Notes under the pieces: generated by a model
Databases searched by the model: none
What the model was told of the DNA's origin: nothing
Seen by the model: only the letters and a program-made list of their open reading frames with translations
In this document: in pieces, positions 1 through 64,000 of the stretch
How the letters are laid out: every line of letters begins with the position of its first letter
Numbering within the stretch: the stretch's first letter is position 1
Translations under genes and position numbers: made by a program
DNA from: an uncultured virus (IMG/VR IMGVR_UViG_3300033069_000905)
Taxonomy: Duplodnaviria > Heunggongvirae > Uroviricota > Caudoviricetes
Direction: 5' to 3' (one strand)
Virus record (IMG/VR): IMGVR_UViG_3300033069_000905
Coordinates: 62,001-126,000 of that record
Length of the DNA: 64,000 nt

Positions 1-1097
1 TTTGTTTCTGCTCTCCCCACATAGACAATAGTGCCTTGTGTTGTTACGTCATCAGCACCTGTCCTACCGTAGTTTAAATACCCCCCCACACATTGAGATG
101 CAACACCAAACTTTTCTGGTGTGGTGACAATAGAAGACCCTGAAAACGTGGGCTTTATACCCCTGACCAACTCCAAAGGAAGATTACAATTGACATTAAC
201 TGCAAACACAAGCCCCTTTGTGATAGGGTTCCCCCAATCAATTTGGGCTGTCCATTGGGGTTGTTGAGTAACTATTATTTTTCGTGATCCTGCCGTTGAT
301 GCTGTGGGGATGCTTCCTGAACTTGTGCCCAACAAGCGTGATTGACGAGTCAAAGCAGGGCCGCGAACTATGTCTATAACAGGAAGGCGTTTTTGGGGCG
401 CTTGATACATTAGCCACGGGTTAGCTACTAACCTAGCTCTCTCTGCTGCGGTTAGAAAGCGTTTCCATCTGTGGAAACTTATAATCTGGCCGTTAATTAA
501 ACCCCAACCCTCGCGGCATCCGATACGGGTATGCGCCCTTCCCGTAGCCCAGTTTAATCCACCAACAGTGGACACCACGTCACCGTTGAGGTCAACTGCG
601 GTTATATTACCCCCAGCCGCCCACATAAAAACAGTATAAGCACCCCCTACGGCGACTGTTTCTGTCGTTGCCCCAAAACCCCCACCATAGTCGTAGGCTA
701 ATTGCCCCGAGGAAGAAAAGTAAACATCAACGTTACCATCAAGTAAAAACGCCCCTGTATCGTCATATGCCCCACGTATCCCATGCAACATTACGGTTTG
801 TGGGTAATCACCACTGATTTCAGTCATACCTCCTATTGACGTACCGCTAGTAGTAGCGTTATACCCATTTCTAGCATAGCTACGCCCAACTCCAAGACGA
901 GTAGCGCGAAGGGTGTTCTCCGAATTTACGTTATGGTAGAGTATGCCTTCTCCGTAAGCAGGGTAAGTCGCCAGCGAAGGAAAAGCCGACGACAACCCTT
1001 CATTTATAGGATTGGATAGGTCAATCTGTGCATTACCCTGTGGTTGAGATGTACAAATCGCCAGAGGACGCAGCACTGAGCGTATCAGGCGGCTCAC
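1..1097 (-). CDS. Virion/tail-fibre-associated protein with tandem LamG/concanavalin A-like domains (runs off the left edge)
   Basis: Read manually from GTG at 1097 (MSRLIRSVLRP...). Same-frame internal repeat TSQPQGNAQIDLSNPINEGL / TQQPQWTAQIDWGNPITKGL; LamG-like end motif RFLTAAERARLVANPWL. Confidence 0.55.
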   Translation of the reverse strand, partial: MSRLIRSVLRPLAICTSQPQGNAQIDLSNPINEGLSSAFPSLATYPAYGEGILYHNVNSENTLRATRLGVGRSYARNGYNATTSGTSIGGMTEISGDYPQTVMLHGIRGAYDDTGAFLLDGNVDVYFSSSGQLAYDYGGGFGATTETVAVGGAYTVFMWAAGGNITAVDLNGDVVSTVGGLNWATGRAHTRIGCREGWGLINGQIISFHRWKRFLTAAERARLVANPWLMYQAPQKRLPVIDIVRGPALTRQSRLLGTSSGSIPTASTAGSRKIIVTQQPQWTAQIDWGNPITKGLVFAVNVNCNLPLELVRGIKPTFSGSSIVTTPEKFGVASQCVGGYLNYGRTGADDVTTQGTIVYVGRAET

Positions 1098-1106
1098 AGG
1101 TAAATC

Positions 1107-1592
1107 CTAGTTGTAATAAACTTCGGAGTACTTCGCTGCGTGACCAGAAGATGCGAGGTTAGCCCCTGTGTTGTTTTGGATAACCAGACCCCACTTACGC
1201 GGCATAATACCCCCGAAGGCGGCAGCAATGCTCATCGGTTCCGACTTGATGACAATGCTCGCTGTGTGGGCTTGGATTGTTCCGAGGAACTTCAGGTTGT
1301 TACCGTTGGCGGATAACGTCACTGAGCCATTACCGCCTCCCAATACTTCAGTCGTGGACGCCCCGCCCGGATAAGCGGTACCATCTTCTGAGCCAAAGGC
1401 ATAGATGGAGATATAGGTTGAAGCTGATGCGGTAATCGCCCCGATGCTTATTTCAACGTGAACCAAGGTATCTGTCGTGTTGTTACTGGTGCCTGTTGTT
1501 ACCACGTCACTCTGCACGGAACTTCCTGTTGCCAGAGAATTCAAGGCAGACGGAAGCGTTACAGTTTGCGAACTCGCGTAGTTAAGTGCCAT
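1107..1592 (-). CDS. Hypothetical virion protein (beta-rich)
   Basis: 161-aa ORF tightly packed in the tail-fibre operon; S/T/A/G rich. Confidence 0.6.
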   Translation of the reverse strand: MALNYASSQTVTLPSALNSLATGSSVQSDVVTTGTSNNTTDTLVHVEISIGAITASASTYISIYAFGSEDGTAYPGGASTTEVLGGGNGSVTLSANGNNLKFLGTIQAHTASIVIKSEPMSIAAAFGGIMPRKWGLVIQNNTGANLASSGHAAKYSEVYYN

Positions 1593-1593
1593 T

Positions 1594-2004
1594 TTAAACC
1601 CCTTCTTTCATTGCGCTAAAGCACTGTTCCCAACTTGCAAGGTCGGGAGAAACCCCCATAGTGGTTACATGGTCGTATTGTTCTTGGGTTAGTACATTGG
1701 TCGCCAGCAGCGCCCCCAACATCTGACCCACCAAAGGAATCGAGGTATCAATGTTGTTGTATCGCGCATTAGCTACGTCAATAACAGCTTCTGCCGCTGC
1801 TTTTGCGGGGTGATCCGTCGACGCTACTGTTTTTAGTGCCCACCAAACCCCTTGGGCTTGCAGGTAGGCTTGAACATCGGATATGGGAACTAGCTCAGTT
1901 TTAGTGCGCCCCGCGTTAACCTTCTCGGCAATAACGTGGTAATTCCCACCCGCTATTTCCTCTGGGGTGCACTTAGCCAGTATTTCATTTTTAGTGACGA
2001 GCAT
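1594..2004 (-). CDS. Hypothetical protein (tail-fibre region)
   Basis: 136-aa ORF, AGGA SD, 1-bp gap to the next gene. Confidence 0.6.
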   Translation of the reverse strand: MLVTKNEILAKCTPEEIAGGNYHVIAEKVNAGRTKTELVPISDVQAYLQAQGVWWALKTVASTDHPAKAAAEAVIDVANARYNNIDTSIPLVGQMLGALLATNVLTQEQYDHVTTMGVSPDLASWEQCFSAMKEGV

Positions 2005-2012
2005 GATTAGTC

Positions 2013-2804
2013 CTATTTAAGAGTTACAACAAGATCGAATAGAGCGCCACTACCTACAGCGCCTACCGTAATATAATCGCCAGAAATCACGGATAGGCTA
2101 ATGGAGCCTGACGATGTATAAGCTGCGGCACCAGAATAAACCAGTGTAGCAGAGGAAGAACCATTCTTATAAATGGTTATTGTGAATGATGTCAGTGCTG
2201 AAGATAACCCCACAATAATCGTTGTGTAGGTGGCTGACGCTGAAAAATAATAACGGGAAACACCTGTTAGGGGTGTAGCGTTTGAGCCGGGGAAGCTTGT
2301 CGTTATCGGTGCGGGGGCAGGGGCAGCAGAATAGGTATTCGCATAAGTGTCTGCTAGCTTCCAGTTAGTTGTCGCTGAGTTGTAAACTAAAAGAATGTAG
2401 GCTCCGTTTATGTTTGCGGATAGCCCCGTGGCACCCTCTATGGTATCTGCGCCGCCCGGAGAAACCAAAACGGGAGTTGTTCCGCAATAATTAGCGACAT
2501 CAAAAACGCCGACCACCGAACCATCTGCGGGGGTGGTTGGAAGCGTTACTGTAAAAGCACCGCCTGTGGAGTTAACTCGTACTACTGTGCCTACAGTTGG
2601 GCCGAAATTACTTGTTTTTATAGTGGTGTAGGTTAGACCCGCCCCGCTACCCGTAGCAGACAAGTCAACCCAAGTAGCCCCATCGCAATAGTACGGCTTC
2701 TTGTCGGACGATAATTCTGCCGTGACACCCTCTAGCCCAGCTACGGGTGTGGGTAGGGCGGTTACTTTAGGCAAAGACCTAAAGCCTAGAGTCTTCAAGG
2801 CCAT
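2013..2804 (-). CDS. Tail fibre-associated structural protein
   Basis: Motifs YYCDGATW and VNSTGGAFTVTLPTTPADG, typical of phage fibre proteins. Confidence 0.6.
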   Translation of the reverse strand: MALKTLGFRSLPKVTALPTPVAGLEGVTAELSSDKKPYYCDGATWVDLSATGSGAGLTYTTIKTSNFGPTVGTVVRVNSTGGAFTVTLPTTPADGSVVGVFDVANYCGTTPVLVSPGGADTIEGATGLSANINGAYILLVYNSATTNWKLADTYANTYSAAPAPAPITTSFPGSNATPLTGVSRYYFSASATYTTIIVGLSSALTSFTITIYKNGSSSATLVYSGAAAYTSSGSISLSVISGDYITVGAVGSGALFDLVVTLK

Positions 2805-2865
2805 TAAAAGCGTCCGTAAATAGGCTTACCCCTTATTGTATGGCGTAAGCTCTAGCTGTGCAAGA

Positions 2866-4017
2866 TTATGCCTGTACGACAGCACGGTACTGCGCTGTTG
2901 TAGGCGCAACGGCAAAAGTTAAGGTCGCTGTGTTGGTGGTCGGACGAGTAACTTCGCACTCTACGGTGTCCCAAGGTGTCGAAGCATTATACACTTCAAC
3001 CGATATGTCTTTGGTTCCCAAGTTGTGCGTAATCGTAATAGCGGTAGATGAGTTATCACCCACATCGACAGCGTACTTACGGACAACAACCGCAGTGTCA
3101 ATAGAGATACTGTCTGCGGCAACCGTGATGCCTGTACCCGAACCAACATCCAGTGTGTTACCTGTTTTGGTCAGACCAGAACCCGCAACAACAGAACCCG
3201 CACCAGAGAACTGCGCCCATGTTAGGGCTGTGCCCGAAGCACCGCCGACGATGATTGTTCCGTTGGTTGTGATCGTCCAGCCTGTATCAGCGTTCTGCGT
3301 ACCTTCTTCAACGAACACGAAGGCATTTGCAGTGAGTTCACCATCAGCATCGGCATCGGTAGCACGATCCCACACACCGTTAGCGCCGGAACCCAAAGTG
3401 CTAACAACGTAAATACCATTAGCAGAAGGTGTGCCGTGATCCTTTACCAGAATGCGATCAGAGCCAGCCAAGGTAACGCCGTCAATGGTATTCGGGCAAG
3501 CGGTCAACTGACCGCGTGTTGATGTGCCGCCTGAATTTGCGTAGGTACCTGCTGTCGCTGTGGTTGCTGCCCTGACTGAGCCTTTAACATCAAGACCCAT
3601 CGACAGATTATCAACGTAGGTCTTATTGACCGCATCCGTACCCGCCGAAGGGGCGAGCAAGTTAGTGATTTTTTGGGAGTTAAGAGAAACCGACGTTGTT
3701 GGGTTAGCCATTTGATCCAAACGGCTAGTACGCACTTGTGTATCGAAATCGGAAATCGTTGAGGCTAATTGCGTTCCTGTGTGGTTAGCACGGGCTAGCG
3801 GGTCAGTAGCTAGGTTAGCAAGTGGAATACCTGTTCGTTTGGTCGCATCCATCGACACCCAGATGGTGCCGTTGTAATATTCCATATCATGTGCTGTGGT
3901 ATTCGTGAAGATTTGACCTTCAACGGGGGAACCCGGTGCCGAAGCCAGCTTATGAACTAGCGTATTTTGTATTTCATTTTTGGTAAAGTCATAATTGACT
4001 AAAATCTTCTTTGCCAT
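2866..4017 (-). CDS. Tail fibre/structural protein
   Basis: KITNLLAPSAGTDAVNKTYVD neck motif; GLDVKGSVRAATT...IDGVTLAGSDRILVKD...NGIYVV...WDRATDAD domain; ITHNLGT C-terminal motif. Confidence 0.7.
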   Translation of the reverse strand: MAKKILVNYDFTKNEIQNTLVHKLASAPGSPVEGQIFTNTTAHDMEYYNGTIWVSMDATKRTGIPLANLATDPLARANHTGTQLASTISDFDTQVRTSRLDQMANPTTSVSLNSQKITNLLAPSAGTDAVNKTYVDNLSMGLDVKGSVRAATTATAGTYANSGGTSTRGQLTACPNTIDGVTLAGSDRILVKDHGTPSANGIYVVSTLGSGANGVWDRATDADADGELTANAFVFVEEGTQNADTGWTITTNGTIIVGGASGTALTWAQFSGAGSVVAGSGLTKTGNTLDVGSGTGITVAADSISIDTAVVVRKYAVDVGDNSSTAITITHNLGTKDISVEVYNASTPWDTVECEVTRPTTNTATLTFAVAPTTAQYRAVVQA

Positions 4018-4027
4018 GGTAAATCCC

Positions 4028-4582
4028 CTAGTTTAAATAAGCAGTCCCGCCAAACATTGCGCTAAAAGTGACATGAATTTCATTGCTTGACACGTACTTG
4101 AGTTCGCCTTCAACCTCATCACCGCTTGAGTCTATGATAGTAACAGACGGGTAACTACCTAAGCCGTGAACAATAATCCATGTGTCTGAAGCTATTGACT
4201 GCGTATGTGTATAGGATTCGCCCGACAAACCCGGAACATTTACCGTGACTGTTCCCGCACTGTTCGACGCAGATACACCCGAACCTGTGAAATTAATTGC
4301 AACAAGGGAGCTAACGAGCGTAGTCCCCTCGTCTTTGACGGTAACTACAGGGTTTCTCTCGGGGGTATAAATGCCCCCATCACTGCCGATGACGGATAGA
4401 TTGTTGGGATCGGTGGATAGTGATGCAGATGTTCCTGCATCCCCCTTATCACCTTTATCCCCTTTGATTCCCGGAATACCCCTTGGCCCTTGTTCTGCAT
4501 AAACAACAAGAGATGAGTCTTCTTCTTCAACAAAGACAACATCACGCGCCAGTGAAACAAGGACGGTTTCTTCGTTGGTCAT
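4028..4582 (-). CDS. Fibre protein with short collagen-like repeat
   Basis: GPRGIPGIKGDKGDKGDAG Gly-X-Y run; C-terminal WIIVHGLGSYPSVTIIDSSG domain. Confidence 0.65.
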   Translation of the reverse strand: MTNEETVLVSLARDVVFVEEEDSSLVVYAEQGPRGIPGIKGDKGDKGDAGTSASLSTDPNNLSVIGSDGGIYTPERNPVVTVKDEGTTLVSSLVAINFTGSGVSASNSAGTVTVNVPGLSGESYTHTQSIASDTWIIVHGLGSYPSVTIIDSSGDEVEGELKYVSSNEIHVTFSAMFGGTAYLN

Positions 4583-4590
4583 ACTGATCC

Positions 4591-4962
4591 TTACGGTAGA
4601 TCAGTGATTGTACGCGGGCCAGCGATGCTTCCGCGCATTAAAACTTCAGCGTCTTCTATTGTTCCCACAGGCCAGATCAATAAGTCCCACTGTGCAAAAT
4701 CAAAATCGTAAGACTCTGTTTCGGATCGTGGCACAGCAATGGAGATTCTGTTGGTGTCATCAAAGATTAGCTTGCCGTTCGTAGTACTCCAATCTGCATA
4801 AACAGGTTCATCACCCGCAGCAGAACGCAACTGTATGCGGCCAGCCTTCCCCGCAAGATCAATCGGGGTTTTAACACCCGCGTCGTCCTGAGAAAACCAG
4901 CGGAACGCCTTTTTATAGGCAGCACCGCGATAAATCGGAGGCAGTTTCACATTAAACGGCAT
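4591..4962 (-). CDS. Baseplate/fibre attachment protein (BppU-like N-terminal type)
   Basis: PIDLAGKAGRIQLR...WDLLI...LMRGSI pattern, common in the gene preceding fibre genes. Confidence 0.5.
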   Translation of the reverse strand: MPFNVKLPPIYRGAAYKKAFRWFSQDDAGVKTPIDLAGKAGRIQLRSAAGDEPVYADWSTTNGKLIFDDTNRISIAVPRSETESYDFDFAQWDLLIWPVGTIEDAEVLMRGSIAGPRTITDLP

Positions 4963-4967
4963 GGTTA

Positions 4968-5348
4968 TTAACCTTGGCTAGCCATAGCGTGAACTGTCAT
5001 GAAGGCTTTAACAGCACCCGAACCGCTAGTACGAACGGCACGCACAAAGTTAGGTGGAGTCTGCCAAGTCATCAAGAACCCTGTCGCCCCATTAGACCCA
5101 ACACTGGAATCCCATAGAACAATCCAAGCCGCATCTTTGTGGACTCGCCACTGGACTTGAACAACAGTGCCGCCCGGAACAGGATCAACTTGAAATGCCC
5201 CCGGCCATAGGGCATGGTAAGAATTATTAGAACTTGCGCCAATACCCGCTGCCGTGTCTAGGACGCATGCGGAAGGAACAGGATTAACTGCGGCTGAGTC
5301 CAGTGTAGCAAGACCCGCTAGGTTAGGTAAAACAATCGTATCGGCCAT
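4968..5348 (-). CDS. Hypothetical virion protein
   Basis: 126-aa ORF packed in the tail operon. Confidence 0.55.
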   Translation of the reverse strand: MADTIVLPNLAGLATLDSAAVNPVPSACVLDTAAGIGASSNNSYHALWPGAFQVDPVPGGTVVQVQWRVHKDAAWIVLWDSSVGSNGATGFLMTWQTPPNFVRAVRTSGSGAVKAFMTVHAMASQG

Positions 5349-5349
5349 A

Positions 5350-5577
5350 TCACACCTTGAATGAAGGGATTACGTTATCTGAGTCTTGCACTGACACCAC
5401 CGCGTTTCTTGAATCCAAATTAACAACTGAACCAAATGAAGCTGACCCTGCTTTTACTAGCTTTATTCCTGTTGCAGTTCTCACCATGGTTAGCGATCCT
5501 TGCGCACCTACAACTGTCCCCGGCGTGTTGTTTGCCGGTGGGGCTATCAGGTTACGAAGTGCCTCTAAGGGATTCAT
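5350..5577 (-). CDS. Small tail protein
   Basis: 75 aa; ATGA overlap with the upstream gene. Confidence 0.55.
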   Translation of the reverse strand: MNPLEALRNLIAPPANNTPGTVVGAQGSLTMVRTATGIKLVKAGSASFGSVVNLDSRNAVVSVQDSDNVIPSFKV

Positions 5578-5909
5578 GGAGATAAGTTTCCAACAAAGAA
5601 GTCAGTCGGTTTCAGCAAAGTTAATTCAGTAGTCAGCTTAGCATTCTGCACATGATGCTTGATGCCTGTTATTTTCGCATACCATGAGCTACCGAATAAT
5701 GTTTCTGTCACTTTAACTATCTGCCCTAAACGCAAGCCGGGACGAAACACCATCTCCACAGTAACAAGCTGACTGCCATGCGCCGAATCATCAAGCTCAT
5801 TTCTGCCGCGTTGAATGCATGCAGGTAGTTCAGAGAGAAGATTGCTGATAACCGCGTCATTGACACGGTGCCGACCTTCGCCACGGTAACAGCGGATAGA
5901 GTAGAACAT
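5574..5909 (-). CDS. Tail tip protein (hub C-terminal-like fragment)
   Basis: FRPGLRLGQIVKV...KITGIKH...TELTL resembles the C-terminal barrel of baseplate hubs. Confidence 0.5.
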   Translation of the reverse strand: MFYSIRCYRGEGRHRVNDAVISNLLSELPACIQRGRNELDDSAHGSQLVTVEMVFRPGLRLGQIVKVTETLFGSSWYAKITGIKHHVQNAKLTTELTLLKPTDFFVGNLSP

Positions 5910-6475
5910 TATGGATAGACTGGTGTAGCGATGCCGTAGAGAACCGCATGCACAGGCCAGCTAAAGACGGAGCCTGTTGGGGGAGCAGGAAGATTGCTGA
6001 ATTTACCAACCTGTGCGGTAGGTGAGTACTCAACAAAGACAAAAGCATAGGGGGGTTGTGCCGCAGGGTCGCCTGAGCCTACCCACGTGAGAAGTCGAGC
6101 TACCGTGGTGTTGGGGACGAAAGTAAACCCACCGCTTTGAAGATACAAAGCATTAAGTACGATCAAATTGGATGGGGCTGGCTTAGAGAAATTAGCAACA
6201 GGGGTAGAGAAGGATAGCCCCTCACGAACAATGTTATAACCAACCGAAAGACCCGGAACGTTGTGGCTAAAGCTACCCCCCGTAACGAAAGACCCCATGA
6301 TGGTCACGTTGATTGATTTGTAGATAAGTACGAAACAGTCATCGCCGGGGAAGTACTGAGAACGCCCACCATTTAAGCCATAAGGTCGGGAATCTATCTC
6401 CCCTTGGAGATGCCCCTCTCCCCCAGAGACACTACAGGATATGGTGGTTGTTACGGCATGTTGTTCTAGTGCCAT
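5909..6475 (-). CDS. Hypothetical tail tip protein
   Basis: 188-aa ORF in the tail operon with a 1-bp overlap. Confidence 0.55.
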   Translation of the reverse strand: MALEQHAVTTTISCSVSGGEGHLQGEIDSRPYGLNGGRSQYFPGDDCFVLIYKSINVTIMGSFVTGGSFSHNVPGLSVGYNIVREGLSFSTPVANFSKPAPSNLIVLNALYLQSGGFTFVPNTTVARLLTWVGSGDPAAQPPYAFVFVEYSPTAQVGKFSNLPAPPTGSVFSWPVHAVLYGIATPVYP

Positions 6476-6481
6476 GGTGGT

Positions 6482-8305
6482 CTACCTCAAGTAAGAGTTG
6501 AAAACCGTATCACGGACGCAAAGCTGTAGATGCGTTCCGCCCGGTGCCTTCAGTTTCCAAAGATGACAACGTGTGGTGTATTTTAACTTAAGCATACTGA
6601 ATCTAATGTTTAAATCGGATGTATAAAACGTCTTTGAGTAGTCTTGCATGATGATGCTACCCGCAGGTTCGGTGAGATACCCGTAACTCTGGATGGCACA
6701 CACAGGGTACCGTGCTGAACCTTGTGATCGAGTTATCTCTATAAGTTCCCACCCGAAATCTGGTGCTTGCCACTCATTAGGACGCCAATTTTCAATACCA
6801 AGGTACTCAAGTTCTACGTTTTTATTCGTGGTATATAGCTCAACGTTGTCCCGCCAAATAGCTGGGAAAACTCGAACAAAACCACCAGAGTAGGCTGTTC
6901 TACCATCGTCAAAATACCCTAAATCGCCCCCAACAGTTTCCACATCGAAGAACTCAATAACGTCAGCCACACCGATGTCTTGGAACGTCTTGACATAGAT
7001 GCTATCCGTCTTTTTGTTGGGTGAATGCCGCTCCTGCATGGACAGAATATCGTCAGAATCTAATAAAAAGTGGTCTGTCGTAGCATCTGAATACGTAGGA
7101 ACAGCAACAGGGTGCTTGTACCTAACTCTGATGTTACCTTCTGGCGTGGATTCAACGACACCGCCAACTGCTTCTGCAAGTAATTTCACTGAGTCTAGCG
7201 GGTATTGATTCTCCACACCGAAACGATAGGCGGGTAATCCCCAATCAAGAATCTCCCAAGACATATCGCCCGGTGGTGGGATGTAGCCAGAGCGATTTAT
7301 CGTGCTATCATAAACCAGAAGATTAGCAATTTCGTTCGCTGTCTTCGGTGTGTCTATCGTTATACCGATGATTTGTTTAGACTTTGCCCCCGTAAGCAGG
7401 GATGTTCTGGATAAGCCTCTAACAGTGGCGTGGGGGGCGGTTATATCTTTCCTGTCCATGGATCGACTGTCGACCACAAAGTAATAAATCTCGCCCTGAA
7501 TGTTCACATGGAATTCTTTGTTGGCTAAAAACTTTGGGAAATCAGCGTAGTTAGCCAGCGTAGCTTCACAAGAATAGGTGAAGTTTCCTTCATCCGCAGA
7601 TACCGTCATGTCTTTTACATAGACTAACTCGGAGTCAATAATGATGATAGGTTCTACAGGAATAATAGCAACACCCGTGACTAAGACAGACAAGTACTGC
7701 ACGTTTGCACGCTTAAATACCCTGTCTGTATCTTTCACTGAGTAATGCACCGATACCGACTTATACAACCTTGTGTAGTCGTAATAAGACACGGCATGGC
7801 TCACCGTGCAGTGGGCTAGTATCATGTACTGTGCGCTGTACCTCGCACTAACGCGAGTCCCCGTGAGGTAAGACAGGGGGTTGCTGGATACTACAGCGTC
7901 CCACCGTGAATAGCGAACACCGAACGAAACAGTCAGTCGAGACACCACTGGCCCCCATAGTGCCGCATAACTGGTCACCACAGGACTATACAAAGCGTTC
8001 TTCAGCGTCTTCCTACAAGCAACACGGTTGTAGGACGAATACAAAACGTCGCCGCTTTTGTTAACAGGAGAATAGAGCGCCCTATGAACTGTTTTTCTAA
8101 CAGAAAAGCGGACTAGCGCATTGTAACTTACGGGGGCACTTGCACTTACTCGTTCAGGGTAGCGCACGAACTTTCGCACGGACAGGCGCTTATCGTATAT
8201 CTGACTGGGGGTTTCTAGGTAATTCCAATCCTCGCTAACGTCCCATAACGTTGCGGGTTCTCCTACAGGAATGAGGATTAAGGAATCAACCGTGCTGGTG
8301 GTCAT
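6482..8305 (-). CDS. Baseplate hub/Tal-like tail protein
   Basis: 607 aa; LAEAVGGVVESTPEGNIRVRYK segment typical of hub proteins; position downstream of the tape measure. Confidence 0.5.
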   Translation of the reverse strand: MTTSTVDSLILIPVGEPATLWDVSEDWNYLETPSQIYDKRLSVRKFVRYPERVSASAPVSYNALVRFSVRKTVHRALYSPVNKSGDVLYSSYNRVACRKTLKNALYSPVVTSYAALWGPVVSRLTVSFGVRYSRWDAVVSSNPLSYLTGTRVSARYSAQYMILAHCTVSHAVSYYDYTRLYKSVSVHYSVKDTDRVFKRANVQYLSVLVTGVAIIPVEPIIIIDSELVYVKDMTVSADEGNFTYSCEATLANYADFPKFLANKEFHVNIQGEIYYFVVDSRSMDRKDITAPHATVRGLSRTSLLTGAKSKQIIGITIDTPKTANEIANLLVYDSTINRSGYIPPPGDMSWEILDWGLPAYRFGVENQYPLDSVKLLAEAVGGVVESTPEGNIRVRYKHPVAVPTYSDATTDHFLLDSDDILSMQERHSPNKKTDSIYVKTFQDIGVADVIEFFDVETVGGDLGYFDDGRTAYSGGFVRVFPAIWRDNVELYTTNKNVELEYLGIENWRPNEWQAPDFGWELIEITRSQGSARYPVCAIQSYGYLTEPAGSIIMQDYSKTFYTSDLNIRFSMLKLKYTTRCHLWKLKAPGGTHLQLCVRDTVFNSYLR

Positions 8306-8306
8306 A

Positions 8307-10055
8307 TTAGTACGTCAATTTAAGTCGTAGCGAGCTAGTGATGTTTTCAGGCAAGCCACTTGGCACCTGCCCAGACTTTATCACACGCTTCACCCATATA
8401 GGAACGCATTCGCCCGGAAGCAATGTGGACACCACAGCCGCTTCTAACTCAGAGTTGTGAAACGCGAAAGTTATTCCAACCGGAGCCGTGGTTTGATTCG
8501 CTATGGTTGGGTTAGCTGTCCCGTCCCTGTCATTAGTAATGATGCCCATCTGGATGTAGTTATCGTTGGCTGTTGAGCCTGTCAGGTAGTCGCAGTTATA
8601 GTCTGACCATAGTTTCAGTGTGGTAATGGTTTGTGTGGGGTGTGTGTTAACAAGGAAAAAACACTTGTACTCAATATCCCCAAGAAGCAGCTTGGACGCC
8701 GTTGCTTGGTCAAGAAGGGAGTACGCGGAGTAGTTGTACTTTACAACCTCAACGCCATTGTAATAAGGATCGTATAGCAGCCTGTTCGTTGTCACAGCTA
8801 CAGTACCACCATTAGTCGTGTACAGTGTGTAGACACCAGACGCTGTAGCTAGAACCTCTGCACCGAAATTAACCCCGTCACCTGATGCAGATAGGTAGGT
8901 GTATCTGTCAGGGTCTACGGCAGGGTACAGCCCTTGTACCAAAGGAACACCCGTGGGTGAATTTGTTCGTTGCTTTAGCGTTATGTCACTTAAAGAAACC
9001 AGACCCCCCAAACCGATAACGCGCACCCCTGTAATTTTTGACATGGGTAAAGCGTTAACTGGGGGTGGTTGTAGTTGTGTAGTCAAAGCGCCCCCAAGAC
9101 CAGACGCTGACATGTAGCGTCTTAGGTAAGAAGGGGAAAAGTCGAAAGTAAGGGCTACAGTTCCAGCGTAGGTCTTGTTGACCAAAGCCACGATTACAGT
9201 AAATACGAAAGCACTGCCGTCTTGGGCTACAGCCACAATATAGGGATAAGGACTGCTGGCGTCCGTCGCGCTAGTGTAGCTTGTTGCTGTGAATTGATAC
9301 TTCGTATCAGGTAGGTTTATTAGAGCGTTTGGCGGAACAACATACACAGGAGAACCAACCGTGCCGTCGTTTTTAACTATCATGACAGGGGTGCCTAAAT
9401 CAGCGTCTATCCCTGTTGCTGAATTGCTGGCAACCGCAACATAAATGTCGCCAGTTCCAACATCAACAGTCTGCTTCATCCACGAGTTTCCTATGGAGAA
9501 ACCGCTTGTTACGAGAGGAACCAACCCTGTTATTGGCGCGGCTACCGATACGCTCCTATTAAACGAAGACCAGTAGGCATTGTCAAACAAAGAGACTCCC
9601 GTATCCCTGTTCACCGTGCTGCTGTACACTGTTGCCAGAGGACTTGTTGCTGCGAAATTTATGCTTAGTGTTTCGGTTAACGACTGTTCAATACGCGCCA
9701 AAGGTGCAGTAGCAGTTTGGACAAAAGCAGCATAGCCAGAAGCGTTTGGGTTTATGCGCATCAGACAAACGGCACCTGCTCTGCTGTAAGCTATAACGCT
9801 GTAGGTATTTAAATTAGATGAGTAGGGCGTTGAAGGAACAGCAAAGACTGAATCTGACGACACTTGGGTTAGCATGTCCCCCGCTGTATCGGAAATCCAA
9901 AAGCGTATGGAATTTTCTGTGGGGAGATACGCCGCTTTAAGTTTCGGTGTTTGCGTAAATCCACGTAAAAACAACGGTTCCACAAAAGGCATCGTTGTGA
10001 ACTCTAAGGCGACTTGACTTCCAGCGAGTAATGTTGGTGCTATAGCCATTACCAT
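8307..10055 (-). CDS. Tail tip structural protein
   Basis: 582 aa; C-terminal EYKCFFLVN...VPIWVKRVI is paralogous to the 14859..15842 protein (KWRKMFYKL...VPLWIKRVV). Confidence 0.55.
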   Translation of the reverse strand: MVMAIAPTLLAGSQVALEFTTMPFVEPLFLRGFTQTPKLKAAYLPTENSIRFWISDTAGDMLTQVSSDSVFAVPSTPYSSNLNTYSVIAYSRAGAVCLMRINPNASGYAAFVQTATAPLARIEQSLTETLSINFAATSPLATVYSSTVNRDTGVSLFDNAYWSSFNRSVSVAAPITGLVPLVTSGFSIGNSWMKQTVDVGTGDIYVAVASNSATGIDADLGTPVMIVKNDGTVGSPVYVVPPNALINLPDTKYQFTATSYTSATDASSPYPYIVAVAQDGSAFVFTVIVALVNKTYAGTVALTFDFSPSYLRRYMSASGLGGALTTQLQPPPVNALPMSKITGVRVIGLGGLVSLSDITLKQRTNSPTGVPLVQGLYPAVDPDRYTYLSASGDGVNFGAEVLATASGVYTLYTTNGGTVAVTTNRLLYDPYYNGVEVVKYNYSAYSLLDQATASKLLLGDIEYKCFFLVNTHPTQTITTLKLWSDYNCDYLTGSTANDNYIQMGIITNDRDGTANPTIANQTTAPVGITFAFHNSELEAAVVSTLLPGECVPIWVKRVIKSGQVPSGLPENITSSLRLKLTY

Positions 10056-13000
10056 TCTTTCTTTAAGTTAGGGCACGATTCTGTGCCCACATTGGGCAGC
10101 TTGAATGGGTAAAACCCCCCTGCCGTAGCAAACCCTCCGCCGACACCAGAAGACGTTGTATCGCAATAATACAGGTACTTTCTAGGTTCTGATAAAGCAA
10201 GTGCAAAAGCGCCATTAAATAGGTCGTTATGCGTGGTTTTATAGTAGAACGTGGCGTCCCCTTTGCGCCTCCTAGAAAACACAAAGTCCAGTGTTTGCGC
10301 CGATGAATACTTTGATGATATGGCATTTTTACGTTTGCCTGTTGTGGGTATTGCCGCTGAAATTACTTGCAACGTGCCTTTAGGCGGCAGCGAATAGCCA
10401 GCGGCTGAGCCGTAGGCATCTGACGTTACGAATGAATACACACCCTTCGGCGTTTCTGGCCCCATAGAGTAGCCCCGATTAAGGTACTCTCTCGTTGGAA
10501 TATCACCGTAGGTTAAAGCGGCTTCTGTTGCAGCACTCCCATCCGTAGCATAGGGAGATGAGTGCAGCCATGTTTTAGGGATGTAGTAATCAGACCCAAA
10601 AAAGTTAGCATGAACCCAATTGTAAAGCAGCGCGTACTCTGATATGTCGAGGGTTGTTCCTGACGCGGAAGGCGTCAATATATCTGACTCTAAAACACCA
10701 CCGTTTAATTCAACAACTTCAGTAGCCCGAAGCTGTGCTGATCCCAAAGAAAACGAATGAAAGTTCTCATTGGCAGAACACGCATAAATCATAGTGTCTG
10801 AATTTGAAAAGTCATGCGCAGCCACCACATTGGTAACCGTATCCTTCGTCACTTTTATGTGGAAATCAACACCCGTGGTAACAGACCAATAGGTTTCGCA
10901 AGGCTTCGTCCCTTCACCGCTACTTTGGATATTTCTAAAGGCAAGTCTGGTGTAGTTGAGCGCATCACTCTTTAAAAACTCAGCACACTCCATGTCCAAA
11001 GGCGCGGCATTTATATTCGGCGGGAGATTCAACGGCTTGCCGTAAGAAGGTAAATCCTCCTGTTTCAATTCAGGGAAGTTACCAAGTATATCCAAGCTGG
11101 TACGGCTAACGACGTACTCTGTGTCCACCAACTTATACACGTACATGTCTCTAACAGGCGTATTGCCTGTGGGTAGCCCTGTGGTATCGTCATACTCTGT
11201 GTACGTCTCGTAGCCACATAAAAAAGCTTTAAAGTCGTACACTTTCCTCCCAAACGACTCCATGGCTTGCGTCTGTGCATAGACCAATTCGGCGTCCGCT
11301 GAAGGGAAAGTAACCAACGTCGCCATGAACCGTTTTGTTCGATCCTCGGGAAGAACGTTGATGTCTAGCGTGTTAGACGCCGCCGCATTCAACGGCAACC
11401 TGACACGCATCGTATCTATGTTGGATACCATGTACCCATCTATGGTGCTAATACTCCAATCTTCGTATAGATTGTCGAAGTACAAGGTTCGGTAGTCAGT
11501 CTCGGCTGGTGGTGGGGGGTCAGGCGGGTGCGGGAATTCTAGCTTTATCTCTAGCGGAGAAGTGCTTCCGGTGAACATGAACTGAAAATACACCTGCATA
11601 AACTTGGTGCGTATAACATCCTCTAGCTCAGAATAAATCAGCAGCTTATTAACCAGAGCCAACTGCATCAGTCTAAAGATTATGTCATAGTTGTGCCAGT
11701 AGAAATGGGATAACGGGCCGTCATACGCTTCAGTAAACAATGCTGATTTAGATGAATTTACAAAGTAGAGCGCTTCTAATAAGTAGCCTTGGAAAGCATA
11801 CAGCGCCTCTGGATAGTGTTCTAACGTGGCAGATGTATCTGGGTTAGTGGCAGTGGGTATGTACAGTAGCTCGCCGTCTATGGTTACGCCGGGGTAGTAG
11901 TACGCCCCAAAATAATAAGCTAGCTCATCCTCATCGTGCGAATCCTCAACGTAATCGCTACGACTCAAATTAACAGCTATCTGCGCACTGATAAATTTCA
12001 GTAGCGCGGGATCATTTAATAGGTGCCATGCCAATGAGTGCATGGAGACAAACGTAACTTCGCCGGGATCAACTAACCTGTCCCCAGCATAAATTTCGTA
12101 ATCCGTTATCATTGTGCCTATAGGGACTTTGAGCATCGGCCCCCACGTAGCTGTAGTAAACCCCGTTTTATTAGAACTTACGTCCGCAGGCTTACACGAC
12201 CAGAAATCTCCTGACACGGTACTGCTTTTTACTTCAAGGGTTGGCAGAACCTTAACAAGTTCGGTATAAAACTCATCAAGGTCACTCCTGCCCTCAGAGA
12301 AGAATAACCGGATGTACTCATAAAAATCTTTCTTTGTTGTCGACACGCTAGCACGCGCTGAGAAATCTAGGTTTGTTTCTGTGTTGTTCGTAAAAACTGT
12401 GTCCGTAAGTCGGTACCCTGCTAGATCAGTAGTATCACCAGACAACTTTAAGGTCGACCATGCCAGACCATTACCGTTAACTATTTTCTGCCAGTTGTCC
12501 GACCACTTTGGGCGCGAATACCCCGACGCCACATAATAATTCCCGCTTGTTGTTGACAGGTCGGCTTTAAGTACAGAAAACGTTGCTACGAAATCTCCTA
12601 TCGTGTCCCCCGTCAAAACAATGTCTATACCCACTTCAAGCAAAGCGGTAACAGAATCTTTGCAGGGGATAAGGGTACGGTTGTCTTTTGAAAAGTTAAC
12701 GCCTTCCACAGCCATTGCTGACGCTACACTAGCATTTACTTTATCCTTCAGCACTGTAGGTATGGCGTACCCGTAGGGACAGTCTTTGTGTCTCCACATC
12801 GGATAATCATCACCAAGAATACCCTGCATGACTCGTTGATCCGTTTTCAACTTATAGGCTATGGTTGTAGCGCGTGTGCTGTTGTAGTTGAACGACCACA
12901 CGTAATGCGCTGAATTTAATGGCTTAGACAGGGAAAATCCACTTTCGTACCCCGCCCAATCATCATACGTTGTTGGATTACTTTTAGCCGAATCTCCATC

Positions 13001-13855
13001 AACGGGTGAATTACCCCACACAAAAACAGGGCGTGCGTTGGCTTTGAACGTGCTTGATTTGTACAGTTTGGAGTTTAGCGCGTAAGCTGTGTCGGCAGAT
13101 GGAACCTCTAGCCCGTGTGCAGAAAAAGGAAAATCCCAAGACTGCACGTAAGCATCCGGTGCATAGTACTCACGGTCAGAAGTTACGCCATCAACAATGT
13201 CACTTAAGGGGATGCCTACGGGGTAAACATAGAAACGGCTAAGAGAGTCTGTCAGCACATAAAATAAACGTGAGCCAAAATTTTCGCTAACGACACGTTG
13301 CACACCGCAGCGCCTCCACCATCTAGGCGTAGGTAACTTCGGGACTACGGTTTCTATGTTGTAGCTTGCTTTTGCTGTTGTTGCTGGTAATGCTGTTTGT
13401 GTGTACATCGCTGGCCGCGTTCCCCATGAAACAGGAAACTCGTTGGGCGTTCTCGTCGTCAAGATGCTGTGTGCTTTACCTCCCCAATTAAAAATATTAG
13501 AAGGCGAATAGCTTACGCAGAAGGCTGTCGGACTGTACGCCCACGACCGCTGACCAAGCTGGTTGGACACCATTGTAGGCACTGTGGCGTTAGCCGTTAC
13601 ATTCGTTGTCGGAGCGTTACCCCACTGCTTTTCTGGCGCAATATGCTTTGTGGAGTTTAGGGGTTTGGCCTTACTTGATTTTGCGGGGTTGTAAAGGGAC
13701 ACACTACCAAAAATAGGATCGTTATCCGTATCCGTGGTTAGGGATAAATAAACATCCTCAACAGTGTAAAACGTATAAAAACTTGTCTCAGGTTTGAAGT
13801 ACGCCTTAGCTTCATCCCTATCCTTTACGATACCTATGCTTAATGGTTCAGACAT
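10049..13855 (-). CDS. Large hypothetical tail/virion protein
   Basis: 1268-aa ORF inside the tail operon; no family recognised. Confidence 0.55.
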   Translation of the reverse strand: MSEPLSIGIVKDRDEAKAYFKPETSFYTFYTVEDVYLSLTTDTDNDPIFGSVSLYNPAKSSKAKPLNSTKHIAPEKQWGNAPTTNVTANATVPTMVSNQLGQRSWAYSPTAFCVSYSPSNIFNWGGKAHSILTTRTPNEFPVSWGTRPAMYTQTALPATTAKASYNIETVVPKLPTPRWWRRCGVQRVVSENFGSRLFYVLTDSLSRFYVYPVGIPLSDIVDGVTSDREYYAPDAYVQSWDFPFSAHGLEVPSADTAYALNSKLYKSSTFKANARPVFVWGNSPVDGDSAKSNPTTYDDWAGYESGFSLSKPLNSAHYVWSFNYNSTRATTIAYKLKTDQRVMQGILGDDYPMWRHKDCPYGYAIPTVLKDKVNASVASAMAVEGVNFSKDNRTLIPCKDSVTALLEVGIDIVLTGDTIGDFVATFSVLKADLSTTSGNYYVASGYSRPKWSDNWQKIVNGNGLAWSTLKLSGDTTDLAGYRLTDTVFTNNTETNLDFSARASVSTTKKDFYEYIRLFFSEGRSDLDEFYTELVKVLPTLEVKSSTVSGDFWSCKPADVSSNKTGFTTATWGPMLKVPIGTMITDYEIYAGDRLVDPGEVTFVSMHSLAWHLLNDPALLKFISAQIAVNLSRSDYVEDSHDEDELAYYFGAYYYPGVTIDGELLYIPTATNPDTSATLEHYPEALYAFQGYLLEALYFVNSSKSALFTEAYDGPLSHFYWHNYDIIFRLMQLALVNKLLIYSELEDVIRTKFMQVYFQFMFTGSTSPLEIKLEFPHPPDPPPPAETDYRTLYFDNLYEDWSISTIDGYMVSNIDTMRVRLPLNAAASNTLDINVLPEDRTKRFMATLVTFPSADAELVYAQTQAMESFGRKVYDFKAFLCGYETYTEYDDTTGLPTGNTPVRDMYVYKLVDTEYVVSRTSLDILGNFPELKQEDLPSYGKPLNLPPNINAAPLDMECAEFLKSDALNYTRLAFRNIQSSGEGTKPCETYWSVTTGVDFHIKVTKDTVTNVVAAHDFSNSDTMIYACSANENFHSFSLGSAQLRATEVVELNGGVLESDILTPSASGTTLDISEYALLYNWVHANFFGSDYYIPKTWLHSSPYATDGSAATEAALTYGDIPTREYLNRGYSMGPETPKGVYSFVTSDAYGSAAGYSLPPKGTLQVISAAIPTTGKRKNAISSKYSSAQTLDFVFSRRRKGDATFYYKTTHNDLFNGAFALALSEPRKYLYYCDTTSSGVGGGFATAGGFYPFKLPNVGTESCPNLKKEW

Positions 13856-14856
13856 CAGGCAACACCAGAACCGGGTGTGGTTGTATCAAGTATCTGGCTG
13901 GCATTATGGTAAGCAATACGATTTGCTGCGTAAGATAAGCTGTTCTGGTAGTCCTGCTCGCTCATACCGGGCGGCTTTTTGTTTATTTGATACTGCACTA
14001 CAAGTTGATCCGCTGGAACTACCGTGCTGCCGATAACAAGAGGCTTCGGTTTTGTGTGGTGAATATTGTCCCCGTCAGCCGTGTTATGTCCTGTTTCAAT
14101 GACGCTGTTTTTCATTACCCACGAGTCTTCTTTACTCGGCCCCTCAACACCCGGCCCATAAGCATTGGCTTTATCGTAATCAGGGCTGTCCCACTTAGCT
14201 GGTCGCAGCCACTCCCCACGGTCAGTCAATATGGTGGGCGTTGTTATGCTATAGGTGTTATACAGGTTGGTTGAACTAGACGGAATAATGGTCGGCGCGG
14301 GTATGTCAAACGTAGCCACAGCAGGCGGCAGTTGCAGAGCGGGGTCAAACCTATGAATGCAGTACGCTGTGCCATAAAACGTGGATGACATTCTGTACTC
14401 TTTACCAAGCCAAGGATCGAAGGTCACAACTTCTTTACCGAAAGCGGGTGTGTAGGAATACAAATCGTACTCGGCAAAGAAAGGTTCCATCTTTATTGCG
14501 GCATGGCACGGATGAGAAGCTATGAAGTTTCCTGATTCTTGGTCGTATGTTATGGATAGCGGTCTGGTGCTGTGGAGAACAGTCTCAGTAAAACTATACA
14601 GTATTGCCCAATGCCCTATTTCCAGCCAACCAGATGGGGCTGTAACAGAGTTGTTAAAACGCACCAAGGAACCGGGGATGTAAATCCGTATGTTGGCTTT
14701 TATTAGATTCAGCGTCCCATCAGTTACCTCAACAACGTTCCCCGGTGGATACACCTGCACATGGAAAGAATCCCCAACCAGCTTAAGCGGGTATCCGTGG
14801 AGTTTTGTTACCGTAGCTGGTATGTTGGCTACTACGGCACGGACTTCTAATGCCAT
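13855..14856 (-). CDS. Hypothetical tail tip protein
   Basis: 333-aa ORF with translational coupling to the next gene. Confidence 0.55.
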   Translation of the reverse strand: MALEVRAVVANIPATVTKLHGYPLKLVGDSFHVQVYPPGNVVEVTDGTLNLIKANIRIYIPGSLVRFNNSVTAPSGWLEIGHWAILYSFTETVLHSTRPLSITYDQESGNFIASHPCHAAIKMEPFFAEYDLYSYTPAFGKEVVTFDPWLGKEYRMSSTFYGTAYCIHRFDPALQLPPAVATFDIPAPTIIPSSSTNLYNTYSITTPTILTDRGEWLRPAKWDSPDYDKANAYGPGVEGPSKEDSWVMKNSVIETGHNTADGDNIHHTKPKPLVIGSTVVPADQLVVQYQINKKPPGMSEQDYQNSLSYAANRIAYHNASQILDTTTPGSGVA

Positions 14857-14858
14857 GG

Positions 14859-15842
14859 TTAGATTGAACCGCCGTCAAGAACGAAAACAGCACGATTAAC
14901 CGTTGTTGGTGTAGAACCCGCAGGAACAACACGCTTTATCCACAAAGGTACGCTTGCCGCATTGGTCGTAAAGTTAAAAGTATCCCCGTTGGTAAACGTG
15001 CCGCCCCAAGCCGTGTTGGGGATTGTGAAGTACGGAAGGCTAACACCAGCGTTGTCGATAGAAAACGTAGAAGTAACGATATTCCCTGTCCCCATAGAAC
15101 CAAGCGCACTGGATGACACATTGAACGCTGTAGCTGATGTGAATGCGAACGTCCACACAGAGTCTATGGTTGCCTTGTTGTTACACACGATGCTTGAGAT
15201 GTCCAATGATCCTGTGGCCGACGCATCAACAAGGTCGGATACGTTTGCCACTAAATCTCCAAACTCATGAACACCCGCTACTTTGGTTGTTGCTGCTGTG
15301 TACGAACTATTGACCGCAGGGCTGACCGTCATAGTGATAACGCCTGTAGTTCCCGACATGGCCGTTACAGTAACGAAATCCTCATCACCCGCATCAGCTA
15401 CTGTGGGCTTGTTGGTTACCCGAATAACACCGCCAATATAAAAAGGGTTGGCTATGCCAGCGGGTAGTGTGGCTTTAACTTCTGTTGATCCTGACAGGAT
15501 GGATTGGCTTAGGGGAAACACACCAAAAATGGGCGATGCGCTAATGCTGCTCTGCGTGTCTGTCGTTGTTCCGGGGACGAATAGAACAGTATCGCTACCC
15601 CCCGTATCCTTGTCCATGAACACACGTGCGGCTATCAAAGGATCAATCCCGTTATTATGCAGCTTGTAGAACATCTTGCGCCACTTGGTTGATCCTGTAG
15701 TACGTTCTGTATTATCCACGTTGGCGAATAATGCCCCAACCACATCCAACAATTCAACGGTGGTTATCTCCCCGCCATTGGATGACGTGTCTGAAATGTT
15801 AGCGGGTTTGAAAAGCTTGATGTCGGCGGGTAGTAGTGCCAT
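14859..15842 (-). CDS. Tail tip structural protein
   Basis: 327 aa; ISDTSSNGG...LFANVDNTERTTGSTKWRKMF motif seen in phage minor tail proteins. Confidence 0.6.
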   Translation of the reverse strand: MALLPADIKLFKPANISDTSSNGGEITTVELLDVVGALFANVDNTERTTGSTKWRKMFYKLHNNGIDPLIAARVFMDKDTGGSDTVLFVPGTTTDTQSSISASPIFGVFPLSQSILSGSTEVKATLPAGIANPFYIGGVIRVTNKPTVADAGDEDFVTVTAMSGTTGVITMTVSPAVNSSYTAATTKVAGVHEFGDLVANVSDLVDASATGSLDISSIVCNNKATIDSVWTFAFTSATAFNVSSSALGSMGTGNIVTSTFSIDNAGVSLPYFTIPNTAWGGTFTNGDTFNFTTNAASVPLWIKRVVPAGSTPTTVNRAVFVLDGGSI

Positions 15843-15872
15843 GGTGAAACTCCAATGAAAGTAATTGCAAAT

Positions 15873-16274
15873 TTAGATGGTTAACAGCTTTATTTTCCCA
15901 TAAAACATATCTTCGGTTTCATGCTTGGGGCGATTTATCATGGGGGACAATTCTAACGCAGGGGGTTCGTTGTGCCTGAATATTACATTTAGCGTTTCTA
16001 ACGTCCCTGCATCATCACCGACTTCAAGCAAGAAGGAAGACCCTACCGTTGACGCCATAACTGCTAGGTCAGTCACCATGTCAAGCGTTAACCAGCCTTG
16101 CTCTTGCGTTGACTCCAATGTGACCTTTCGACCCGCTTGCAAAGGCGTGGCAAAAACTACGGCTTTACCCCCCACAGTGCGGCTAACCGTCTGAGCCACC
16201 TGATACGACTGAAACCTGTCTGTCCAGTTCAGGCTTGGATTCAACTCCAAACCCCCTAAGCGAATTATAATCAC
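15873..16274 (-). CDS. Distal tail (Dit-like) protein
   Basis: Immediately after the tape measure; RTVGGKAVV...GRKVTL...GWLT pattern. Confidence 0.55.
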   Translation of the reverse strand: MIIIRLGGLELNPSLNWTDRFQSYQVAQTVSRTVGGKAVVFATPLQAGRKVTLESTQEQGWLTLDMVTDLAVMASTVGSSFLLEVGDDAGTLETLNVIFRHNEPPALELSPMINRPKHETEDMFYGKIKLLTI

Positions 16275-19200
16275 GTCATTGACCTATCTTGCAAGTCTCG
16301 CAAAGAATGAACCAAATTGTATATGCTATCACGAGAACCTTGCACTTTTGATGCTTTAGCCTCACCAATCTTTACACTCAACTCAATCATTTCTGATGGA
16401 GTCATGGTTTGGCCTGAGTTGGGCAGGTTTTCTGCATTTAGCATATCCGAAGCTGCTCCTGCTAGGCCACCATCAGAAAAACGAGAATAACTCATATCGT
16501 TAATTGCATTAAACAAACCTGAACCGTAGTGGGAGACAGCATCTTTGTTAACACGGAATTCCCCGTGTGACACCAGTGCATTGATAAACCCGTCAGGGGT
16601 AGCCATCCCGCCCGTGGCACCGCGTATCCCACTGGTAGCATCACCGTATATTTTCTTCTTTCCACCAAGTACTGACTCTGCTGTGCGGTCTAACCTCCCG
16701 TTAAGGCCAAATGCGGTCAAGATACGATCAACAACATCACCACCTTCAGCAAATTGAGCGTAGCGTGTGCCTTTAAGCTTGTCCTTATCGTAAGCAGAAC
16801 TTAAGACTTTGGTTATATTGCTGCTATCTGAAATGAAATCAGTGAGGCTGTTGGAATCACCTTGCGCATAGTTTCGCTTAGCACGCGGAGCATTCCTCAG
16901 ATTTGGTAGCTCGCCCCTTACACTTTTAACCCTTTCCAGTATGTCCCCGATAGGTAGGCTCGCATGGGTCTGGTGTTTAATGTTCTCTGCCACCATTTCT
17001 TTTGTGCGATCCTTGAGCGTGTGTTCTGACGCACGCTTAACCAAGTCCGCTGTAAGTTTCATCCCCCTCGCGCCGTGCACAGCAGACCCGAACACAGGGA
17101 GTGCACCCAGTATGCCCATCCCCAAGCCTAATAAATCCCCCTCACCAGCAGCTTTGTGAACGGTTCCCAGTGCTGACCCAAACCCGGTAATCGGGTTTAG
17201 CAGTCGTCCAAGCTGCTGTAGCGGGTTCGGGTGAGATTTTTCGAATTCTTCATTATCGTGCGCCCAATACTCACCCGTTCGCTGTGCAATACCACCTTCA
17301 GCAAACCTGTCCATAAGGGACAGCATTGGGGGAACTACAATACCGCCTTCAGCATACATACCACCTAGATCACGAGCCGTTACTCGCTCTCCTGTAGATG
17401 ATGTGGTGTGGCTACTTCCGAAGTTATCATAGTGATTACTTCTCTGGATACGCGCCGATTGATAGTCGTTCCAAATTTCTTCTGCTTCGCTCCGCTTTCT
17501 ATTAGATTTCAGCTTATTGAACCACTGGTCGGACGCCTTCACTTCGTTGTACCCTGTGGACGAAGATGCGACTGCCGCCATTTTTCCCGAAGAAGCATCA
17601 TCAGCCAAATCAGAGCTAGTTAACGCCCTTCCAGACTTCACCGCGTCTACTAAAGAAGTATGCCTTGCAGCGCTACCCAAAACGCTAGGAGTCCTCTTTA
17701 CTGTGGCTTCATCTTTATTGGTATTGACAACACTGGCATTAGATACGGTTTGAGTTACTGACTTAGGTGTTAGTGGCTCAAGTCCATAGGCGGATGCAGC
17801 AGCAAGATCGTTTGACCAACCTTTAGAAAGCTGTATTGCCAGCAAAGCCCCGCTTGGATCAGCCGCAGGTGTAGCTGTGGGGTTTGATGCGGGTTGTCCC
17901 GCAGTCAGGCGTCTTTGTTTTTCAGCTTCCGCCAGTTTTTCTGGTGTAGTTCCCGTGTTAAATCCGACTAGACCCCCACCGGCATACTTGACAAGAGTAG
18001 GATTAACTACATCACCACCAGAAGCGTACAGACCCCCCAAGTCACGCGCAGTTACGCGAGTTCCAGTAGAAGACGTGGTGTGGCTACTGCCGAAATTGTC
18101 GTAGTGGTTACTACGTGCGATGCGTGCGGTCTGATACTCATTCCAAATATCTTCGGCTTCGCTGCGCTTGTGCGCAGATTTGAGCGCGTTAAACCAGTTA
18201 TCTGACGCCTTTACCTCGCTGTACCCTTTAGAAGACGATGGTGCCGCTACGTTTTTATCAGACGGGTCTTTAGCCGCCAAATCAGCGTTGGTTAGCGCCC
18301 TTCCAGACTTTACAATATCTTTCAGTTCTAGGTGCCTAGCAACACTTCCTAAAATACCGTGACCGTCAGCTTCTTTAGTTCTTCCTGTGTTTGAGTTGAT
18401 TGTTTTTGTGGTGGAAGTCGTTGTCGTAGACGACTTCTTAGGTTCGTCTGAAGAAAGGCGATTGAAACGAGTTGTTTCACCACCCCAAGAAGCGCTGTCG
18501 CCAACGCCACCACCATCAGCGTAATTAGCAGCAGCAACAGTCCGCGCCATTCTCCTGTCGTCTGATTCTAGGCTCTTACCAAGAAGACCACCTAAGAAGC
18601 CGCTGTCGTCAGATTTCGGTTCTGATTCTTTTGGCGTCAGGCTGTTTAGGATGCGGGAAAATAAACCTTCTTTTTTATTAGAATCCCTCGGAACCTGTGA
18701 AGCCCAGACCGCTTTCCCGTTGTACAGAACCTGTCCGGGTTCAAGTTTTACGTCACCGCCTTCAGCGTAGTTTGCAACTTTTTGCAGTTCATCCTTATTA
18801 CCAAGGACGGTTCCCTGTGCATGCGCTGGTTCTACATGTGTGCTCCCTACAGCGGGTTTCTTTTCGTCAGTACTCCCCACTTTGCTAAACAACGAACCAA
18901 AGAACCCCTCTTTCTTCTTAGGTTCACTCGGCACTTGAGAAGCCCAAGTAGGTTTTCCTTTGTACATCACCTGACCGGGGAGCAATTCTCCTGAATCACC
19001 ACCACTATCGAAATGGCTAACCAAACCACCCAGAGAATAATTAGAATACGCTGCGGCTTGCGCAATTTGCGCCCTTCTGGTGGTTTCGGACGACAAGGCG
19101 CGGTTTAGCAAGTCTTCATGCTGCGACTCTTTCAGAATAGACTTCTTGACGGTCTTAGAATTCTCTACGTCTTCAGCCGTGTATTTTTGGTGGAACAACC

Positions 19201-22200
19201 AGCCAGCAATTCCCTCTTTACGCTTCCCTTCAACCACACCACCTTCAGAAAAGCGTAACGCCCTAGAATTAAGAAGACTCAAAAACTCTGTGCCGTAGTG
19301 GTCTGTTGCGTCACGCTTAACGACAAACTCACCATGGGATAGCAGTGCTGGTATAGAGTCCGATGTTCCTGTGCCTACACCTTGGATAAGCCCACCATCA
19401 GCTTTAGCTATCCTGTCACCAGACTCATCGGTGGACTTTGCTGACCTACTATTACTGCCCTTAACGTTGGCTTCTTCGATGTTTACAGAGAACGTGTGAT
19501 TATCGAGGGCACCTTGAACCGATTTGTACAGTGCGTCTACGCTTTCGTTGTTCAAAGCTACTTTTATATCAGCCGTGTGATCCGCAGTAACGCCGTTAAG
19601 CTGTTTTTGTATGTCAGCAATAGCGGCCTCGTCAAGCTTAGGATTCAGCTTGACTTCAGCGTTTGTGGCAAGTTCGTGCATGCTCTCGGAAAGACGCGAC
19701 ATGGTTTCCGTCACGTTTTGAACCGTAGCCATCTGGCTAGCTTCACCAGCCCTCTCTATTGACCCTTGTTCAGTCTGCACACCCACTAGAGATTGTGTCG
19801 CAGCAGCGTGCCTTTCCATAGCCTCGCGTTTAGCTGTAAGCGGGTCAACGGCATCGGAGTTAAGAAGTCCGCTAGCCATGCCTTGTGCACTCTGGAACTG
19901 CTTCTCTGCGGCCTTGAAGTCACCCGCTTTGCGCATTTCTTCGCCACGGGACATGGCTTCAGCGTATTCTTTTTTCTGGTCTATGTACTTGTCTGGGGCA
20001 GACATGTTAGTACGGTTCATTTCCCGTAGCGTCTTATTCCCCTCAAGGATCGTATCCCGTGCCTGCTTCTCGAAATCAACAGCCGCTTGGGCGTGTTGTT
20101 TAGCCTTTGCTAGAGCATCTTCACGCAAGCTATTGAGTTGGCTGAAATAATCCTTGTTCAAAGCAAGCCGTTTAGTGATGCCTTCGGCTTCGATTTGGTT
20201 AAGCTGCAACTGCTTGTCGTGGGGTGTAGCATCTCCCTTGTTAACCATCTCTTTCTGCTTGTCTTCACTCTTTTTCAAGGCCGACAAGTTTTCTTCGTAC
20301 TTAGCGCCTTCGGCACCTAACTTGGCTTGCCCTTGAGCGGCCTCAGCGGAGTAGATATTTTCCTTGAGCGGGTTGAACTTCATTTGCTCGCCAGCAATAA
20401 CGTCACCATGCCGTTGGTTAACCAGCGTGGTTGCTAGGTCGATTTCCCCTTTGTGAATATCACGCATGCTTTCTACTTTTGCCGTGTAGCCAGCGTAATA
20501 AATATCCAACTGCTTACGCAGGGCATCGTAGTAATTCTGCGATACTTTCAGGCGATCTTTAGCCGAATCAGCGTCCAGCGCAAGTGCAGAGATGCCAGCC
20601 TTTTCTTCCAGATTGGCTTTAGATTCCTTAGCATTAGTACTCGCTGAGTCTTCTCGTGTTGCAGCTTCTTTTTTGTACTTATCCTCAGACTTCTTTTGTT
20701 TTTCCGCGTTTTCTAATACAAAGTTGTACTTATCAAGCTGCGCCTTATCACTGGACGTGCCTTCCAGAGTGAGCGACTTCGTTCCTGTTGTGTCGACCCC
20801 TTTGGCGTTGGCTTGGGTAAGTTGTGTTTTTTCTTCCTTTTCTGACGCAGTAAGTTCACTTACAGGCTTAGCGTTCAGTGACTCAAGGCGATTAGTGACA
20901 TACGCCGCGCTGGCAAATTTCTTGTCGCGTGCTAAAGCATCTTTTAGCTCTGCAACCTTCTTTTCTTGCTCTACTACCTTGGTTTCCGCGTCTTCTTTTG
21001 TTTTGGCCGACTCCGTAGCCAAAACTTTGTCTTTTGCTTTCTTCAGTTCTGTAAGTTTCTGTTCAGCCGTATAAATCTCTAGCTCACGCCCTTTACCTTC
21101 TTTTACCAGACGTTCTTCTAGTGCTTTTTTCTTTTCTTCTGTGTTACGGATAACATCCTCTACCCCTGACCCTTCTTTCTTCGTGGTAGTAGCAACAGGG
21201 GGAGTTGGGGCGGTAGCGGCCTTAACTTCTGGCGTTGCTGGTTTTTTAGCGGCTTCCGGTACTTCTACTTTTCCTTTTTCCTTGGCTTCAACAACACCAG
21301 CCACAACCTTATCATCTTTGACGTTATAGCCGTTGACTAGGATGTTAAAGAAGCCTGAGTTCTTCTTTCCCTCTGTGCCATGTGAGTCTTTTGCTTTTTC
21401 TGGCGTGCCTTCTATCTCAGCCTTGTGTTCTTCACGATACGCTTTCAGCGACTTTTCGTAAGTCTCTCTTTCGTTGGCAAGCGTGGTTTCTTTCTTGGTG
21501 GAATCGCTATCCAAACCTGTCTGCGTTGACACGGTGGATACCGCCTTACGCTTGTCAGCCGTAAGTTTGATGTAAGCCATTGCCCTTTCGTATTTTATTC
21601 TTTCAGCCTCTACGTTAATAGACGCCATTACGGTAGACGTTTTATCCCCCTTGAATTCAGCCCCACTAAGGGCACTGGTTTCTAGTTGGAACTGCGCATC
21701 GTTGAGTTCTTTGACTTTGGCTATCTGCTTGGCGAAGTACTCTGTTTTCTTGGTTAACTCATCTATCGCCAATTCCCAAGCGTTGAACGCGGCTTTTTCA
21801 GCAGACAGGCTTTGTACCGTCGCCCCAAGCCGTTCAAACTCTTTGGTAAGCCCCGCCGCATGGCCTAGCGCTAGGTCAATTTGACCATCAAGGTTACCGT
21901 CGAAAGACGTGGCAACTTCCTTGCTGATTTCCCCTGTTTTTACAAGTTCGTCATAGTACGCTTTGGCTTTTTCAGGGCTTGCCTTGAGTTCTTCTTCGCG
22001 CTTCTGGCTAGCTTTCAATGGGTTGCCAAAATCAGTGAACCCGCTCTTCAACGCTTCTGCGGCCTTAATGCGCTTGGCAATAATTTCGTCAGGGGTTTCC
22101 CCCGATTTATTGGCTTCATCCGTAATGCTTTCTGACGTTGCCTTAAACAAAGCGGCTTCTTTCGGGGACGCCCCCGCCTTTTCTTTGGACGCACCGCCTT

Positions 22201-25200
22201 TAAGCTGAGTAAGAACATCCAGCTTAGCGGCATTTTCATCTATCAGCTTTTGCCATTCGCGCTGAGCAACAATAATTTCCCCTGTTGTCTTGGCAGAATC
22301 AATAAAGTTTTCGTAGGCTTGAGTAACACGCTGAATACTAGCGTCAGCGCCATACATATTCTTTGAAAACGCATCAACCTCAAGACGTGCTTCTTTCAGG
22401 TTCGACATCAACCCAATAGACACAGGTGCCCCATAGTTGAAGATGGTCTGATCTTGCCCTGTTTGTTTCCGCGTGTTCTGTAGATCAGTTACATCCAGCC
22501 TGTTTTGGTTCTCTATGCCCTTTTGGAAGGCTTCCTTATCCGCCTTGGACGTTATTAGTTTTTTGACACCCGGCGTCAGCTTGTCCTTGTTTTCTTCTTC
22601 ATACTTTTCTAATGCTTCGTTAGCGGCCTTTGCTTCTTCCTTGGCTGTTCTGATTTGTTCCTTGAGTTCATCCGACTTCTCTTGGTCACCTACGTTGTAG
22701 GATGCCTTGAGTTGCTGCACGATCTTCCCTTGTTGGTACTCAAGGTATATTTTCTTTTCTTCGGCGTCCCGCTTGGTTTTGTATAGACCGCTGTATTCCT
22801 TGGACTCAGGTAGTTCAAGATGTGCTTCGTCTTTTTGGGATTCAGCATACGCTTTGTTGCGATCCGCAATACGGTTCTTTAGCTGTTCCTTCTTTTCGTT
22901 GTCACCAGAGAACCAGCTATGGATGGTGTCTTTAATGTTCATTGCTGTGTGGGCAATAACATCGAAGACCTTACCAATCTTTTCAACACCCCCACCAAAG
23001 ACAAGCCAATACCCTGCCAAACCTATAATTATCCCCGGAATACCGCCAAGCAGCGACCAGATTCCCTTGATGATTCCGCCGACAACAGTAAATGCCTTTC
23101 CTAGCACCCCTACAGCGCCTGTTGCGCTTATTACAGCCGGAGCTATGGTGCTGGCAGCGTTAGCAACGTTAGACGCGCCAGACGCCTCTGCTGTGACTGT
23201 AGGTGCTTTTGTTGGGGAGCGTGAGGCTACTACGGGAACAAGGCTCAGTGCGTTATCTACAGGGCGTGGGCGATAGCCTAGTGCCGCACTAGCACGCTGT
23301 CCGCTGAAACTGCCCCCATCGTTAACCAATTTACCCGCAGGGTTGTATTGCGTGTATCCAAGATTTCCGTTTGGATTATTCAGTGCGGCATTAACACTAG
23401 CCGACATGATATTGACGGGTTGCTTAGGACGCTCTACAGCTTTTACTTTAGCGGCAACATCAACGGGATATACAGTTGGCTGTGTTGGCACTTTAACGGG
23501 TGTCTTTTGTGCTACAGACCCTGTAGGCGTCGTTTGCAGTGCTGCTTTATTAGTGTTTTGGACTTCACCGGCAACCATGCTCAGCGGATTCTTTAACGCC
23601 GCAGCACGTGAAACAGCCATCCGTTCATACGCTATCGCTGTGGCATTAACTGCCCCAGCCAGACGCCCTGTGGCTGTTGCTTCGCCTGTAATGGCGATTT
23701 CAGCTTTCGTGGACGCAGCCGCATGTGCCGTGGTTGCTTTGACCTTGGCTTCGTCCGTAGCAACCTGTTCTTTGTCATGGGCTAACTCACCCTTAGCTTT
23801 GCCTCCCCAAGATTTACCTTCAGCGAGATTTCCAAAGCCTTTTTTAGCCGTATCCTTGGCATTAGCAAAGAATGAGACACCAGCCTGAGCCGCTTTAAAG
23901 GCAATATAGGCTTTGGCTAGCGTGGTTATTTCTTGCCGGTAGGAAACGAGTGTTTCAAGACCCTTTCTAATATTTCTTGCGACAAGGCCAACACCGTCAC
24001 TGAATCCCGTAGACCCATGGTGCGCTGCGTTGTATTCTTCGGTCAACGTCCGTAAGTTGCGCAGGAAAATGGTTAGCTCAGTAACCACCTGAGAATACGC
24101 AGGGAGCATGGCATGTTGCAGTGTCTCCGCAGCTTCTTCCTGATAACGTGCGAGCGATGACGCTTGTTTCCCCACGTCACCCATCGCAGCTTCATAAATG
24201 CCTGACAGCGATGCCGCCCTTTCCAATGTTAGATTCAGAAGGGCTTGTTTCTTCTCAACTTCGGTTAGTGACGATACAGAACGTCCTTGCTGTGCAGCAA
24301 ATTTTTGTTGTGCTTCTTCGTTGGTCACACTGATACCGCGCCAGCGCAGCATCATAATGGACTGCTCACTAATCGCTTCAGTCAACCCACGGAAAGTGTC
24401 GGAAGAATTTTCACCAGAGATAACCGCTAAGTCTTGTGCTGCTCGGGCTAGCTTAGCCGCACCTTCCAAAGCAAGGCCAGACTTGATGAATTCAGTCAAG
24501 GATGTTCGTGATGCAGATGCCGTAATGCCAAGCGATTGAACCTTTTTATCGGCGGCATCTACTTCTGACGCCATGTATCCTGCATTAGCACCGACCATGT
24601 GAACCACGGTACCAAGACGCTCTACTTCAGCCGCTTCACCCGCCATTTCTTCAAACAGCTTAACGCCTTGCAGAAGCAGGTAGCCTCTGCCTAAAACTTT
24701 TATTAGATTCGAAAGTTTTTCAAGGGCTTCGTTGGACGCACCAACACCTTCTTTCAGTTCACCAAAACCCTCTGTAAGCGCATGGACACCACTGGCACCG
24801 GGTATGTCATGGACTTTAGGTGCCCCCGGAGAAGCGTGACCTTCTTGTTCGGGGATATGCTGCAACAGCTTGGAAATAAACCCCGCAGGAGCGGCCTGAC
24901 CCGGAACAGTTGGTTGGGTAGCGGTAGGAACCGATGCTGCTGTGTTCTTCTCTGCGTGGGTTTCGTCTTTCCTATCAACCTTTTGTTGAACTACCGTCTG
25001 ATGTTCAATCACACTGGACGAATTGGTTGATTCTTTATTTACCAGTCTAGGAACAATCAACCCAGAAGCATCTACCGTGGTGTACTGGTTCCCACGGAAA
25101 GGGTGACCAACAGCGTCCCCACCATGACCCACGGCTTTTTGCTCATTTGCCGTAGCTGATGCTTTGTTTACTAACGCCTTATTTGTTGGTGCTGCTATTG

Positions 25201-25450
25201 CTTTTTCTGTGCTACTGGCTATAGCGTCAAGCTGGCTCTGTACGCTAGACAGTGCAGGGGCTACAGCCCTGCCTATACCTACGAGGGACGACTCTAACCG
25301 CGCTACTAAATCAGCAACGCCAGCGATATTCTTCTTTATGCCGTCAAAGGCTCCCCCCAGACCGACTATAGCCGCGTTTATTTTCTTTACTGTGGGGGTG
25401 AATCCATCAACTGCCTTAAGCAGTATCTGTACTTCTTGCGTAATTGCCAT
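16271..25450 (-). CDS. Tail tape measure protein (3059 aa)
   Basis: N-terminal VQILLKAVDGFT; LARAAQDLAVISG core; hydrophobic segment; long coiled coil; two A(L)xSHGEF domains; position after the tail chaperone. Confidence 0.9.
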   Translation of the reverse strand: MAITQEVQILLKAVDGFTPTVKKINAAIVGLGGAFDGIKKNIAGVADLVARLESSLVGIGRAVAPALSSVQSQLDAIASSTEKAIAAPTNKALVNKASATANEQKAVGHGGDAVGHPFRGNQYTTVDASGLIVPRLVNKESTNSSSVIEHQTVVQQKVDRKDETHAEKNTAASVPTATQPTVPGQAAPAGFISKLLQHIPEQEGHASPGAPKVHDIPGASGVHALTEGFGELKEGVGASNEALEKLSNLIKVLGRGYLLLQGVKLFEEMAGEAAEVERLGTVVHMVGANAGYMASEVDAADKKVQSLGITASASRTSLTEFIKSGLALEGAAKLARAAQDLAVISGENSSDTFRGLTEAISEQSIMMLRWRGISVTNEEAQQKFAAQQGRSVSSLTEVEKKQALLNLTLERAASLSGIYEAAMGDVGKQASSLARYQEEAAETLQHAMLPAYSQVVTELTIFLRNLRTLTEEYNAAHHGSTGFSDGVGLVARNIRKGLETLVSYRQEITTLAKAYIAFKAAQAGVSFFANAKDTAKKGFGNLAEGKSWGGKAKGELAHDKEQVATDEAKVKATTAHAAASTKAEIAITGEATATGRLAGAVNATAIAYERMAVSRAAALKNPLSMVAGEVQNTNKAALQTTPTGSVAQKTPVKVPTQPTVYPVDVAAKVKAVERPKQPVNIMSASVNAALNNPNGNLGYTQYNPAGKLVNDGGSFSGQRASAALGYRPRPVDNALSLVPVVASRSPTKAPTVTAEASGASNVANAASTIAPAVISATGAVGVLGKAFTVVGGIIKGIWSLLGGIPGIIIGLAGYWLVFGGGVEKIGKVFDVIAHTAMNIKDTIHSWFSGDNEKKEQLKNRIADRNKAYAESQKDEAHLELPESKEYSGLYKTKRDAEEKKIYLEYQQGKIVQQLKASYNVGDQEKSDELKEQIRTAKEEAKAANEALEKYEEENKDKLTPGVKKLITSKADKEAFQKGIENQNRLDVTDLQNTRKQTGQDQTIFNYGAPVSIGLMSNLKEARLEVDAFSKNMYGADASIQRVTQAYENFIDSAKTTGEIIVAQREWQKLIDENAAKLDVLTQLKGGASKEKAGASPKEAALFKATSESITDEANKSGETPDEIIAKRIKAAEALKSGFTDFGNPLKASQKREEELKASPEKAKAYYDELVKTGEISKEVATSFDGNLDGQIDLALGHAAGLTKEFERLGATVQSLSAEKAAFNAWELAIDELTKKTEYFAKQIAKVKELNDAQFQLETSALSGAEFKGDKTSTVMASINVEAERIKYERAMAYIKLTADKRKAVSTVSTQTGLDSDSTKKETTLANERETYEKSLKAYREEHKAEIEGTPEKAKDSHGTEGKKNSGFFNILVNGYNVKDDKVVAGVVEAKEKGKVEVPEAAKKPATPEVKAATAPTPPVATTTKKEGSGVEDVIRNTEEKKKALEERLVKEGKGRELEIYTAEQKLTELKKAKDKVLATESAKTKEDAETKVVEQEKKVAELKDALARDKKFASAAYVTNRLESLNAKPVSELTASEKEEKTQLTQANAKGVDTTGTKSLTLEGTSSDKAQLDKYNFVLENAEKQKKSEDKYKKEAATREDSASTNAKESKANLEEKAGISALALDADSAKDRLKVSQNYYDALRKQLDIYYAGYTAKVESMRDIHKGEIDLATTLVNQRHGDVIAGEQMKFNPLKENIYSAEAAQGQAKLGAEGAKYEENLSALKKSEDKQKEMVNKGDATPHDKQLQLNQIEAEGITKRLALNKDYFSQLNSLREDALAKAKQHAQAAVDFEKQARDTILEGNKTLREMNRTNMSAPDKYIDQKKEYAEAMSRGEEMRKAGDFKAAEKQFQSAQGMASGLLNSDAVDPLTAKREAMERHAAATQSLVGVQTEQGSIERAGEASQMATVQNVTETMSRLSESMHELATNAEVKLNPKLDEAAIADIQKQLNGVTADHTADIKVALNNESVDALYKSVQGALDNHTFSVNIEEANVKGSNSRSAKSTDESGDRIAKADGGLIQGVGTGTSDSIPALLSHGEFVVKRDATDHYGTEFLSLLNSRALRFSEGGVVEGKRKEGIAGWLFHQKYTAEDVENSKTVKKSILKESQHEDLLNRALSSETTRRAQIAQAAAYSNYSLGGLVSHFDSGGDSGELLPGQVMYKGKPTWASQVPSEPKKKEGFFGSLFSKVGSTDEKKPAVGSTHVEPAHAQGTVLGNKDELQKVANYAEGGDVKLEPGQVLYNGKAVWASQVPRDSNKKEGLFSRILNSLTPKESEPKSDDSGFLGGLLGKSLESDDRRMARTVAAANYADGGGVGDSASWGGETTRFNRLSSDEPKKSSTTTTSTTKTINSNTGRTKEADGHGILGSVARHLELKDIVKSGRALTNADLAAKDPSDKNVAAPSSSKGYSEVKASDNWFNALKSAHKRSEAEDIWNEYQTARIARSNHYDNFGSSHTTSSTGTRVTARDLGGLYASGGDVVNPTLVKYAGGGLVGFNTGTTPEKLAEAEKQRRLTAGQPASNPTATPAADPSGALLAIQLSKGWSNDLAAASAYGLEPLTPKSVTQTVSNASVVNTNKDEATVKRTPSVLGSAARHTSLVDAVKSGRALTSSDLADDASSGKMAAVASSSTGYNEVKASDQWFNKLKSNRKRSEAEEIWNDYQSARIQRSNHYDNFGSSHTTSSTGERVTARDLGGMYAEGGIVVPPMLSLMDRFAEGGIAQRTGEYWAHDNEEFEKSHPNPLQQLGRLLNPITGFGSALGTVHKAAGEGDLLGLGMGILGALPVFGSAVHGARGMKLTADLVKRASEHTLKDRTKEMVAENIKHQTHASLPIGDILERVKSVRGELPNLRNAPRAKRNYAQGDSNSLTDFISDSSNITKVLSSAYDKDKLKGTRYAQFAEGGDVVDRILTAFGLNGRLDRTAESVLGGKKKIYGDATSGIRGATGGMATPDGFINALVSHGEFRVNKDAVSHYGSGLFNAINDMSYSRFSDGGLAGAASDMLNAENLPNSGQTMTPSEMIELSVKIGEAKASKVQGSRDSIYNLVHSLRDLQDRSMT

Positions 25451-25507
25451 GAAAAAATCCCTGAGCGGTATCTACGGCAATTCTGACACAAGCAGACCTA
25501 ACCTAAC

Positions 25508-25882
25508 TTATTTTGACGCAGTATCAATAAATGCTTTATACGCTTTTCCATCTGCGTGGTAGGCAGCACGCATAGAGATAGAGGACTCGCACAGAAACAC
25601 CTTGTTCCTTAGACGGAACAACTCAGAAAACTTCTGAATCTGCTTAACGCTGTACTCTTTGATGTCAGACAGGGTGTGCCCCGCCGCAATCAGCATATCA
25701 ACAGCACTGCCCAAAGACTCGTCTACGTCTTCAATCAGGTTGTAGACTCGGGCGCGGCTTCCGGCAGGGTTTCTAATGTTGTATCGGGAGGGGTACTGTC
25801 TGGCTCTTGCTCTAGGCTGGGGCTTATTCCGACTTTCTGCAACCCTGCCATCGCCCCGGATAACAAGGACATCAGCTTTTTT
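25508..25882 (-). CDS. Tail assembly chaperone, -1 frameshift extension (gpGT-like C-terminal part)
   Basis: The -1 frame has no stop from slippery A-AAA-AAG (25882-25876) to 25508 and includes the 68-aa track ORF. Confidence 0.7.
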   Translation of the reverse strand, partial: KKADVLVIRGDGRVAESRNKPQPRARARQYPSRYNIRNPAGSRARVYNLIEDVDESLGSAVDMLIAAGHTLSDIKEYSVKQIQKFSELFRLRNKVFLCESSISMRAAYHADGKAYKAFIDTASK

Positions 25883-26214
25883 GGGTCAGGCACGCTCGCT
25901 GCCCATACACCAGCTAGTAGTTCTACTTGAGTGAAGCCGGGAAGATCACGAATATCAGCGATTTGATCTTCGGCGTTGATGCCAAACGCAATAATGTCTG
26001 CCGCCATTACGGGTGCCGTAGCTACCAGAGAAACCAAGTTCAAGCTCCCCTCAGCACTATCAGCAAACATGATGATCAAGTCTTGCCTATAGATCGTCAG
26101 CAGGTGGATAATCTGCGTTAAAGAAAGCGGATGCAATTCAACATTCACGCCATTGATCGGTATGAAAGTTTTCTCTGGGAATAGATCGGATACTTTGACG
26201 CCCATGCGCTTCAC
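25735..26214 (-). CDS. Tail assembly chaperone (gpG-like)
   Basis: Upstream of the tape measure; contains PDPKK encoded with CCA AAA AAG. Confidence 0.75.
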   Translation of the reverse strand: MKRMGVKVSDLFPEKTFIPINGVNVELHPLSLTQIIHLLTIYRQDLIIMFADSAEGSLNLVSLVATAPVMAADIIAFGINAEDQIADIRDLPGFTQVELLAGVWAASVPDPKKLMSLLSGAMAGLQKVGISPSLEQEPDSTPPDTTLETLPEAAPESTT

Positions 26215-26280
26215 CTGTGTTGTGTTATGGGAAAAACGCTAGCTTACCCTTGCGTGAAATTAATTGCAACAACAAACAGC

Positions 26281-26308
26281 TTGACAAACGTGGTCATTGC
26301 TGTATACT
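26281..26308 (+). promoter_or_regulatory. sigma70-type early promoter
   Basis: TTGACA-N16-TATACT, followed by ACGGAG SD and ATG at 26336. Confidence 0.7.
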
Positions 26309-26335
26309 GTAGTTATCTAATCAACGGAGTGATAC

Positions 26336-26596
26336 ATGAAAATCAAGACAATCCAATACTACACTGACCCCGGACACGGTTGGGGTAAAGTAAAGCGCTC
26401 GCTGCTTACCGACTTGGGCATAGCCGACAAGATTTCCAGCTATTCCTATCAACGTGGGGAGCATGTCTACCTTGAAGAAGACTGTGACCTGTCTGCACTT
26501 TGCAGGGCGTTGAGCGACAGGAACATCCCTGTCAAGTTCATCAACCACAACGCCAACAAGTCATCCAAGATCAGAAGCTACGAAAGATACAAATGA
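26336..26596 (+). CDS. Hypothetical early protein (DPGHGW motif)
   Basis: 86 aa, good SD, first gene of the plus-strand island. Confidence 0.7.
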   Translation: MKIKTIQYYTDPGHGWGKVKRSLLTDLGIADKISSYSYQRGEHVYLEEDCDLSALCRALSDRNIPVKFINHNANKSSKIRSYERYK

Positions 26597-27054
26597 CCAA
26601 AGCCCTTTTATTTGAAAATGTCCCCTGCGGTCGTTGCGGGGGGTCAGGACGTTACTCCTACAACCAGATGCACGGTGATCGTTGCTACGGTTGCGGGGGC
26701 AAGGGCGTCAAGCTGACCAAACGTGGTCGTGCTGCCCAAGACTACCTTAATGCGCTACGCTCAGTGCGTGCGGATGAAATCAAGGTCGGTGATCTTGTTC
26801 TATGTGAAGTGCTTTCATCAGCCAGCTTCAGCAGAGTCGATTCTATTGACATCGGTAACGCCAAAGAACAAGGGGTTTACAGTGGTGATGGTCAATACCA
26901 GCAAGTTAAGATCGTCACCAAAAAACTGATCAGCTACTTGTCCCCGAGTAGTAGCGTGCGTAAAGGCTTCACGGGTGAAGAAAAAGACGCCCAAGTAAAG
27001 CTGGCGTTGGCCTACCAAGAAACCTTGACCAAAGTAGGGAAACCTAAGAAGTAA
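26593..27054 (+). CDS. Zn-finger protein (DnaJ-like CxxCxGxG x2)
   Basis: CGRCGGSG and CYGCGGKG; the ATGA overlap supports a start at 26593. Confidence 0.7.
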   Translation: MTKALLFENVPCGRCGGSGRYSYNQMHGDRCYGCGGKGVKLTKRGRAAQDYLNALRSVRADEIKVGDLVLCEVLSSASFSRVDSIDIGNAKEQGVYSGDGQYQQVKIVTKKLISYLSPSSSVRKGFTGEEKDAQVKLALAYQETLTKVGKPKK

Positions 27055-27085
27055 GTTTTGGCAAACACTACAGGAGAATTTAAAC

Positions 27086-27268
27086 ATGCTACAGTATTCA
27101 GACAGAGAAACGGAGTTTTCTAAGACTTGGGTGAAGAACAACCCACAACTGTTCTCGGAAAACATTCTTAGCTTCATGGAACAACATCCGCAGGACTATT
27201 GGGATTACGCACTCATCCAAACCAAAGGGTATATCACGGTAAAAGCAACACTCAAAAGTAACTCTTGA
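27086..27268 (+). CDS. Hypothetical protein
   Basis: 60 aa with AGGAG SD. Confidence 0.55.
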   Translation: MLQYSDRETEFSKTWVKNNPQLFSENILSFMEQHPQDYWDYALIQTKGYITVKATLKSNS

Positions 27269-27293
27269 CAAACGGTGCTATAAAGTATATAGT
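27265..27293 (+). promoter_or_regulatory. sigma70-type early promoter
   Basis: TTGACA-N17-TATAGT upstream of GGAGG SD and ATG at 27326. Confidence 0.75.
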
Positions 27294-27325
27294 TACTACA
27301 TGAACTAACTGCCACGGAGGGCAAA

Positions 27326-27748
27326 ATGGCTTACATGAGCCAAGAGAAAAAGAAGGAAATTGCGGAACAACTGAAAAAGGTCGTCCCGAAAGGTTGGAAG
27401 TACAGCTTGGGCGTGAGGCACCACAGTACCCTCGTAATGACTATTCGTTCAGCGCCGGTTGATTTGATTGATGAGCATAACCGTGCGGTGTACGCTAAGA
27501 ACCCCGGCTATCGAGCCGATAGTCAAAACTACGTCGGGCGGGATAGGCTAGCAGAAGACAACTTCAGCGTTAACGTGTATCACGAACCTATGATGCTGGA
27601 AAACAAAGAAGTCTTTCAGAAAATCCTGAAGGTGCTGAATACCGGCAACTATGACAACTCGGATATTCAAACGGATTATTTCGAGTGTGGATTTTACGTC
27701 GACCTTAAAGTCGGTGAGTGGGACAAGCCGTTTATTGTGAAGGACTAA
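27326..27748 (+). CDS. Hypothetical early phage protein
   Basis: 140 aa, MAYMSQEKKKEIA...YDNSDIQTDYF; strong SD. Confidence 0.7.
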   Translation: MAYMSQEKKKEIAEQLKKVVPKGWKYSLGVRHHSTLVMTIRSAPVDLIDEHNRAVYAKNPGYRADSQNYVGRDRLAEDNFSVNVYHEPMMLENKEVFQKILKVLNTGNYDNSDIQTDYFECGFYVDLKVGEWDKPFIVKD

Positions 27749-27750
27749 TC

Positions 27751-27996
27751 ATGGAAAACCTTAAAGAACTGACGATCTACCAACTGGCTCAACTCATCCG
27801 CAAGGATTGGGGGGATAAAGTTCATCCTGCGGCTAAACCCTATCTGCAAGCGATGATTGAAATTATCAACATCGAAGACAAGTACGGTTGCGATAGTGCC
27901 AAGAGCATCGTCCTCTACTTCCTGAATAACGCGGGGACATGGCGTGGTGAGACAGCTAAAGCTGTCAAAGCCGAACTGAAACGCCGCTGCAAGTAA
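27751..27996 (+). CDS. Hypothetical early phage protein
   Basis: IRKDW...AKPYLQAM...YFLNNAGTWRGETAKAVKAEL; AGGA SD. Confidence 0.7.
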   Translation: MENLKELTIYQLAQLIRKDWGDKVHPAAKPYLQAMIEIINIEDKYGCDSAKSIVLYFLNNAGTWRGETAKAVKAELKRRCK

Positions 27997-28014
27997 CTGC
28001 AAAGCACCAAAAAC

Positions 28015-28038
28015 AAAAGCCCCGTGAAGGGGCTTTTT
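28015..28038. terminator. Bidirectional rho-independent terminator
   Basis: AAAAGCCCC-GTGAA-GGGGCTTTTT between convergent genes. Confidence 0.85.
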
Positions 28039-28059
28039 GGTTGGTGGCAGAACCGAAGG

Positions 28060-28722
28060 TTAAGCGGTCTTGTTGAACCAGAACAGCGTAACCGACTTGC
28101 CCGTGAGGTTCGTCGTGGACTTGATGCTTCCTGTAGCCGTTCCGCCTGTGAGCGTACCAGCGCCCGTCACAGCAACGTTGGTAGCCGCTTCAGTCAGGGT
28201 GATCGCATTGCCAGCAGTTCCATCGACAACAGCCGTTACCGTAACGACACCTAGAGCCGACGTAGCCACAACACCCGCATCAACAGCAACCTTGGTGGTT
28301 TCGTAAGCATTGATTGCCGCAGCCGCAGCCGTAGCCATCGTGGTGTTGTTGCCAGCCGTGATCAGAACCTGCTTCGGGCCAGTAACCGCAGCCTTGAAGG
28401 TGTAAGTTACGCCATTGACAACGAACGTTTCATTAGCAACCGGGTTGCCAGAAATGGTGATCGTGCCGAAAGCCTTGGTGGATTGAATCGTCACGTTGGC
28501 CGTATCATCGGCCAGAGCGCCGCCAGCATCCGTAGAGACAACCGCCGAAATAACCGTGTCTTCAGTGCGAAGCGCAGCAACGTTCATCGCCGTACCAGCA
28601 GCCGCACCAGCGACAACGGAGATATTCAAGCCTTGGAGTTCTTGAAGAACCTTGGCAAGCGTTCCATCATTAACAACAGAACCCGCTACGCCGAAGTCCT
28701 TTCCTACTGTTTGGAGAGACAT
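28060..28722 (-). CDS. Virion structural/decoration protein
   Basis: A/T/V/G-rich beta protein (GTITISGNPVANETFVVNGVTYTF) with high-expression codon usage, after the tail tube gene. Confidence 0.6.
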   Translation of the reverse strand: MSLQTVGKDFGVAGSVVNDGTLAKVLQELQGLNISVVAGAAAGTAMNVAALRTEDTVISAVVSTDAGGALADDTANVTIQSTKAFGTITISGNPVANETFVVNGVTYTFKAAVTGPKQVLITAGNNTTMATAAAAAINAYETTKVAVDAGVVATSALGVVTVTAVVDGTAGNAITLTEAATNVAVTGAGTLTGGTATGSIKSTTNLTGKSVTLFWFNKTA

Positions 28723-28806
28723 AATATTTTCCTTTGTTCAGTTGAAAAGAAAGGCCGCAAAGCTATACAGCAGAGCAGCCTATCCTTTTAGGCAGAAGCC
28801 GCTAGC

Positions 28807-29580
28807 TTAGGCCAGCATGCGGGTAGCGAAGTAGCGTGACTTGCCGGACGGTTGTGACAGGTCGGCCAGAACCGTTCCTTCAAGAGCGAAGGCGTTAACC
28901 TTGTCGCCAATCAAGTCAAGTTCCTTCAGCGGGTCGGTGCTGAACTTGAACACGTCGATAACAACAGGCTTGTTGGTGTCGGCGCTGTTCAGACCTTCGA
29001 AGCGCATCCAAATGGTTTGCATCGGTTCGGTCAGGGCTTCAACTTGGTTCTGAGTAGCAAAGGTGTAATTCACAACGCAATCTTCACCAGCCGTCACACC
29101 ACCCGTGCCGCCTTCAAGCCACTTGATAGAACCAGCTTCCAGATTCACTTCGTAGTCATCGCCAGCCGTCAATGAAGCAGACGGAGTGACCGTCTTGACA
29201 GTAACCGCAGACACTTTGATGTGTTGCAGCGGCATGATGAAGCCCGGATAAGCCTTAACAGCTTCTGCTGTAACCGTTGAGCCAGTCACCGCAGCCGTCT
29301 TGCCACGAAGGGCTTGAGCGAGGTTCTTCGCGCTGAAGTTTTCGATGGTCATCATCAGGTTAGCTTTGATTTCCGTGGTCAAACGCAAGTCAATAGCACG
29401 TGCGCCTGTGGTCGTTTCCTTGTGCTCAACGGTCGACGTATTAACCGACAACTTGAGTTCGGAGACGTTACCGACTTCGATCAAGCCAGCAGGTTTCGCG
29501 TTTGCGCCGGATGTGTCGCGGGGGCCAATCATAACAACGCCTTGACCAGAGTAGTAATTCGATACTGTTTCCCATGCCAT
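28807..29580 (-). CDS. Major tail tube protein
   Basis: YYSGQGVVMIG...VGNVSELKL...RFEGLN...LDLIGD...LEGTVLAD pattern of siphovirus tail tubes. Confidence 0.85.
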   Translation of the reverse strand: MAWETVSNYYSGQGVVMIGPRDTSGANAKPAGLIEVGNVSELKLSVNTSTVEHKETTTGARAIDLRLTTEIKANLMMTIENFSAKNLAQALRGKTAAVTGSTVTAEAVKAYPGFIMPLQHIKVSAVTVKTVTPSASLTAGDDYEVNLEAGSIKWLEGGTGGVTAGEDCVVNYTFATQNQVEALTEPMQTIWMRFEGLNSADTNKPVVIDVFKFSTDPLKELDLIGDKVNAFALEGTVLADLSQPSGKSRYFATRMLA

Positions 29581-29601
29581 GTCAGATACTCCTGAAAAAA
29601 A

Positions 29602-29916
29602 TTAATTACCTTGTGCTTCGGTAGGCTCGCTAGGAGCATCGGAAGCGATAGACGCTTTACCCCAAAAAGACTTCTTCTGGGGAGCCACGTAGTCGCTTGT
29701 TTCTTTGGCAGGAACGAGAGTAACCTCTTGGGTCACAGATGCTCCTACAACAGCGTCAGCGATGTCGCACGTTACCACCTTAAGATCAACCAACCAGTTA
29801 TACTGATCTAGGTCTAACTCGATGATAGAACCTACAGGAAGTAGTTTCCCTGCGTGTTCATGCTCTTTTAAAAGTTTAGCTTTCATGGTATGCAATCCTA
29901 ACAGAAGAAAACGCAC
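29602..29916 (-). CDS. Hypothetical protein
   Basis: ORF in the late operon; probable start at MKAKLLK. Confidence 0.55.
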   Translation of the reverse strand: MRFLLLGLHTMKAKLLKEHEHAGKLLPVGSIIELDLDQYNWLVDLKVVTCDIADAVVGASVTQEVTLVPAKETSDYVAPQKKSFWGKASIASDAPSEPTEAQGN

Positions 29917-29934
29917 CTAATATTTACGCTATAA

Positions 29935-30369
29935 TTAAGCCAGCATAATAGGGGTGCTGAACCGAATGTAATAACCAAAAGCCCCATCAATATCTACAAC
30001 AGGGGATTCAACAAGGAACTTCCAGAAGTGACCAGACGGGGATCGTGTCTTGAGTATCTTCCCACGAACGGTATCCACCAGTTTTATGGCTTCTGCTTTG
30101 TAATCCACATTACCGAAAGATGATCCCCCGACCAACACCAGCACAGCACAGTAGAAATCAGCCGACAAGCCCATAGCTGTTTTTCCGTCCATAGCGTCGG
30201 GCTTCGCCCTGATACCTTCGTAGATGATTCCCGCTGCGGGATAAGTGATCTTGGCTGTGCGCTTCAGCATATCCTCTTGCGTGTAGACGAAGAAGGTATT
30301 CTGAGTTAACGTAGCGACAGCTTGAATTTTGGTCTGCAAATCAAGAACGCAGTCTGTTGCCGTCGTCAT
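29935..30369 (-). CDS. Tail terminator-like protein
   Basis: 144 aa, YPAAGIIYEG; position before the tail tube gene. Confidence 0.6.
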   Translation of the reverse strand: MTTATDCVLDLQTKIQAVATLTQNTFFVYTQEDMLKRTAKITYPAAGIIYEGIRAKPDAMDGKTAMGLSADFYCAVLVLVGGSSFGNVDYKAEAIKLVDTVRGKILKTRSPSGHFWKFLVESPVVDIDGAFGYYIRFSTPIMLA

Positions 30370-30776
30370 TTTATGTACGCCTTAAATCGAATATCCATAA
30401 GACCTTGCAGAGCAACAAAATCGGAGTCGGAAACGCCCAAGAAGTCGCGCCTCTCCATACCCATCAAACCGAACTCATGCTGTGCTGCGTAGGGGACGTT
30501 GGTTCCGATTGACCGTGTATTCTCATCCACCCTAACTGTAGCCAGACTGCGGAACAGGTCGCCTGTGTCATATAGTGTGCCCCCCGGTATACCGCGTATC
30601 TTTCTACGCAGTGCGGCTTTTGACGGCACCCACTTCTCACCATCGGGGGATACCTGCTGTAAGAAACGGGTGAGATTGCCGTGAAGAATCATGGACGCGG
30701 CATCATCCAAAAGCAGTTCTGTGTCGATGGTGAGGTCTACTGCTAGAGGGGGGATAAGCGCCTCAAAGGATAGCAT
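30366..30776 (-). CDS. Virion morphogenesis/tail completion protein (P2 gpS / Mu gpG family)
   Basis: SPDGEKW...LYDTGDLFRS...IGTNVPYAAQHEFG...RDFLGVS. Confidence 0.85.
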   Translation of the reverse strand: MLSFEALIPPLAVDLTIDTELLLDDAASMILHGNLTRFLQQVSPDGEKWVPSKAALRRKIRGIPGGTLYDTGDLFRSLATVRVDENTRSIGTNVPYAAQHEFGLMGMERRDFLGVSDSDFVALQGLMDIRFKAYIK

Positions 30777-31462
30777 CAGACGCTCCTAATCGGCCTGAAG
30801 CACAGCCCTACATCACGCATGTAGGGTTCTAATAATTTCAAAGCGGTCTTCTTACCTTCCTCAAACGCGGGTGTTTGTTGATCCACTTTGTTGTAGGTCT
30901 GCTGCTGATTAACAAGAAACGGAACATACGATGTGAACGCTTCCTTTAGCCAGTCGGGCAACTCCGAACTAGAGATAAAACCAGAGTCGTAGGCTACCTT
31001 GTAGTATCCATTAGGGTTAACCGTACTTAGGTTGCCCCATTGATCCACACGGGGGGTAATGGACGTGCCTGTGTAATCCCTAGCACCATCCTTGTTGATA
31101 TACACTACCCCACGTATGAAGTCGGTGTAAAACTCACCCTTGGATTCATCCAGTACATACGTCCCCACACCCGCCAGCAAGTCTTTGTAGGATGATGCCC
31201 CTGTAATCACCAAAGGCATAGCTTCCCTGATAAGCGCTCGTTTAAGCCGTAGCCTGTAGAATCCATTGGGCGCGTAGGGATTCAAGTCGGTGTCCAGATT
31301 GAAGTAGTCTGTACCTGACCGCTTCAGAAATTTGGTATCCAGCACTTCCTCAAAATACGTTTGCGCAGAGGATAGAACCGATTCGAGGGCAGAAATAACA
31401 TCGGGGTGATCCATCAAGCTTAAACGCTTGCGGATTGCCTCAACATCTAATAAAAGTTTCAT
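30776..31462 (-). CDS. Head-tail connector/adaptor
   Basis: KVAYDSGF...LPDWLKEA...LLEPY motif. Confidence 0.7.
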   Translation of the reverse strand: MKLLLDVEAIRKRLSLMDHPDVISALESVLSSAQTYFEEVLDTKFLKRSGTDYFNLDTDLNPYAPNGFYRLRLKRALIREAMPLVITGASSYKDLLAGVGTYVLDESKGEFYTDFIRGVVYINKDGARDYTGTSITPRVDQWGNLSTVNPNGYYKVAYDSGFISSSELPDWLKEAFTSYVPFLVNQQQTYNKVDQQTPAFEEGKKTALKLLEPYMRDVGLCFRPIRSV

Positions 31463-31483
31463 ACTGCCCCCGAACGATCAAAC

Positions 31484-31822
31484 TTAAATAGCGACTTTGG
31501 CGGGACGACCTACGCGACGGGTGGGTTCAGTTGCCGTATCCGTTTCACCTTGCTCTGCTGTGCTAGCGCTTGGCGTGGGATCATTGATGCTCTTGGCTAC
31601 GGCTTCAATCGTGGGGACAGGACTCTCAGGAACCGACTCAGCGACTTCAACAGGAATATCCCCCGCCACTTTGGCGAAGTACGGTACTTCGTAATCATCT
31701 TTTGCTGCAATAAGCGTAGCTTCTTCAGCAGCGTCGGGAGAGTAAGCTGGCCCTTTGTGATAGATTTTGCCGCTAGCAGAAATAAAGGTTGATGCCCCAA
31801 CGAGGGTGAGTGCGTATGCCAT
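31484..31822 (-). CDS. Hypothetical protein
   Basis: 112 aa, AGGAG SD, ends RRVGRPAK. Confidence 0.6.
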   Translation of the reverse strand: MAYALTLVGASTFISASGKIYHKGPAYSPDAAEEATLIAAKDDYEVPYFAKVAGDIPVEVAESVPESPVPTIEAVAKSINDPTPSASTAEQGETDTATEPTRRVGRPAKVAI

Positions 31823-31914
31823 GTGTAGCTCCTATAAGTACGAACAAGTGTTCGGCTAGGTATAGTAGCGCAACAGGTAAGCTAAAGCAATTTTGCGTTA
31901 GGGGGTTGGTGAAA

Positions 31915-32694
31915 TTACTTGCAACGCTTAGGCTTACGTTTTTTATTAGAAAACACCACTTCAGGGGATTCACCGTCTAAGATTTTAACTCTAACCGCTG
32001 TTAATGTTTGATTCGTTCTACGCGCAATTTCTGAAAGATTCAACATCTCAACACCGGATTCTGTGGGGAAAGGATAAAACTTAGGGACATCGGGGTTACG
32101 ATGTGTCGGAGTGGTAACTATTTTCTCATCTGACCAACCCAAAGATTTACGGTGCCATAGCGTCTTCACAGGAATGTTTATTTCTTCTGCCCATTCAATC
32201 ATGCATTGTGTTTTACCGTCGTAAGTAACTAAGACGTTGCTCTTACGATTACGCGCACGCTCCTTAGCGTTAGTATGGACTTTATCGCCCAAGGCTTTTT
32301 CTAGGGGCATTCCTGAGTGGTGTCGCCCAATTAGTGTCGACACGCCCATACCTTTTTCCCTAGCCCACTCAGCAACGTTCTTTGTTTCACCGTTATGCGT
32401 GAGCGCAATGCTGGTGCGCCTATTTTGGGCTTGCTGTTTCTTTGTCGCCCACTGACAGTTAGCCGGTTCGTAATTTCCGTTAACGTCAAGGCGCTCTAGG
32501 GAAGTTCCCACAGGCTTTATCCCCATATCTACAACGAAGTTATCCGCAGATTCTAGCCATCGCTCGCACACAATGATTCCACGACCACCGTAGCTAAGGT
32601 AATTTGCGCTGCTAGGAACCGTGCATCTGTCTCGCATGCTTCGCCAACTTCCAAAAGTGTAAACAATTTGCATAAAATCACCCGTGACTAGCAT
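31915..32694 (-). mobile_element. Free-standing HNH homing endonuclease
   Basis: SWRSMRDRC...YGGRGIIVCERW...SLERLDVNGNYEPANCQWAT, plus repeated DNA-binding modules (GxT...EWA). Confidence 0.88.
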
Positions 32695-32719
32695 AGATCA
32701 TCCTCTTTAAAAAAAACCT

Positions 32720-32748
32720 AGTCTAGTGTGCTACTGCCGTGTAGTCAA
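32720..32748 (-). promoter_or_regulatory. sigma70-type promoter for the HNH gene
   Basis: TTGACT-N17-TAGACT on the minus strand, then AGAGGA SD. Confidence 0.55.
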
Positions 32749-32772
32749 TAGTTATTTTCATAATGCACGGAC

Positions 32773-32806
32773 GAAAAAAAAAGCCAGAGAACTAACCCCG
32801 GCTTTC
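32773..32806 (-). terminator. Terminator after the major capsid gene
   Basis: AAAGCC...GGCTTT stem followed by a long U tract on the minus strand. Confidence 0.55.
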
Positions 32807-32835
32807 TTATAAGTACTTGTGCTACTTAGGTTTTA

Positions 32836-33783
32836 TTACGAACCTATGTTCCTAACTATTGCAGCCGCATTTGTTTCTTCGATTTGAGCGTCTACTCTGG
32901 CGGTCAAAACGATGATAAAAACTCTGGCCCGAATATCTTTCGTATATTCGATGTTGATCTTACGCTGCACGCCGAAGATCAGGTTCAGCGGGTTGGTAAG
33001 AATAACACGGTTTTCAGGCATCAGCGGCACGGCTTGAACTGGCGAACCGTACATCATCAGCGGGTTGAAGCCTTGCAGAGTCGTGTCACCGAAAGGTGTG
33101 TTACGGCTTGCATAGGTGTCACGCAGTTCTGTTTCGTTGTTAACCGAAGCGAAGAAGTTCAGAGCGCCACGGTCACGCAGATACTTCGGCGGGAGCGACT
33201 TGAGAGCGTTCTTGAGCAGCGTCTTGCTGATTGTGGCACCGGCAGCATCGACAACGTGAGAATTGATGCGCTTGATATAGCCGTCAAGCAGACCAAGGTA
33301 GGCATCGGAGCCAGCCAGCGTCGTATCGCCAAGAAGGATGAGTTCTTCAAGGTCAAGAGCAGCGCGTTCTGCGATCAGTTGAACGATGGTGTCATGCAAA
33401 CCACCAGCCGGGGATTGAAGCGGAACAGCGATGTTGCCGCCTTCGATGTTGTCTTCAAGAACGTCATACGGAAGGTGGATTTCCGCAATAACTTCTTTGG
33501 TGTTCAACGTAATCTGGGAAAGATCAGGCTTAACACGGTCACCATCGGCCAGCGCTGTAGCGGAAACAGCAGCACGCATGATGCGGGAGCCGAAACCGAT
33601 CTTGTTGATCTTGCGCTGTGGGGAGTTCATGGTCACAACACGGCACACATTGAGAATGGTCGGTTGTTCGATCAGAACACGAATAAACTTGTCTGCTTGC
33701 TCAGGGAGAAGCATACCACCGTTGGAAGCCAGATCAGACAGGGCTAAATCGGCTTTGGCGATAAGGTCACGATTGCTAGGCAT
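32836..33783 (-). CDS. Major capsid protein (HK97 fold, PBSX XkdG-like)
   Basis: GGMLLPEQADKFI...KINKIGFGSRIM...LPYDVLEDNIE...DLEELILLGD. Confidence 0.92.
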   Translation of the reverse strand: MPSNRDLIAKADLALSDLASNGGMLLPEQADKFIRVLIEQPTILNVCRVVTMNSPQRKINKIGFGSRIMRAAVSATALADGDRVKPDLSQITLNTKEVIAEIHLPYDVLEDNIEGGNIAVPLQSPAGGLHDTIVQLIAERAALDLEELILLGDTTLAGSDAYLGLLDGYIKRINSHVVDAAGATISKTLLKNALKSLPPKYLRDRGALNFFASVNNETELRDTYASRNTPFGDTTLQGFNPLMMYGSPVQAVPLMPENRVILTNPLNLIFGVQRKINIEYTKDIRARVFIIVLTARVDAQIEETNAAAIVRNIGS

Positions 33784-33808
33784 AAAAAACTCCTAATGAT
33801 TAAAAAAA

Positions 33809-35107
33809 TTACCGATTTGCCGGACGCTGACGCGCTGACAGGGCTGTTTTCCGCACAGTGCTTTGGAAAGCAGTATCAATGCAGCCACCGTAGCCTTCGG
33901 ACGAACCATCCGACTTCTGCGTGGTATGCACTGCATCGTCACCAACATCGGATGTGATCATACGACCACGAACGGCGCTGTCAGCAGACTTTGCAACTTT
34001 TTCAGCCGCCACAACACGATCCGAAAGAACGTCTTGTGACTGCTTGAGAACTTCAACAGACTGAGCCACCGCAGAGATTTTTTCTGCGATTTCTTCGGAC
34101 TGCTTGGTGATGTTTTGCTGCATGGTTTCTTGCAAGGAAGCAAGCATGGTTTCCATCTTGGAAACCAACGTAGCCATCGGGTCAGCATCGGCAGCAACTT
34201 GGTCGGCTGTCTTGTCGTCCGTGGATTTGTCTTCCTTGGTAACCTTGGCAGGAATTGGGTCGGTTTTACCCTTGTCGATTTCACCGTTGAATGGCGACGG
34301 GGCAGGCGTGCCTTTAGCTTCAACGCCGTCCTTACCGCCCGTGTCAATACCTGTGGTGGTTTTGTTCTTGTCCGGGCTTTGCACTTCACCTGTGGTAGAA
34401 CCAGAAATGATCTTGTGGTCGGCAATGTTGGCTTCAAGTTCCTTGGCAAGTTCGGTCAAACGGGCAGGAACCCATGAGAACAGCTTGGTCAGGTAGCCGT
34501 TGTGATCTTTGGTAACCAGTTCCATCTTGGCAACCTTGTCTTGCGGGGTATCCTGCGAAGCGGAGATTTCGCTAATGGCGAGAGCCAGACCTTCTGTGGC
34601 GATGTCAGGCGAAGGGATGAAAGAATCTTCCTTCAGCAAGGATTCGTAGATCGTGCCGCCAACGAGGTCGTCGGTGTCCAGCTTGTCCACCAGAACGAGA
34701 AGCGAGTCACACATCTTGAGGACGGTGAATTCTTCTGGCATCGTGTCTTCTTGTTTGAAAACCACCGAACCATCGGCTTCTTCAAACTGCTTGGACACCA
34801 TGAAGCCTGCGTTCTTGAGTCCGTCTTTGACAGCCTCGAAGTTCTCATCTTTCATGGTCACGAAACCAACGATAGTTGGTGCACTCACTTCAGCGGCTTT
34901 ATCTTGCTTGAGAAGCTTGCTGATGTTGAGATTTGCGAGGTCAATCATATTCGACTCCTGTTTATCATGTTTAACAATGCGGAAAGGAATACGATTGGCA
35001 CCGCGATTGACAAGCGAGATATAGTTGACTGTTGGGTCACCTAACTTCGTCACGTTCATCTTTATCTGTGGCACCGCACTCACTCCGATATTCGACAATA
35101 GCTGCAT
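33809..35107 (-). CDS. Capsid scaffold/maturation protein
   Basis: N-terminal VNYISLVNRGAN; acidic coiled-coil C-terminus; directly upstream of the capsid gene. Confidence 0.7.
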   Translation of the reverse strand: MQLLSNIGVSAVPQIKMNVTKLGDPTVNYISLVNRGANRIPFRIVKHDKQESNMIDLANLNISKLLKQDKAAEVSAPTIVGFVTMKDENFEAVKDGLKNAGFMVSKQFEEADGSVVFKQEDTMPEEFTVLKMCDSLLVLVDKLDTDDLVGGTIYESLLKEDSFIPSPDIATEGLALAISEISASQDTPQDKVAKMELVTKDHNGYLTKLFSWVPARLTELAKELEANIADHKIISGSTTGEVQSPDKNKTTTGIDTGGKDGVEAKGTPAPSPFNGEIDKGKTDPIPAKVTKEDKSTDDKTADQVAADADPMATLVSKMETMLASLQETMQQNITKQSEEIAEKISAVAQSVEVLKQSQDVLSDRVVAAEKVAKSADSAVRGRMITSDVGDDAVHTTQKSDGSSEGYGGCIDTAFQSTVRKTALSARQRPANR

Positions 35108-35177
35108 ACTAGCAACAAATTTACTACCTAATAAAAATTGAAACTATTTTGAAATCAGGTAGCAGTAAGAAAAAAGC

Positions 35178-35672
35178 TTACTTCTTTCCCTTCTTATCCC
35201 CCGATGCATCCGGGTTTGCTACGTAGGGCGTTCCCTTGGTGCCCTTTTTGTCATCTGACGTGATAACCAGATGTTTCCCTATGGTAGCCACATGCACCTT
35301 AGCGCCTGTTTGTGGATGCTCATAAGTTTTTCCTGTGTAACCGTCAGCTTTCTTGCCCTTAAACCCCGAACTTACCAAATGGGAATCGGCTTGCTCTTTG
35401 ACGTGTTCCTGATTCCACTCAGGATGAACCGTCATTGAAGCATGACGAACCCCCGTGGTTGAAGCATCGTGGTTGATTGAACACGGGTGTTGAAGGTGGT
35501 TGGATAAAGACCGAACCGCTTCTTGTGCCGTATAAATCTGTGGGCTAGGTTGGTTGATGGGAGCGAAGGTCGCTTGCGTTGTTCCGCCTTGTGGCGTAGC
35601 CGCGTTGTTAGCCTTATCCACACCCTTGAGCGCCAGAAAGAATTCTTTTTTTACTTCATCAAATGTATTCAT
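35178..35672 (-). CDS. Putative internal head protein
   Basis: Basic/His-rich; MNTFDEVKK...FLALK; member of the tagged cluster. Confidence 0.55.
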   Translation of the reverse strand: MNTFDEVKKEFFLALKGVDKANNAATPQGGTTQATFAPINQPSPQIYTAQEAVRSLSNHLQHPCSINHDASTTGVRHASMTVHPEWNQEHVKEQADSHLVSSGFKGKKADGYTGKTYEHPQTGAKVHVATIGKHLVITSDDKKGTKGTPYVANPDASGDKKGKK

Positions 35673-36265
35673 TAGAATAGCCTCGTGGAAAGTCCGGTGT
35701 GATGTTGAAAGTGCGCTTCCAGTTGATCCGCGTGCATCCCATGAGCGACATGCTTTTCTTTGATGCTCTTTCCATGAACCCCAATCATGTGCACGTCGTA
35801 GGTGTCATCGGGCTTCAGGACGGTTTTGACATGCGTGATCCCCTTGGCACGGGGAATCTTGAAGGAAAGGTAGGGATGTCCTTCGGGAGTCTTGCTGGCA
35901 GTGAAATTACTTGCACCAGTCATCACCTTAAATCGGTTGCCCCCGTACTGCTTCATTATTGTGTTGGCAACCGCCACATGATCAACACCACCACCATTCG
36001 CAGCATATTCCGGGGGGACTCTCCGCTGATTTCCGTAGGATGTGGGGGGCTTGACTTTCTTCTCATCATCGGGAACCTCGTCATACGCTTCAGGAACTTT
36101 CTGATTAAAGTTCTCCGGTTGAAGCTGTGCCGAAGGATGCGTATAGGTGGGAGCTTGAATCTGTGAATGCGATGTTCTTTGTCCGGCACGTGCGGCACGT
36201 ACTTTAGCCGAAGCTTCTCGGGCTTCTCTTGTCCACATCTTGCGGGTTAACATTCGTTCAAACAT
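35672..36265 (-). CDS. Putative internal head protein
   Basis: Starts MFERMLTRK-MWTREAREAS. Confidence 0.6.
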   Translation of the reverse strand: MFERMLTRKMWTREAREASAKVRAARAGQRTSHSQIQAPTYTHPSAQLQPENFNQKVPEAYDEVPDDEKKVKPPTSYGNQRRVPPEYAANGGGVDHVAVANTIMKQYGGNRFKVMTGASNFTASKTPEGHPYLSFKIPRAKGITHVKTVLKPDDTYDVHMIGVHGKSIKEKHVAHGMHADQLEAHFQHHTGLSTRLF

Positions 36266-36279
36266 GGTAGTACCTTCAG

Positions 36280-36660
36280 TTAGTCCGATGTTCTATACTT
36301 TTCTGGTAACTGCTGTGGCGCGTCATCATCATAAAGAATCTTCGATGCGTGGTCGGCTTTAGCTGAAGCACGTATGGCCGCTTTGGTATTTATATCTGAA
36401 GGATGGTTTATAGCTCGCTTGTGCAACTTATATGCCGTATCGTGAAGCGGATAAGCATTTGCAGCGCGAGCGCCTATTTCTGTGCCGAAGCTGTGACCCT
36501 TTATTTTAAACAGTCTACTAGACTCTTCCATGTGCCTTATAGACTCGGCATAATGATCAATACTAGGCGTAGGCTTTGCATGCTTAACTCCATGCTTCAT
36601 CCCTTTAACACCATGCTTTTGGACAAGGTAGGGGTCGGACTTTAGTATTTCTGCAAACAT
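36280..36660 (-). CDS. Putative internal head protein
   Basis: Starts MFAEILK-SDPY..HGVKGMKHGV. Confidence 0.6.
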   Translation of the reverse strand: MFAEILKSDPYLVQKHGVKGMKHGVKHAKPTPSIDHYAESIRHMEESSRLFKIKGHSFGTEIGARAANAYPLHDTAYKLHKRAINHPSDINTKAAIRASAKADHASKILYDDDAPQQLPEKYRTSD

Positions 36661-36669
36661 TGGTAACTC

Positions 36670-37020
36670 CTAAGTGTACCGACTAACAGCATCCACATGC
36701 CCTGTCTTATGGTTCAGGACAATATGAACCTTGTGCCCCGCTACAGGATTTGATGGAAGTTTATCGGATTTGGGATCACCTGTTAACGGAAGGTACAGCG
36801 TGTCCCCGTTGTCAGCTACGTCGGGAAGATACCCTTGCGTGAGCATGTGAGCATTCAACTTAACCGCTCTATCTGAATCGTTTTTCAATTCATTAGATTT
36901 GGCTAGCAAACCCTGAGCGACCTCATGGTTCTTTGCAATCGCCACTTTCTGCGCTTGGGGGTTCTTGCGCATGGCATCGAACGCCGCCCAATCCTTCTGC
37001 ACCATAATTTTTGCAAACAT
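36670..37020 (-). CDS. Putative internal head protein
   Basis: Starts MFAKIMVQK-DWAAFD. Confidence 0.6.
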   Translation of the reverse strand: MFAKIMVQKDWAAFDAMRKNPQAQKVAIAKNHEVAQGLLAKSNELKNDSDRAVKLNAHMLTQGYLPDVADNGDTLYLPLTGDPKSDKLPSNPVAGHKVHIVLNHKTGHVDAVSRYT

Positions 37021-37029
37021 AGTTATCTT

Positions 37030-37500
37030 TCAGAAGGATGAGTTGCTGAAACCAGACCGACGAACCGCTTGGCTTGCTCCTGTGGAGAAGCCCTTGTCGT
37101 TTGCCGACTTGTCACGGAATTCATTAGAACGGCGAGCATGAGTCGAGGCTTCGCTCATGTGTTCTTTGTACTGATTGCTTTCCTTGGCATAACCTTGTGC
37201 CGCGCTCTCGTGCGCTTGCTGTGCTTGTCTGTGCAGCTTCATCATGGCAGCATTATCTGAACGAGCAGTGTTGGCCGCATCGGAAGCCGACCACGCAGCT
37301 TTTGACGCGCTATCCCGATGCTGCTGATTCCACACTGTCCAATCTTTCTTCACCATCATTTTTGCAAACATATGAGGCTTTCGTTTCTTGGGGTTTATTT
37401 GGGATTGCTCAGGTTGCTTACGCCCAACGAACGGGGGATCAGACTCACCCCAACTGGCTTGAGTCCAATCTTCTTTGGCTAGGCGTTCTAATAAAACCAT
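37030..37500 (-). CDS. Putative internal head protein
   Basis: LERLAK-EDW and internal MFAKMMVKK-DWTVWN; His/Ala-rich helical repeats. Confidence 0.6.
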   Translation of the reverse strand: MVLLERLAKEDWTQASWGESDPPFVGRKQPEQSQINPKKRKPHMFAKMMVKKDWTVWNQQHRDSASKAAWSASDAANTARSDNAAMMKLHRQAQQAHESAAQGYAKESNQYKEHMSEASTHARRSNEFRDKSANDKGFSTGASQAVRRSGFSNSSF

Positions 37501-37502
37501 GA

Positions 37503-38636
37503 TCAGCCACTGCTGCCCATTCGAGCTAGGCTATCCATAAAGTGAGCAAACCGTCCTTGCTTCTTAGGGGCTTGTGGCTTCGAATGAACCAACTCTTTCT
37601 CTCCGGGATAACTGTGGCGATTCTTATTGGCTTCGTCAATATGACTCTCGGCGCGTTCTTTTGTCGCATCAATAGCCACTTGGGGGGCATTGGGGGCGTG
37701 GTGTGCCGAAGGGTTCGGATTCTTGTTGTAGGTCTTGTGGTCAAACTGGTGATTGTCAAGACGTGTACTCTCACCGCCATAGGAGTGTTTGTTGGGTGTA
37801 GCAGCAAACCTGAAAGCCATACCCGGTTTTGGATTGGATGCAGGACGTAAATGCGCTCCCGTGTGTTCACCTGTCGGCGTCATCCCACGCTTGGCATCAT
37901 TCCAAGCTGTCCAATCCTTGTAAATCAACTCAAGGTCTTCTTTCTTCACAAACCCTTTAGGCTGGTAGGCGGGGGTAGATTTAATCGCTGCATAAGTTGC
38001 GTCTTTGCTGTCCCCCGTAGCGCACATCGCCTTCTTGGGGTTTTCTTCCGAAGGCTCAATAAGCGCCTTTTGGTGTGCGGCTAGCGCTGTGCGATGAAGG
38101 TTTGCAGCGTTCTTATGAAGGTCGCCAGCGCTCTGTCCTTTGAATTCAAAAGAACCGCGATCGTGATACTTTAGCGCCGACTCATGCCCTTGCGCTAAGT
38201 GCTTGTGTTTATCGTTCCAGTCTTTCCAATCTTTATGTACAAGGCACGGATTGGAAATCATCACATCATCCTGAATCGCCTTGGCAATCCTTTCCAACGG
38301 TGAAAGTAATTGCAATTCGCGGGATTCTTTTTGAGCATTGAACCGCTCGTTAACGGTGTCTAGGATTGACATGGTTTCTTCTTTCTTTACGCCTTCAGGT
38401 GTGTGTGAATTACTCCAATAACCACCAAGCGTGCTTTTCGGACTACCTATCCCCACGAAATGCGTACCGTCACCGTGTTCCTTGTTCTTGGCTTTTTTCA
38501 TCGAAGTGATGTGCTTTGAAGTTCCTTCAGCAATGATCTTCCCCGACTCACGATGCACTAGCTTGTACAGCTTGGACATGGGGATGCCTTTGTGTCGGCC
38601 AGAACCCACACCGCCTTTTAATATCGTTTCAAACAT
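37503..38636 (-). CDS. Putative internal head polyprotein
   Basis: MFETILK-GGVGSGRH; internal LERIAK, K-DWKDWND, K-DWTAWND. Confidence 0.6.
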   Translation of the reverse strand: MFETILKGGVGSGRHKGIPMSKLYKLVHRESGKIIAEGTSKHITSMKKAKNKEHGDGTHFVGIGSPKSTLGGYWSNSHTPEGVKKEETMSILDTVNERFNAQKESRELQLLSPLERIAKAIQDDVMISNPCLVHKDWKDWNDKHKHLAQGHESALKYHDRGSFEFKGQSAGDLHKNAANLHRTALAAHQKALIEPSEENPKKAMCATGDSKDATYAAIKSTPAYQPKGFVKKEDLELIYKDWTAWNDAKRGMTPTGEHTGAHLRPASNPKPGMAFRFAATPNKHSYGGESTRLDNHQFDHKTYNKNPNPSAHHAPNAPQVAIDATKERAESHIDEANKNRHSYPGEKELVHSKPQAPKKQGRFAHFMDSLARMGSSG

Positions 38637-38645
38637 TGCGATTCC

Positions 38646-39668
38646 TTACGAAAGGTTCTTCAGCTTGTAGGATGCGTCGTTGATTTCGGTCTGAATCTCA
38701 TCCGCCGCGTTCTGCAACTCCGTATCCCGTTGGGGGATGCACTGACGACAAGATGTGAAAAAGGAACTAAGACTGTCAATAAACGAAACAGGGTCGCCAG
38801 ACTCCAAAGGGTGTGCTGCTGGGTAAACAGGAATAACCCCATACTTACCCATCCAGCTTTCTATTAGAGCGTCAGTCAAGTCAGGAAGGACTTTGTACAG
38901 CGCATCCAAAGCCAAGTGCTTGGCAAAGCTGTGGGTTGCCAGATGCAGCTTGTGCGTGATATTTCTGGCTTCCATCAATGTAGATGCGAGCAGGGGGAAA
39001 GAGCAAGGGTCGTTATCAGGATCAGCTTTAAGCACCAGCGTTTCTTCTTTGTTGATGATGTCGGAAGGCACGTTGAAACCCTCTACGAACGAGAAGCGAT
39101 GACTGTGATTGCCGCAGCCCACACCGTCAGAATCCATGGTTACAGTACCCGCCCGAATATCGTGGTAGTGGCCTTTGATGATGTTCGTTCTGCCGCCCAT
39201 GAACTTGCCTGCGTTATCAAACGTGACAAAAAATTCATGTTCGTGGTCTTCAGATTTTGTGGTTCGTCCATTGACTACCGGGGGAATGTCAATATCAAGC
39301 ACGTGGGGGGTCTTGCTGACCAAGGCTTCAATGGACACGCCGTTGATTTCACCCTTTTTGATCTTGTCCCAAATGGCGTCGTTGTTGACGTGTATCGCTA
39401 CAACCCACGAGCCGGGGATGAATGTATCGTCATTCTTTCTGGCAATGAAAGACTCAACAATCGACAGACCCTTGTAGCTGTTGTTGTCATGCTGCACGTC
39501 GATCTTGTCCAGCTTCTTGGTTCGCATGAAGTCATGTGCCATGCGCTCAATGGTCGGCGCATCCATGATGTCGCCGTCGCTGTCTGGGGAGTTGGGAGCA
39601 TAAACTTCGACTTGAACAATCCGTTGCTCGTCGTTTATGGCTTTGAATACTGTGCTTTGATCGGACAT
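38646..39668 (-). CDS. XkdF-like prohead serine protease fused to a ferritin/Dps-like domain
   Basis: EQRIV..EVYAP..PDSDGD...MAHDFM...IDVQHD...VESFIA...GSWV...WDKIKKGEINGVSIE; C-terminal THKLHLATHSFAKHLALDALY...DALIESWMGKYG. Confidence 0.85.
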   Translation of the reverse strand: MSDQSTVFKAINDEQRIVQVEVYAPNSPDSDGDIMDAPTIERMAHDFMRTKKLDKIDVQHDNNSYKGLSIVESFIARKNDDTFIPGSWVVAIHVNNDAIWDKIKKGEINGVSIEALVSKTPHVLDIDIPPVVNGRTTKSEDHEHEFFVTFDNAGKFMGGRTNIIKGHYHDIRAGTVTMDSDGVGCGNHSHRFSFVEGFNVPSDIINKEETLVLKADPDNDPCSFPLLASTLMEARNITHKLHLATHSFAKHLALDALYKVLPDLTDALIESWMGKYGVIPVYPAAHPLESGDPVSFIDSLSSFFTSCRQCIPQRDTELQNAADEIQTEINDASYKLKNLS

Positions 39669-39724
39669 GGGAACCCCGCAAAATAGAATTTTTACAAGGG
39701 TACTACAGAGGCAGCGTACCTAAT

Positions 39725-39744
39725 AAAAAAGCCCCGTAGGGCTT
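39725..39744 (-). terminator. Terminator after the portal gene
   Basis: AAGCCC-TACG-GGGCTTTTTT on the minus strand. Confidence 0.75.
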
Positions 39745-39747
39745 CTT

Positions 39748-41655
39748 TCAATACGTGGCGTTAGCCCCTGTGGGGGGAGGGCTTCCCATTTCATTTCCAC
39801 CAAACGCGGGGGGATTATTTCCCCACTGAGCATCAGAATTGAAATTGTTTGGCTGTCCTTGGGGTGAGTAGCCTGTATCGGGACTATCCCCGTAGCCACT
39901 TGGGTCACCGCCACCCATACCGTCGCTCATATCGCCCCCCATACCCAGTTGTTGCTGTTTGGTGGGGTCTTTATCCTCAGAATACTCCATTGACAAGCCT
40001 GTAATGGCGTTGAGCGTCTTCACAACTTCCTCACCACCCAATACAGGGGCGGCATACTGCATGGATTGTATTTGAATCTCGTCGTTGGTGAACACGGTTG
40101 GGTTGGACGTGAACTTGTACCGTTTAGCCCCCAACGCCTTCAAAATCTTCTTGTTGATGACTTCATCGAATTCAAAACGCTCAGGCTGGAACACCTGCGC
40201 CTCTGCGGATTTGAGGGCGCTGATAGACGTTGCCAAGTTGTAATCGTTACTGATTCCTATTAGAACGCCGGGGATACGGAACGATGTTCTGATGTGCTCT
40301 TTGGTCTGATCGTCGTACTTCTGGAACATGAAGTCTGTCACGCTTGAACCAAACCGCTCTGTTTTCACTTGAACTGACCCTGCGGAGTCCAAAGAACCTG
40401 AAGTAGACGTGACTTCGACAATAGCCGCCCTGTGTTTTTGGGATGCTTTACCTGACAGGAAGTGCTGAAGCTGTTCTTTCACACCACCGACCAGCGCACC
40501 GCCTTGGATGAACATGATTGCCGGGGGGATACCGCCTGAATCAAAGAATTCAAGGTTGTATTCTTCGGCTTTTCGTGAGCCAAGTACAGAAGGCAGGTTG
40601 TTTATCCAGCGAGGCAAACCATAGTGTGTTCTGAAGTCCTTGTTGACCGTGAAGTGAATAACCTCAGAGCCTAGCAAGGATTGATCTACGTTTTTATCAT
40701 CAGGCTCAATCCACGCCGCTGTCTTTTTGTTAACTTGGCGAGATGATCCAAAATCACGGTAAAAGACAAGATTTGCCCCCACCTTGTAGCAGAAACGGCG
40801 CTCACGCATGGGTAGTGTTGCTGTGATTTCAGTGCCGCCGCGCATCACGGCGACATCCACATTCACGGGGGCGTCCAGCTTAACCAGACGCATCATGACG
40901 GATTCTAGGTGACGAAGGAAGACAACTTCGCCTTTGAGATTCCGAATGACTTCCATGTAAGCGTTTCCGGTCGCCTCTAAATCAACACGCAGCTTTCTGC
41001 GCAGTGTAACGAAGGACATGCCGGGGAAAGGCTCATCAAAGAAATGCTCAAGCATTTCCTTTTCTTTATCCACTTCGGGGGATGATTCTTCTGTTTCTTT
41101 AGGCCCAGCGCCCACAGCCGTTGCAGGATTAGACGGTACAGGAACGGTAGTTGAGGGGTTAGGTTGGGGTGTATTAGCAAAGGCGTCCTGCGGTATATCT
41201 GTGGGATTCTTTGCGAACTTTAGCACTTTAGCCACTGCTGTCCCCTCGGAAGCGGGTGCACTGTCCTTTAGGGGTTCAGGCTCTTTAACTTCTGTATCGC
41301 CTCCACCAACGTCCCCTGTTTCCTTGTCTTCTTCAGGCTCAAGTAAATCAAACGTGTGACCCGTACCGTCGATGTTGACTTCCATCGTCGTGATACATTG
41401 CTGAAGAATGTTGTTTCGGGTAACTAAGGACGCTAGAACAAGGGGATTGAAGGGTGGTTCAATGACTACGTTAGTATTTTTTTTATTAGAAATGTACAGA
41501 CCCTGAAACTCATCTTCCATGATGAGAACATCAGAAGTCACTACCTGTGTGTCCTTCTTGGACGCTTTTCTAATAAAATGAATCTGTGGGCCGTCACCGT
41601 TGTCGTCTACAGATTTTGCGTATTTGATCATGTCTAGCCCCAAGGGATGCTGCAA
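39748..41655 (-). CDS. Portal protein (PBSX family)
   Basis: IEPPFNP, DLEATGNAYMEVIRN, EVIHF...YGLPRW, FFDSGGIP, FRIPGVLIG; start may be ATG 41631. Confidence 0.9.
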   Translation of the reverse strand: MQHPLGLDMIKYAKSVDDNGDGPQIHFIRKASKKDTQVVTSDVLIMEDEFQGLYISNKKNTNVVIEPPFNPLVLASLVTRNNILQQCITTMEVNIDGTGHTFDLLEPEEDKETGDVGGGDTEVKEPEPLKDSAPASEGTAVAKVLKFAKNPTDIPQDAFANTPQPNPSTTVPVPSNPATAVGAGPKETEESSPEVDKEKEMLEHFFDEPFPGMSFVTLRRKLRVDLEATGNAYMEVIRNLKGEVVFLRHLESVMMRLVKLDAPVNVDVAVMRGGTEITATLPMRERRFCYKVGANLVFYRDFGSSRQVNKKTAAWIEPDDKNVDQSLLGSEVIHFTVNKDFRTHYGLPRWINNLPSVLGSRKAEEYNLEFFDSGGIPPAIMFIQGGALVGGVKEQLQHFLSGKASQKHRAAIVEVTSTSGSLDSAGSVQVKTERFGSSVTDFMFQKYDDQTKEHIRTSFRIPGVLIGISNDYNLATSISALKSAEAQVFQPERFEFDEVINKKILKALGAKRYKFTSNPTVFTNDEIQIQSMQYAAPVLGGEEVVKTLNAITGLSMEYSEDKDPTKQQQLGMGGDMSDGMGGGDPSGYGDSPDTGYSPQGQPNNFNSDAQWGNNPPAFGGNEMGSPPPTGANATY

Positions 41656-41880
41656 TTACTTGCATTCTACCTTTATTAGAGGCTCATAAACAAACTTTTG
41701 TTTGCACGACCGGCACTTCCACCGTGCGGGTGGATTAAGGTACTCCACCAGTTGAACTTGGTTTCGTGTTCCGCACCTTGGGCAGCTTGCACCGTAGGCA
41801 CACAACCGTTTTCTTCTGTGCAGGTAGGCATGAACGGCATTAGCCGAAGCACTACCGCCATAAAGCAGTTCAAGCGTCAT
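41656..41880 (-). CDS. Small Zn-ribbon protein
   Basis: CPRC...CRSC; the start overlaps the end of the upstream gene. Confidence 0.55.
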   Translation of the reverse strand: MTLELLYGGSASANAVHAYLHRRKRLCAYGASCPRCGTRNQVQLVEYLNPPARWKCRSCKQKFVYEPLIKVECK

Positions 41881-42103
41881 GGGTTTCCTTTGGGGGATGA
41901 TACTCCCCTTTATCATCCACACAAAATAAAGTATCTGCTTCAGCCAGTGCACGCCAACGATCCCCCAAGTCACATGCGGCCATGAACTGCATGTGCTTAC
42001 GATCTAATAGACCAATGTTCCGATTACTTTGTAAGGCTTCTAAAAACGTCTTTTTGTCCCTTGTGATAGTCGTCCCAATCATCACCGCCACAATTTCTTT
42101 CAT
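41870..42103 (-). CDS. Hypothetical protein
   Basis: 77 aa; ATGA overlap with the GIY-YIG gene. Confidence 0.5.
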   Translation of the reverse strand: MKEIVAVMIGTTITRDKKTFLEALQSNRNIGLLDRKHMQFMAACDLGDRWRALAEADTLFCVDDKGEYHPPKETHDA

Positions 42104-42909
42104 GTCACACCTTTAGCTTTTTCCCTATTTCTTAGAGTGCTAGCACGCTTCCTCGCTTTTTGCTCTTCTGTAAGGGTCAATGATTTATTTTCATCCCTGC
42201 GTTTAGCGTAGTACGCTAAATGAGAAATCCTCAACTTTTCACGTGTTTCTTCTGAAACTGGTGGGCGTGCCGCCCTAGCCGCGTCAAGCTGCGCTTTTCG
42301 TTCGGCTGTGAACTCTAGTTTTTTATGTGACTCACTGATTTTAGCTTTCACAGACGGGCTATGTGCCTTCCCTAAGTTAGCAGCACGTAATTTGGCTTTT
42401 GTTTCGTCTGTAGTAACCCTCCCTTTTTGAGCTAAACTAATCTTAGCCCTGACTTCATCAGGCAACTTTTTACCCTTGTTTCTGGCGTGGCAATCTAATA
42501 AGTTCTTAAGAGAAACAGCGGAAAAACACTTACGTAGTTTATCCCTTGTGGCCTGAGAAACAGGCTTACGGTACTTTGCCGATTCCCTGAGTTTATTTCG
42601 TGTAGCGTCAGAGTGGATTAATCCGTAAGCACCCTCGCCGCCTTCCGTTAAATTTGTTAAAACCTTGCCGCTTACAGTTCGATACTCGGCAATAAGCTGC
42701 TTCTCTTTTTTACACGCATCTCCCCAACTCAAACCACTTTGCAATATGTTGACCATGTAGCCATGCTTTGCTACGGTACGGTGCCAATGCGGGTTTCTGG
42801 CGTAGACACTCCAAGGGCGACCACGCGCACCGATACCCACATAAAACACAACGTCATCTGTTATCCTACTGTGTGTGTATAACATAACATTGTCTTTTTT
42901 AGTTGTCAT
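42100..42909 (-). mobile_element. Free-standing GIY-YIG homing endonuclease with NUMOD3 repeats
   Basis: YTH...FYVGIG...R...EKQLI...LTNLTEGGEG followed by repeated SxETRxKLR/KIS motifs. Confidence 0.85.
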
Positions 42910-42940
42910 TTATTCCTACGATTTAGTAAGTTACCCCCTA

Positions 42941-45900
42941 TTATAACTTAAGCTTGGTGAGCGCAGACCACGAGGGGCCAATTTCCACATCACAGGAAAA
43001 CTTCACCTTCGGTTTCCAATGCACTTGTTCAAAGGGAAGATTCTCCATAATCTCTTTGTACCGCTTCGCGTAATACTCCACGTTGTCTTCGGGAAGATAA
43101 AACACCAACGCATCATGACACATCATCACCACCGGGGCTTTCTTTGTCAAGCCTTCACGATGCATAATTGATGTTGCCCACAAAGACATGTCAGACAAGC
43201 AGCCTTGCACGGGCGAGTTGACTGCTCTACGCAGTTCCTTGGACGCTACCTGCTTGTCTGAGCTATTCAACAACGGTAAATGCCTAATTCGACCTAGCGG
43301 GGAGTGCGTGTAGCCGTACTTCTTGGCGAAGTCCTTGTACCTATCGTGCCATGGGATAAGGTATTTATAAGTTTCGAAAAATAAATCACGGTTAATTGTA
43401 GCCTCTTCCAAGGTCATAACGTGCCTGTAGGCTATCTCTGCATAGTCCCTGTAACCCTCTGCGCCCATGCCGTAGCAGTTTGACACAAGAACACCCGAGC
43501 AAGTGAATCTTCGGCGGGGGCCAGCGTTCAGAATATCATATACCCTAACTCTTTCAGTTTTAAAGCCAAGGCTTCGTAATTCTTCTGCTTCTTTGCGATT
43601 ACGTTCTTGCATCGCTCGATAATCTGTTCCCCTGACAACCCCGCGTACACCAGTTCTCTCGTCTTCTCCAAGCTGTAAGGGCTTTTCCATTCTTTCCACG
43701 GGGTCACGATCCCCATAAAAGTAAACGTAGGTGTCGTTATCCCCGTAGTCGGCGCATAACCAAGAGTCTCTAGGCGTTGTTGCAACACTCTCCAATTTTT
43801 GCACTTCTTGGCGATTGAATCCTTGGCTCGCTGAATTATCTGCCCTCCCGTTAAACCCGCTTTGGCAAACGCTTGTGTTCTTCGGGGATGGTAAGGACTT
43901 TTCCAATCCGCCCAAAACATCTTCACGCCTTGATACGTCAGGAAGACGTTGTGATCCAAATTGCGATGGTTCTCTGAACTTGAGACTAATCGAAGATTTT
44001 CTGGTGAGTAGTGTCCTTTGTTGTCTATCCTGTCGAACTCCAAACCCTTGTAACTCCCCACAGGGAATGTTTCCAACGCCCAACGAATAAAATGCTCTCG
44101 TGATTCGAACAAGCACTTTATTCCCTTCCCTTTGTAGTCTTTTGACTGCTTGTGTGTATCTCTGTTGCAACGCTGCACCATACAGTCGTAACGTGCCCCT
44201 AAAACTTGGGCGCGTTTGTCTCCGTGATACTTGTCCCTTCTTGCACATTTCCCACCAAGGGTATGCCCCAAGTATAAGTCCCTTGCTCGAACTTGATGAA
44301 AGGTTCCGCACAGAGAGCAATCCATTCGCACTATGTCCGAATAGAACCGTGGAGACTCCCCCTTTGCTAACGTCATCGTACCGAAGGATCGGCTTTCCAG
44401 AAACGCTTGCAGTTCTTGCAAGCTTGGCACCTTCTTTAGCGGCTTGCTGCAATTCGATTTTTCTTCCGTCTTCTGTCCAGACGTTATGGTTTGGTGTTGC
44501 GCTAACTCCGTCCCATTCAAAGACTTCGAACCACCCTTGATGAATAATACCGTCATGATTAACCCACTCCAATCCGTCCCACAGTTTATGGTGTGCTTCT
44601 ACGTCTTGGATTTTAATATTGCCATTGCTAGTTAAGCAAACACTATTTGAAGGTAAAGCCAAGCCGAAGTTAGCTCCCTTTGCCGCCTGACGCTTATCCT
44701 CGTAAATCTTAGCTAGGGCGGGGTTTTCATTGTCTTTGTAGGACATGAACGTTTCAAAATCAATCTTGGCAAGACCCGCCCCCGTAACCGCATGCAAGTC
44801 AAGGTCGTTGGCATAGGCGTTCAACATCACAGGGTCACCGCTTAAATCTGCGGCTATGCGTAATTCCCCTTGCCCGTAGTCGATATTGCACACCACAAAT
44901 CCGGGTGGGGCAATATACGCCCTGCGTAACGGCTTTGCCCACTTCGTCTTCTTGGGCACTGTATTGTGCACTACCATCCCGTTAGCAATGAATGAATGGC
45001 TACCCGCGATAGTTAAATCAAAAGTTTCTTCTGGTGTTATGGCTTCAATGCTTACGATGCAGTCTTTACTGAATCCCCCCACCAAGGCTTGACAGGCATG
45101 GTAAGGGCTACTGTCGGGTTCAACCCTCTCCGCAGCCTCGCGGCTAACGTAGCTGGTTTCATGTTCATCTGAACAGCCCACTCGATTAGGTGCTTTCTCT
45201 CCCCCATAAATTCGATGTAGACACTGGCCCTGCGATTCCGCGCCTGTTCCGAATCTGTCGCCCACCTGCAATTGTCTAAGCTGTAATTCCCATTCGTATC
45301 CAACCTGTCTAATGATTTCTTCTGTGGCTTCTCCCCCATGTCTTTCAGAAATATCTCGAATGACTCTTTCCAAGAAGAACAGACTATGATCCCTCTCCCC
45401 CCATAGTCCTTGTAGTCTTTGTCGTTCGGGTTGTAACATCTGGACAGCATGTGCTGCCATGACCAATAGGTAGATGATGTCTTCCCTCTGCGGTTGTGAC
45501 CATGTGTTGTTAGCCTGTCCCGCCTGTAACAACCACAAGACATGCTCGGAGTCGTTACAGTCAGTGACCCCGCCCGAAGCTCCCGAATGGTTCCACATTC
45601 GCACTGGCAGACGTATCTCCGATGGCCGTCCAGAATCGTACCCAAGTCCTGCACGACTGTCCAACGCCCTATTTTCATCCCCGCCACCACGCGCTGCTTC
45701 TTCATAGTATCTCCACACCGAAGCCCCAACTTCTAGTTTGTCGGCTTTAACAAACCCAATATCAGTTAACCACGGGTGATTAGTTGTGCATTCAACAGTT
45801 GCCCCTGATTTAGTGGTAATCCGCAATAACGGTTGTACACCGTTACGATAAGCACCAATCACGGGCTTCCACTCACCAGTATGGGTTAGTACCGTAAATC

Positions 45901-48466
45901 CTTCCCCGCGCTCTACGCCCTGAACCACAGAGAGTATAGTGTGTTCTCCCTTTTCGGTCAAGACTGTAGTGCTACCTTCTAAACATTGAAGCGCCGGGTC
46001 TGTGATTGAGATGCGGCCTGTGTTGTGCGTTACCACGCCCCCCGACACATGCGAGTAGTTATCCGCCACTGAAACACCAAAGGTAGGCTCAGGCTCTTGG
46101 TCTTCAATGCAAACAACGGATGCTTCATAAAAATTATTGGGGTACGTCCATTGCGGGTCTTTATTCCACCGTTTGCCTGTTCTGGCGTCACGCACACTTT
46201 CCCTAGCCACACCAAGCATCTTGCCAAGAACACCGTCGCTTAATGTTGACGCACGAATTAGCTGCACAGACTCCCATGTTAGTTTTGCCTGTGATCCGCG
46301 TGTCTTATTAAGCCGCCCTTGCTGCGAAGCATCGTCACGATTGGTTTTCCCAGAACCCCAAGCTAGATTTCCAACCGTGTTATCCCAAGCAATGCCGTTC
46401 AAGTGCATAACTTCGGTATGTCCTTCGGGGTTTGGTATGAAGGCTAACGCCACTAATCTATGCAGAGAAAAATCTCTGCGGTCTTCTCCCCTGACCTGAG
46501 AACCGTTCCGCGCAAATTGAACTTTTAAATGCCCCCACTTACCCTTCTGATGCGCCTTTATAATCTTACCGCTGTAGTGTGACTTGACGCGCCCCCAACT
46601 AGACACTGAGTAGCCCCAATCAGGAACGGGCTTCCATACCTCAACGTCTGAATGGACAGTAACGGAGTCCCCGACTTTCAAATCTTCGGCATTAACCCAC
46701 GCACCATTAGAAAGGTAGGGGTGGTTATTCGTCGTCCGTAGCGACAAACCGTTAGACAGAGTTACCTTTTTAATCGGCTTAATACCGTTGGGTATAAAAT
46801 CAAAAACAGCTTTCGGTTCCCCTGTGTGAGAGATAACTAAGTCATTGATCTTTACGTCTTCAATAGGCAAGTAACCGCGATTGGTTAGTATTAGCTCACC
46901 AGAAGGAAAGCATACAGCACCAGCGTCACGCTCATCGCTTTCCAACGCACCCCGATACAATGAATACCCTGCATGAAAACGGTCGTCATACCGAAGATGC
47001 TTCATGAACCCCACAACGTAAGTGCTCAGGGTTTTTGAAATGTCCTTGTACTCTTTCACCACTTTGATGAAGGGTGCAGCAACAGGATTCTTCTCGAACT
47101 TCAAGAAGTGTTCCATCGCCGTTGATGGTTTGGGTAGTCCTGTCTTTTTGTCGGGCTTCGGGGTAAACATTACGGGCTTTAACTTCATGCCCAATTTTGA
47201 AAAGAAGAAGCACCCCAACATAGCCGCTCGGGACAAGTCCAAGTTGTCTCTGTACTTGGCTTTTATTCTCCCCGGCAGCATGGCTAGGGCACGTACAGCG
47301 TTGTTTTTTGTGTCAGCCTGTAGCTCACGCTTGAATTTATTATAATAAACCGTGTCGACCAGAACACCGACTTGCTCAACTTCTTCATACGCCCGTGCGG
47401 CAGGGTGCAGGATTTTTATGTAAAAGTTAGCCAACATGGGAAGGTCGTGCACATCACCCACCCCGTCTAAGGTTGCAGGGTAGCGGTAAGTAACTAGCTC
47501 GTGCCGCATCTTCTCCGCAGCTTCTAGGCAGACTGTCGTATCGTATCCGCAGTACGGAAGAAGAACATCAGGCGGAACGTCTTGGGGGCGTGCTATGTCG
47601 TAGTTCTGGTTTAGCTCTAGTTCATACCCCCCGTAGATCGTGTAAACGTGAGCGTGCGTTTTCAAACTATTAGAACGGTTTTCGTCCAGCAGACTCCCCA
47701 CCAACAGGGTGTCCATCTTGAAGTTGGTGCAGTGAATCCCCCACTTCTCGTGCAGCCAGTTTAGATCGTACTTTAGGTTCGCCCCCTTCATCGAAACTTG
47801 GGGGTGAGTAAGGATGTAGTTGACTTGAAGCCAGATTAGTTCTTCACGGCACGTAGCCGCGCCCTTCGGGTTTCTGGGTTGAAAGTCTTGATCGAAATGG
47901 ATGACGCGGGATGATTTGGTATCCAGCGAGATTTGAAAGGTGACAATCCATGTGGACTTGTCATACGCAACCAGACCCGTGGTTTCAAGGTCTATTGCTA
48001 CGTCCACCATAGTCTTTTTTGACGCTACCAAGGCGTCTAGCTGCTCTATCACGCCCGTTAAGTCCTGCACCCACTGGAAATCCAAAGCGGGGGGCTTGAC
48101 ACTCCCTGTAAGCAGCTTTCTTACCGCAAGTTTTATGTCCCCGCACAAGTCAATCGACAGGGAGTAGTCAACTGACCTGATACTGAAGGAATACGAGACG
48201 AACAAAGACGCCCCCGATGGGAGCGCCTTTTCTACACCGCGCATTGAACCTATCGTTCGGTTCTTGGGGACGATGCCTTGCTTTTTTAGCTCATCTAGGG
48301 GGTGATTTCCTAATGCTATAACTACATCACCCACAGCCGACTCAGGAAGTTCCCCTTCCTTGAATCCGATGTTCCTACACGTTACACCCGTTCCCTTCAA
48401 CAGAGGCGGCAACATCTTTGACTGGTTGGGGTCTATTCCCTTTGACCACAGTATAAGCTTTCCCAT
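42941..48466 (-). CDS. polA: DNA polymerase family A precursor (UDG-like N-terminus, 3'-5' exonuclease) with three inteins; mature protein about 809 aa
   Basis: Exo DLETTG, NLKYD, YCGYD; after splicing GAV|TGRISITDPALQ|TVP, motif A DYGQGELR, motif B RQAAKGANFGL|CYG, NSPVQG, motif C CHDA. Confidence 0.95.
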   Translation of the reverse strand: MGKLILWSKGIDPNQSKMLPPLLKGTGVTCRNIGFKEGELPESAVGDVVIALGNHPLDELKKQGIVPKNRTIGSMRGVEKALPSGASLFVSYSFSIRSVDYSLSIDLCGDIKLAVRKLLTGSVKPPALDFQWVQDLTGVIEQLDALVASKKTMVDVAIDLETTGLVAYDKSTWIVTFQISLDTKSSRVIHFDQDFQPRNPKGAATCREELIWLQVNYILTHPQVSMKGANLKYDLNWLHEKWGIHCTNFKMDTLLVGSLLDENRSNSLKTHAHVYTIYGGYELELNQNYDIARPQDVPPDVLLPYCGYDTTVCLEAAEKMRHELVTYRYPATLDGVGDVHDLPMLANFYIKILHPAARAYEEVEQVGVLVDTVYYNKFKRELQADTKNNAVRALAMLPGRIKAKYRDNLDLSRAAMLGCFFFSKLGMKLKPVMFTPKPDKKTGLPKPSTAMEHFLKFEKNPVAAPFIKVVKEYKDISKTLSTYVVGFMKHLRYDDRFHAGYSLYRGALESDERDAGAVCFPSGELILTNRGYLPIEDVKINDLVISHTGEPKAVFDFIPNGIKPIKKVTLSNGLSLRTTNNHPYLSNGAWVNAEDLKVGDSVTVHSDVEVWKPVPDWGYSVSSWGRVKSHYSGKIIKAHQKGKWGHLKVQFARNGSQVRGEDRRDFSLHRLVALAFIPNPEGHTEVMHLNGIAWDNTVGNLAWGSGKTNRDDASQQGRLNKTRGSQAKLTWESVQLIRASTLSDGVLGKMLGVARESVRDARTGKRWNKDPQWTYPNNFYEASVVCIEDQEPEPTFGVSVADNYSHVSGGVVTHNTGRISITDPALQCLEGSTTVLTEKGEHTILSVVQGVERGEGFTVLTHTGEWKPVIGAYRNGVQPLLRITTKSGATVECTTNHPWLTDIGFVKADKLEVGASVWRYYEEAARGGGDENRALDSRAGLGYDSGRPSEIRLPVRMWNHSGASGGVTDCNDSEHVLWLLQAGQANNTWSQPQREDIIYLLVMAAHAVQMLQPERQRLQGLWGERDHSLFFLERVIRDISERHGGEATEEIIRQVGYEWELQLRQLQVGDRFGTGAESQGQCLHRIYGGEKAPNRVGCSDEHETSYVSREAAERVEPDSSPYHACQALVGGFSKDCIVSIEAITPEETFDLTIAGSHSFIANGMVVHNTVPKKTKWAKPLRRAYIAPPGFVVCNIDYGQGELRIAADLSGDPVMLNAYANDLDLHAVTGAGLAKIDFETFMSYKDNENPALAKIYEDKRQAAKGANFGLALPSNSVCLTSNGNIKIQDVEAHHKLWDGLEWVNHDGIIHQGWFEVFEWDGVSATPNHNVWTEDGRKIELQQAAKEGAKLARTASVSGKPILRYDDVSKGGVSTVLFGHSANGLLSVRNLSSSSSKGLILGAYPWWEMCKKGQVSRRQTRPSFRGTLRLYGAALQQRYTQAVKRLQREGNKVLVRITRAFYSLGVGNIPCGELQGFGVRQDRQQRTLLTRKSSISLKFREPSQFGSQRLPDVSRREDVLGGLEKSLPSPKNTSVCQSGFNGRADNSASQGFNRQEVQKLESVATTPRDSWLCADYGDNDTYVYFYGDRDPVERMEKPLQLGEDERTGVRGVVRGTDYRAMQERNRKEAEELRSLGFKTERVRVYDILNAGPRRRFTCSGVLVSNCYGMGAEGYRDYAEIAYRHVMTLEEATINRDLFFETYKYLIPWHDRYKDFAKKYGYTHSPLGRIRHLPLLNSSDKQVASKELRRAVNSPVQGCLSDMSLWATSIMHREGLTKKAPVVMMCHDALVFYLPEDNVEYYAKRYKEIMENLPFEQVHWKPKVKFSCDVEIGPSWSALTKLKL
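43478..44659 (-). mobile_element. Intein 3 (394 aa), Ala1 / SN|C type; endonuclease encoded in an alternative frame
   Basis: ALPSNSVCLT...ATPNH...VYDILNAGPRRRFTCSGVLVSN|CYG, inserted in polymerase motif B. Confidence 0.88.
43528..44556 (-). CDS. HNH endonuclease nested in the +1 frame of intein 3
   Basis: CSLCG...RYDCMVQRC...YKGKGIKC...EFDRIDNKGHYSPENLRLVSSSEN, plus duplicated C-terminal modules; true start uncertain (ATG 44556 or GTG 44430). Confidence 0.85.
   Translation of the reverse strand: MTVLFIKGGSKSLNGTELAQHQTITSGQKTEEKSNCSKPLKKVPSLQELQAFLESRSFGTMTLAKGESPRFYSDIVRMDCSLCGTFHQVRARDLYLGHTLGGKCARRDKYHGDKRAQVLGARYDCMVQRCNRDTHKQSKDYKGKGIKCLFESREHFIRWALETFPVGSYKGLEFDRIDNKGHYSPENLRLVSSSENHRNLDHNVFLTYQGVKMFWADWKSPYHPRRTQAFAKAGLTGGQIIQRAKDSIAKKCKNWRVLQQRLETLGYAPTTGITTPTFTFMGIVTPWKEWKSPYSLEKTRELVYAGLSGEQIIERCKNVIAKKQKNYEALALKLKELGYMIF
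44963..45985 (-). mobile_element. Intein 2 (341 aa); endonuclease encoded in an alternative frame
   Basis: CLEGSTTVLT...CTTNHPW...TFDLTIAGSHSFIANGMVVHN|T. Confidence 0.92.
45052..45705 (-). CDS. HNH endonuclease nested in the +1 frame of intein 2 (217 aa)
   Basis: GGAG-N5-ATG start; GRWTV..CQCECG..SCGC..HG..TYWSWQHMLSRC..YGGRGIIVC..SLDRLDTNGNYSLDNCRWAT. Confidence 0.9.
   Translation of the reverse strand: MKKQRVVAGMKIGRWTVVQDLGTILDGHRRYVCQCECGTIRELRAGSLTVTTPSMSCGCYRRDRLTTHGHNRRGKTSSTYWSWQHMLSRCYNPNDKDYKDYGGRGIIVCSSWKESFEIFLKDMGEKPQKKSLDRLDTNGNYSLDNCRWATDSEQARNRRASVYIEFMGERKHLIEWAVQMNMKPATLAARLRRGLNPTVALTMPVKPWWGDSVKTAS
46022..46912 (-). mobile_element. Intein 1 (297 aa) with in-frame NUMOD4-HNH endonuclease
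   Basis: CFPSGELILT...TTNNHPY...VVTHN|T; internal WKPVPDWGYSVSSWGRVKS and HRLVALAFIPNP...VMHLNG..DN..NLAW. Confidence 0.92.
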
Positions 48467-48911
48467 CCACAGCCTTCCATTGAACGTCTTTGGTGGTTTT
48501 TTTAAATACAGCTTTGGTGTAAGGCTTTAATAGTTTTCGTGCTATGCCGATGCTAACATCGTGTGCCGCTATCCGCAGCATCCTGACGCCCCCTTTACCC
48601 GCGTCAAGAATGCGCAAGTCTAGCAAACAATCCCCGTAAGAGGAAGACTTATCTTCCTTGGTACAACTCAGGTAGACGAACAGCCGCCCTTTAAGATGCA
48701 CCAGCACCGCTGCACTCCCTTCTGCGACAAAGGAACCTTCTATTTTAGCGCGTACATGCAAGTCAGCGTCTTCACCCGCAGCACTGCTTAGAGGGAGTTT
48801 AAACAGCCGTCCACCAGTGAGCAAAGTGCTATTATCACGCGAATGCATGTCCACGGTAATCTGAAGAACATCAGCCAGCGAAGTTATTTCATCGTTGAAT
48901 TCTTTTCTCAT
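48375..48911 (-). CDS. Hypothetical protein
   Basis: 178 aa; ATGA coupling to the upstream gene. Confidence 0.5.
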   Translation of the reverse strand: MRKEFNDEITSLADVLQITVDMHSRDNSTLLTGGRLFKLPLSSAAGEDADLHVRAKIEGSFVAEGSAAVLVHLKGRLFVYLSCTKEDKSSSYGDCLLDLRILDAGKGGVRMLRIAAHDVSIGIARKLLKPYTKAVFKKTTKDVQWKAVDGKAYTVVKGNRPQPVKDVAASVEGNGCNV

Positions 48912-49129
48912 GCTAGCTCCGTGGCTACGCCATTGGACACACAGTACTCCCCCACAAAAACACCAAAATAGGTCACCGTAAAGAAGTACTCACGTGAGTA
49001 GGAAATTTCACGCAGCGTCCAAACCAAAGGCTCGCCACTAACCCCGAAGAAAACCCCCCGTGTTTCAAAGCCGTCCCCGATAGCAAGACCGCTGAAATCT
49101 TCCTTGGATATGTCCTTTACAAGCTTCAC
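48908..49129 (-). CDS. Hypothetical protein
   Basis: 73 aa; overlapping start and stop on both sides. Confidence 0.5.
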   Translation of the reverse strand: MKLVKDISKEDFSGLAIGDGFETRGVFFGVSGEPLVWTLREISYSREYFFTVTYFGVFVGEYCVSNGVATELA

Positions 49130-50106
49130 TTGGACACCTTGCTGTAGTCGGGGATGGGGGTAGTAAAGCGGATTCCAGACCCCACAATGAGTGCGCCAAT
49201 AAAATTCTCAGGCGTGCACTGCTTGCAGTCAAAATGACCGCTGTAGTGCCCCGAATTCTTTTTCGAGAGTCCGTACCCAATCAGCTTATTCGCTACAGTA
49301 TCGCTTATAGTGCCCTCAAGACGGATAGAAAGCGTGACGCCATGCTTCACGCGAACAGCCATCTTAACCTTGTCATTTGCAGCCACCAGCCGATAAACCG
49401 ACGAAGGATCAGTCCCTTCCACACGTTGATACAGCACCGTCGCATCGCGGAGTTTAACCACAGGAAGACTGGCGTAGTTATCTTCCAGAGTTACTTCGGG
49501 GATAGTTGTCAGTTTTTCCTTCAGCAACTCACCTAAAGTTTTCGCACCTACACTGTCGGTAGTAATGTTTGTGTTGGGGTCGTAATGAATCTTTTTCGGC
49601 TTGCTGATGAATGAACTGGGGGAATCAGGGACGAGCACACCAAGGTTATCAATGCTACTGGCCGTATTCACAATCTCGGAAATGAACGTAGAAACGAAAT
49701 TAGCAACGGCTAAATCTGCCGGTAGAAAAGATACCCCACCGTCTAGCGTACCCACCTTGATCGTGGCTTTTGGGTTCTTGACGGCATTGCCAACGCCAAG
49801 GGAACCGAACGAAAGTTCAAGTTTGTACTGACCCTTTTCAAGTCGGATGATGTCCGTGCCAACAGACAAGATAACACAAGAAAACTTAAGTATCTGTAAT
49901 TGGTCGTTCGGCACGCCCAAACTCTTAAGAATTGAGTAGTCTGTTCCTTTGTTATACATAATCGCCATTTCGCACTCCGTTGCAGTTAATTTGTTAGAAG
50001 TATAGTCCGTTTTATTCAGTTTGTCAAGCACAGTGCTATCACTGACACCCTTAGAGTCGCCAGTAAACACCGACGACAGCAACCCGAATTTTTTCAGAAC
50101 CCCCAA
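49126..50106 (-). CDS. Hypothetical protein
   Basis: 326-aa ORF in the operon. Confidence 0.6.
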   Translation of the reverse strand: MGVLKKFGLLSSVFTGDSKGVSDSTVLDKLNKTDYTSNKLTATECEMAIMYNKGTDYSILKSLGVPNDQLQILKFSCVILSVGTDIIRLEKGQYKLELSFGSLGVGNAVKNPKATIKVGTLDGGVSFLPADLAVANFVSTFISEIVNTASSIDNLGVLVPDSPSSFISKPKKIHYDPNTNITTDSVGAKTLGELLKEKLTTIPEVTLEDNYASLPVVKLRDATVLYQRVEGTDPSSVYRLVAANDKVKMAVRVKHGVTLSIRLEGTISDTVANKLIGYGLSKKNSGHYSGHFDCKQCTPENFIGALIVGSGIRFTTPIPDYSKVSK

Positions 50107-50936
50107 ACGTTGCCTTTTACCTTGACCGGGGTTACGCTACATGTCTGTACGTACCCATCCGAGCCGTGACCCTTTGTTGACTTTGCAATAACAGAGTGCC
50201 CCTTCTGTAAACCTGACGAAGAAAAGTCTAGCTCCCTGTTCGCATAAAAACCCTTATCCACACCCAACGCGGAGTAATACTTATCTTCGTACTCACCGTA
50301 CCGTGCCGCTATGGGGTAAGTTTTTGACGGGGCAACCTTGTCGATACCAAAGTGCTTGTTGAGCCAATCAATCTGCTTTTGACTCTCTACCGCTTTTTTG
50401 CAGTAGTTTGTTCGCACGTACTCAATGGCGTTTTTGTTGCCCGTCATGTGCATAACCAGAGCAGCCAGCACCGTACCCGTTCTTCCGTGTCCGCCAATGC
50501 ACCCCAAGTGCACCTTCTTCCCTGATTTCAAGGCGTCTTCAAGATAGCCCAGCAGCTTCCTGAATTCAACGATGTTGTCAGGAACACCGCTGTCTACGAT
50601 ATGGAATTCGAAGGCGATACGACCAGACCACGGATAGATTTTGAACTGTTCCATGCTCCGCTCAAAGCCCACGTAAACATCGGCGTCTTTAACCACGGGG
50701 TCTAAACATGACCCACCGTAAATTTTGTAGTCACCTATTGCCAACGCGGGGTGGCTGTGTGCACACTTCGGGAGAGTTGATTTAGTCACGCGCACAGGTG
50801 CTTTCGTTTTGCTGGTGCTGAACGTAGCTTTGGCGTCATTGAAAGGTATGACTTTTCCTTTTGATGAGCCAGTACGACTCGCCAAAGCAAGGTCTTTTGC
50901 TTTCTTCCAAGAATCCCAATCCATCGGCTTGTTCAT
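50094..50936 (-). CDS. PTP/dual-specificity phosphatase-like protein
   Basis: IVDSGVP loop; HLGCIGGHGRTG (CX5R); AVESQKQ. Confidence 0.85.
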   Translation of the reverse strand: MNKPMDWDSWKKAKDLALASRTGSSKGKVIPFNDAKATFSTSKTKAPVRVTKSTLPKCAHSHPALAIGDYKIYGGSCLDPVVKDADVYVGFERSMEQFKIYPWSGRIAFEFHIVDSGVPDNIVEFRKLLGYLEDALKSGKKVHLGCIGGHGRTGTVLAALVMHMTGNKNAIEYVRTNYCKKAVESQKQIDWLNKHFGIDKVAPSKTYPIAARYGEYEDKYYSALGVDKGFYANRELDFSSSGLQKGHSVIAKSTKGHGSDGYVQTCSVTPVKVKGNVWGF

Positions 50937-51916
50937 GCCGCACTCCGTTCAATCACAGAAGCATACGATTTGGGCGTGACATAAATTTGTTTCTTCGCAT
51001 ACGCCTTAGAATACGCCCCGTGTGCTGCTACCTGTTTAGCTTTTTCACTTGGATAATCACCCAAAGCGCCTAGCGCCTCTACCTTGAACCAATCAACATA
51101 AAGCGGGTCTGGGCAAGGCAAACAGGCATCAATAGCCGACAAAGCATCATGCAGAGCGTGCGTACAGTTACCAAGTTCACCGTTAGCTACGTACTCCCTA
51201 ATCTGCCCCGAGCGCTGCACGTCAAGAATCTTCAGCAACTCTTTTGTGTAGTGGTCGTAGAGCATGCCCTTGTTGAACATCGGGCCGTTGTTGTGTGCAA
51301 GCGACCACGACAAGTCATTCATCAATTCCAGAGAAATTTCACCGAAAACGACTTTCCTCAGAACTTCAGCGATTTCAGCCCACGGCTTCCCACCAAAGTT
51401 GTTTGGGTTGCCCCACTTCTTGAACACGTCAACAATCCCCGCCACGTACTCGCCCAAAGACACACCGCTGAGCGTAGACGCGCAGCCATCTTTCATGTAA
51501 TCCGCCGCTGTACTTGACGAGGCGTTACTTTTTAGCCCCTTGATGAACTCAGTGATCTTGTACTGCGGGTCAAGCTTAGCAATACAGTGTGAAGGGGCGT
51601 GCCTAGCTTCGCGTGTAATAATGGTAAGGATGTAGTAGAACAGGCGAGCAGAACTTTCAGACGCTTTTTTCAGATACAACCGAGCCAAGGCGTCCGCTTC
51701 TTCGGACAGATTTTCTTTTTTGTCGAATTGTGAACCCAGACGGCCAAAAGCGTCGTTGAGAAGATAGAAAAGAATCGCTTCTTCTTCAACACCGACTGAC
51801 GTATTCGCCTTGAGGTATTTTGAGAGTTGCTGTGCCGTAGACACCAGTGGAGTCCCACTAACGTCTTGCTGCTTGAATAGCAACGCCTTTTTGTAATGCT
51901 CTAAATTCATAATCAC
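50933..51916 (-). CDS. Hypothetical protein (FGGKPW / LAHNNG motifs)
   Basis: 327 aa; own promoter and GGAG SD. Confidence 0.65.
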   Translation of the reverse strand: MIMNLEHYKKALLFKQQDVSGTPLVSTAQQLSKYLKANTSVGVEEEAILFYLLNDAFGRLGSQFDKKENLSEEADALARLYLKKASESSARLFYYILTIITREARHAPSHCIAKLDPQYKITEFIKGLKSNASSSTAADYMKDGCASTLSGVSLGEYVAGIVDVFKKWGNPNNFGGKPWAEIAEVLRKVVFGEISLELMNDLSWSLAHNNGPMFNKGMLYDHYTKELLKILDVQRSGQIREYVANGELGNCTHALHDALSAIDACLPCPDPLYVDWFKVEALGALGDYPSEKAKQVAAHGAYSKAYAKKQIYVTPKSYASVIERSAA

Positions 51917-51938
51917 TCCGTTGATTCAGTATTGCTTG

Positions 51939-51967
51939 AGGATACTACACTGCCATAAGTTTGTCAA
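51939..51967 (-). promoter_or_regulatory. sigma70-type promoter
   Basis: TTGACA-N17-TATCCT on the minus strand. Confidence 0.65.
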
Positions 51968-52413
51968 TAGAACAATGCAATTACTTTCGCCACTTCCAAC
52001 GTCACCTTGGTTTTTAGGCTAGGGCTATAGTCCGTCACTAGCGCTTGTTGTTCTTTCGTTTCAATGGCGTGGCTCTTGTAGTTGTCTCGCACGTATTGAA
52101 CGGCTTTTTCTTCGCCAAGCAGAGTCATCAGCGCACCAAAGAACAGGCCAGTCCGACCAATACCCCCCATGCACCCGACATACATCGGTTTTTTGCGTGC
52201 GATTGGGATAAGCGCTTGCCTGATCCCGCGATCCAAATCTTCTTTATCCGGCACAGAAAAATCTTCTGTGGGGATGTCGATATTGCAAGGATGATTAATC
52301 TCTTTTGCCATCTTCACGCCGAAAAAACCATCAGGCTTGACACGGTAAGGGCCACCCACAATCCTGCGGGGTGATCCACCAAAAGAGAAATCAAAATTTT
52401 GTACAGCAGACAT
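51964..52413 (-). CDS. PTP/dual-specificity phosphatase-like protein
   Basis: PTEDFSVP; VGCMGGIGRTG (CX5R); AIETKEQ. Confidence 0.85.
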   Translation of the reverse strand: MSAVQNFDFSFGGSPRRIVGGPYRVKPDGFFGVKMAKEINHPCNIDIPTEDFSVPDKEDLDRGIRQALIPIARKKPMYVGCMGGIGRTGLFFGALMTLLGEEKAVQYVRDNYKSHAIETKEQQALVTDYSPSLKTKVTLEVAKVIALFY

Positions 52414-52887
52414 TTATCGCCCTTTCGTCTTGCACTCTTGGCAAGGTATAGTGTTTCGTATTTCATTTGTCCCGTGGCACTTACGACAGTTCTTGTCTTT
52501 ACCACAACAGTCACAATCGTCTATCACGAGAATCCGTTTTGTGTCATTGCAGAATGCACAACGCACATATTGTTTATGAGTATATACCTGTGGTTCTGGT
52601 TTGTCAAGCACTTCAACGTGCGGCTTGTGCCTAACTACACCCCGCAAGTACCCACGACCTTCTGTACGCACGTCTGTACGCCCATCAATCCGTTTTCTTC
52701 GCGGTGTGTGCGGAGTAACAACCGTTGGTGTGGTGGGTGCGGCCTCAACCGGCGAAGGCTTACTGGTACTGTAGCGTACTGTCAACTCGTTTGTCTCGAT
52801 TGTTGTCGCGTAGGATGACGACAGAACGTGGGGCGCTGATAAGTATGTGGGCTTGTGTTCTGGTCTTCTCGTGGTCAGGAAGCCCAA
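52414..52887 (-). CDS. Cys-rich Zn-finger protein (start uncertain)
   Basis: CAFC..CDCC..CRKCHG..CQEC at the C-terminus. Confidence 0.5.
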   Translation of the reverse strand: MGFLTTRRPEHKPTYLSAPHVLSSSYATTIETNELTVRYSTSKPSPVEAAPTTPTVVTPHTPRRKRIDGRTDVRTEGRGYLRGVVRHKPHVEVLDKPEPQVYTHKQYVRCAFCNDTKRILVIDDCDCCGKDKNCRKCHGTNEIRNTIPCQECKTKGR

Positions 52888-53068
52888 CGCCTACATAAAC
52901 ATCGGGGATGACCTCAATGTAATCCACCGCATCAAGCACGAACTCAGTGCCCCTCACAGACACCACCATCTCATCTTTACGAGGGGATATATACACGACA
53001 GTCAACGGAGTGTCCCCAAGGTAAATCACCCTACCCTCAGACACCCCCAAAGATAATCCTTTACCCAT
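52760..53068 (-). CDS. CsrA/RsmA-like protein with a central insertion
   Basis: LSLGVSEGRVIYLGD and AHILISAPRSVVILRD resemble CsrA LILTRRVGETLMIGD and VRIGVNAPKEVSVHRE. Confidence 0.5.
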   Translation of the reverse strand: MGKGLSLGVSEGRVIYLGDTPLTVVYISPRKDEMVVSVRGTEFVLDAVDYIEVIPDVYVGVGLPDHEKTRTQAHILISAPRSVVILRDNNRDKRVDSTLQYQ

Positions 53069-53069
53069 A

Positions 53070-53552
53070 TTAACGCCCCATCAATCGTTTAGCTGTGTCC
53101 GTGGTGATCCAAGTGCTGCCGCCGACGATGCCGCGCTTGTAGTCGGTTATTTCAACAAGACCCTTGTATCTGAGAATAGTAAGTTGTGATGCCACATCCG
53201 AACTGGTCTGTGCAACTTCCGCGCTTTGGTTAACCAGTTCAGTAACATGCTTGGTGCTTGCGGGTTCAATGGCAAATAACGCGCCCAAGGCACACAAAAG
53301 TTTTGTTCCGCGTCTTGGTAGAGTGACTTCTTCTTCGATGTCAATATGGTCAGTCTGACTACCATCCGCATACTTCGATTGAACCAGTTTTAGAAAACCA
53401 CAAAAGCATTTTAGAAAAACGCCCGTGTGGTCTTCGATATACCGCGCAGAAACGCTACAGCACTTAGGACACTCCATGTCAATCCCCCCGCAGAACTCCA
53501 CGGGGTTAAATTGTACGAAGTTATTTGAATTGTAAATAGTCATGTTAATCAA
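53070..53552 (-). CDS. Zn-ribbon plus winged-helix DNA-binding protein
   Basis: CPKC...CFCG; ASTKHVTEL...SDVASQLTILRYKGLVE...W. Confidence 0.65.
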   Translation of the reverse strand: MINMTIYNSNNFVQFNPVEFCGGIDMECPKCCSVSARYIEDHTGVFLKCFCGFLKLVQSKYADGSQTDHIDIEEEVTLPRRGTKLLCALGALFAIEPASTKHVTELVNQSAEVAQTSSDVASQLTILRYKGLVEITDYKRGIVGGSTWITTDTAKRLMGR

Positions 53553-55663
53553 GCACTCAGAAGGGACTTCAAAACAACGTCTTCAGAAGCAACCAACTTC
53601 TGATAAGAAACAACTGAAGGAACGCTATCCCCTGCAATCACTAGCTCCGTGAGGGGTTCGCCAGAAAAGCCTTTCAATTCAAGCACTTTACCCACGGCAT
53701 CCTTTTTATTCGCCAAACCGTCGCCAAACTTCACGGTTCCTTTGGCGAAAAGCAAATCTTCGACAGAATTGACTTCTTCGATCAAAGAAAAACCAACATC
53801 CGTCAGCTTGCTTTTTAGCTTGTGGGTTACGCTAAAAAAGCCAAGATCAATCGCCACAGGCTTCGTCGGCTTAGCTTCAGCCAGACTGTCCAGCTTGCTT
53901 CTTGACACCTTTTTGTAGTCGAACAGTTCAAACAACTCAAACAGCGGCTTGTCATATTCAACAACCGATTCGACTGACGTAGCGATAGAAATGATCCCTT
54001 CAAAGTCGTTAGCAACATGCTTCAGATGGTCGGGGTTCTTATCAAACTCACGTGTGTCAAGATAGCCGTAAGTACCCGATGTAACCAGCGGCACGAAAGA
54101 AACTTCACCGTGTACCCACGCAGATAACGTACTCAGTTCGGTATTGCTATCAGCCGCAATTATCGGAACATCGCTACCAACCCAAATGTTGCCCGTATCA
54201 CCCTCAATCGTGATCTTGGTTTCACCTTCCGCGATGTAAGCACCGTTCAACGCCCAATAGTCGCCCCCCGAAACAGTCTTTCCCTGAGTCAAGTCAAGGC
54301 AACCGACCACGCAAACCTTGTCCATCCCGCGAGCCACCACCGCAGCGTGTGAGGATGATCCCCCTGTTTGGGTAAGAATCCCCACAGCCGCATTCATCCC
54401 TGCGATGTCATCAGGAGTGGTTTCCTTGGACAGCAGAATAACACTTTTTGTCTTCGCCAGTTCAACAGCTTTTTCCGATGAGAACACCGCCACGCCCGTA
54501 GCAAAACCCGTTGACGCAGCCAGTCCTTTACCCGTAGGGGCAATAGAAAACGAAGGATCAATCACAGGGCGACTTGCCATGAGGTATTGATCATACGAAA
54601 TACGCGAGAATGCCGTCTTACGATCAATCACGCCCTCAAACACCAAGTCAACCGCCACCTTAACCGCAGCTTTTGCCGTGCGCTTGGCATTACGAGTTTG
54701 CAGGATAAACAGTTCACCGTCTTGAATAGTGAATTCAATATCTTGCATGTCGGCAAACGACTTTTCAAGCTTGTCAGCCGTTAGAATCAACTGTGCGAAG
54801 CTGTCAGTATTCCATTCAAGCATCGACTCTATCGGCAAAGGTGTACGCACACCAGAAACCACGTCTTCGCCCTGAGCGTTAACAAGGTACTCACCAACCG
54901 CCTTATTTTCGCCTGTAGCGGGGTTACGAGAAAAGAGAACACCCGTAGCTGACTTGTCGTTCATGTTACCGAAAACCATTGCCTGAATAATACAAGCAGT
55001 CCCCAAGTCATGCGGAATCTTGTTCAGGTTACGATAGGTAATCGCACGGTCGGTATTCCACGAACCGTAAACCGCCTTGATTGCCCGACGCAATTGCATT
55101 TTGAACGTCTGTGGGAAGTCTGGCGTGATGCCAAGGAAAAGTTCGCAGATTACTTTAAGGGATTGAACCGACAGTTCGGCGTCCGTAGAAACTTTCTCTA
55201 CTTCTTTAACGTCATCCAGAATCGCTTCGTACTTGCTGGAAGAAATATTGAACACCACCGAACCGAACATCTGAATCAGACGACGATACGAGTCCCAAGC
55301 CGCACGTTCACCGATGCGCTTTTCCCACGCTTTAATCGTGGTTGAAGTCAGGCCAACGTTTAGGATTGTTTCGCACATGCCGGGGCAGCTAACCTTAGCG
55401 CCCGAACGAACAGAGAAAAGTGGCAGATAGCCAAACTTCTTTTCGATTTCATCAATGTAAGTATAGGCTTGCAGGGCAAGTGCCGCAGTGGACTCCGTAC
55501 CCGCGTTGATACCCGCACAAAGCGTAGTGGGGAGAATGATTGCCGGGGGGACATTGATCCCCAGACCAGCCATTTTCAAAAGGTTAAGCCCTTTACCCCC
55601 AAGAACGTCGATAGACGCTTCCGAAGGGGAACCAAAACCTACAGGGTAAAATTCAGCACTCAT
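53549..55663 (-). CDS. PPDK-like phosphotransferase (ATP-grasp and phospho-His domains; pyruvate-binding domain replaced)
   Basis: LGGKG..L, LFSVRSGA, QAMVFGN, GVLFSRNPATGE, NAQGEDVVSG, DIEFTI, LQTR, GGSSSHAAVVARG; C-terminal ~190 aa lack PPDK barrel motifs. Confidence 0.85.
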   Translation of the reverse strand: MSAEFYPVGFGSPSEASIDVLGGKGLNLLKMAGLGINVPPAIILPTTLCAGINAGTESTAALALQAYTYIDEIEKKFGYLPLFSVRSGAKVSCPGMCETILNVGLTSTTIKAWEKRIGERAAWDSYRRLIQMFGSVVFNISSSKYEAILDDVKEVEKVSTDAELSVQSLKVICELFLGITPDFPQTFKMQLRRAIKAVYGSWNTDRAITYRNLNKIPHDLGTACIIQAMVFGNMNDKSATGVLFSRNPATGENKAVGEYLVNAQGEDVVSGVRTPLPIESMLEWNTDSFAQLILTADKLEKSFADMQDIEFTIQDGELFILQTRNAKRTAKAAVKVAVDLVFEGVIDRKTAFSRISYDQYLMASRPVIDPSFSIAPTGKGLAASTGFATGVAVFSSEKAVELAKTKSVILLSKETTPDDIAGMNAAVGILTQTGGSSSHAAVVARGMDKVCVVGCLDLTQGKTVSGGDYWALNGAYIAEGETKITIEGDTGNIWVGSDVPIIAADSNTELSTLSAWVHGEVSFVPLVTSGTYGYLDTREFDKNPDHLKHVANDFEGIISIATSVESVVEYDKPLFELFELFDYKKVSRSKLDSLAEAKPTKPVAIDLGFFSVTHKLKSKLTDVGFSLIEEVNSVEDLLFAKGTVKFGDGLANKKDAVGKVLELKGFSGEPLTELVIAGDSVPSVVSYQKLVASEDVVLKSLLSA

Positions 55664-55704
55664 AAACACTCCGTTGTTTTGTTGCAAGTAATTTCAATAG
55701 CCCA

Positions 55705-55733
55705 AGTATAGCGCCCTGTTCTTGTTTTGTCAA
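55705..55733 (-). promoter_or_regulatory. sigma70-type promoter with a palindromic site just downstream
   Basis: TTGACA-N17-TATACT; palindrome at 55683-55696. Confidence 0.8.
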
Positions 55734-55912
55734 GCTATATCAAGTGCATCGTGCACAGCTATCAGGAACCCCACAGAATCCACATCGGGGATCACGCCGT
55801 TTAGCAGTTCATCGCGTGTGCCCTCTAGCTCTTGGCGATCTATTTCTTCAAGGGGAGACTCCAATACAGACATCACCTTGCCTAGCAAGGATTCTACCTC
55901 ACCTGCTTCCAT
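55730..55912 (-). CDS. Hypothetical acidic protein
   Basis: 60 aa. Confidence 0.45.
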   Translation of the reverse strand: MEAGEVESLLGKVMSVLESPLEEIDRQELEGTRDELLNGVIPDVDSVGFLIAVHDALDIA

Positions 55913-56453
55913 ATCTATCCTGTGTATGCCTGAAAAATTCAGCTAAGTATATGCCCATGCGTTGTTTTGTTCCACTGTTGTCATAGGTCGCGTCAACTTC
56001 AAACTCTTGTGTTTCGCTGGCATGGGATGATCCGGGAACGTCTTCTTCCTGCGGTCGGGTGACCCGTAGCAGTACACCATTGTTGTTACGTATCCAATTC
56101 GCTTCGTCGGGGAAACGCACGTCATCAAACACCACCGTCATGTGTTCTCTGACCTTCCCTACGGCAAGTTTTGCTCTACGTACCCAGAAATCTTGTCCGA
56201 AGTTTTGACGCATACATTCGGTTCCTAGCTTCTGTAGCATTTCCCGCCTTGTAATCCCCCAATAGGGATCAACTGCGCTTTTTCCTTGCGAGAAGTCTTC
56301 TGGCTTCAATCCAAAGAGGGAACACGCAGCCTCTTTCAACGGTGTGGCAAAGGATAGCTTGCACACGAAAAACTGGCGAACCAGTTCATCAGCCGCAGTC
56401 GTCTTTCCCGCCCCCATTGCCCCCGCAATACCAATAATTATCCGCTTTGCCAT
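55899..56453 (-). CDS. Deoxynucleoside monophosphate kinase
   Basis: IGIAGAMGAGKTT, SFATPLKE, RREMLQKLGTECMR, DDVRFPDE, HASE. Confidence 0.9.
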   Translation of the reverse strand: MAKRIIIGIAGAMGAGKTTAADELVRQFFVCKLSFATPLKEAACSLFGLKPEDFSQGKSAVDPYWGITRREMLQKLGTECMRQNFGQDFWVRRAKLAVGKVREHMTVVFDDVRFPDEANWIRNNNGVLLRVTRPQEEDVPGSSHASETQEFEVDATYDNSGTKQRMGIYLAEFFRHTQDRYGSR

Positions 56454-56489
56454 ACTAGAAACCCCTCAGTGCACAATATTAGAAGCTTA

Positions 56490-56690
56490 CTACGAAGAGA
56501 CACTACATTTGTTAGTTGCTTGGCACGCGGGACAAGCCAATAGCTCTTTTCCGTCTTTTTTAAGATACTCCCACTCCACCCCTCTCGGCGGGAGTACAAC
56601 AGGGTCGCTGTACGGGGATGTTTCTTCGCTCGTGGACTCAACAAAGCCGCATACTTCGCACACCCATACATTTGTTTGATACACCGACAT
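56490..56690 (-). CDS. Small Zn-binding protein
   Basis: CEVCG...CPAC. Confidence 0.5.
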   Translation of the reverse strand: MSVYQTNVWVCEVCGFVESTSEETSPYSDPVVLPPRGVEWEYLKKDGKELLACPACQATNKCSVSS

Positions 56691-56693
56691 GCT

Positions 56694-57176
56694 TTATTTC
56701 CTAGCGCTAGTGTAGGCTTTTGCCGATTCTTTCATCCTGTCAAAAGATTCCCCATCACGGCACACCACAAAACTGGAATACCGCTGTACGGCTTTCGTCA
56801 TGCGAATGTTGCCTATGCCAATGTAAGTAGAATCAGACAGGATGATCAGCGAACTGGGTTGGGCTTCACCCAACTTGTGCGACTCTACACCATGCAGGAC
56901 TGTGTTGGAGTACACCTTCACGCGCTTTCCGAAAGCCGCCTTGTCTTCTAATAATTTGATGAAGGCTGGTTCTTCCACCACGGACGAAATAACTTCAATA
57001 CGAATGCGTGTAGACGCCACTAACTGATACACCGCACGCAGAGCATCCTGCCCTGTATAAACACGACACTCATCACCCTCGAACAAAGGCGTGTTGTTTT
57101 GCAAATCCAATGTGATTGGGTCTGCCTTAACCAGACTACTGAAGATCAGCAGCAATAGAAGCCATGTACGCATCAT
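56694..57176 (-). CDS. Signal-peptide-bearing protein, degenerate PLD-like fold
   Basis: N-terminal signal-like sequence; LIILSDSTYIGIGN resembles the PLD region but has no HxK. Confidence 0.4.
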   Translation of the reverse strand: MMRTWLLLLLIFSSLVKADPITLDLQNNTPLFEGDECRVYTGQDALRAVYQLVASTRIRIEVISSVVEEPAFIKLLEDKAAFGKRVKVYSNTVLHGVESHKLGEAQPSSLIILSDSTYIGIGNIRMTKAVQRYSSFVVCRDGESFDRMKESAKAYTSARK

Positions 57177-57357
57177 ACCCCTCGTCTTTCTTAATTATGT
57201 TAGCCACAGTGCCTTCGCTCACACGGCACACCCTAGCAATCTCAGCTTGCTTCATTTCCGAACCGTAGTACCAACGATTGACGAAAAAGCACAGTTCTTC
57301 GCGTGTTCCATATCGCCCCGTTGTTTTTATCATAGCCCCACAAACCTCATGTTGCAC
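57136..57357 (-). CDS. Small helix-turn-helix protein
   Basis: MKQAEIARVCRVSEGTVANII. Confidence 0.65.
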   Translation of the reverse strand: MQHEVCGAMIKTTGRYGTREELCFFVNRWYYGSEMKQAEIARVCRVSEGTVANIIKKDEGYDAYMASIAADLQ

Positions 57358-57686
57358 AGGGAACTACAAAAAGCGTAGTTGCTGTCAAAGCGTGCTTCAG
57401 CTTCTTTCATTTTCTTACCGCACTCAGCGCACTTGACAACACCATCAAAAGGAACGTACTCACCCAAGCCCTTTGATGGAAACTGGTTTTTGGTGGGATC
57501 ATAAATCTCACCGTTCGGCCTAACCGTCCACCAGTGCGGTTCGTTTGTATTCCAGATGGGGCAGAAGTAGTGCCCACGAACCAAAGTCAAAGAAGGATCA
57601 GCCACACACGCAGCATCGCAAAGCTGTTTGCACTTCCCACGATACTTAATGTAGTCCGATGCGGTTATTTCTGTATGTATTGACAT
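57330..57686 (-). CDS. Hypothetical Cys/His-rich protein
   Basis: HWW...IYDPT; CAECG...FCS..C. Confidence 0.6.
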   Translation of the reverse strand: MSIHTEITASDYIKYRGKCKQLCDAACVADPSLTLVRGHYFCPIWNTNEPHWWTVRPNGEIYDPTKNQFPSKGLGEYVPFDGVVKCAECGKKMKEAEARFDSNYAFCSSLCNMRFVGL

Positions 57687-57940
57687 AGTGATTACCCACG
57701 AGAGTAGGCTACGGCTGGCAGCGCTTCGTGAGTCCACGTACCCCAAAACAAATCCCCGCGCAGTATAAAATCAGGGGCGTCAAGATTATCACCACAAGCC
57801 ACCGATGCGTAGTGGAAACCACGAAACACGGGGTTAAATTTTGCAGGGCTGGTTGGGTACGCCGTTGTTGTGTACGGTGTCATATTTATACCTATGTATA
57901 GTCGAATATAGTTACAACTTAGTATAACTGTGTATAGGCT

Positions 57941-57969
57941 ATTATCACACGATACGCACAGTTTGTCAA
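57941..57969 (-). promoter_or_regulatory. sigma70-type promoter
   Basis: TTGACA-N17-GATAAT on the minus strand. Confidence 0.7.
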
Positions 57970-58436
57970 GAGTTAGGCAAGTAAATCCACTCTCGCCCTG
58001 CGGCTAACCATAAATCCATAGACGCACTGTGAGGGTACTGCTCAGCAAAAACGATGCGCTTACACCCTGTCCCCAACAATGACTTAACGCAGCGAATACA
58101 AGGGGATGCAGTAACGTAAGCTGTGTATATTTTCCTTACGTTTTTACAATACAGCAAGGCGTTATCCTCTGCATGAAGGGCTTCACAGCCATCCAAGTTC
58201 GTACCTGAAGGGGCAAATGCCGCAGAACAGGCATGGGGATAAACCGCACCTATCTCGTGGCTAACTGTGTCGCAGTTAGGCAAACCCGCAGCTTTCCCAT
58301 TGTACCCTGTCGACATGATTCTGTTATGCTTGGTTACGATGACACAACCCACCTTACGCCGCAGACAACTCCCCCGTGCAGCTACGTCTTTGGCAATCTG
58401 CATAAAATACTCATCCCACGAGGGTCTAGTTTCCAT
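57966..58436 (-). CDS. dCMP deaminase
   Basis: RPSWDEYFM..A...VGCVIV...TGYNG...HAEDNAL...PCIRC. Confidence 0.92.
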   Translation of the reverse strand: METRPSWDEYFMQIAKDVAARGSCLRRKVGCVIVTKHNRIMSTGYNGKAAGLPNCDTVSHEIGAVYPHACSAAFAPSGTNLDGCEALHAEDNALLYCKNVRKIYTAYVTASPCIRCVKSLLGTGCKRIVFAEQYPHSASMDLWLAAGREWIYLPNS

Positions 58437-58812
58437 TTTTAATCCTTTTGTCTCGTTGAACAAACAACTCAGTGATCCCATCTATAGCCGCGTTGTAGTC
58501 ATCAACCCACTTCGCTGAATCAACCTTCCTCCACGGCTTAGCCGCACGTTTAACAGCACACCACGCATAGCCCGCTGTCTTCGGCCACTTCTTCACCGCT
58601 TCGATATACAAGTCCAAGTCTTCTGCGGCTAAGTTCTCCGCATCAGCCCCCGGCACAAAAATATCGTTGCAATTAATTGCAGGATAGGCACCGTCGTCCC
58701 ACGTTTCTTTTATGCTGTTGTAGCTGGTCAGGAAAATCTGATCTTCCACCAGCAACCAGAAAATCTTGCGTGCCGTTTCAAGTTCTGTGGTCAATACGTT
58801 CAACTCAGACAT
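58426..58812 (-). CDS. Hypothetical protein
   Basis: 128 aa, coupled overlap. Confidence 0.55.
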   Translation of the reverse strand: MSELNVLTTELETARKIFWLLVEDQIFLTSYNSIKETWDDGAYPAINCNDIFVPGADAENLAAEDLDLYIEAVKKWPKTAGYAWCAVKRAAKPWRKVDSAKWVDDYNAAIDGITELFVQRDKRIKNGN

Positions 58813-59110
58813 CTACTTTTCTCTCAAACGTGTTTAAAAGTTCGTGCTTCAAAATAGCCGCACCATCATCCAGCGTAGCCTCGTCAGCCATGGCGTATTC
58901 CTTCCATAGCATTGATAACTGCTCGCCCACTTCGTTAATCAAGTCAGATCGTTTCTTGGTGTAGGCACACATATTTAGCCGGGGCACTTCTAATACAAAA
59001 TACGAATCATCATCAAAAGCGATGTTGCACATGAAAGGCGCTCTTGCTTTGAAGATTTCGTTCTTGTGCCTTATTACCCAAAAGAAGAACGGTGTTGTCG
59101 TATTACCCAA
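58805..59110 (-). CDS. Hypothetical protein, possible HicB-like fold
   Basis: DDSYFVLEVPRLNMCAY...DLINEVGEQLSMLWKEY. Confidence 0.45.
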   Translation of the reverse strand: MGNTTTPFFFWVIRHKNEIFKARAPFMCNIAFDDDSYFVLEVPRLNMCAYTKKRSDLINEVGEQLSMLWKEYAMADEATLDDGAAILKHELLNTFERKVDV

Positions 59111-59318
59111 AACACTGCCCTATGGTCTGCTTGCCAATGACTATCTTCAAGTCTGTAGGTATGTTCCCGAACTGTGCAGATAGCTCCCCACATTTCAGTT
59201 GAGCGAAGCCGTTGACACCCCTTGGGTGGGCAATCACGTCCAAGTCGCTTTTACACCATCTAGGGTCTAGCTCGGAAGATAGCGACCAATACCGCAACCC
59301 GATGCTATTTTCCATCAA
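59103..59318 (-). CDS. Hypothetical protein
   Basis: 71 aa, coupled overlaps. Confidence 0.5.
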   Translation of the reverse strand: MMENSIGLRYWSLSSELDPRWCKSDLDVIAHPRGVNGFAQLKCGELSAQFGNIPTDLKIVIGKQTIGQCFG

Positions 59319-59698
59319 GCAGACTTTGCAAAGTTAACCTGAGCTATTTTATCGCCATACTCTATCACGCTGGTAAGTCCCCCCAACGTCCATAACCCAA
59401 TGATAATCTCACCCGAACCCTGCACCACCACAACGGGTGTTGGGCTAGAAAGATTCTTGTACTTCAGGTTAGGAACGACGGTAACCAGTGCCAGAACACC
59501 CGACTCAACTATAAGACCGATGTTTGTTCTAAACCACTGCGTTGTAGACCCTATGGGGACGATATTCCCGTGGTTGAATTCACACCCGATGACACCCACC
59601 GCGTACAAAGGGAGAGGATTAATTACCCGCCCATCAGGGTAGAACGATTTAACCGTGGAATCATGATAAACAATGGTTGCCATGTGCACTCCGTGCAA
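59315..59698 (-). CDS. Degenerate dUTPase-like protein
   Basis: RTNIGLIV...GEIIIGL...IEYGDKIAQV; lacks the RS, G.ID.DY and C-terminal RG.GGFGSTG motifs. Confidence 0.5.
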   Translation of the reverse strand: MHGVHMATIVYHDSTVKSFYPDGRVINPLPLYAVGVIGCEFNHGNIVPIGSTTQWFRTNIGLIVESGVLALVTVVPNLKYKNLSSPTPVVVVQGSGEIIIGLWTLGGLTSVIEYGDKIAQVNFAKSA

Positions 59699-59704
59699 GT
59701 AATT

Positions 59705-59932
59705 TCAACAGAACAGAAGTTTCCCACGATAAAGTTCGTCAGGGATTTGTTTTATGTGCCGTGCATAGCCCCTAAAAAAATTCTGCTGCAACTCGGCATT
59801 TTCCCAAAACGGAAGAAACTCCCGATAAGGGTTTTTGAAGTCGATATACACCTGCTGCTGAAGGTGGGGGCTATAGAGTAGTTGCAGGATCATGACAATC
59901 TGATCCCGCGTCAGATTATTGAGCGACCACAT
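59705..59932 (-). CDS. Hypothetical protein
   Basis: Probable start MWSLNN, right after the upstream stop. Confidence 0.45.
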   Translation of the reverse strand: MWSLNNLTRDQIVMILQLLYSPHLQQQVYIDFKNPYREFLPFWENAELQQNFFRGYARHIKQIPDELYRGKLLFC

Positions 59933-59934
59933 GG

Positions 59935-60309
59935 TTACTTGATACGACCTTCTGGCCCACCAATCTTGTGTATTGGCTTTGCTGCTCTGGACTGATCCCG
60001 CGTGCGGTAGAAATAGACTCGATCTTCTTTGCCCACACGAATATTGGTTTTCCATCCCGAAGGCGTCTTCTCAATACGTGCGGGGGGTTTCAGTTTGCCT
60101 GTGGGCTTGTTGATTACCTGCGGGTCAATCGGCGGGGGATCATCGGGGGACAAGTTCAAAGAGTCATATAGGGGTTTCATTACGGCATAAGGCAAATCTG
60201 TCATCACCACGCCGTATCTCGTCCTAGTGGTGACAACTACATCCCCATCAGAATAGATTTCAACCAGACCCGAAGGCACGTTGGCTTTTCCTACGATGCT
60301 TAATTTCAT
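59935..60309 (-). CDS. Hypothetical protein
   Basis: 124 aa, AGGA SD. Confidence 0.55.
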   Translation of the reverse strand: MKLSIVGKANVPSGLVEIYSDGDVVVTTRTRYGVVMTDLPYAVMKPLYDSLNLSPDDPPPIDPQVINKPTGKLKPPARIEKTPSGWKTNIRVGKEDRVYFYRTRDQSRAAKPIHKIGGPEGRIK

Positions 60310-60373
60310 GATGCTTCCTATGATATTTACTATGGTTTGAGTATAACCAAGAACCTGAAAAACACAAAGCGCA

Positions 60374-62473
60374 CTACGACGCTTTCAGAATCTTCGCAAA
60401 ATCCATTTTGGTGATGTTGGCGTCTTTGGGGTCAAACTTACCGTTGTTTCCAACAGCAGACTTTATTTGTTCGGGATTAAAAGCAACTATCTCATCATAC
60501 TTGGAGTCAGCAGTATTGCCGTGGATAAAGATTCCGTCAAAGCCCTTCTCAGCTAGATTAACCGACTCCAAATCATTCTGTTCTTCTGTGTTTTCGTTGT
60601 AGCGGTCAATATCAGCAGATGTTGCTATGTACGGCTTCTTTATACTAAGATACACAGGCATGACGTTAGCCCCGGAACCACCACCCCGCGTAAACCTGTC
60701 TGCAAACTCAGGGTTGTTAGAAAAGAAAAACCCCATCCAATGCGTTTTTGACCCGCCAGTTTTCTGTGGTGCCTTATAGCTAAACTCAGTGAAGTCAGAA
60801 TTCGTTCCGTGATACATCACCCGTGGTTTCCCTTCTTTATCTACTACCTTACTCCTTTTGAACCACGCCTTGAATTCTTTTGTTTCTGTTTGCCCTGTAT
60901 GGTCTATCCACTGATTGCCGTGGAAAGCATGACCGTCCTTATCCCCTTTCAGTAGCTGTGAAAAATCACGTTTTAAGGTACGCCCAACTAAACTAACTTT
61001 CCTGTCTGTGGGGATGGCGCGCCACTTTCCATCCCCCGCTTTATAATGAACGGCAGTTAATTGCACTTCTTTCCACTTCTTTGTATTGATGTAGGAATTA
61101 CCCATCCCGAAGCTAGGTGGGTTGTCTTCTGAGTCCCAACCAACAGGCTGTTTTCCTTCCAAGACAACAGAAACAGAGAAAGAGACACGCTTCTGTCCGT
61201 CAGCAAAACGGCTCTCTACTTCTTTGCGGTTTTCCCCATCAATACCTTCCTCTGTATAAGCAAACTCTTTTGAATCATCTAAACCAGCACCGTCTTGGTG
61301 GGAGTACCAGTAGTTTCCTACGCGCTTGGTGTCGACCATACCTAAAACGTCTTCGGCTGTGGCCGTTCCGTCTTTTATCTTATGGTAAAGGCCGATGTTA
61401 GCTTCCACGTTAGCCTCTATGCCTCTGGATATGGTGTGTCCTGATTTACTCGCGTCAACAGGGCTTAAGTCAGACCACTGATTCCCACGGAAAGGATGGC
61501 CTACCTTATCACCCTTCTGTGTAGCACCGACTTGAGCCAGCGTCTTTGAAAACACCTTGGGGAAGCTAAACATCAAGTCCAATGCTTTTCTAACGGGGAT
61601 CGACATGCGGTTGATGTTAACCTTACCGTCTGGATTCAATTCCAAGTTCCTAGCCCAACGGTTCGTACCGTCCAGAACATAATTATCCTTTGACACGGTT
61701 ATCGGCTTACTCAAAGCTTCGGGGGTCAGTTGTTTCGCTTGTTCCACATTAAAGTGCTTCTGTGTGGGCTTCAAAGAAGAAAGGTGTACCTGTTCTGGTG
61801 TAATGGTGATACCTTTCTTCTTAGCGAATTCAGTGAACTCAGGAAAGTCTGAGGATTGAATCTGCGGCATGTCTTTTCGATCAATGCCAAGAGAATCTGA
61901 AAAATTACCCTTTTCATCCCACAGCGGTTTTTTATTAGAAAACGCCTTGTCTATGGCCGTAGCAATACGATGTGTATTATCTCCATCCTTCGCTGCTTCT
62001 GCTAATATGTCCTTTACAGGGACTTCTTTTATTAGTTTCGAAGTGAACCCCGCACCGTCGCTAGGGAAGCTGTAGCCTGTGCCGAAGAAATACTGATCCC
62101 GCCCGACTTGGGGGTTAGTTCCTTTTTCTTCTGGGTTTCCCTTGAAACCAATATGCTCGTACTCCCCTGTATCTTTGGTGAGCGTGACTTCATGGGAGTA
62201 AATCTTCTCGTCCTTGATTTCGCCTTCTTCTTTCCAGTTCAGTATATGGGCTTCGATCCCGAACGCATTGCCCCCGTTGACACCTTTCAGTTCGGGGGAC
62301 GTTCCAACACGATAAACAATAAATTTGGTTCCTGCTTTAAGAACAGGATTTTTCTGTACGGCATCCCATCCTTCGGCACTGACGTTAGCCTTGGCAAAAC
62401 GTCCACCCTTACTGGAACCTGCGGGTTCATGGTAAGGGTCGGATTTCATTATCCGTGAGAACGTCGTGCCCAT
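60374..62473 (-). CDS. Modular (polyvalent) protein with ParB-like and ADP-ribosyltransferase-like domains
   Basis: RKDMPQI..LKPTQ..PITVSKDNYVLDGTNRW (ParB-like); FKAWFKRSKVVD.EGKP..MYHGT..GFFFS..MPVYLSIKKP..GFDGI..EIVAFNPEQIKS (ART of polyvalent proteins). Confidence 0.8.
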   Translation of the reverse strand: MGTTFSRIMKSDPYHEPAGSSKGGRFAKANVSAEGWDAVQKNPVLKAGTKFIVYRVGTSPELKGVNGGNAFGIEAHILNWKEEGEIKDEKIYSHEVTLTKDTGEYEHIGFKGNPEEKGTNPQVGRDQYFFGTGYSFPSDGAGFTSKLIKEVPVKDILAEAAKDGDNTHRIATAIDKAFSNKKPLWDEKGNFSDSLGIDRKDMPQIQSSDFPEFTEFAKKKGITITPEQVHLSSLKPTQKHFNVEQAKQLTPEALSKPITVSKDNYVLDGTNRWARNLELNPDGKVNINRMSIPVRKALDLMFSFPKVFSKTLAQVGATQKGDKVGHPFRGNQWSDLSPVDASKSGHTISRGIEANVEANIGLYHKIKDGTATAEDVLGMVDTKRVGNYWYSHQDGAGLDDSKEFAYTEEGIDGENRKEVESRFADGQKRVSFSVSVVLEGKQPVGWDSEDNPPSFGMGNSYINTKKWKEVQLTAVHYKAGDGKWRAIPTDRKVSLVGRTLKRDFSQLLKGDKDGHAFHGNQWIDHTGQTETKEFKAWFKRSKVVDKEGKPRVMYHGTNSDFTEFSYKAPQKTGGSKTHWMGFFFSNNPEFADRFTRGGGSGANVMPVYLSIKKPYIATSADIDRYNENTEEQNDLESVNLAEKGFDGIFIHGNTADSKYDEIVAFNPEQIKSAVGNNGKFDPKDANITKMDFAKILKAS

Positions 62474-62474
62474 G

Positions 62475-62744
62475 TTACCGAATGGGTTTGCGATTGACTT
62501 CGTGGGGAACTACTTTTTGATTGTGCCGCTTCCAGAACGGAATCTGTTCAGGGATGGATTCCCCTGTGGCCGGGTCAGCTTCATAGCAATACTGCCAGTG
62601 TCCTGATGCGAACGTGGCGATCAGGATGTTGACCTTTTCATCCACATCAAAGAAGCTCAAGCAGCCGTGATCTACCGTGGCAAGGTCAGCGTAAATCCAT
62701 ATCTGCTCACCTTTGGTGAACACGCTGTAGTAAATTTTATTCAT
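62475..62744 (-). CDS. Hypothetical protein
   Basis: 89 aa, GGAG SD. Confidence 0.55.
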   Translation of the reverse strand: MNKIYYSVFTKGEQIWIYADLATVDHGCLSFFDVDEKVNILIATFASGHWQYCYEADPATGESIPEQIPFWKRHNQKVVPHEVNRKPIR

Positions 62745-62817
62745 GAAGTCTCCAATGAGTATTAGGCGTCGATTGACGCTATCGAATCATACCCCGTAAG
62801 GGTATCTCCTAATACTA

Positions 62818-63087
62818 TCACGCTTTCATGGAGAACGGGCTAGGAACCCGCATGGACAAAGGACTTGGGGGTGTTTTCTGCTTTTTGCTCTTGGGGGATT
62901 TTACCTCGGGTGGTGTTAGGGAAAACTCATTATAACAGGGCACAGGAGCGGCCACATAGCCCCCACAGTCACGTTCTAGCACGGGAGACTTAGATACCCA
63001 TGCGGGTTCATCAGCGCAGCCTACAAAGCCTTGTATGTTGCTTGGTCGTTTCTTTGAACAAGACGAGCATTTAACCATACACGCCAA
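62818..63087 (-). CDS. Hypothetical Cys-containing protein
   Basis: 89 aa. Confidence 0.4.
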   Translation of the reverse strand: MACMVKCSSCSKKRPSNIQGFVGCADEPAWVSKSPVLERDCGGYVAAPVPCYNEFSLTPPEVKSPKSKKQKTPPSPLSMRVPSPFSMKA

Positions 63088-63520
63088 GTTCTATAGCGAT
63101 CTGCTCAGTCTTCATGCTTCTGACGATTTGATAGGCGGGGGCGGATGAGTATAGTCGAATACACGCATCCAATTCTTCTCTGAAGTTTTTTATTAGATCG
63201 TCGGGGATCGGTGTCCCCACACGAAGCCACTTACCCATCTTGCGGATTGCAAGTAATTTCAAATCGCCCCTCATGTCGTGGGCTAATCGCTCGAAAGCAG
63301 AGCACCAACTCTCCATTGCCGCCTCTACTTCTAGGTACTCACCTTCCCAATCAAGGAAGACGACATCAGCACCGACATGGAAAACAGCGTCGTCAAGAAT
63401 CTGCCGATAGAAATACTCCATCGGAAAAACAAAAGCGCTAAGCCGCTTCTTTGAAACTGGCTTGTTCTGATCCTGAATCCGTGGCTTGTATTGCTTGCGG
63501 GGTTTTTTGTTTTTCGCCAT
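63071..63520 (-). CDS. Hypothetical protein
   Basis: Probable start MAKNKKPRK. Confidence 0.55.
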   Translation of the reverse strand: MAKNKKPRKQYKPRIQDQNKPVSKKRLSAFVFPMEYFYRQILDDAVFHVGADVVFLDWEGEYLEVEAAMESWCSAFERLAHDMRGDLKLLAIRKMGKWLRVGTPIPDDLIKNFREELDACIRLYSSAPAYQIVRSMKTEQIAIELGVYG

Positions 63521-63734
63521 CTTGATAATGTAAAAAGCCACGTAAAAGCGGGGCAAGGTACTTTGTCACCACATAGTAATCGTGGGTATTAGGCTTCTCA
63601 AACAAGTGGTGTGACCCTGTGCTGGTCATCACGCTTAACACCTTGAATTCACCCTTGCCCTCAATGAATCGTATTCCTTGGTGGGAAAGCCAGTCTTTAA
63701 AAGCAGGAAGGTCAGACTTCAGTAGCTTTGACAT
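63438..63734 (-). CDS. Hypothetical protein
   Basis: 98 aa, AGAGG SD. Confidence 0.5.
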   Translation of the reverse strand: MSKLLKSDLPAFKDWLSHQGIRFIEGKGEFKVLSVMTSTGSHHLFEKPNTHDYYVVTKYLAPLLRGFLHYQDGEKQKTPQAIQATDSGSEQASFKEAA

Positions 63735-63791
63735 AAAACCCTCTTAACAGTGGATGATATGCCATTTTACCTGTTCTTGGCTTCCTGTTCA

Positions 63792-63995
63792 CTACTGCCT
63801 TGGTTTGTTCTCGTTGAGAACGTCAGCTATCTTCTTGAAGGTTGCATCATCAAGATGGATAGCATACCCCATAAAATCTTCCAGATGTTCTGGGTTGCCG
63901 TAGCATGCCACGCCATCTTCATAGCGTGTAAACATCGCGTCCAGAAGGTCAAGCAGTTCTATTTCGAGCGGAGTGTAACTATACGGTGTGGTCAA
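63792..63995 (-). CDS. Hypothetical protein
   Basis: 67 aa, acidic. Confidence 0.45.
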   Translation of the reverse strand: MTTPYSYTPLEIELLDLLDAMFTRYEDGVACYGNPEHLEDFMGYAIHLDDATFKKIADVLNENKPRQ

Positions 63996-64000
63996 TCTTA

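Follow-up and report, generated by a model that had tools for sequence, protein, structure and literature searches.

A putative HNH homing endonuclease gene in the +1 frame of an intein in a phage family A DNA polymerase gene

Out-of-frame endonucleases of inteins and the locus under study

Inteins with the endonuclease encoded in another frame than the splicing domains are an architecture already described in preprints of the Gogarten laboratory from 2025-26. Gosselin, Arsenault and Gogarten (bioRxiv 10.1101/2025.01.02.630785) presented non-canonical inteins of actinobacteriophages whose homing endonuclease is encoded in a frame of its own, and proposed that they originated when a free-standing gene invaded an intein. 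A cyanobacterial dnaX intein with an out-of-frame LAGLIDADG endonuclease (+2 ORF) was described by Phillips, DeSimone and Gogarten (bioRxiv 10.64898/2026.09.14.751524), who credit the first proposal to Gorbalenya 1998. The ShiLan domain is a hidden out-of-frame HNH endonuclease in a phage methylase gene (Arsenault, Gosselin and Gogarten, Genes 2025, PMC11855218).

The window, i.e. the whole 64,000-nucleotide stretch of viral DNA analysed here, carries a DNA polymerase gene with three inteins (Table 1). As far as the account of Gosselin et al. goes, intein 2 shares with their inteins an open splicing frame, an other-frame endonuclease between the splicing blocks, a structureless in-frame part and a nuclease related to free-standing phage endonucleases. 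It differs in having a phrog_374 HNH gene in the +1 frame, and in its host gene, which codes for a family A polymerase in phages that are uncultivated; in that preprint the same-strand case concerns an endonuclease VII-like gene 'in frame 3', the HNH inteins presented there are in frame and the other cases are antisense (LAGLIDADG, Vsr-like). The dnaX intein, as described in its preprint, resembles intein 2 in the disordered in-frame region, the confident fold of the other-frame product, the SD motifs before the alternative ORF and the pattern of selection (for dnaX, omega low in the frame of the endonuclease and high in that of the host), but it resides in a bacterial host gene, belongs to the LAGLIDADG family and its frame is called +2. 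ShiLan has in common with intein 2 an out-of-frame HNH gene within a stop-free host frame. According to the article on it, ShiLan is without splicing domains, the insert is thought to remain in the host protein and no RBS was detected, whereas the insert in intein 2 lies in an intact intein and is preceded by an SD-like motif.

The fractured genes with split inteins of Dassa et al. (2009) likewise have a free-standing-type endonuclease at the position of the intein endonuclease. The 3' end of the nuclease gene overlaps the C-terminal intein part by 6-69 bp in fractured genes and by ~90 nt in intein 2, and in the fractured-gene model loss of the nuclease leaves adjacent split halves, as in the L009/L010 allele described below. 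In contrast to the fractured genes, where the host frame is broken, splicing occurs in trans and the nucleases are GIY-YIG or Vsr-like, intein 2 of the window is contiguous, its host frame is open and its nuclease belongs to the phrog_374 HNH family. New here are the phrog_374 endonuclease family, the presence of two such inteins in one gene and a split sister allele without the endonuclease.

A canonical counterpart is found in the same gene. Intein 1, located upstream of intein 2 and separated from it by 12 extein residues, had been predicted to carry an in-frame endonuclease, and Pfam indeed placed NUMOD4 at precursor residues 609-641 and HNH_3 at 668-708. The two inteins have the host gene, the Hint splicing domain and an HNH-superfamily nuclease in common; the nuclease domain of intein 1 is translated within the intein itself, unlike the out-of-frame nuclease of intein 2.

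Table 1. Features of the polymerase locus and of the free-standing paralog (positions in the window)
Feature	Position	Strand	Remarks
Family A DNA polymerase precursor gene	42941-48466	-	1841-aa uninterrupted ORF; three inteins; exteins total 816 aa
Intein 1	46022-46912	-	297 aa; canonical layout; in-frame NUMOD4 + HNH_3
Intein 2	44963-45985	-	341 aa; precursor residues 828-1168
N-terminal splicing lobe, intein 2	45704-45985	-	intein residues 1-94
Spacer ('filler') in polymerase frame, intein 2	45146-45703	-	residues 95-280; stop-free
C-terminal splicing lobe, intein 2	44963-45145	-	residues 281-341
HNH-family homing endonuclease gene, putative	45052-45705	-	+1 frame; 217 aa; ATG 45705, stop 45054-45052
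GGAG, Shine-Dalgarno-like motif	45711-45714	-	5 nt upstream of HNH ATG; inferred function
Intein 3	43478-44638	-	387 aa from Cys of CLTSNG; out-of-frame layout as in intein 2
+1 ORF inside intein 3	43528-44556	-	342 aa from first ATG, true start uncertain; phrog_374 E 1e-23
Free-standing HNH paralog, open frame stop to stop	31915-32697	-	G000:C1:93915-94697; unconstrained control

Intein 2 and the gene embedded in it

The polymerase precursor matched PF00476 (E 5e-45) and PF01612 (E 2.5e-10) in Pfam, and megablast of its gene against phage records gave no match, so no near-identical phage record was found. Intein 2 is inserted at ...ITDPALQ / TVPKK.... It had been predicted to have canonical splicing ends, and these were all present: Cys1 as the N-terminal nucleophile in CLEGSTT (a class 1 intein feature), ECTTNHPW with the T and H columns invariant in a 7-sequence alignment, and the end ETFDLTI...NGMVVHN with the C-terminal His-Asn, followed by Thr as the +1 extein residue. 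The TxxH of ECTTNHPW is the Block B motif. In Pfam the 341 aa matched solely Intein_splicing (PF14890, E 1.6e-10) and PT-HINT. In comparison with the relative L008, 59/93 residues of the N-terminal lobe and 20/28 residues of the C-terminal lobe are identical, the latter lobe showing the conserved pattern AGF..ETFDLTI..SHSF.ANG.VVHN. The centre of the intein, previously noted as free of motifs and stops, proved to be so: residues 95-280 had neither a Pfam family match nor predicted structure, and the polymerase frame contained 0 stops.

In the structural model of intein 2 in the polymerase frame the mean pLDDT of 10-residue blocks was 92-96 over residues 1-90 and 68-97 over residues 281-341, and the spacer residues 95-280 stayed below 50. 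The alignment behind this model comprised 7 sequences, against 73 for the HNH protein, and the lobes folded well from the same 7. Comparison of the model with the PDB gave 39 mini-intein matches at E<=1e-3, e.g. 1mi8 with TMt 0.82 (highest). The two lobes (residues 1-94 and 281-341) are predicted to fold as a mini-intein, or Hint domain, and protein splicing of intein 2 is to be expected since the motifs are intact and the frame is open in an essential gene.

The +1 ORF covers intein 2 residues 94-311, between the splicing blocks and outside the intein frame. The complete 217-aa HNH gene with a GGAG-N5-ATG start of the original prediction was recovered at its coordinates (Table 1), and in a PHROG search its product matched phrog_374 'HNH endonuclease' (E 9.9e-64) and phrog_3377, also annotated HNH endonuclease (E 7.1e-48); a PHROG named endonuclease VII was matched weakly (E 1.3e-3). 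Pfam, HNH models included, gave no match to the +1 ORF even at E<=10. In HMM searches of the two frames the Hint-type splicing domain was found in the intein frame by Pfam, and the HNH annotation of the +1 frame came from PHROGs and not from Pfam. The claim that the nuclease ORF ends where the C-terminal splicing region starts had to be corrected, as its last ~30 codons overlap the folded, conserved residues 281-311, the same DNA being read in both frames.

At E<=1e-3 the HNH protein had 287 homologs, mostly stand-alone proteins of ~200-230 aa, and the +1 protein itself was absent among the best 120 of the 287. With tblastn 1033 phage records were found, stand-alone genes being annotated in the 60 matches listed. 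A Hint/intein Pfam domain, as expected of an in-frame family member within an intein, was present in 0/97 longer homologs, a blank that is weak by the tool's own rating. The protein was modelled by AF2 with pLDDT 91.8 and keeps 8/8 of the columns that do not vary in the family alignment of 73 sequences. The best match in a structure comparison of model residues 67-162 was the HNH enzyme PacI (3m7k_A; rmsd 3.1, 81 residues aligned), with Z 6.2, which is below the trust level of the tool; Foldseek gave 0 matches to the model at E<=1e-3.

The same layout was found at the same polymerase site in four further distinct relatives: L008 (=L048), L016, L049 and L050. L023 was excluded from the set: the match there is composed of the end of one intein and the beginning of a second one, and the host gene is a different one. 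SD-like motifs were located 3-8 nt before a start codon in 5/5 intein-2-type sequences (purine-rich in the 4 other relatives). Internal promoter-like sites (3 vs 1.7 +/- 1.5 in shuffles) and terminator-like sites (1 vs 1.4 in shuffles) were not above chance. Among the sequencing runs found, no RNA run was listed. A group I/II intron as another reading of the insert is unlikely: 0 Rfam families were matched at E<=1 in 42500-48800, and the stop-free host frame also argues for translation.

An out-of-frame layout missing from the original prediction was observed in intein 3. Its N boundary may sit 7 codons further upstream than given in Table 1, as judged by comparison with L008 and L009. Pfam HNH_3 matched the +1 ORF of intein 3 at E 0.17, an overprinted homolog of this ORF is present in intein 3 of L009, and an SD-like motif is less clear ahead of these two intein-3 ORFs.

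Coding constraints on the two frames

The polymerase frame across the intein 2 HNH ORF contained 0 stops, in comparison to a mean of 9.6 in 5000 synonymous-codon shuffles, of which 0 were stop-free. This agrees with the earlier estimate of ~3e-5 for the frame staying open by chance. Host-frame stops were also absent from 5/5 intein-2-type sequences: for the window (=L007), L008, L016, L049 and L050, respectively, the shuffle means were 10.4, 12.2, 8.1, 6.9 and 5.1 stops, and 0, 0, 0, 0 and 1 shuffles per 2000 were stop-free. The two intein-3-type sequences had 0 host-frame stops as well, with shuffle means of 15.2-15.8 (window) and 12.6.

A stop in the polymerase frame would be lethal because the polymerase is essential. 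Such a stop would require a nuclease codon with T at its wobble position and a next codon that begins with AA, AG or GA, and since NNT and NNC are always synonymous, every such stop could be avoided without a change of the nuclease protein. Codons ending in T before codons starting with AA, AG or GA numbered 0/60-61 in the window and 0/59, 0/59, 0/56 and 0/49 in the other intein-2-type sequences, and 0/97 and 0/86 in the intein-3-type ones; before other codons T made up 17-29 % in the seven overprinted sequences. In seven free-standing relatives, used as a control, the corresponding frame had 10-58 stops and T at these sites reached 24-53 %. The free-standing paralog of the window carries 33 stops in the frame that the embedded copies keep stop-free. 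It is thus at the wobble positions of the nuclease that the polymerase frame is kept free of stops.

All sense-strand cases seen were +1, i.e. five intein-2-type, two intein-3-type and four further inteins with DUF559 or LAGLIDADG_2 genes, and the free-standing relatives carry more stops in the +1-equivalent relative frame than in the other. This suggests that the +1 frame may be a rule, linked to the avoidance of stops through the wobble position alone.

The two frames also differ in protein-level constraint, as had been proposed for a frame-specific dN/dS comparison, run here as pN/pS. In 10/10 pairs of intein-2-type sequences pN/pS was 0.51-0.73 in the HNH frame vs 0.95-1.18 in the spacer frame, values that serve for comparison only, as pS of the HNH frame comes close to saturation (0.64-0.81) and the frames depend on each other. 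Amino-acid identity of the pairs was 34-44 % in the HNH frame vs 18-30 % in the spacer frame. Differences between the window and L008 at HNH codon positions 1, 2 and 3 numbered 82, 84 and 122, with the maximum at position 3. Judging from these comparisons, purifying selection acts on the +1 HNH frame and not on the spacer frame.

Interpretation of the layout and the split sister allele

Intein 2 is very probably a mini-intein whose +1 frame holds an HNH homing endonuclease gene of the free-standing type, the nuclease being made separately. The dual-coding interpretation of the original prediction is borne out by the stop exclusion, the frame-specific selection, the unstructured spacer, the SD-like motifs, the lack of indels and the conserved layout. 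It is unlikely that the +1 ORF is the remnant of an endonuclease that once drove homing but has since lost its expression or activity, in a vertically inherited intein and open for want of time; although the ORF of L050 is shortened (154-181 aa, without the N-terminal Cys-rich part) and L009/L010 are without the nuclease gene altogether, none of the five intein-2-type sequences has lost the integrity of the ORF despite their divergence, pN/pS in its frame is below 1 in every pair and the window protein keeps all the family-invariant columns. A dead ORF would gain stops over such divergence, as in the third frame of the overprinted ORFs, which has 8-17. The residues 95-280 of the polymerase frame might in turn be part of a functional domain, with both frames selected along the whole overlap, as the ~30 conserved and confidently folded codons at its 3' end could suggest. 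This is highly improbable, given the low pLDDT, the lack of a family match and the pN/pS of about 1 in the spacer, the identity of which is accounted for by the overlap alone.

A programmed +1 ribosomal frameshift, giving a fusion of the N-extein, the N-terminal intein lobe and HNH without a start of its own, would fit the +1 relation of both overprinted ORFs of the polymerase gene and of the other sense-strand cases, and the +1 frame of intein 2 opens 9 codons before the HNH ATG. The shift would be confined to these 27 nt, however, and the SD-like motif and start codon are kept in all five relatives despite differing flanks; around the start only a weak RNA consensus structure was found (-8 kcal/mol, covariation term positive, +0.96), i.e. 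no conserved structure, and a start codon at the same position in L009 opens an independent ORF, all of which makes frameshifting very unlikely. The probability that two compensating indel errors displaced an in-frame HNH domain is next to nil. This artefact had been named as what would overturn the prediction, and no trace of it was found: there is no difference from a second IMG/VR contig over 13,023 bp, contigs from 4 runs of 4 studies show no indels, intein 3 and the four diverged relatives keep the frame relation, and errors cannot create avoidance of stops at wobble positions. Runs X7/X8 carry six synonymous differences at 44849-44864.

On the favoured reading of a separately made nuclease, its gene would occupy the usual place of intein endonuclease domains, and ribosomes in the polymerase frame would read it out of frame, yielding a ~190-residue unstructured spacer between the lobes. 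The lobes would associate as the Hint domain, excise the whole 341-residue insert and join ...DPALQ to TVPK.... For the nuclease, ribosomes would most likely initiate internally on the polymerase mRNA, at the SD/ATG that belongs to the nuclease gene. Polymerase alleles without the intein are presumably its target, and repair of the cut would copy intein and nuclease together. The +1 translation start, splicing, cleavage and homing are all put forward here from sequence features.

In L009/L010 the nuclease gene is missing at intein 2 and the polymerase is split into overlapping ORFs, 4510-6294 and 6287-8344, unlike the window, where the polymerase ORF is continuous and the host gene is not broken. 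The difference in size is 590 nt, i.e. 2 mod 3. The C-half in L009/L010 starts at an SD and ATG that share codon register (xAT GAA) and alignment position with the start of the nuclease in L008 and in the window. If one deletion removed the nuclease body, the translation signals of the nuclease would consequently be joined to the C-terminal intein half, and a cis-splicing intein could become a split one through this one event. A tree built from 9 Hint N-domains was star-shaped, giving no polarity between the split and overprinted forms, and L009 is 45-52 % identical to every overprinted form. That overprinted inteins are the direct precursors of naturally split inteins is proposed tentatively, as a possibility somewhat short of even.

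No new category is opened by this locus, the architecture being already in preprints. It shows an essential host gene forcing more than 200 junk codons to stay stop-free, with selection on protein sequence solely in the other frame, and gene callers accepting the long polymerase ORF will miss such nuclease genes. A widespread free-standing HNH family joins the nucleases known to colonise inteins out of frame, and its being overprinted in inteins supports the view that endonucleases are acquired by invasion. Natural split inteins are useful tools for protein ligation, and the split sister allele points to a concrete way, open to testing, in which they may arise.

The polymerase gene and its overprinted nucleases

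The 131,953-bp virus record (IMG/VR) encodes in the window a family A DNA polymerase precursor, in which exteins of 816 aa in total are interrupted by three inteins (table of features). Intein 2 carries the splicing motifs Cys1, ECTTNHPW, ETFDLTI and ...MVVHN/T (a slash marks the splice junction), and its polymerase frame matched Hint-type families alone in Pfam (Intein_splicing E 1.6e-10, PT-HINT E 7.4e-4). Its +1 ORF had zero Pfam matches, even at E<=10, and matched phrog_374 strongly, so the original prediction of an intein with intact splicing motifs and a 217-codon +1 ORF with a GGAG-N5-ATG start was borne out. The last ~30 codons of this ORF coincide with a part of the intein whose polymerase-frame sequence is conserved and folded.

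Features of the polymerase locus and related loci (window coordinates unless a record is named; T-ending codons are those before AA/AG/GA)
Feature	Position	Strand	Evidence or remark
Polymerase precursor, 1841 aa	42941-48466	-	PF00476 E 5e-45; 3'-5' exonuclease domain E 2.5e-10
Intein 1	residues 519-815; 46022-46912	-	canonical; NUMOD4 and HNH_3 in frame
Intein 2	residues 828-1168; 44963-45985	-	splicing motifs; Hint-type matches
Intein-2 +1 ORF, 217 codons	ATG 45705, stop 45054-45052	-	phrog_374 'HNH endonuclease' E 9.9e-64; phrog_3377 E 7.1e-48
GGAG, Shine-Dalgarno-like	45714-45711	-	5-nt spacer to ATG
Intein 3	residues 1277-1663; 43478-44638	-	second overprinted intein
Intein-3 +1 ORF	43528-44556	-	same HNH family; phrog_374 E 1e-23
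Free-standing paralogs, whole virus record	G000:C1:93915-94697, 129300-129947, 130299-130982		HNH family of intein-2 ORF
Split polymerase	L009:4510-8344		two overlapping ORFs
First ORF	L009:4510-6294		ends ...FMVRGTNE*
Second ORF	L009:6287-8344		begins MNSDYEVSKKAGFKESKLVGIKRVDPQETYDLTI...VVHN/TIPKH; GAGGGGG upstream
Intein-3 +1 HNH ORF	L009:6897-7652		retained in second ORF
+1 ORF	L019:3083-3829		DUF559 (Vsr-like); shuffle mean 13.6 stops; T-ending 0/73
+1 ORF	L028:3077-3814		DUF559 (Vsr-like); shuffle mean 10.0 stops; T-ending 0/69
+1 ORF	L046:2078-2746		DUF559 (Vsr-like); shuffle mean 10.3 stops; T-ending 0/58
+1 ORF	L051:2496-3341		LAGLIDADG_2; shuffle mean 12.8 stops; T-ending 0/76

A protein search with the intein-2 +1 product gave 287 homologs (E<=1e-3), most of them 200-230 aa long and with identity up to 46%, and tblastn placed the family in 1033 phage records; among the 60 tblastn matches listed there were stand-alone genes, several annotated as HNH endonuclease. 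A Hint or intein Pfam domain was found in 0 of 97 longer homologs, which the search tool itself rates as weak evidence. The AlphaFold2 model of the nuclease (73-sequence alignment) had a mean pLDDT of 91.8. Foldseek gave nothing in the PDB at E<=1e-3, and a wide structural search placed the HNH restriction enzyme PacI at the top (Z 6.2, rmsd 3.1, 81 residues aligned, matching model residues 67-162), below the secure level of the tool.

The start codon of the intein-3 ORF is uncertain (candidates at 7430, 7556 and 7610 of L007, a second IMG/VR contig), and a helical module of ~55 aa occurs in it as a C-terminal repeat (WADWKSPYHPRR... / WKEWKSPYSLEK...) missing in the L009 homolog. Intein 3 also has an uncertain N boundary: the uninterrupted L008 sequence reads FGLLYGMG, the window FGL-ALPSNSV-CLTSNG...VSN/CYGMG and L009 FG-CLLGLSY-CITDKG...VSN/CLYGMS. 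Going by extein length, the excised element (window 43478-44659; L009 about 6800-8000) would start 7 codons before the Cys used, and its first residue would be Ala (window) or Cys (L009). Directly 3' of the polymerase gene, a 269-aa ORF (42100-42909, minus strand; phrog_314 'homing endonuclease', E 3.5e-19) encodes another free-standing endonuclease.

Relatives at the same site and checks for an artefact or intron

L007 is identical to the window over 13,023 bp. When the intein alignment was used to scan contigs of viral and metagenome origin, four more distinct sequences were found at the same site, ...DPA[LVF]Q/C...HN/T[VI]PK: L008 (which equals L048), L016, L049 and L050. In these four the host frame is open and the +1 ORF matches the family HMM at E 1e-60 to 1e-76; in all five intein-2-type sequences a start codon is preceded, at a distance of 3-8 nt, by a Shine-Dalgarno-like purine motif, whereas the intein-3 ORFs have a less clear start. 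In three further contigs (L030, L053 and L054) a related Hint domain is accompanied by a LAGLIDADG domain in frame. L023 was left out because its homology does not extend across the element. The L008 polymerase (L008:2809-7863) lacks intein 3, and its exonuclease region is interrupted by another, different intein that has LAGLIDADG-like motifs; the intein of a neighbouring ATPase-like gene (L008:9889-11940) contains an HNH motif in frame.

An assembly artefact or an intron was considered as an alternative to an overprinted gene. Four runs, each from a different study, had contigs that covered the stretch without insertion or deletion (three in one piece, the fourth in 28 of 30 bins); one of these runs may be a source of the window DNA. 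An Rfam search of 42500-48800 gave no family matches at E<=1, conserved RNA structure was not found around the nuclease start, and the count of promoter-like sites was not above the shuffled expectation.

Contigs of runs X7 and X8, from two other studies, were identical to window 44800-46200 bar six substitutions at 44849-44864. These lie at consecutive third-codon positions of polymerase E-L-R-I-A-A in DYGQGELRIAADL, which we take to be Pol I motif A, ~100 nt 3' of the site where intein 2 is inserted, and could be a short conversion patch or an altered nuclease target.

Constraint on the two frames

Between the window and L008, 95/212 residues were identical in the HNH frame (score 447) versus 65/210 in the spacer, the polymerase-frame reading between the splicing lobes (score 193); the lobes themselves shared 59/93 and 20/28 residues. 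Counted by nuclease codon position, the two sequences differ at 82 first, 84 second and 122 third positions. Over the 10 pairs of the five sequences identity was 34-44% in the HNH frame versus 18-30% in the polymerase frame, and pN/pS (Nei-Gojobori proportions) was 0.51-0.73 versus 0.95-1.18, values that are comparative only because pS in the HNH frame is near saturation and the two frames are not independent. In the polymerase-frame model, 10-residue block means of pLDDT were 92-96 for residues 1-90 and 68-97 for 281-341, and below 50 for 95-280; the shallow 7-sequence alignment could lower confidence, yet the same alignment gave well-folded splicing lobes. With its spacer looped out, this model matched mini-inteins, among them Ssp DnaB 6frg (E 5.4e-7) and 1mi8 (TMt 0.82), in a search with 39 PDB hits at E<=1e-3.

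With the nuclease in +1, each host codon consists of a wobble base and the first two bases of the next codon, so that a host-frame stop needs a T-ending codon before AA, AG or GA. In the standard genetic code NNT and NNC are synonymous. Chance was assessed by shuffling synonymous codons within the ORFs, and a second count used stop-to-stop open frames of seven embedded sequences. T-ending codons made up 25-28% before other codons in the three ORFs of the first count.

Host-frame stops and T-ending codons in embedded nuclease ORFs
Sequence	Stops observed	Shuffle mean	Stop-free shuffles	T before AA/AG/GA
Window intein 2, ORF	0	9.6	0/5000	0/60
L008, ORF	0	11.55	0/5000	0/58
Window intein 3, ORF	0	15.2	0/5000	0/94
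Window = L007, stop-to-stop	0	10.4	0/2000	0/61
L008, stop-to-stop	0	12.2	0/2000	0/59
L016, stop-to-stop	0	8.1	0/2000	0/59
L049, stop-to-stop	0	6.9	0/2000	0/56
L050, stop-to-stop	0	5.1	1/2000	0/49
Window intein 3, stop-to-stop	0	15.8	0/2000	0/97
L009 intein 3, stop-to-stop	0	12.6	0/2000	0/86

The three free-standing paralogs of the virus, in table order, have 33, 18 and 31 stops in the relative frame kept open by the embedded copies, with T-ending codons before AA/AG/GA in 33/76, 18/62 and 31/58 cases. Free-standing homologs from the relatives' loci (L012, L013, L059 and a short L008 ORF) have 29, 58, 42 and 10 stops there; in 7/7 free-standing relatives the +1-equivalent frame holds 10-58 stops versus 3-30 in the other frame. 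T-ending codons in the paralogs of the virus are commoner before AA/AG/GA (29-53%) than elsewhere (19-27%), which means that off-frame stops are enriched in the very frame that stays open in the embedded copies.

A split sister allele and the wider occurrence of overprinting

In L009 (= L010 here) the element at the intein-2 site measures 433 nt versus 1023 nt, a difference of 590 nt (2 mod 3), and the polymerase is naturally split there into two ORFs, overlapping at ATGAATAG, with no endonuclease gene at the site. In host-frame codons the ATG of the second ORF reads AAT GAA, at the same alignment position as the nuclease start (TAT GAA in the window, GAT GAA in L008), and host-frame homology of the C-terminal half is back within about five codons of it. 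A deletion of the nuclease body would yield just this layout, which corresponds to the step of nuclease loss in the model of Dassa et al. for fractured genes. The tree of Hint N-domains has a star shape and gives no direction for the split versus overprinted forms.

Further inteins were fetched by Hint N-block similarity from other contigs, viral and metagenomic, in which they interrupt helicase-like and other host genes, and four of them (L019, L028, L046 and L051) hold +1 ORFs with zero host-frame stops. All 11 of the 11 sense-strand overprinted cases examined are in +1, despite the more numerous stops there in 7/7 free-standing relatives.

Comparable arrangements come from preprints and papers of the Gogarten lab. 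The actinobacteriophage intein preprint (10.1101/2025.01.02.630785) describes a gene in frame 3 that resembles endonuclease VII, together with LAGLIDADG and Vsr-like genes on the antisense strand; the HNH endonucleases in it are in frame. The 2026 preprint on a cyanobacterial dnaX intein (10.64898/2026.09.14.751524) describes a LAGLIDADG gene as a +2 ORF, with disorder in the in-frame region, SD motifs and an omega that depends on the frame. Both give Gorbalenya 1998 as the source for alternative-frame endonucleases in inteins. The ShiLan paper (PMC11855218) deals with an HNH gene that lies out of frame in a methylase and has no splicing domains around it. In full-text literature searches no out-of-frame HNH gene within an intein came up; preprint supplements may list such cases.

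The originally proposed mechanism, a dual-coded intein with the nuclease made from the +1 frame, is the best-supported explanation and very probably correct. The layout of intein 2 belongs to a recently described kind and is not a new one; its interest lies in the HNH family involved, in the occurrence of a canonical and two overprinted inteins in one gene, in the clean wobble-position signature and in the split allele that reuses the nuclease start position.

Follow-up and report, generated by a model that had tools for sequence, protein, structure and literature searches.

A family A DNA polymerase gene with three inteins

The window, by which we mean the whole stretch of 64,000 nucleotides analysed here (positions 62,001 to 126,000 of IMG/VR record IMGVR_UViG_3300033069_000905, from an uncultured virus of the Caudoviricetes), carries on its minus strand a long ORF that matches the profiles DNA_pol_A (E 5e-45), DNA_pol_A_exo1 and Intein_splicing (E 4e-18). 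Megablast of this polymerase gene against phage records returned no match. The gene and its inteins are laid out as follows:

42941..48466, minus strand: family A DNA polymerase ORF with three inteins (1841 aa, exteins 809 aa in sum)
46022..46912, minus strand: intein 1 (297 aa), carrying a NUMOD4/HNH_3-like domain in frame
44963..45985, minus strand: intein 2 (341 aa), of a HINT type unlike that of intein 3
45052..45729, minus strand: +1 ORF within intein 2 (225 aa)
43478..44659, minus strand: intein 3, as read in the polymerase frame (394 aa, polymerase residues 1270-1663)
44396..44659, minus strand: N-terminal splicing (HINT) lobe of intein 3 (intein residues 1-88)
43553..44395, minus strand: polymerase-frame linker of intein 3 (intein residues ~89-369)
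43478..43552, minus strand: C-terminal splicing lobe of intein 3, blocks F and G (intein residues 370-394)

Intein 1 has the canonical layout, in which the nuclease domain is read in the host frame (NUMOD4, E 2.6e-5; HNH_3, E 6e-4 and 19.8 bits, under the cut-off). Intein 2 instead harbours a nuclease gene in the +1 frame (phrog_374, E 1e-63), whose likely start is the ATG at 45705 with a GGAG 5 nt upstream, and intein 3 has the same arrangement. The original prediction that two dissimilar inteins of one gene each carry an HNH in the same +1 register was thus borne out, and the bounds it gave for intein 3 coincide exactly with those obtained by alignment to relatives.

Intein 3 lies in polymerase motif B, between NFGL and CYG, and its in-frame removal leaves a continuous extein; one of the related loci (L008) also carries an intein there. 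Its first residue is Ala and its last two are Ser-Asn, followed by the extein Cys as nucleophile. In an alignment with 13 relatives (14 inteins), T55 and H58 of block B (T-P-N-H in the window) are invariant in 14 of 14 sequences, and D375, N378, G380, F385 and N394 of the C-terminal lobe are conserved, with N394 invariant. Both lobes are modelled with confidence (pLDDT ~88-93 and ~90, respectively), and a Foldseek search with the host-frame model matched mini-inteins, led by NpuDnaE (4kl5_A, E 8e-4, TM 0.53, rmsd 2.9); nearly all matches listed were inteins or HINT domains. The linker is of a different nature. It contains no stop codon, as had been predicted from the sequence, and is unconserved and predicted to be disordered, with residues 92-343 of the host-frame model at pLDDT <50. 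Conserved columns occur in the host frame of the linker, when aligned with relatives, only where the other frame forces them.

Position 1 of intein 3 is unusual, as it is Ala in the window and Cys in 13 of 13 aligned relatives, and the Cys or Ser of class 1 inteins is therefore missing. No variant of this codon was present among four runs. Two cysteines, at residues 8 and 387, are absent from 13/13 and 12/13 aligned relatives, respectively. With Ala at position 1, splicing by the standard route is not assured; Ala-initial inteins that are able to splice are known (classes 2 and 3). We presume that intein 3 splices, since the phage is abundant in many sequencing runs and its polymerase must work.

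An HNH-like nuclease gene between the splicing lobes

A second ORF runs on the same strand as the polymerase between the two lobes of intein 3, across a stop-free stretch of the host frame. Its features are:

43528..44556, minus strand: +1 ORF, HNH-like homing endonuclease gene (342 codons plus TGA)
44554..44556, minus strand: candidate start ATG, the earliest start codon in the +1 ORF
44419..44421, minus strand: TTG, codon 46, candidate start favoured by homology
43954..44253, minus strand: nuclease core (+1 product residues 102-201)
43702..43917, minus strand: C-terminal helical module, copy 1 of a tandem duplication (helices 224-264)
43531..43701, minus strand: C-terminal helical module, copy 2 (helices 296-336), its last codons overlapping intein block F

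The distance between the polymerase start and the first ATG (48466-44556 = 3910, or 1 mod 3) places the inner ORF in the +1 frame, and its TGA straddles the codons for Leu and Asn in the VYDILN motif of the host frame, in agreement with the original prediction of an HNH ORF ending inside block F. Searches against PHROG assigned the product to two families labelled HNH endonuclease (phrog_374, E 1e-23; phrog_3377, E 5e-22). Pfam yielded no usable family for either +1 ORF at E <= 0.01 or E <= 10; the HNH_3 hit of the intein 3 product reaches 12 bits, far under the cut-off of 24.8, and covers the C-terminal half of the profile. An NCBIfam search of this product gave no match, and the best match in a PDB sequence search had an E value of 0.42.

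The structure model of the product has a mean pLDDT of 77.7, with residues 41-268 above 80 and residues 1-37 below 50. Foldseek returned no match for this model at E <= 0.001, and the top match in VIA-align was the HNH restriction enzyme PacI (3m7k_A), with a middling Z of 6.4 and an rmsd of 2.9 over 85 aligned residues within model residues 102-201. Within this core, R129, Y141, R176, Y183 and N187 are invariant in the family and C104, C130, G145, I146, D175 and N199 are near-invariant, as are C80 and C83 just upstream; the window's copy retains all of them. C80, C83, C104 and C130 form a four-Cys site that is near-invariant across 49 sequences and probably binds a structural zinc or other metal. 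A conserved Asp-Arg motif occupies what we take to be the place of the first histidine of HNH_3 and canonical HNH motifs. We accordingly describe the product as an HNH-like nuclease, with a putative catalytic chemistry.

The predicted tandem duplication was recovered, as copies 1 and 2 of the C-terminal module share 27 of 53 residues (51%; pairwise E 1e-19) in the +1 frame; the same repeat DNA is ~23% identical in the host frame by manual count. The module is presumably DNA-binding, and it occurs as a single copy in the Gardnerella and Javan relatives.

It had been suggested that no strong Shine-Dalgarno (SD) motif is visible, and that the nuclease might start at GTG 44430 or through a +1 frameshift. 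This does not hold: a GGAG (44567-44570) lies 10 nt upstream of ATG 44556 and an AAGAAGG (44430-44436) 8 nt upstream of TTG 44421, each with a duplex energy of -6.0 and at a working distance comparable to those of other genes of the window. GTG 44430 is without an SD-like motif at a usable distance, and with SD-bearing internal starts in view a frameshift becomes unnecessary. TTG 44421 is the most likely start, and otherwise ATG 44556. The TTG is 12 codons ahead of an F-G anchor, matching the N-terminus of free-standing relatives (~10-12 residues ahead), and the confidently modelled fold begins at about residue 41-45, near this codon.

Dual coding and selection

Both frames are open, and this is not by chance. 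Across 43528..44556 there are no stops in the host frame or in the nuclease frame and 24 in the third frame. When the nuclease frame was shuffled synonymously, the host frame acquired stops in all 2000 shuffles (at least 6, and 15.2 on average), and the reciprocal shuffling of the host frame likewise never left the +1 frame open (0/2000, mean 9 stops). In the same register, 64 free-standing relatives contain 1726 stops in 14486 codons (0.12 per codon), a rate at which 342 open codons would have a probability of ~1e-19. The avoidance of host-frame stops is visible at the third position of nuclease codons, which is never T before AA, AG or GA (0/1293 in 18 nested ORFs); T occupies this position in 25% of codons in other contexts and in 34% in free-standing relatives.

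Substitutions among relatives follow the nuclease frame, which supports purifying selection on it; the original prediction had proposed that this frame is under selection. In the core of nine Javan/Gardnerella-type copies, differences at nuclease codon positions 1, 2 and 3 amount to 0.28, 0.21 and 0.58 per site. The same excess at position 3 is found between the window and the L008 copy (44, 30 and 68 differences over 119 codons, at 58% amino acid identity) and between the two repeat halves (20, 19 and 32). Most of this signal is contributed by relatives, and overlapping frames distort the usual rate measures. Three population variants fall inside the overlap and all alter the nuclease (R261H, F164L and S152P), two of them also changing the host frame; with n = 3, this fits relaxed constraint on the window's copy. 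Dual coding over ~300 codons can stay stable when one of the frames is a mere disposable linker.

Recurrence of the +1 layout among phages

The original prediction of a recurrent intein class was confirmed. A nuclease nested in a long ORF was found at 14 of 80 related viral loci, in the +1 register at all 14, with PolA (11) and SF2 helicases (3) as hosts. The layout is likewise present in Gardnerella phage vB_Gva_AB1, in Streptococcus Javan phages and in APSE-1 (records MW387018, MK448670 and NC_000935); a single register is common to all 19 nested cases that were examined. In quick trees with SH-aLRT support, the intein 3 nuclease falls inside a clade of nested copies only (SH-aLRT 98), a placement that recurs with the core alone, showing that the +1 layout is inherited across the whole clade. 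A universal +1 rule was rejected, as the tree needs ~3 state changes and published cases use another register. The +1 register may have an advantage in that any host-frame stop can be removed silently, through a T-to-C change in the third position of a nuclease codon.

At the 64 loci counted as free-standing, the open stretch in the nuclease's own frame never exceeds 359 codons, so none of them holds an in-frame intein-nuclease fusion; a 438-aa fusion ORF at one locus (L015) was rejected as an in-frame intein and is a rearrangement. At another (L058), 164 open codons of the antisense frame across the match were judged to be chance, with only 4 codons beyond the nuclease's own open stretch. Nested nuclease genes escape gene callers, being unannotated in MW387018 and MK448670, and homing endonucleases are consequently under-counted in phage annotation.

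A model for intein 3 and its alternatives

Our preferred reading, to which we assign a probability of about 0.78, is that a HINT intein sits in polymerase motif B and that a separate, internally started homing endonuclease gene is overprinted in the +1 frame between its lobes. The endonuclease would thus be a gene product of its own and not a domain of the intein 3 protein. Ribosomes in the polymerase frame would make a precursor with an unstructured linker of ~280 residues, which would be thrown away with intein 3 upon splicing. Other ribosomes would initiate internally on the same mRNA, with TTG 44421 as the most likely start codon and ATG 44556 as the alternative, and their product would be an HNH-like nuclease (~300-340 aa) whose C-terminal helical module is duplicated. 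This nuclease presumably cuts intein-free polymerase alleles at the NFGL/xYG site, leading to homing. Among the recorded sequencing runs, none of RNA contains the stretch; it does occur in four wastewater runs with a cDNA label, which may be DNA.

That the nuclease is truly in frame and was displaced by two compensating assembly or sequencing indels is refuted, in line with the original view that an assembly error is unlikely. A second viral contig of 178 kb is 100% identical over 9026 bases, and contigs of four runs from four studies have no indels at the locus. Nor would indels be expected to leave the host frame open over 342 codons, a state that the shuffles also never reproduced, or to yield the same register in 19 of 19 nested cases with no in-frame fusion among the 64 free-standing loci. 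A programmed +1 ribosomal frameshift out of the polymerase/intein frame, giving a truncated polymerase-HINT(N)-HNH fusion, is very improbable. The +1 frame is indeed open from 14 codons before ATG 44556 (356 versus 342 codons), so that a shift in block B would read through, and the N-terminal tail of the +1 ORF is conserved in relatives; however, the overlap with HINT block B accounts for this conservation, the tail is the very part predicted with low confidence, free-standing relatives begin where the window has its TTG and SD-like motif, and the intein 2 nuclease has an ATG of its own with a closely spaced GGAG.

More weight, albeit as an unlikely explanation, belongs to the possibility that the layout is real and the copy is past its mobile phase, its nuclease (and perhaps its standard splicing chemistry) decaying after fixation and its ORF open for lack of time to close. 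All three overlap variants are non-synonymous in the nuclease frame, the Cys at intein position 1 of all 13 relatives has given way to Ala, and when viral contigs were scanned with the N-extein, the 178-kb contig alone came back, hence no intein-free close relative of the polymerase. Against decay, the family-invariant and near-invariant residues are all present, the fold of the +1 product is predicted with confidence, 342 codons are still open where host-frame shuffles average 9 stops, and the duplicated module is far better preserved in the nuclease frame than in the host frame. Recovery of the phage in many runs at depth also implies a working polymerase and hence working splicing.

Beyond the overprinted gene itself, a wider history is conceivable, if doubtful. 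The intein 3 nuclease may belong to an old HNH-like lineage that lives only overprinted in one HINT family, and the composite may have moved among at least four polymerase sites as well as helicase motifs while diverging to ~25% identity. The Cys-to-Ala change at position 1 and the cysteines at residues 8 and 387 would then mean that the splicing mechanism has changed naturally in a polymerase that works and is essential.

Comparison with known systems

The novelty implied by the original prediction was not upheld. Out-of-frame homing endonucleases in inteins have been published (bioRxiv 10.1101/2025.01.02.630785 and 10.64898/2026.09.14.751524), and the layout, described in 2025-26, is common in phages. 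The general principle is established there for other endonuclease types, and the gain here is one of breadth. Full-text literature searches turned up no paper in which a polymerase or helicase intein holds an HNH gene in its +1 frame, a point on which figures or supplements of the preprints may bear.

In the actinobacteriophage inteins (10.1101/2025.01.02.630785), the endonuclease ORF is likewise reported to occupy a different frame of the same strand between the lobes; the host frame has neither stops nor recognisable structure, DNA polymerase is among the host proteins, and a free-standing endonuclease gene is proposed to have invaded an intein. These endonucleases are endonuclease VII-like and in 'frame 3', whereas those of the window are phrog_374-type, HNH-like and +1, and the preprint lists HNH only as an in-frame type. 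The dnaX intein of cyanobacteria, whose LAGLIDADG endonuclease is out of frame (Phillips, DeSimone and Gogarten, bioRxiv 10.64898/2026.09.14.751524), shares the overlapping frames, the disordered host-frame insert beside a confident fold in the alternative frame, and an endonuclease frame under purifying selection; a mini-intein is proposed to have been invaded secondarily. It differs in its endonuclease type, its '+2 ORF', its location in a bacterial chromosomal gene and its single intein. The present case supports the idea that inteins gain endonucleases by capturing free-standing genes.

The ShiLan domain, in a methylase from a mycobacteriophage (Arsenault et al., Genes 2025, PMC11855218), is described as a hidden HNH gene in another frame of a stop-free insertion for which internal initiation is likewise proposed; unlike intein 3, which is presumably removed, that insertion has no splicing domains and stays in the host protein. 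In fractured genes (Dassa et al. 2009, PMC2677866), a separate endonuclease gene also lies between intein halves, but the host gene is reportedly divided into two ORFs. The polymerase frame of the window is continuous, a single unsplit ORF of 1841 aa, which also sets intein 3 apart from split inteins.

An annotated counterpart is in the polymerase APSE-1_45 of Hamiltonella phage APSE-1 (NC_000935), where a nested +1 CDS, APSE-1_46, is annotated in RefSeq as 'HNH endonuclease'. Its intein belongs to the HINT family of intein 3 (39% over the N lobe), and its nuclease is 39% identical to that of the window's intein 2 (E 6e-30). APSE-1 has only one intein and a shorter annotated nuclease of 140 aa, which groups with free-standing relatives, outside the nested-only clade of the intein 3 nuclease.

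The features peculiar to intein 3 and its polymerase are the Ala at intein position 1, the duplicated C-terminal module and the presence of two +1 nuclease inteins in one gene. Polymerase inteins whose HNH-type nuclease is read in frame likewise combine HINT and nuclease at a conserved polymerase motif, but their nuclease is part of the intein polypeptide, whereas that of intein 3 is a separate predicted product. A polymerase with one HNH intein of the in-frame kind and two of the out-of-frame kind, which differ in origin, offers a useful natural comparison of both arrangements.

A family-A polymerase gene with three inteins

The source viral record (131,953 bases) carries a single polymerase ORF with three inserts, each of which breaks conserved polymerase motifs. 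The features concerned are as follows (+1 is relative to the polymerase frame):

42941..48466, minus strand: family-A DNA polymerase ORF, 1841 aa (DNA_pol_A, E 5e-45; 3'-5' exonuclease domain; intein profiles)
46022-46912, minus strand: intein 1, 297 aa, with an in-frame NUMOD4/HNH_3-like segment
44963-45985, minus strand: intein 2, 341 aa, with a second +1 ORF inside
45052..45729, minus strand: +1 nuclease ORF of intein 2
43478-44659, minus strand: intein 3, 394 aa, between NFGL and CYG in polymerase motif B
43528..44556, minus strand: +1 ORF, 342 aa, in another frame of the polymerase ORF and entirely within intein 3

Removal of the three inteins leaves a polymerase extein of 809 aa, and the limits recovered for intein 3 are those of the original prediction (43478..44659). 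This one gene has an in-frame nuclease in one intein and +1 nuclease genes of differing ancestry in the other two; the second +1 nuclease, also expected beforehand, matched phrog_374 (E 1e-63). Immediately downstream of the polymerase, a 269-aa ORF (42100-42909, minus strand) contains a NUMOD3 motif (E 2e-9) and matches phrog_314, labelled 'homing endonuclease', at E 3.5e-19; this is a free-standing homing-endonuclease-like gene.

The +1 ORF of intein 3 encodes a probable HNH-like nuclease

The +1 product of intein 3, proposed to be an HNH, matches phrog_374 (E 1e-23) and phrog_3377 (E 5e-22), both labelled HNH endonuclease; Pfam, NCBIfam and PDB sequence searches gave no usable match. The product has all of the four near-invariant cysteines as well as the invariant R129, Y141, R176, Y183 and N187. 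As had been noted, its TGA lies in block F, where it straddles the codons for Leu and Asn in VYDILN of the host frame, and its C-terminus is a tandem duplication in which 27 of 53 residues are common to both copies; a manual count on the alignment gave ~23% identity for the same duplicated DNA in the polymerase frame. This C-terminal helical module is present once in the Gardnerella and Javan relatives, compared with two copies here.

The two frames of intein 3 were modelled separately. For the polymerase frame, pLDDT was ~90 over residues 1-88 and 370-394 of the intein, a confident prediction, and below 50 over residues 92-343; mini-inteins were the best PDB matches of the model. In the +1 frame, residues 1-37 were below 50, residues 41-268 were above 80 and the second repeat was also well predicted; the top structural match of the nuclease core (residues 102-201) was PacI, an HNH restriction enzyme, with a middling score (Z 6.4, rmsd 2.9, 85 residues aligned). 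The unstructured head of the +1 ORF overlaps intein block B and its final codons overlap block F, so the overlap in which both frames function is short.

Chance and assembly error do not explain the open frames

Over the 342 codons, the third frame contains 24 stops, compared with none in the polymerase and nuclease frames. When the nuclease frame of intein 3 was shuffled among synonymous codons, the polymerase frame was open in 0/2000 cases (mean of 15.2 stops), and the reverse shuffle of polymerase-frame codons left the +1 frame open in 0/2000 cases for intein 3 and 2/2000 for intein 2. The corresponding register of 64 free-standing relatives has 0.119 stops per codon, a rate at which 342 open codons would have P ~1e-19. 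Assembly error had been considered unlikely, a view strengthened by a separate 178-kb viral contig, identical across 9026 bases, and by at least 14 sequencing runs, from nine studies, that contain half or more of the stretch. Contigs of four runs from four studies differed from positions 43300-45900 by 0, 7, 9 and 0 substitutions, with no indels. The two overlapping genes are real and under selection, as the original prediction had interpreted intein 3; arrangements of this kind, however, are already on record and frequent in phage data. The capture of free-standing endonuclease genes has been proposed for out-of-frame endonucleases in inteins (bioRxiv 10.1101/2025.01.02.630785), a LAGLIDADG gene lying out of frame in a cyanobacterial dnaX intein is reported to be under purifying selection (bioRxiv 10.64898/2026.09.14.751524), and an out-of-frame HNH insertion is reported without splicing domains (PMC11855218). 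In the running text covered by full-text literature searches, no paper was found that describes polymerase or helicase inteins with an HNH gene in the +1 frame.

Selection in the nuclease frame

Selection on the +1 frame, previously read from the duplication, is also visible as an excess of differences at nuclease codon position 3. Across nine Javan/Gardnerella-type copies (leaving out L016, a near-copy of the Gardnerella phage locus, and more distant rows), the core has 0.28, 0.21 and 0.58 differences per site at positions 1, 2 and 3, which is a coding signature of the nuclease frame and not of the polymerase frame. Where the ORFs run over the splicing blocks, at head and tail, change is slower at every codon position. 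Corresponding counts are 44, 30 and 68 between the window and its nearest relative, L008 (119 codons, 58% identity), and 20, 19 and 32 between the two repeat halves. Within 18 nested ORFs, T never occupies the third nuclease codon position ahead of AA, AG or GA (0/1293 cases), against a frequency of 25% in the remaining contexts and of 34% among free-standing relatives, which indicates that host-frame stops have been removed by nuclease-silent changes. Counting against the selection signal, the only three population variants within the overlap all alter the nuclease protein, and two of the three alter the host frame; nearby extein variants are all third-position and silent. In sequencing run X8, the extein that separates inteins 2 and 3 differs at the third positions of six codons in a row (44849-44864), all six silently, a pattern that resembles a short tract of recombination or co-conversion close to where the inteins are inserted.

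Relatives and origin of the composite element

Among phage records, the tblastn matches with the best coverage fall in genes annotated as DNA polymerase, in Gardnerella phage vB_Gva_AB1 and in Streptococcus Javan prophages; there, a 257-267-aa ORF occupies the +1 frame of the polymerase in an intein that shares its HINT family with intein 3. The nested ORFs at 3043-3846 of L001 (vB_Gva_AB1) and 2998-3771 of L002 (Streptococcus phage Javan113) have no annotation in GenBank. A profile scan of viral contigs yielded 516 relatives, of which the 80 best were analysed. Another frame is open over the match in 16 of these 80 loci; 14 of the 16 are long host ORFs (11 family-A polymerases and three SF2 helicases), all 14 with the nuclease in the +1 register, and their inteins sit at several differing conserved motifs. 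In phage APSE-1 (RefSeq NC_000935), too, the polymerase gene contains a +1 CDS annotated as 'HNH endonuclease'; its product is 39% identical to the intein 2 nuclease, and the intein around it belongs to the HINT family of intein 3. The suggestion of a recurrent intein class is therefore upheld by 14 of the best 80 viral loci plus APSE-1. The SF2 helicase genes (L022, L034 and L077) carry the same HINT family and a +1 nuclease gene, in two cases directly 3' of a G-K-T motif, so the composite element is not restricted to polymerases.

No in-frame fusion of this nuclease family to an intein was found among the 64 other loci, as none has an own-frame open stretch of >359 codons. L058, with another frame open across the match, was judged to be chance. 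L015 was rejected as an ordinary nested case since the locus is rearranged: at 2691-4570 the 5' part of the polymerase is lost, and the polymerase frame that is left starts within the intein and extends as far as the 3' end. An upstream ORF that includes a segment like sigma-70 region 4 reads in frame into the nuclease. The resulting 438-aa ORF was likewise rejected as an in-frame intein, being a product of the rearrangement.

Quick maximum-likelihood trees with midpoint roots placed the intein 3 nuclease in a group of nested copies only (SH-aLRT 98 both with whole ORFs, 16 rows, and with the core alone, 14 rows), and the nucleases of intein 2, L077 and APSE-1 among free-standing genes. The starred branches of these trees may be compatible with one origin. 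Many HNH genes that stand free in phages resemble the intein 2 nuclease, at ~39% identity over ~90% of its length. The polymerase exteins of the window and L008 are 28-32% identical; their HINT N-lobes have about half of the residues in common and their nuclease cores 58%, which fits transfer of the element between polymerase genes. The same virus encodes two non-nested relatives of the intein 3 nuclease, at 32362-32640 (minus strand; E 8.8e-4) and, outside the window, at G000:C1:129417-129917 (E 7e-10), which are possible free-standing paralogues.

Probable translation start of the nuclease and predicted splicing of intein 3

GGAG or AGGA is a frequent motif 5-8 nt upstream of start codons in this window. 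The original prediction saw no strong SD for the intein 3 nuclease, but GGAG lies 10 nt upstream of ATG 44556 and AAGAAGG 8 nt upstream of TTG 44421. The latter is 12 codons ahead of the conserved F-G anchor and coincides with the start of free-standing relatives and the onset of the confident predicted fold. On these grounds, we infer that internal initiation within the polymerase mRNA is the simplest reading of how the nuclease would be made. The previously suggested GTG 44430 has no motif of this kind at a usable distance, and a +1 frameshift, the other proposed route, is less likely and is not needed. For the intein 2 nuclease, ATG 45705 has GGAG 5 nt upstream.

Position 1 of intein 3 (44657-44659, minus strand) is Ala, compared with Cys in 13/13 aligned relatives and in APSE-1, and no variant of this codon was present in the contigs of the four compared runs. 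Inteins without an N-terminal nucleophile are known, so the predicted splicing of intein 3 is plausible. It also has Cys at residue 8 (Val in 13/13 relatives) and at residue 387 (Val or Ala in 12/13), and together with Ala1 these may reflect a different splicing route or impaired splicing.
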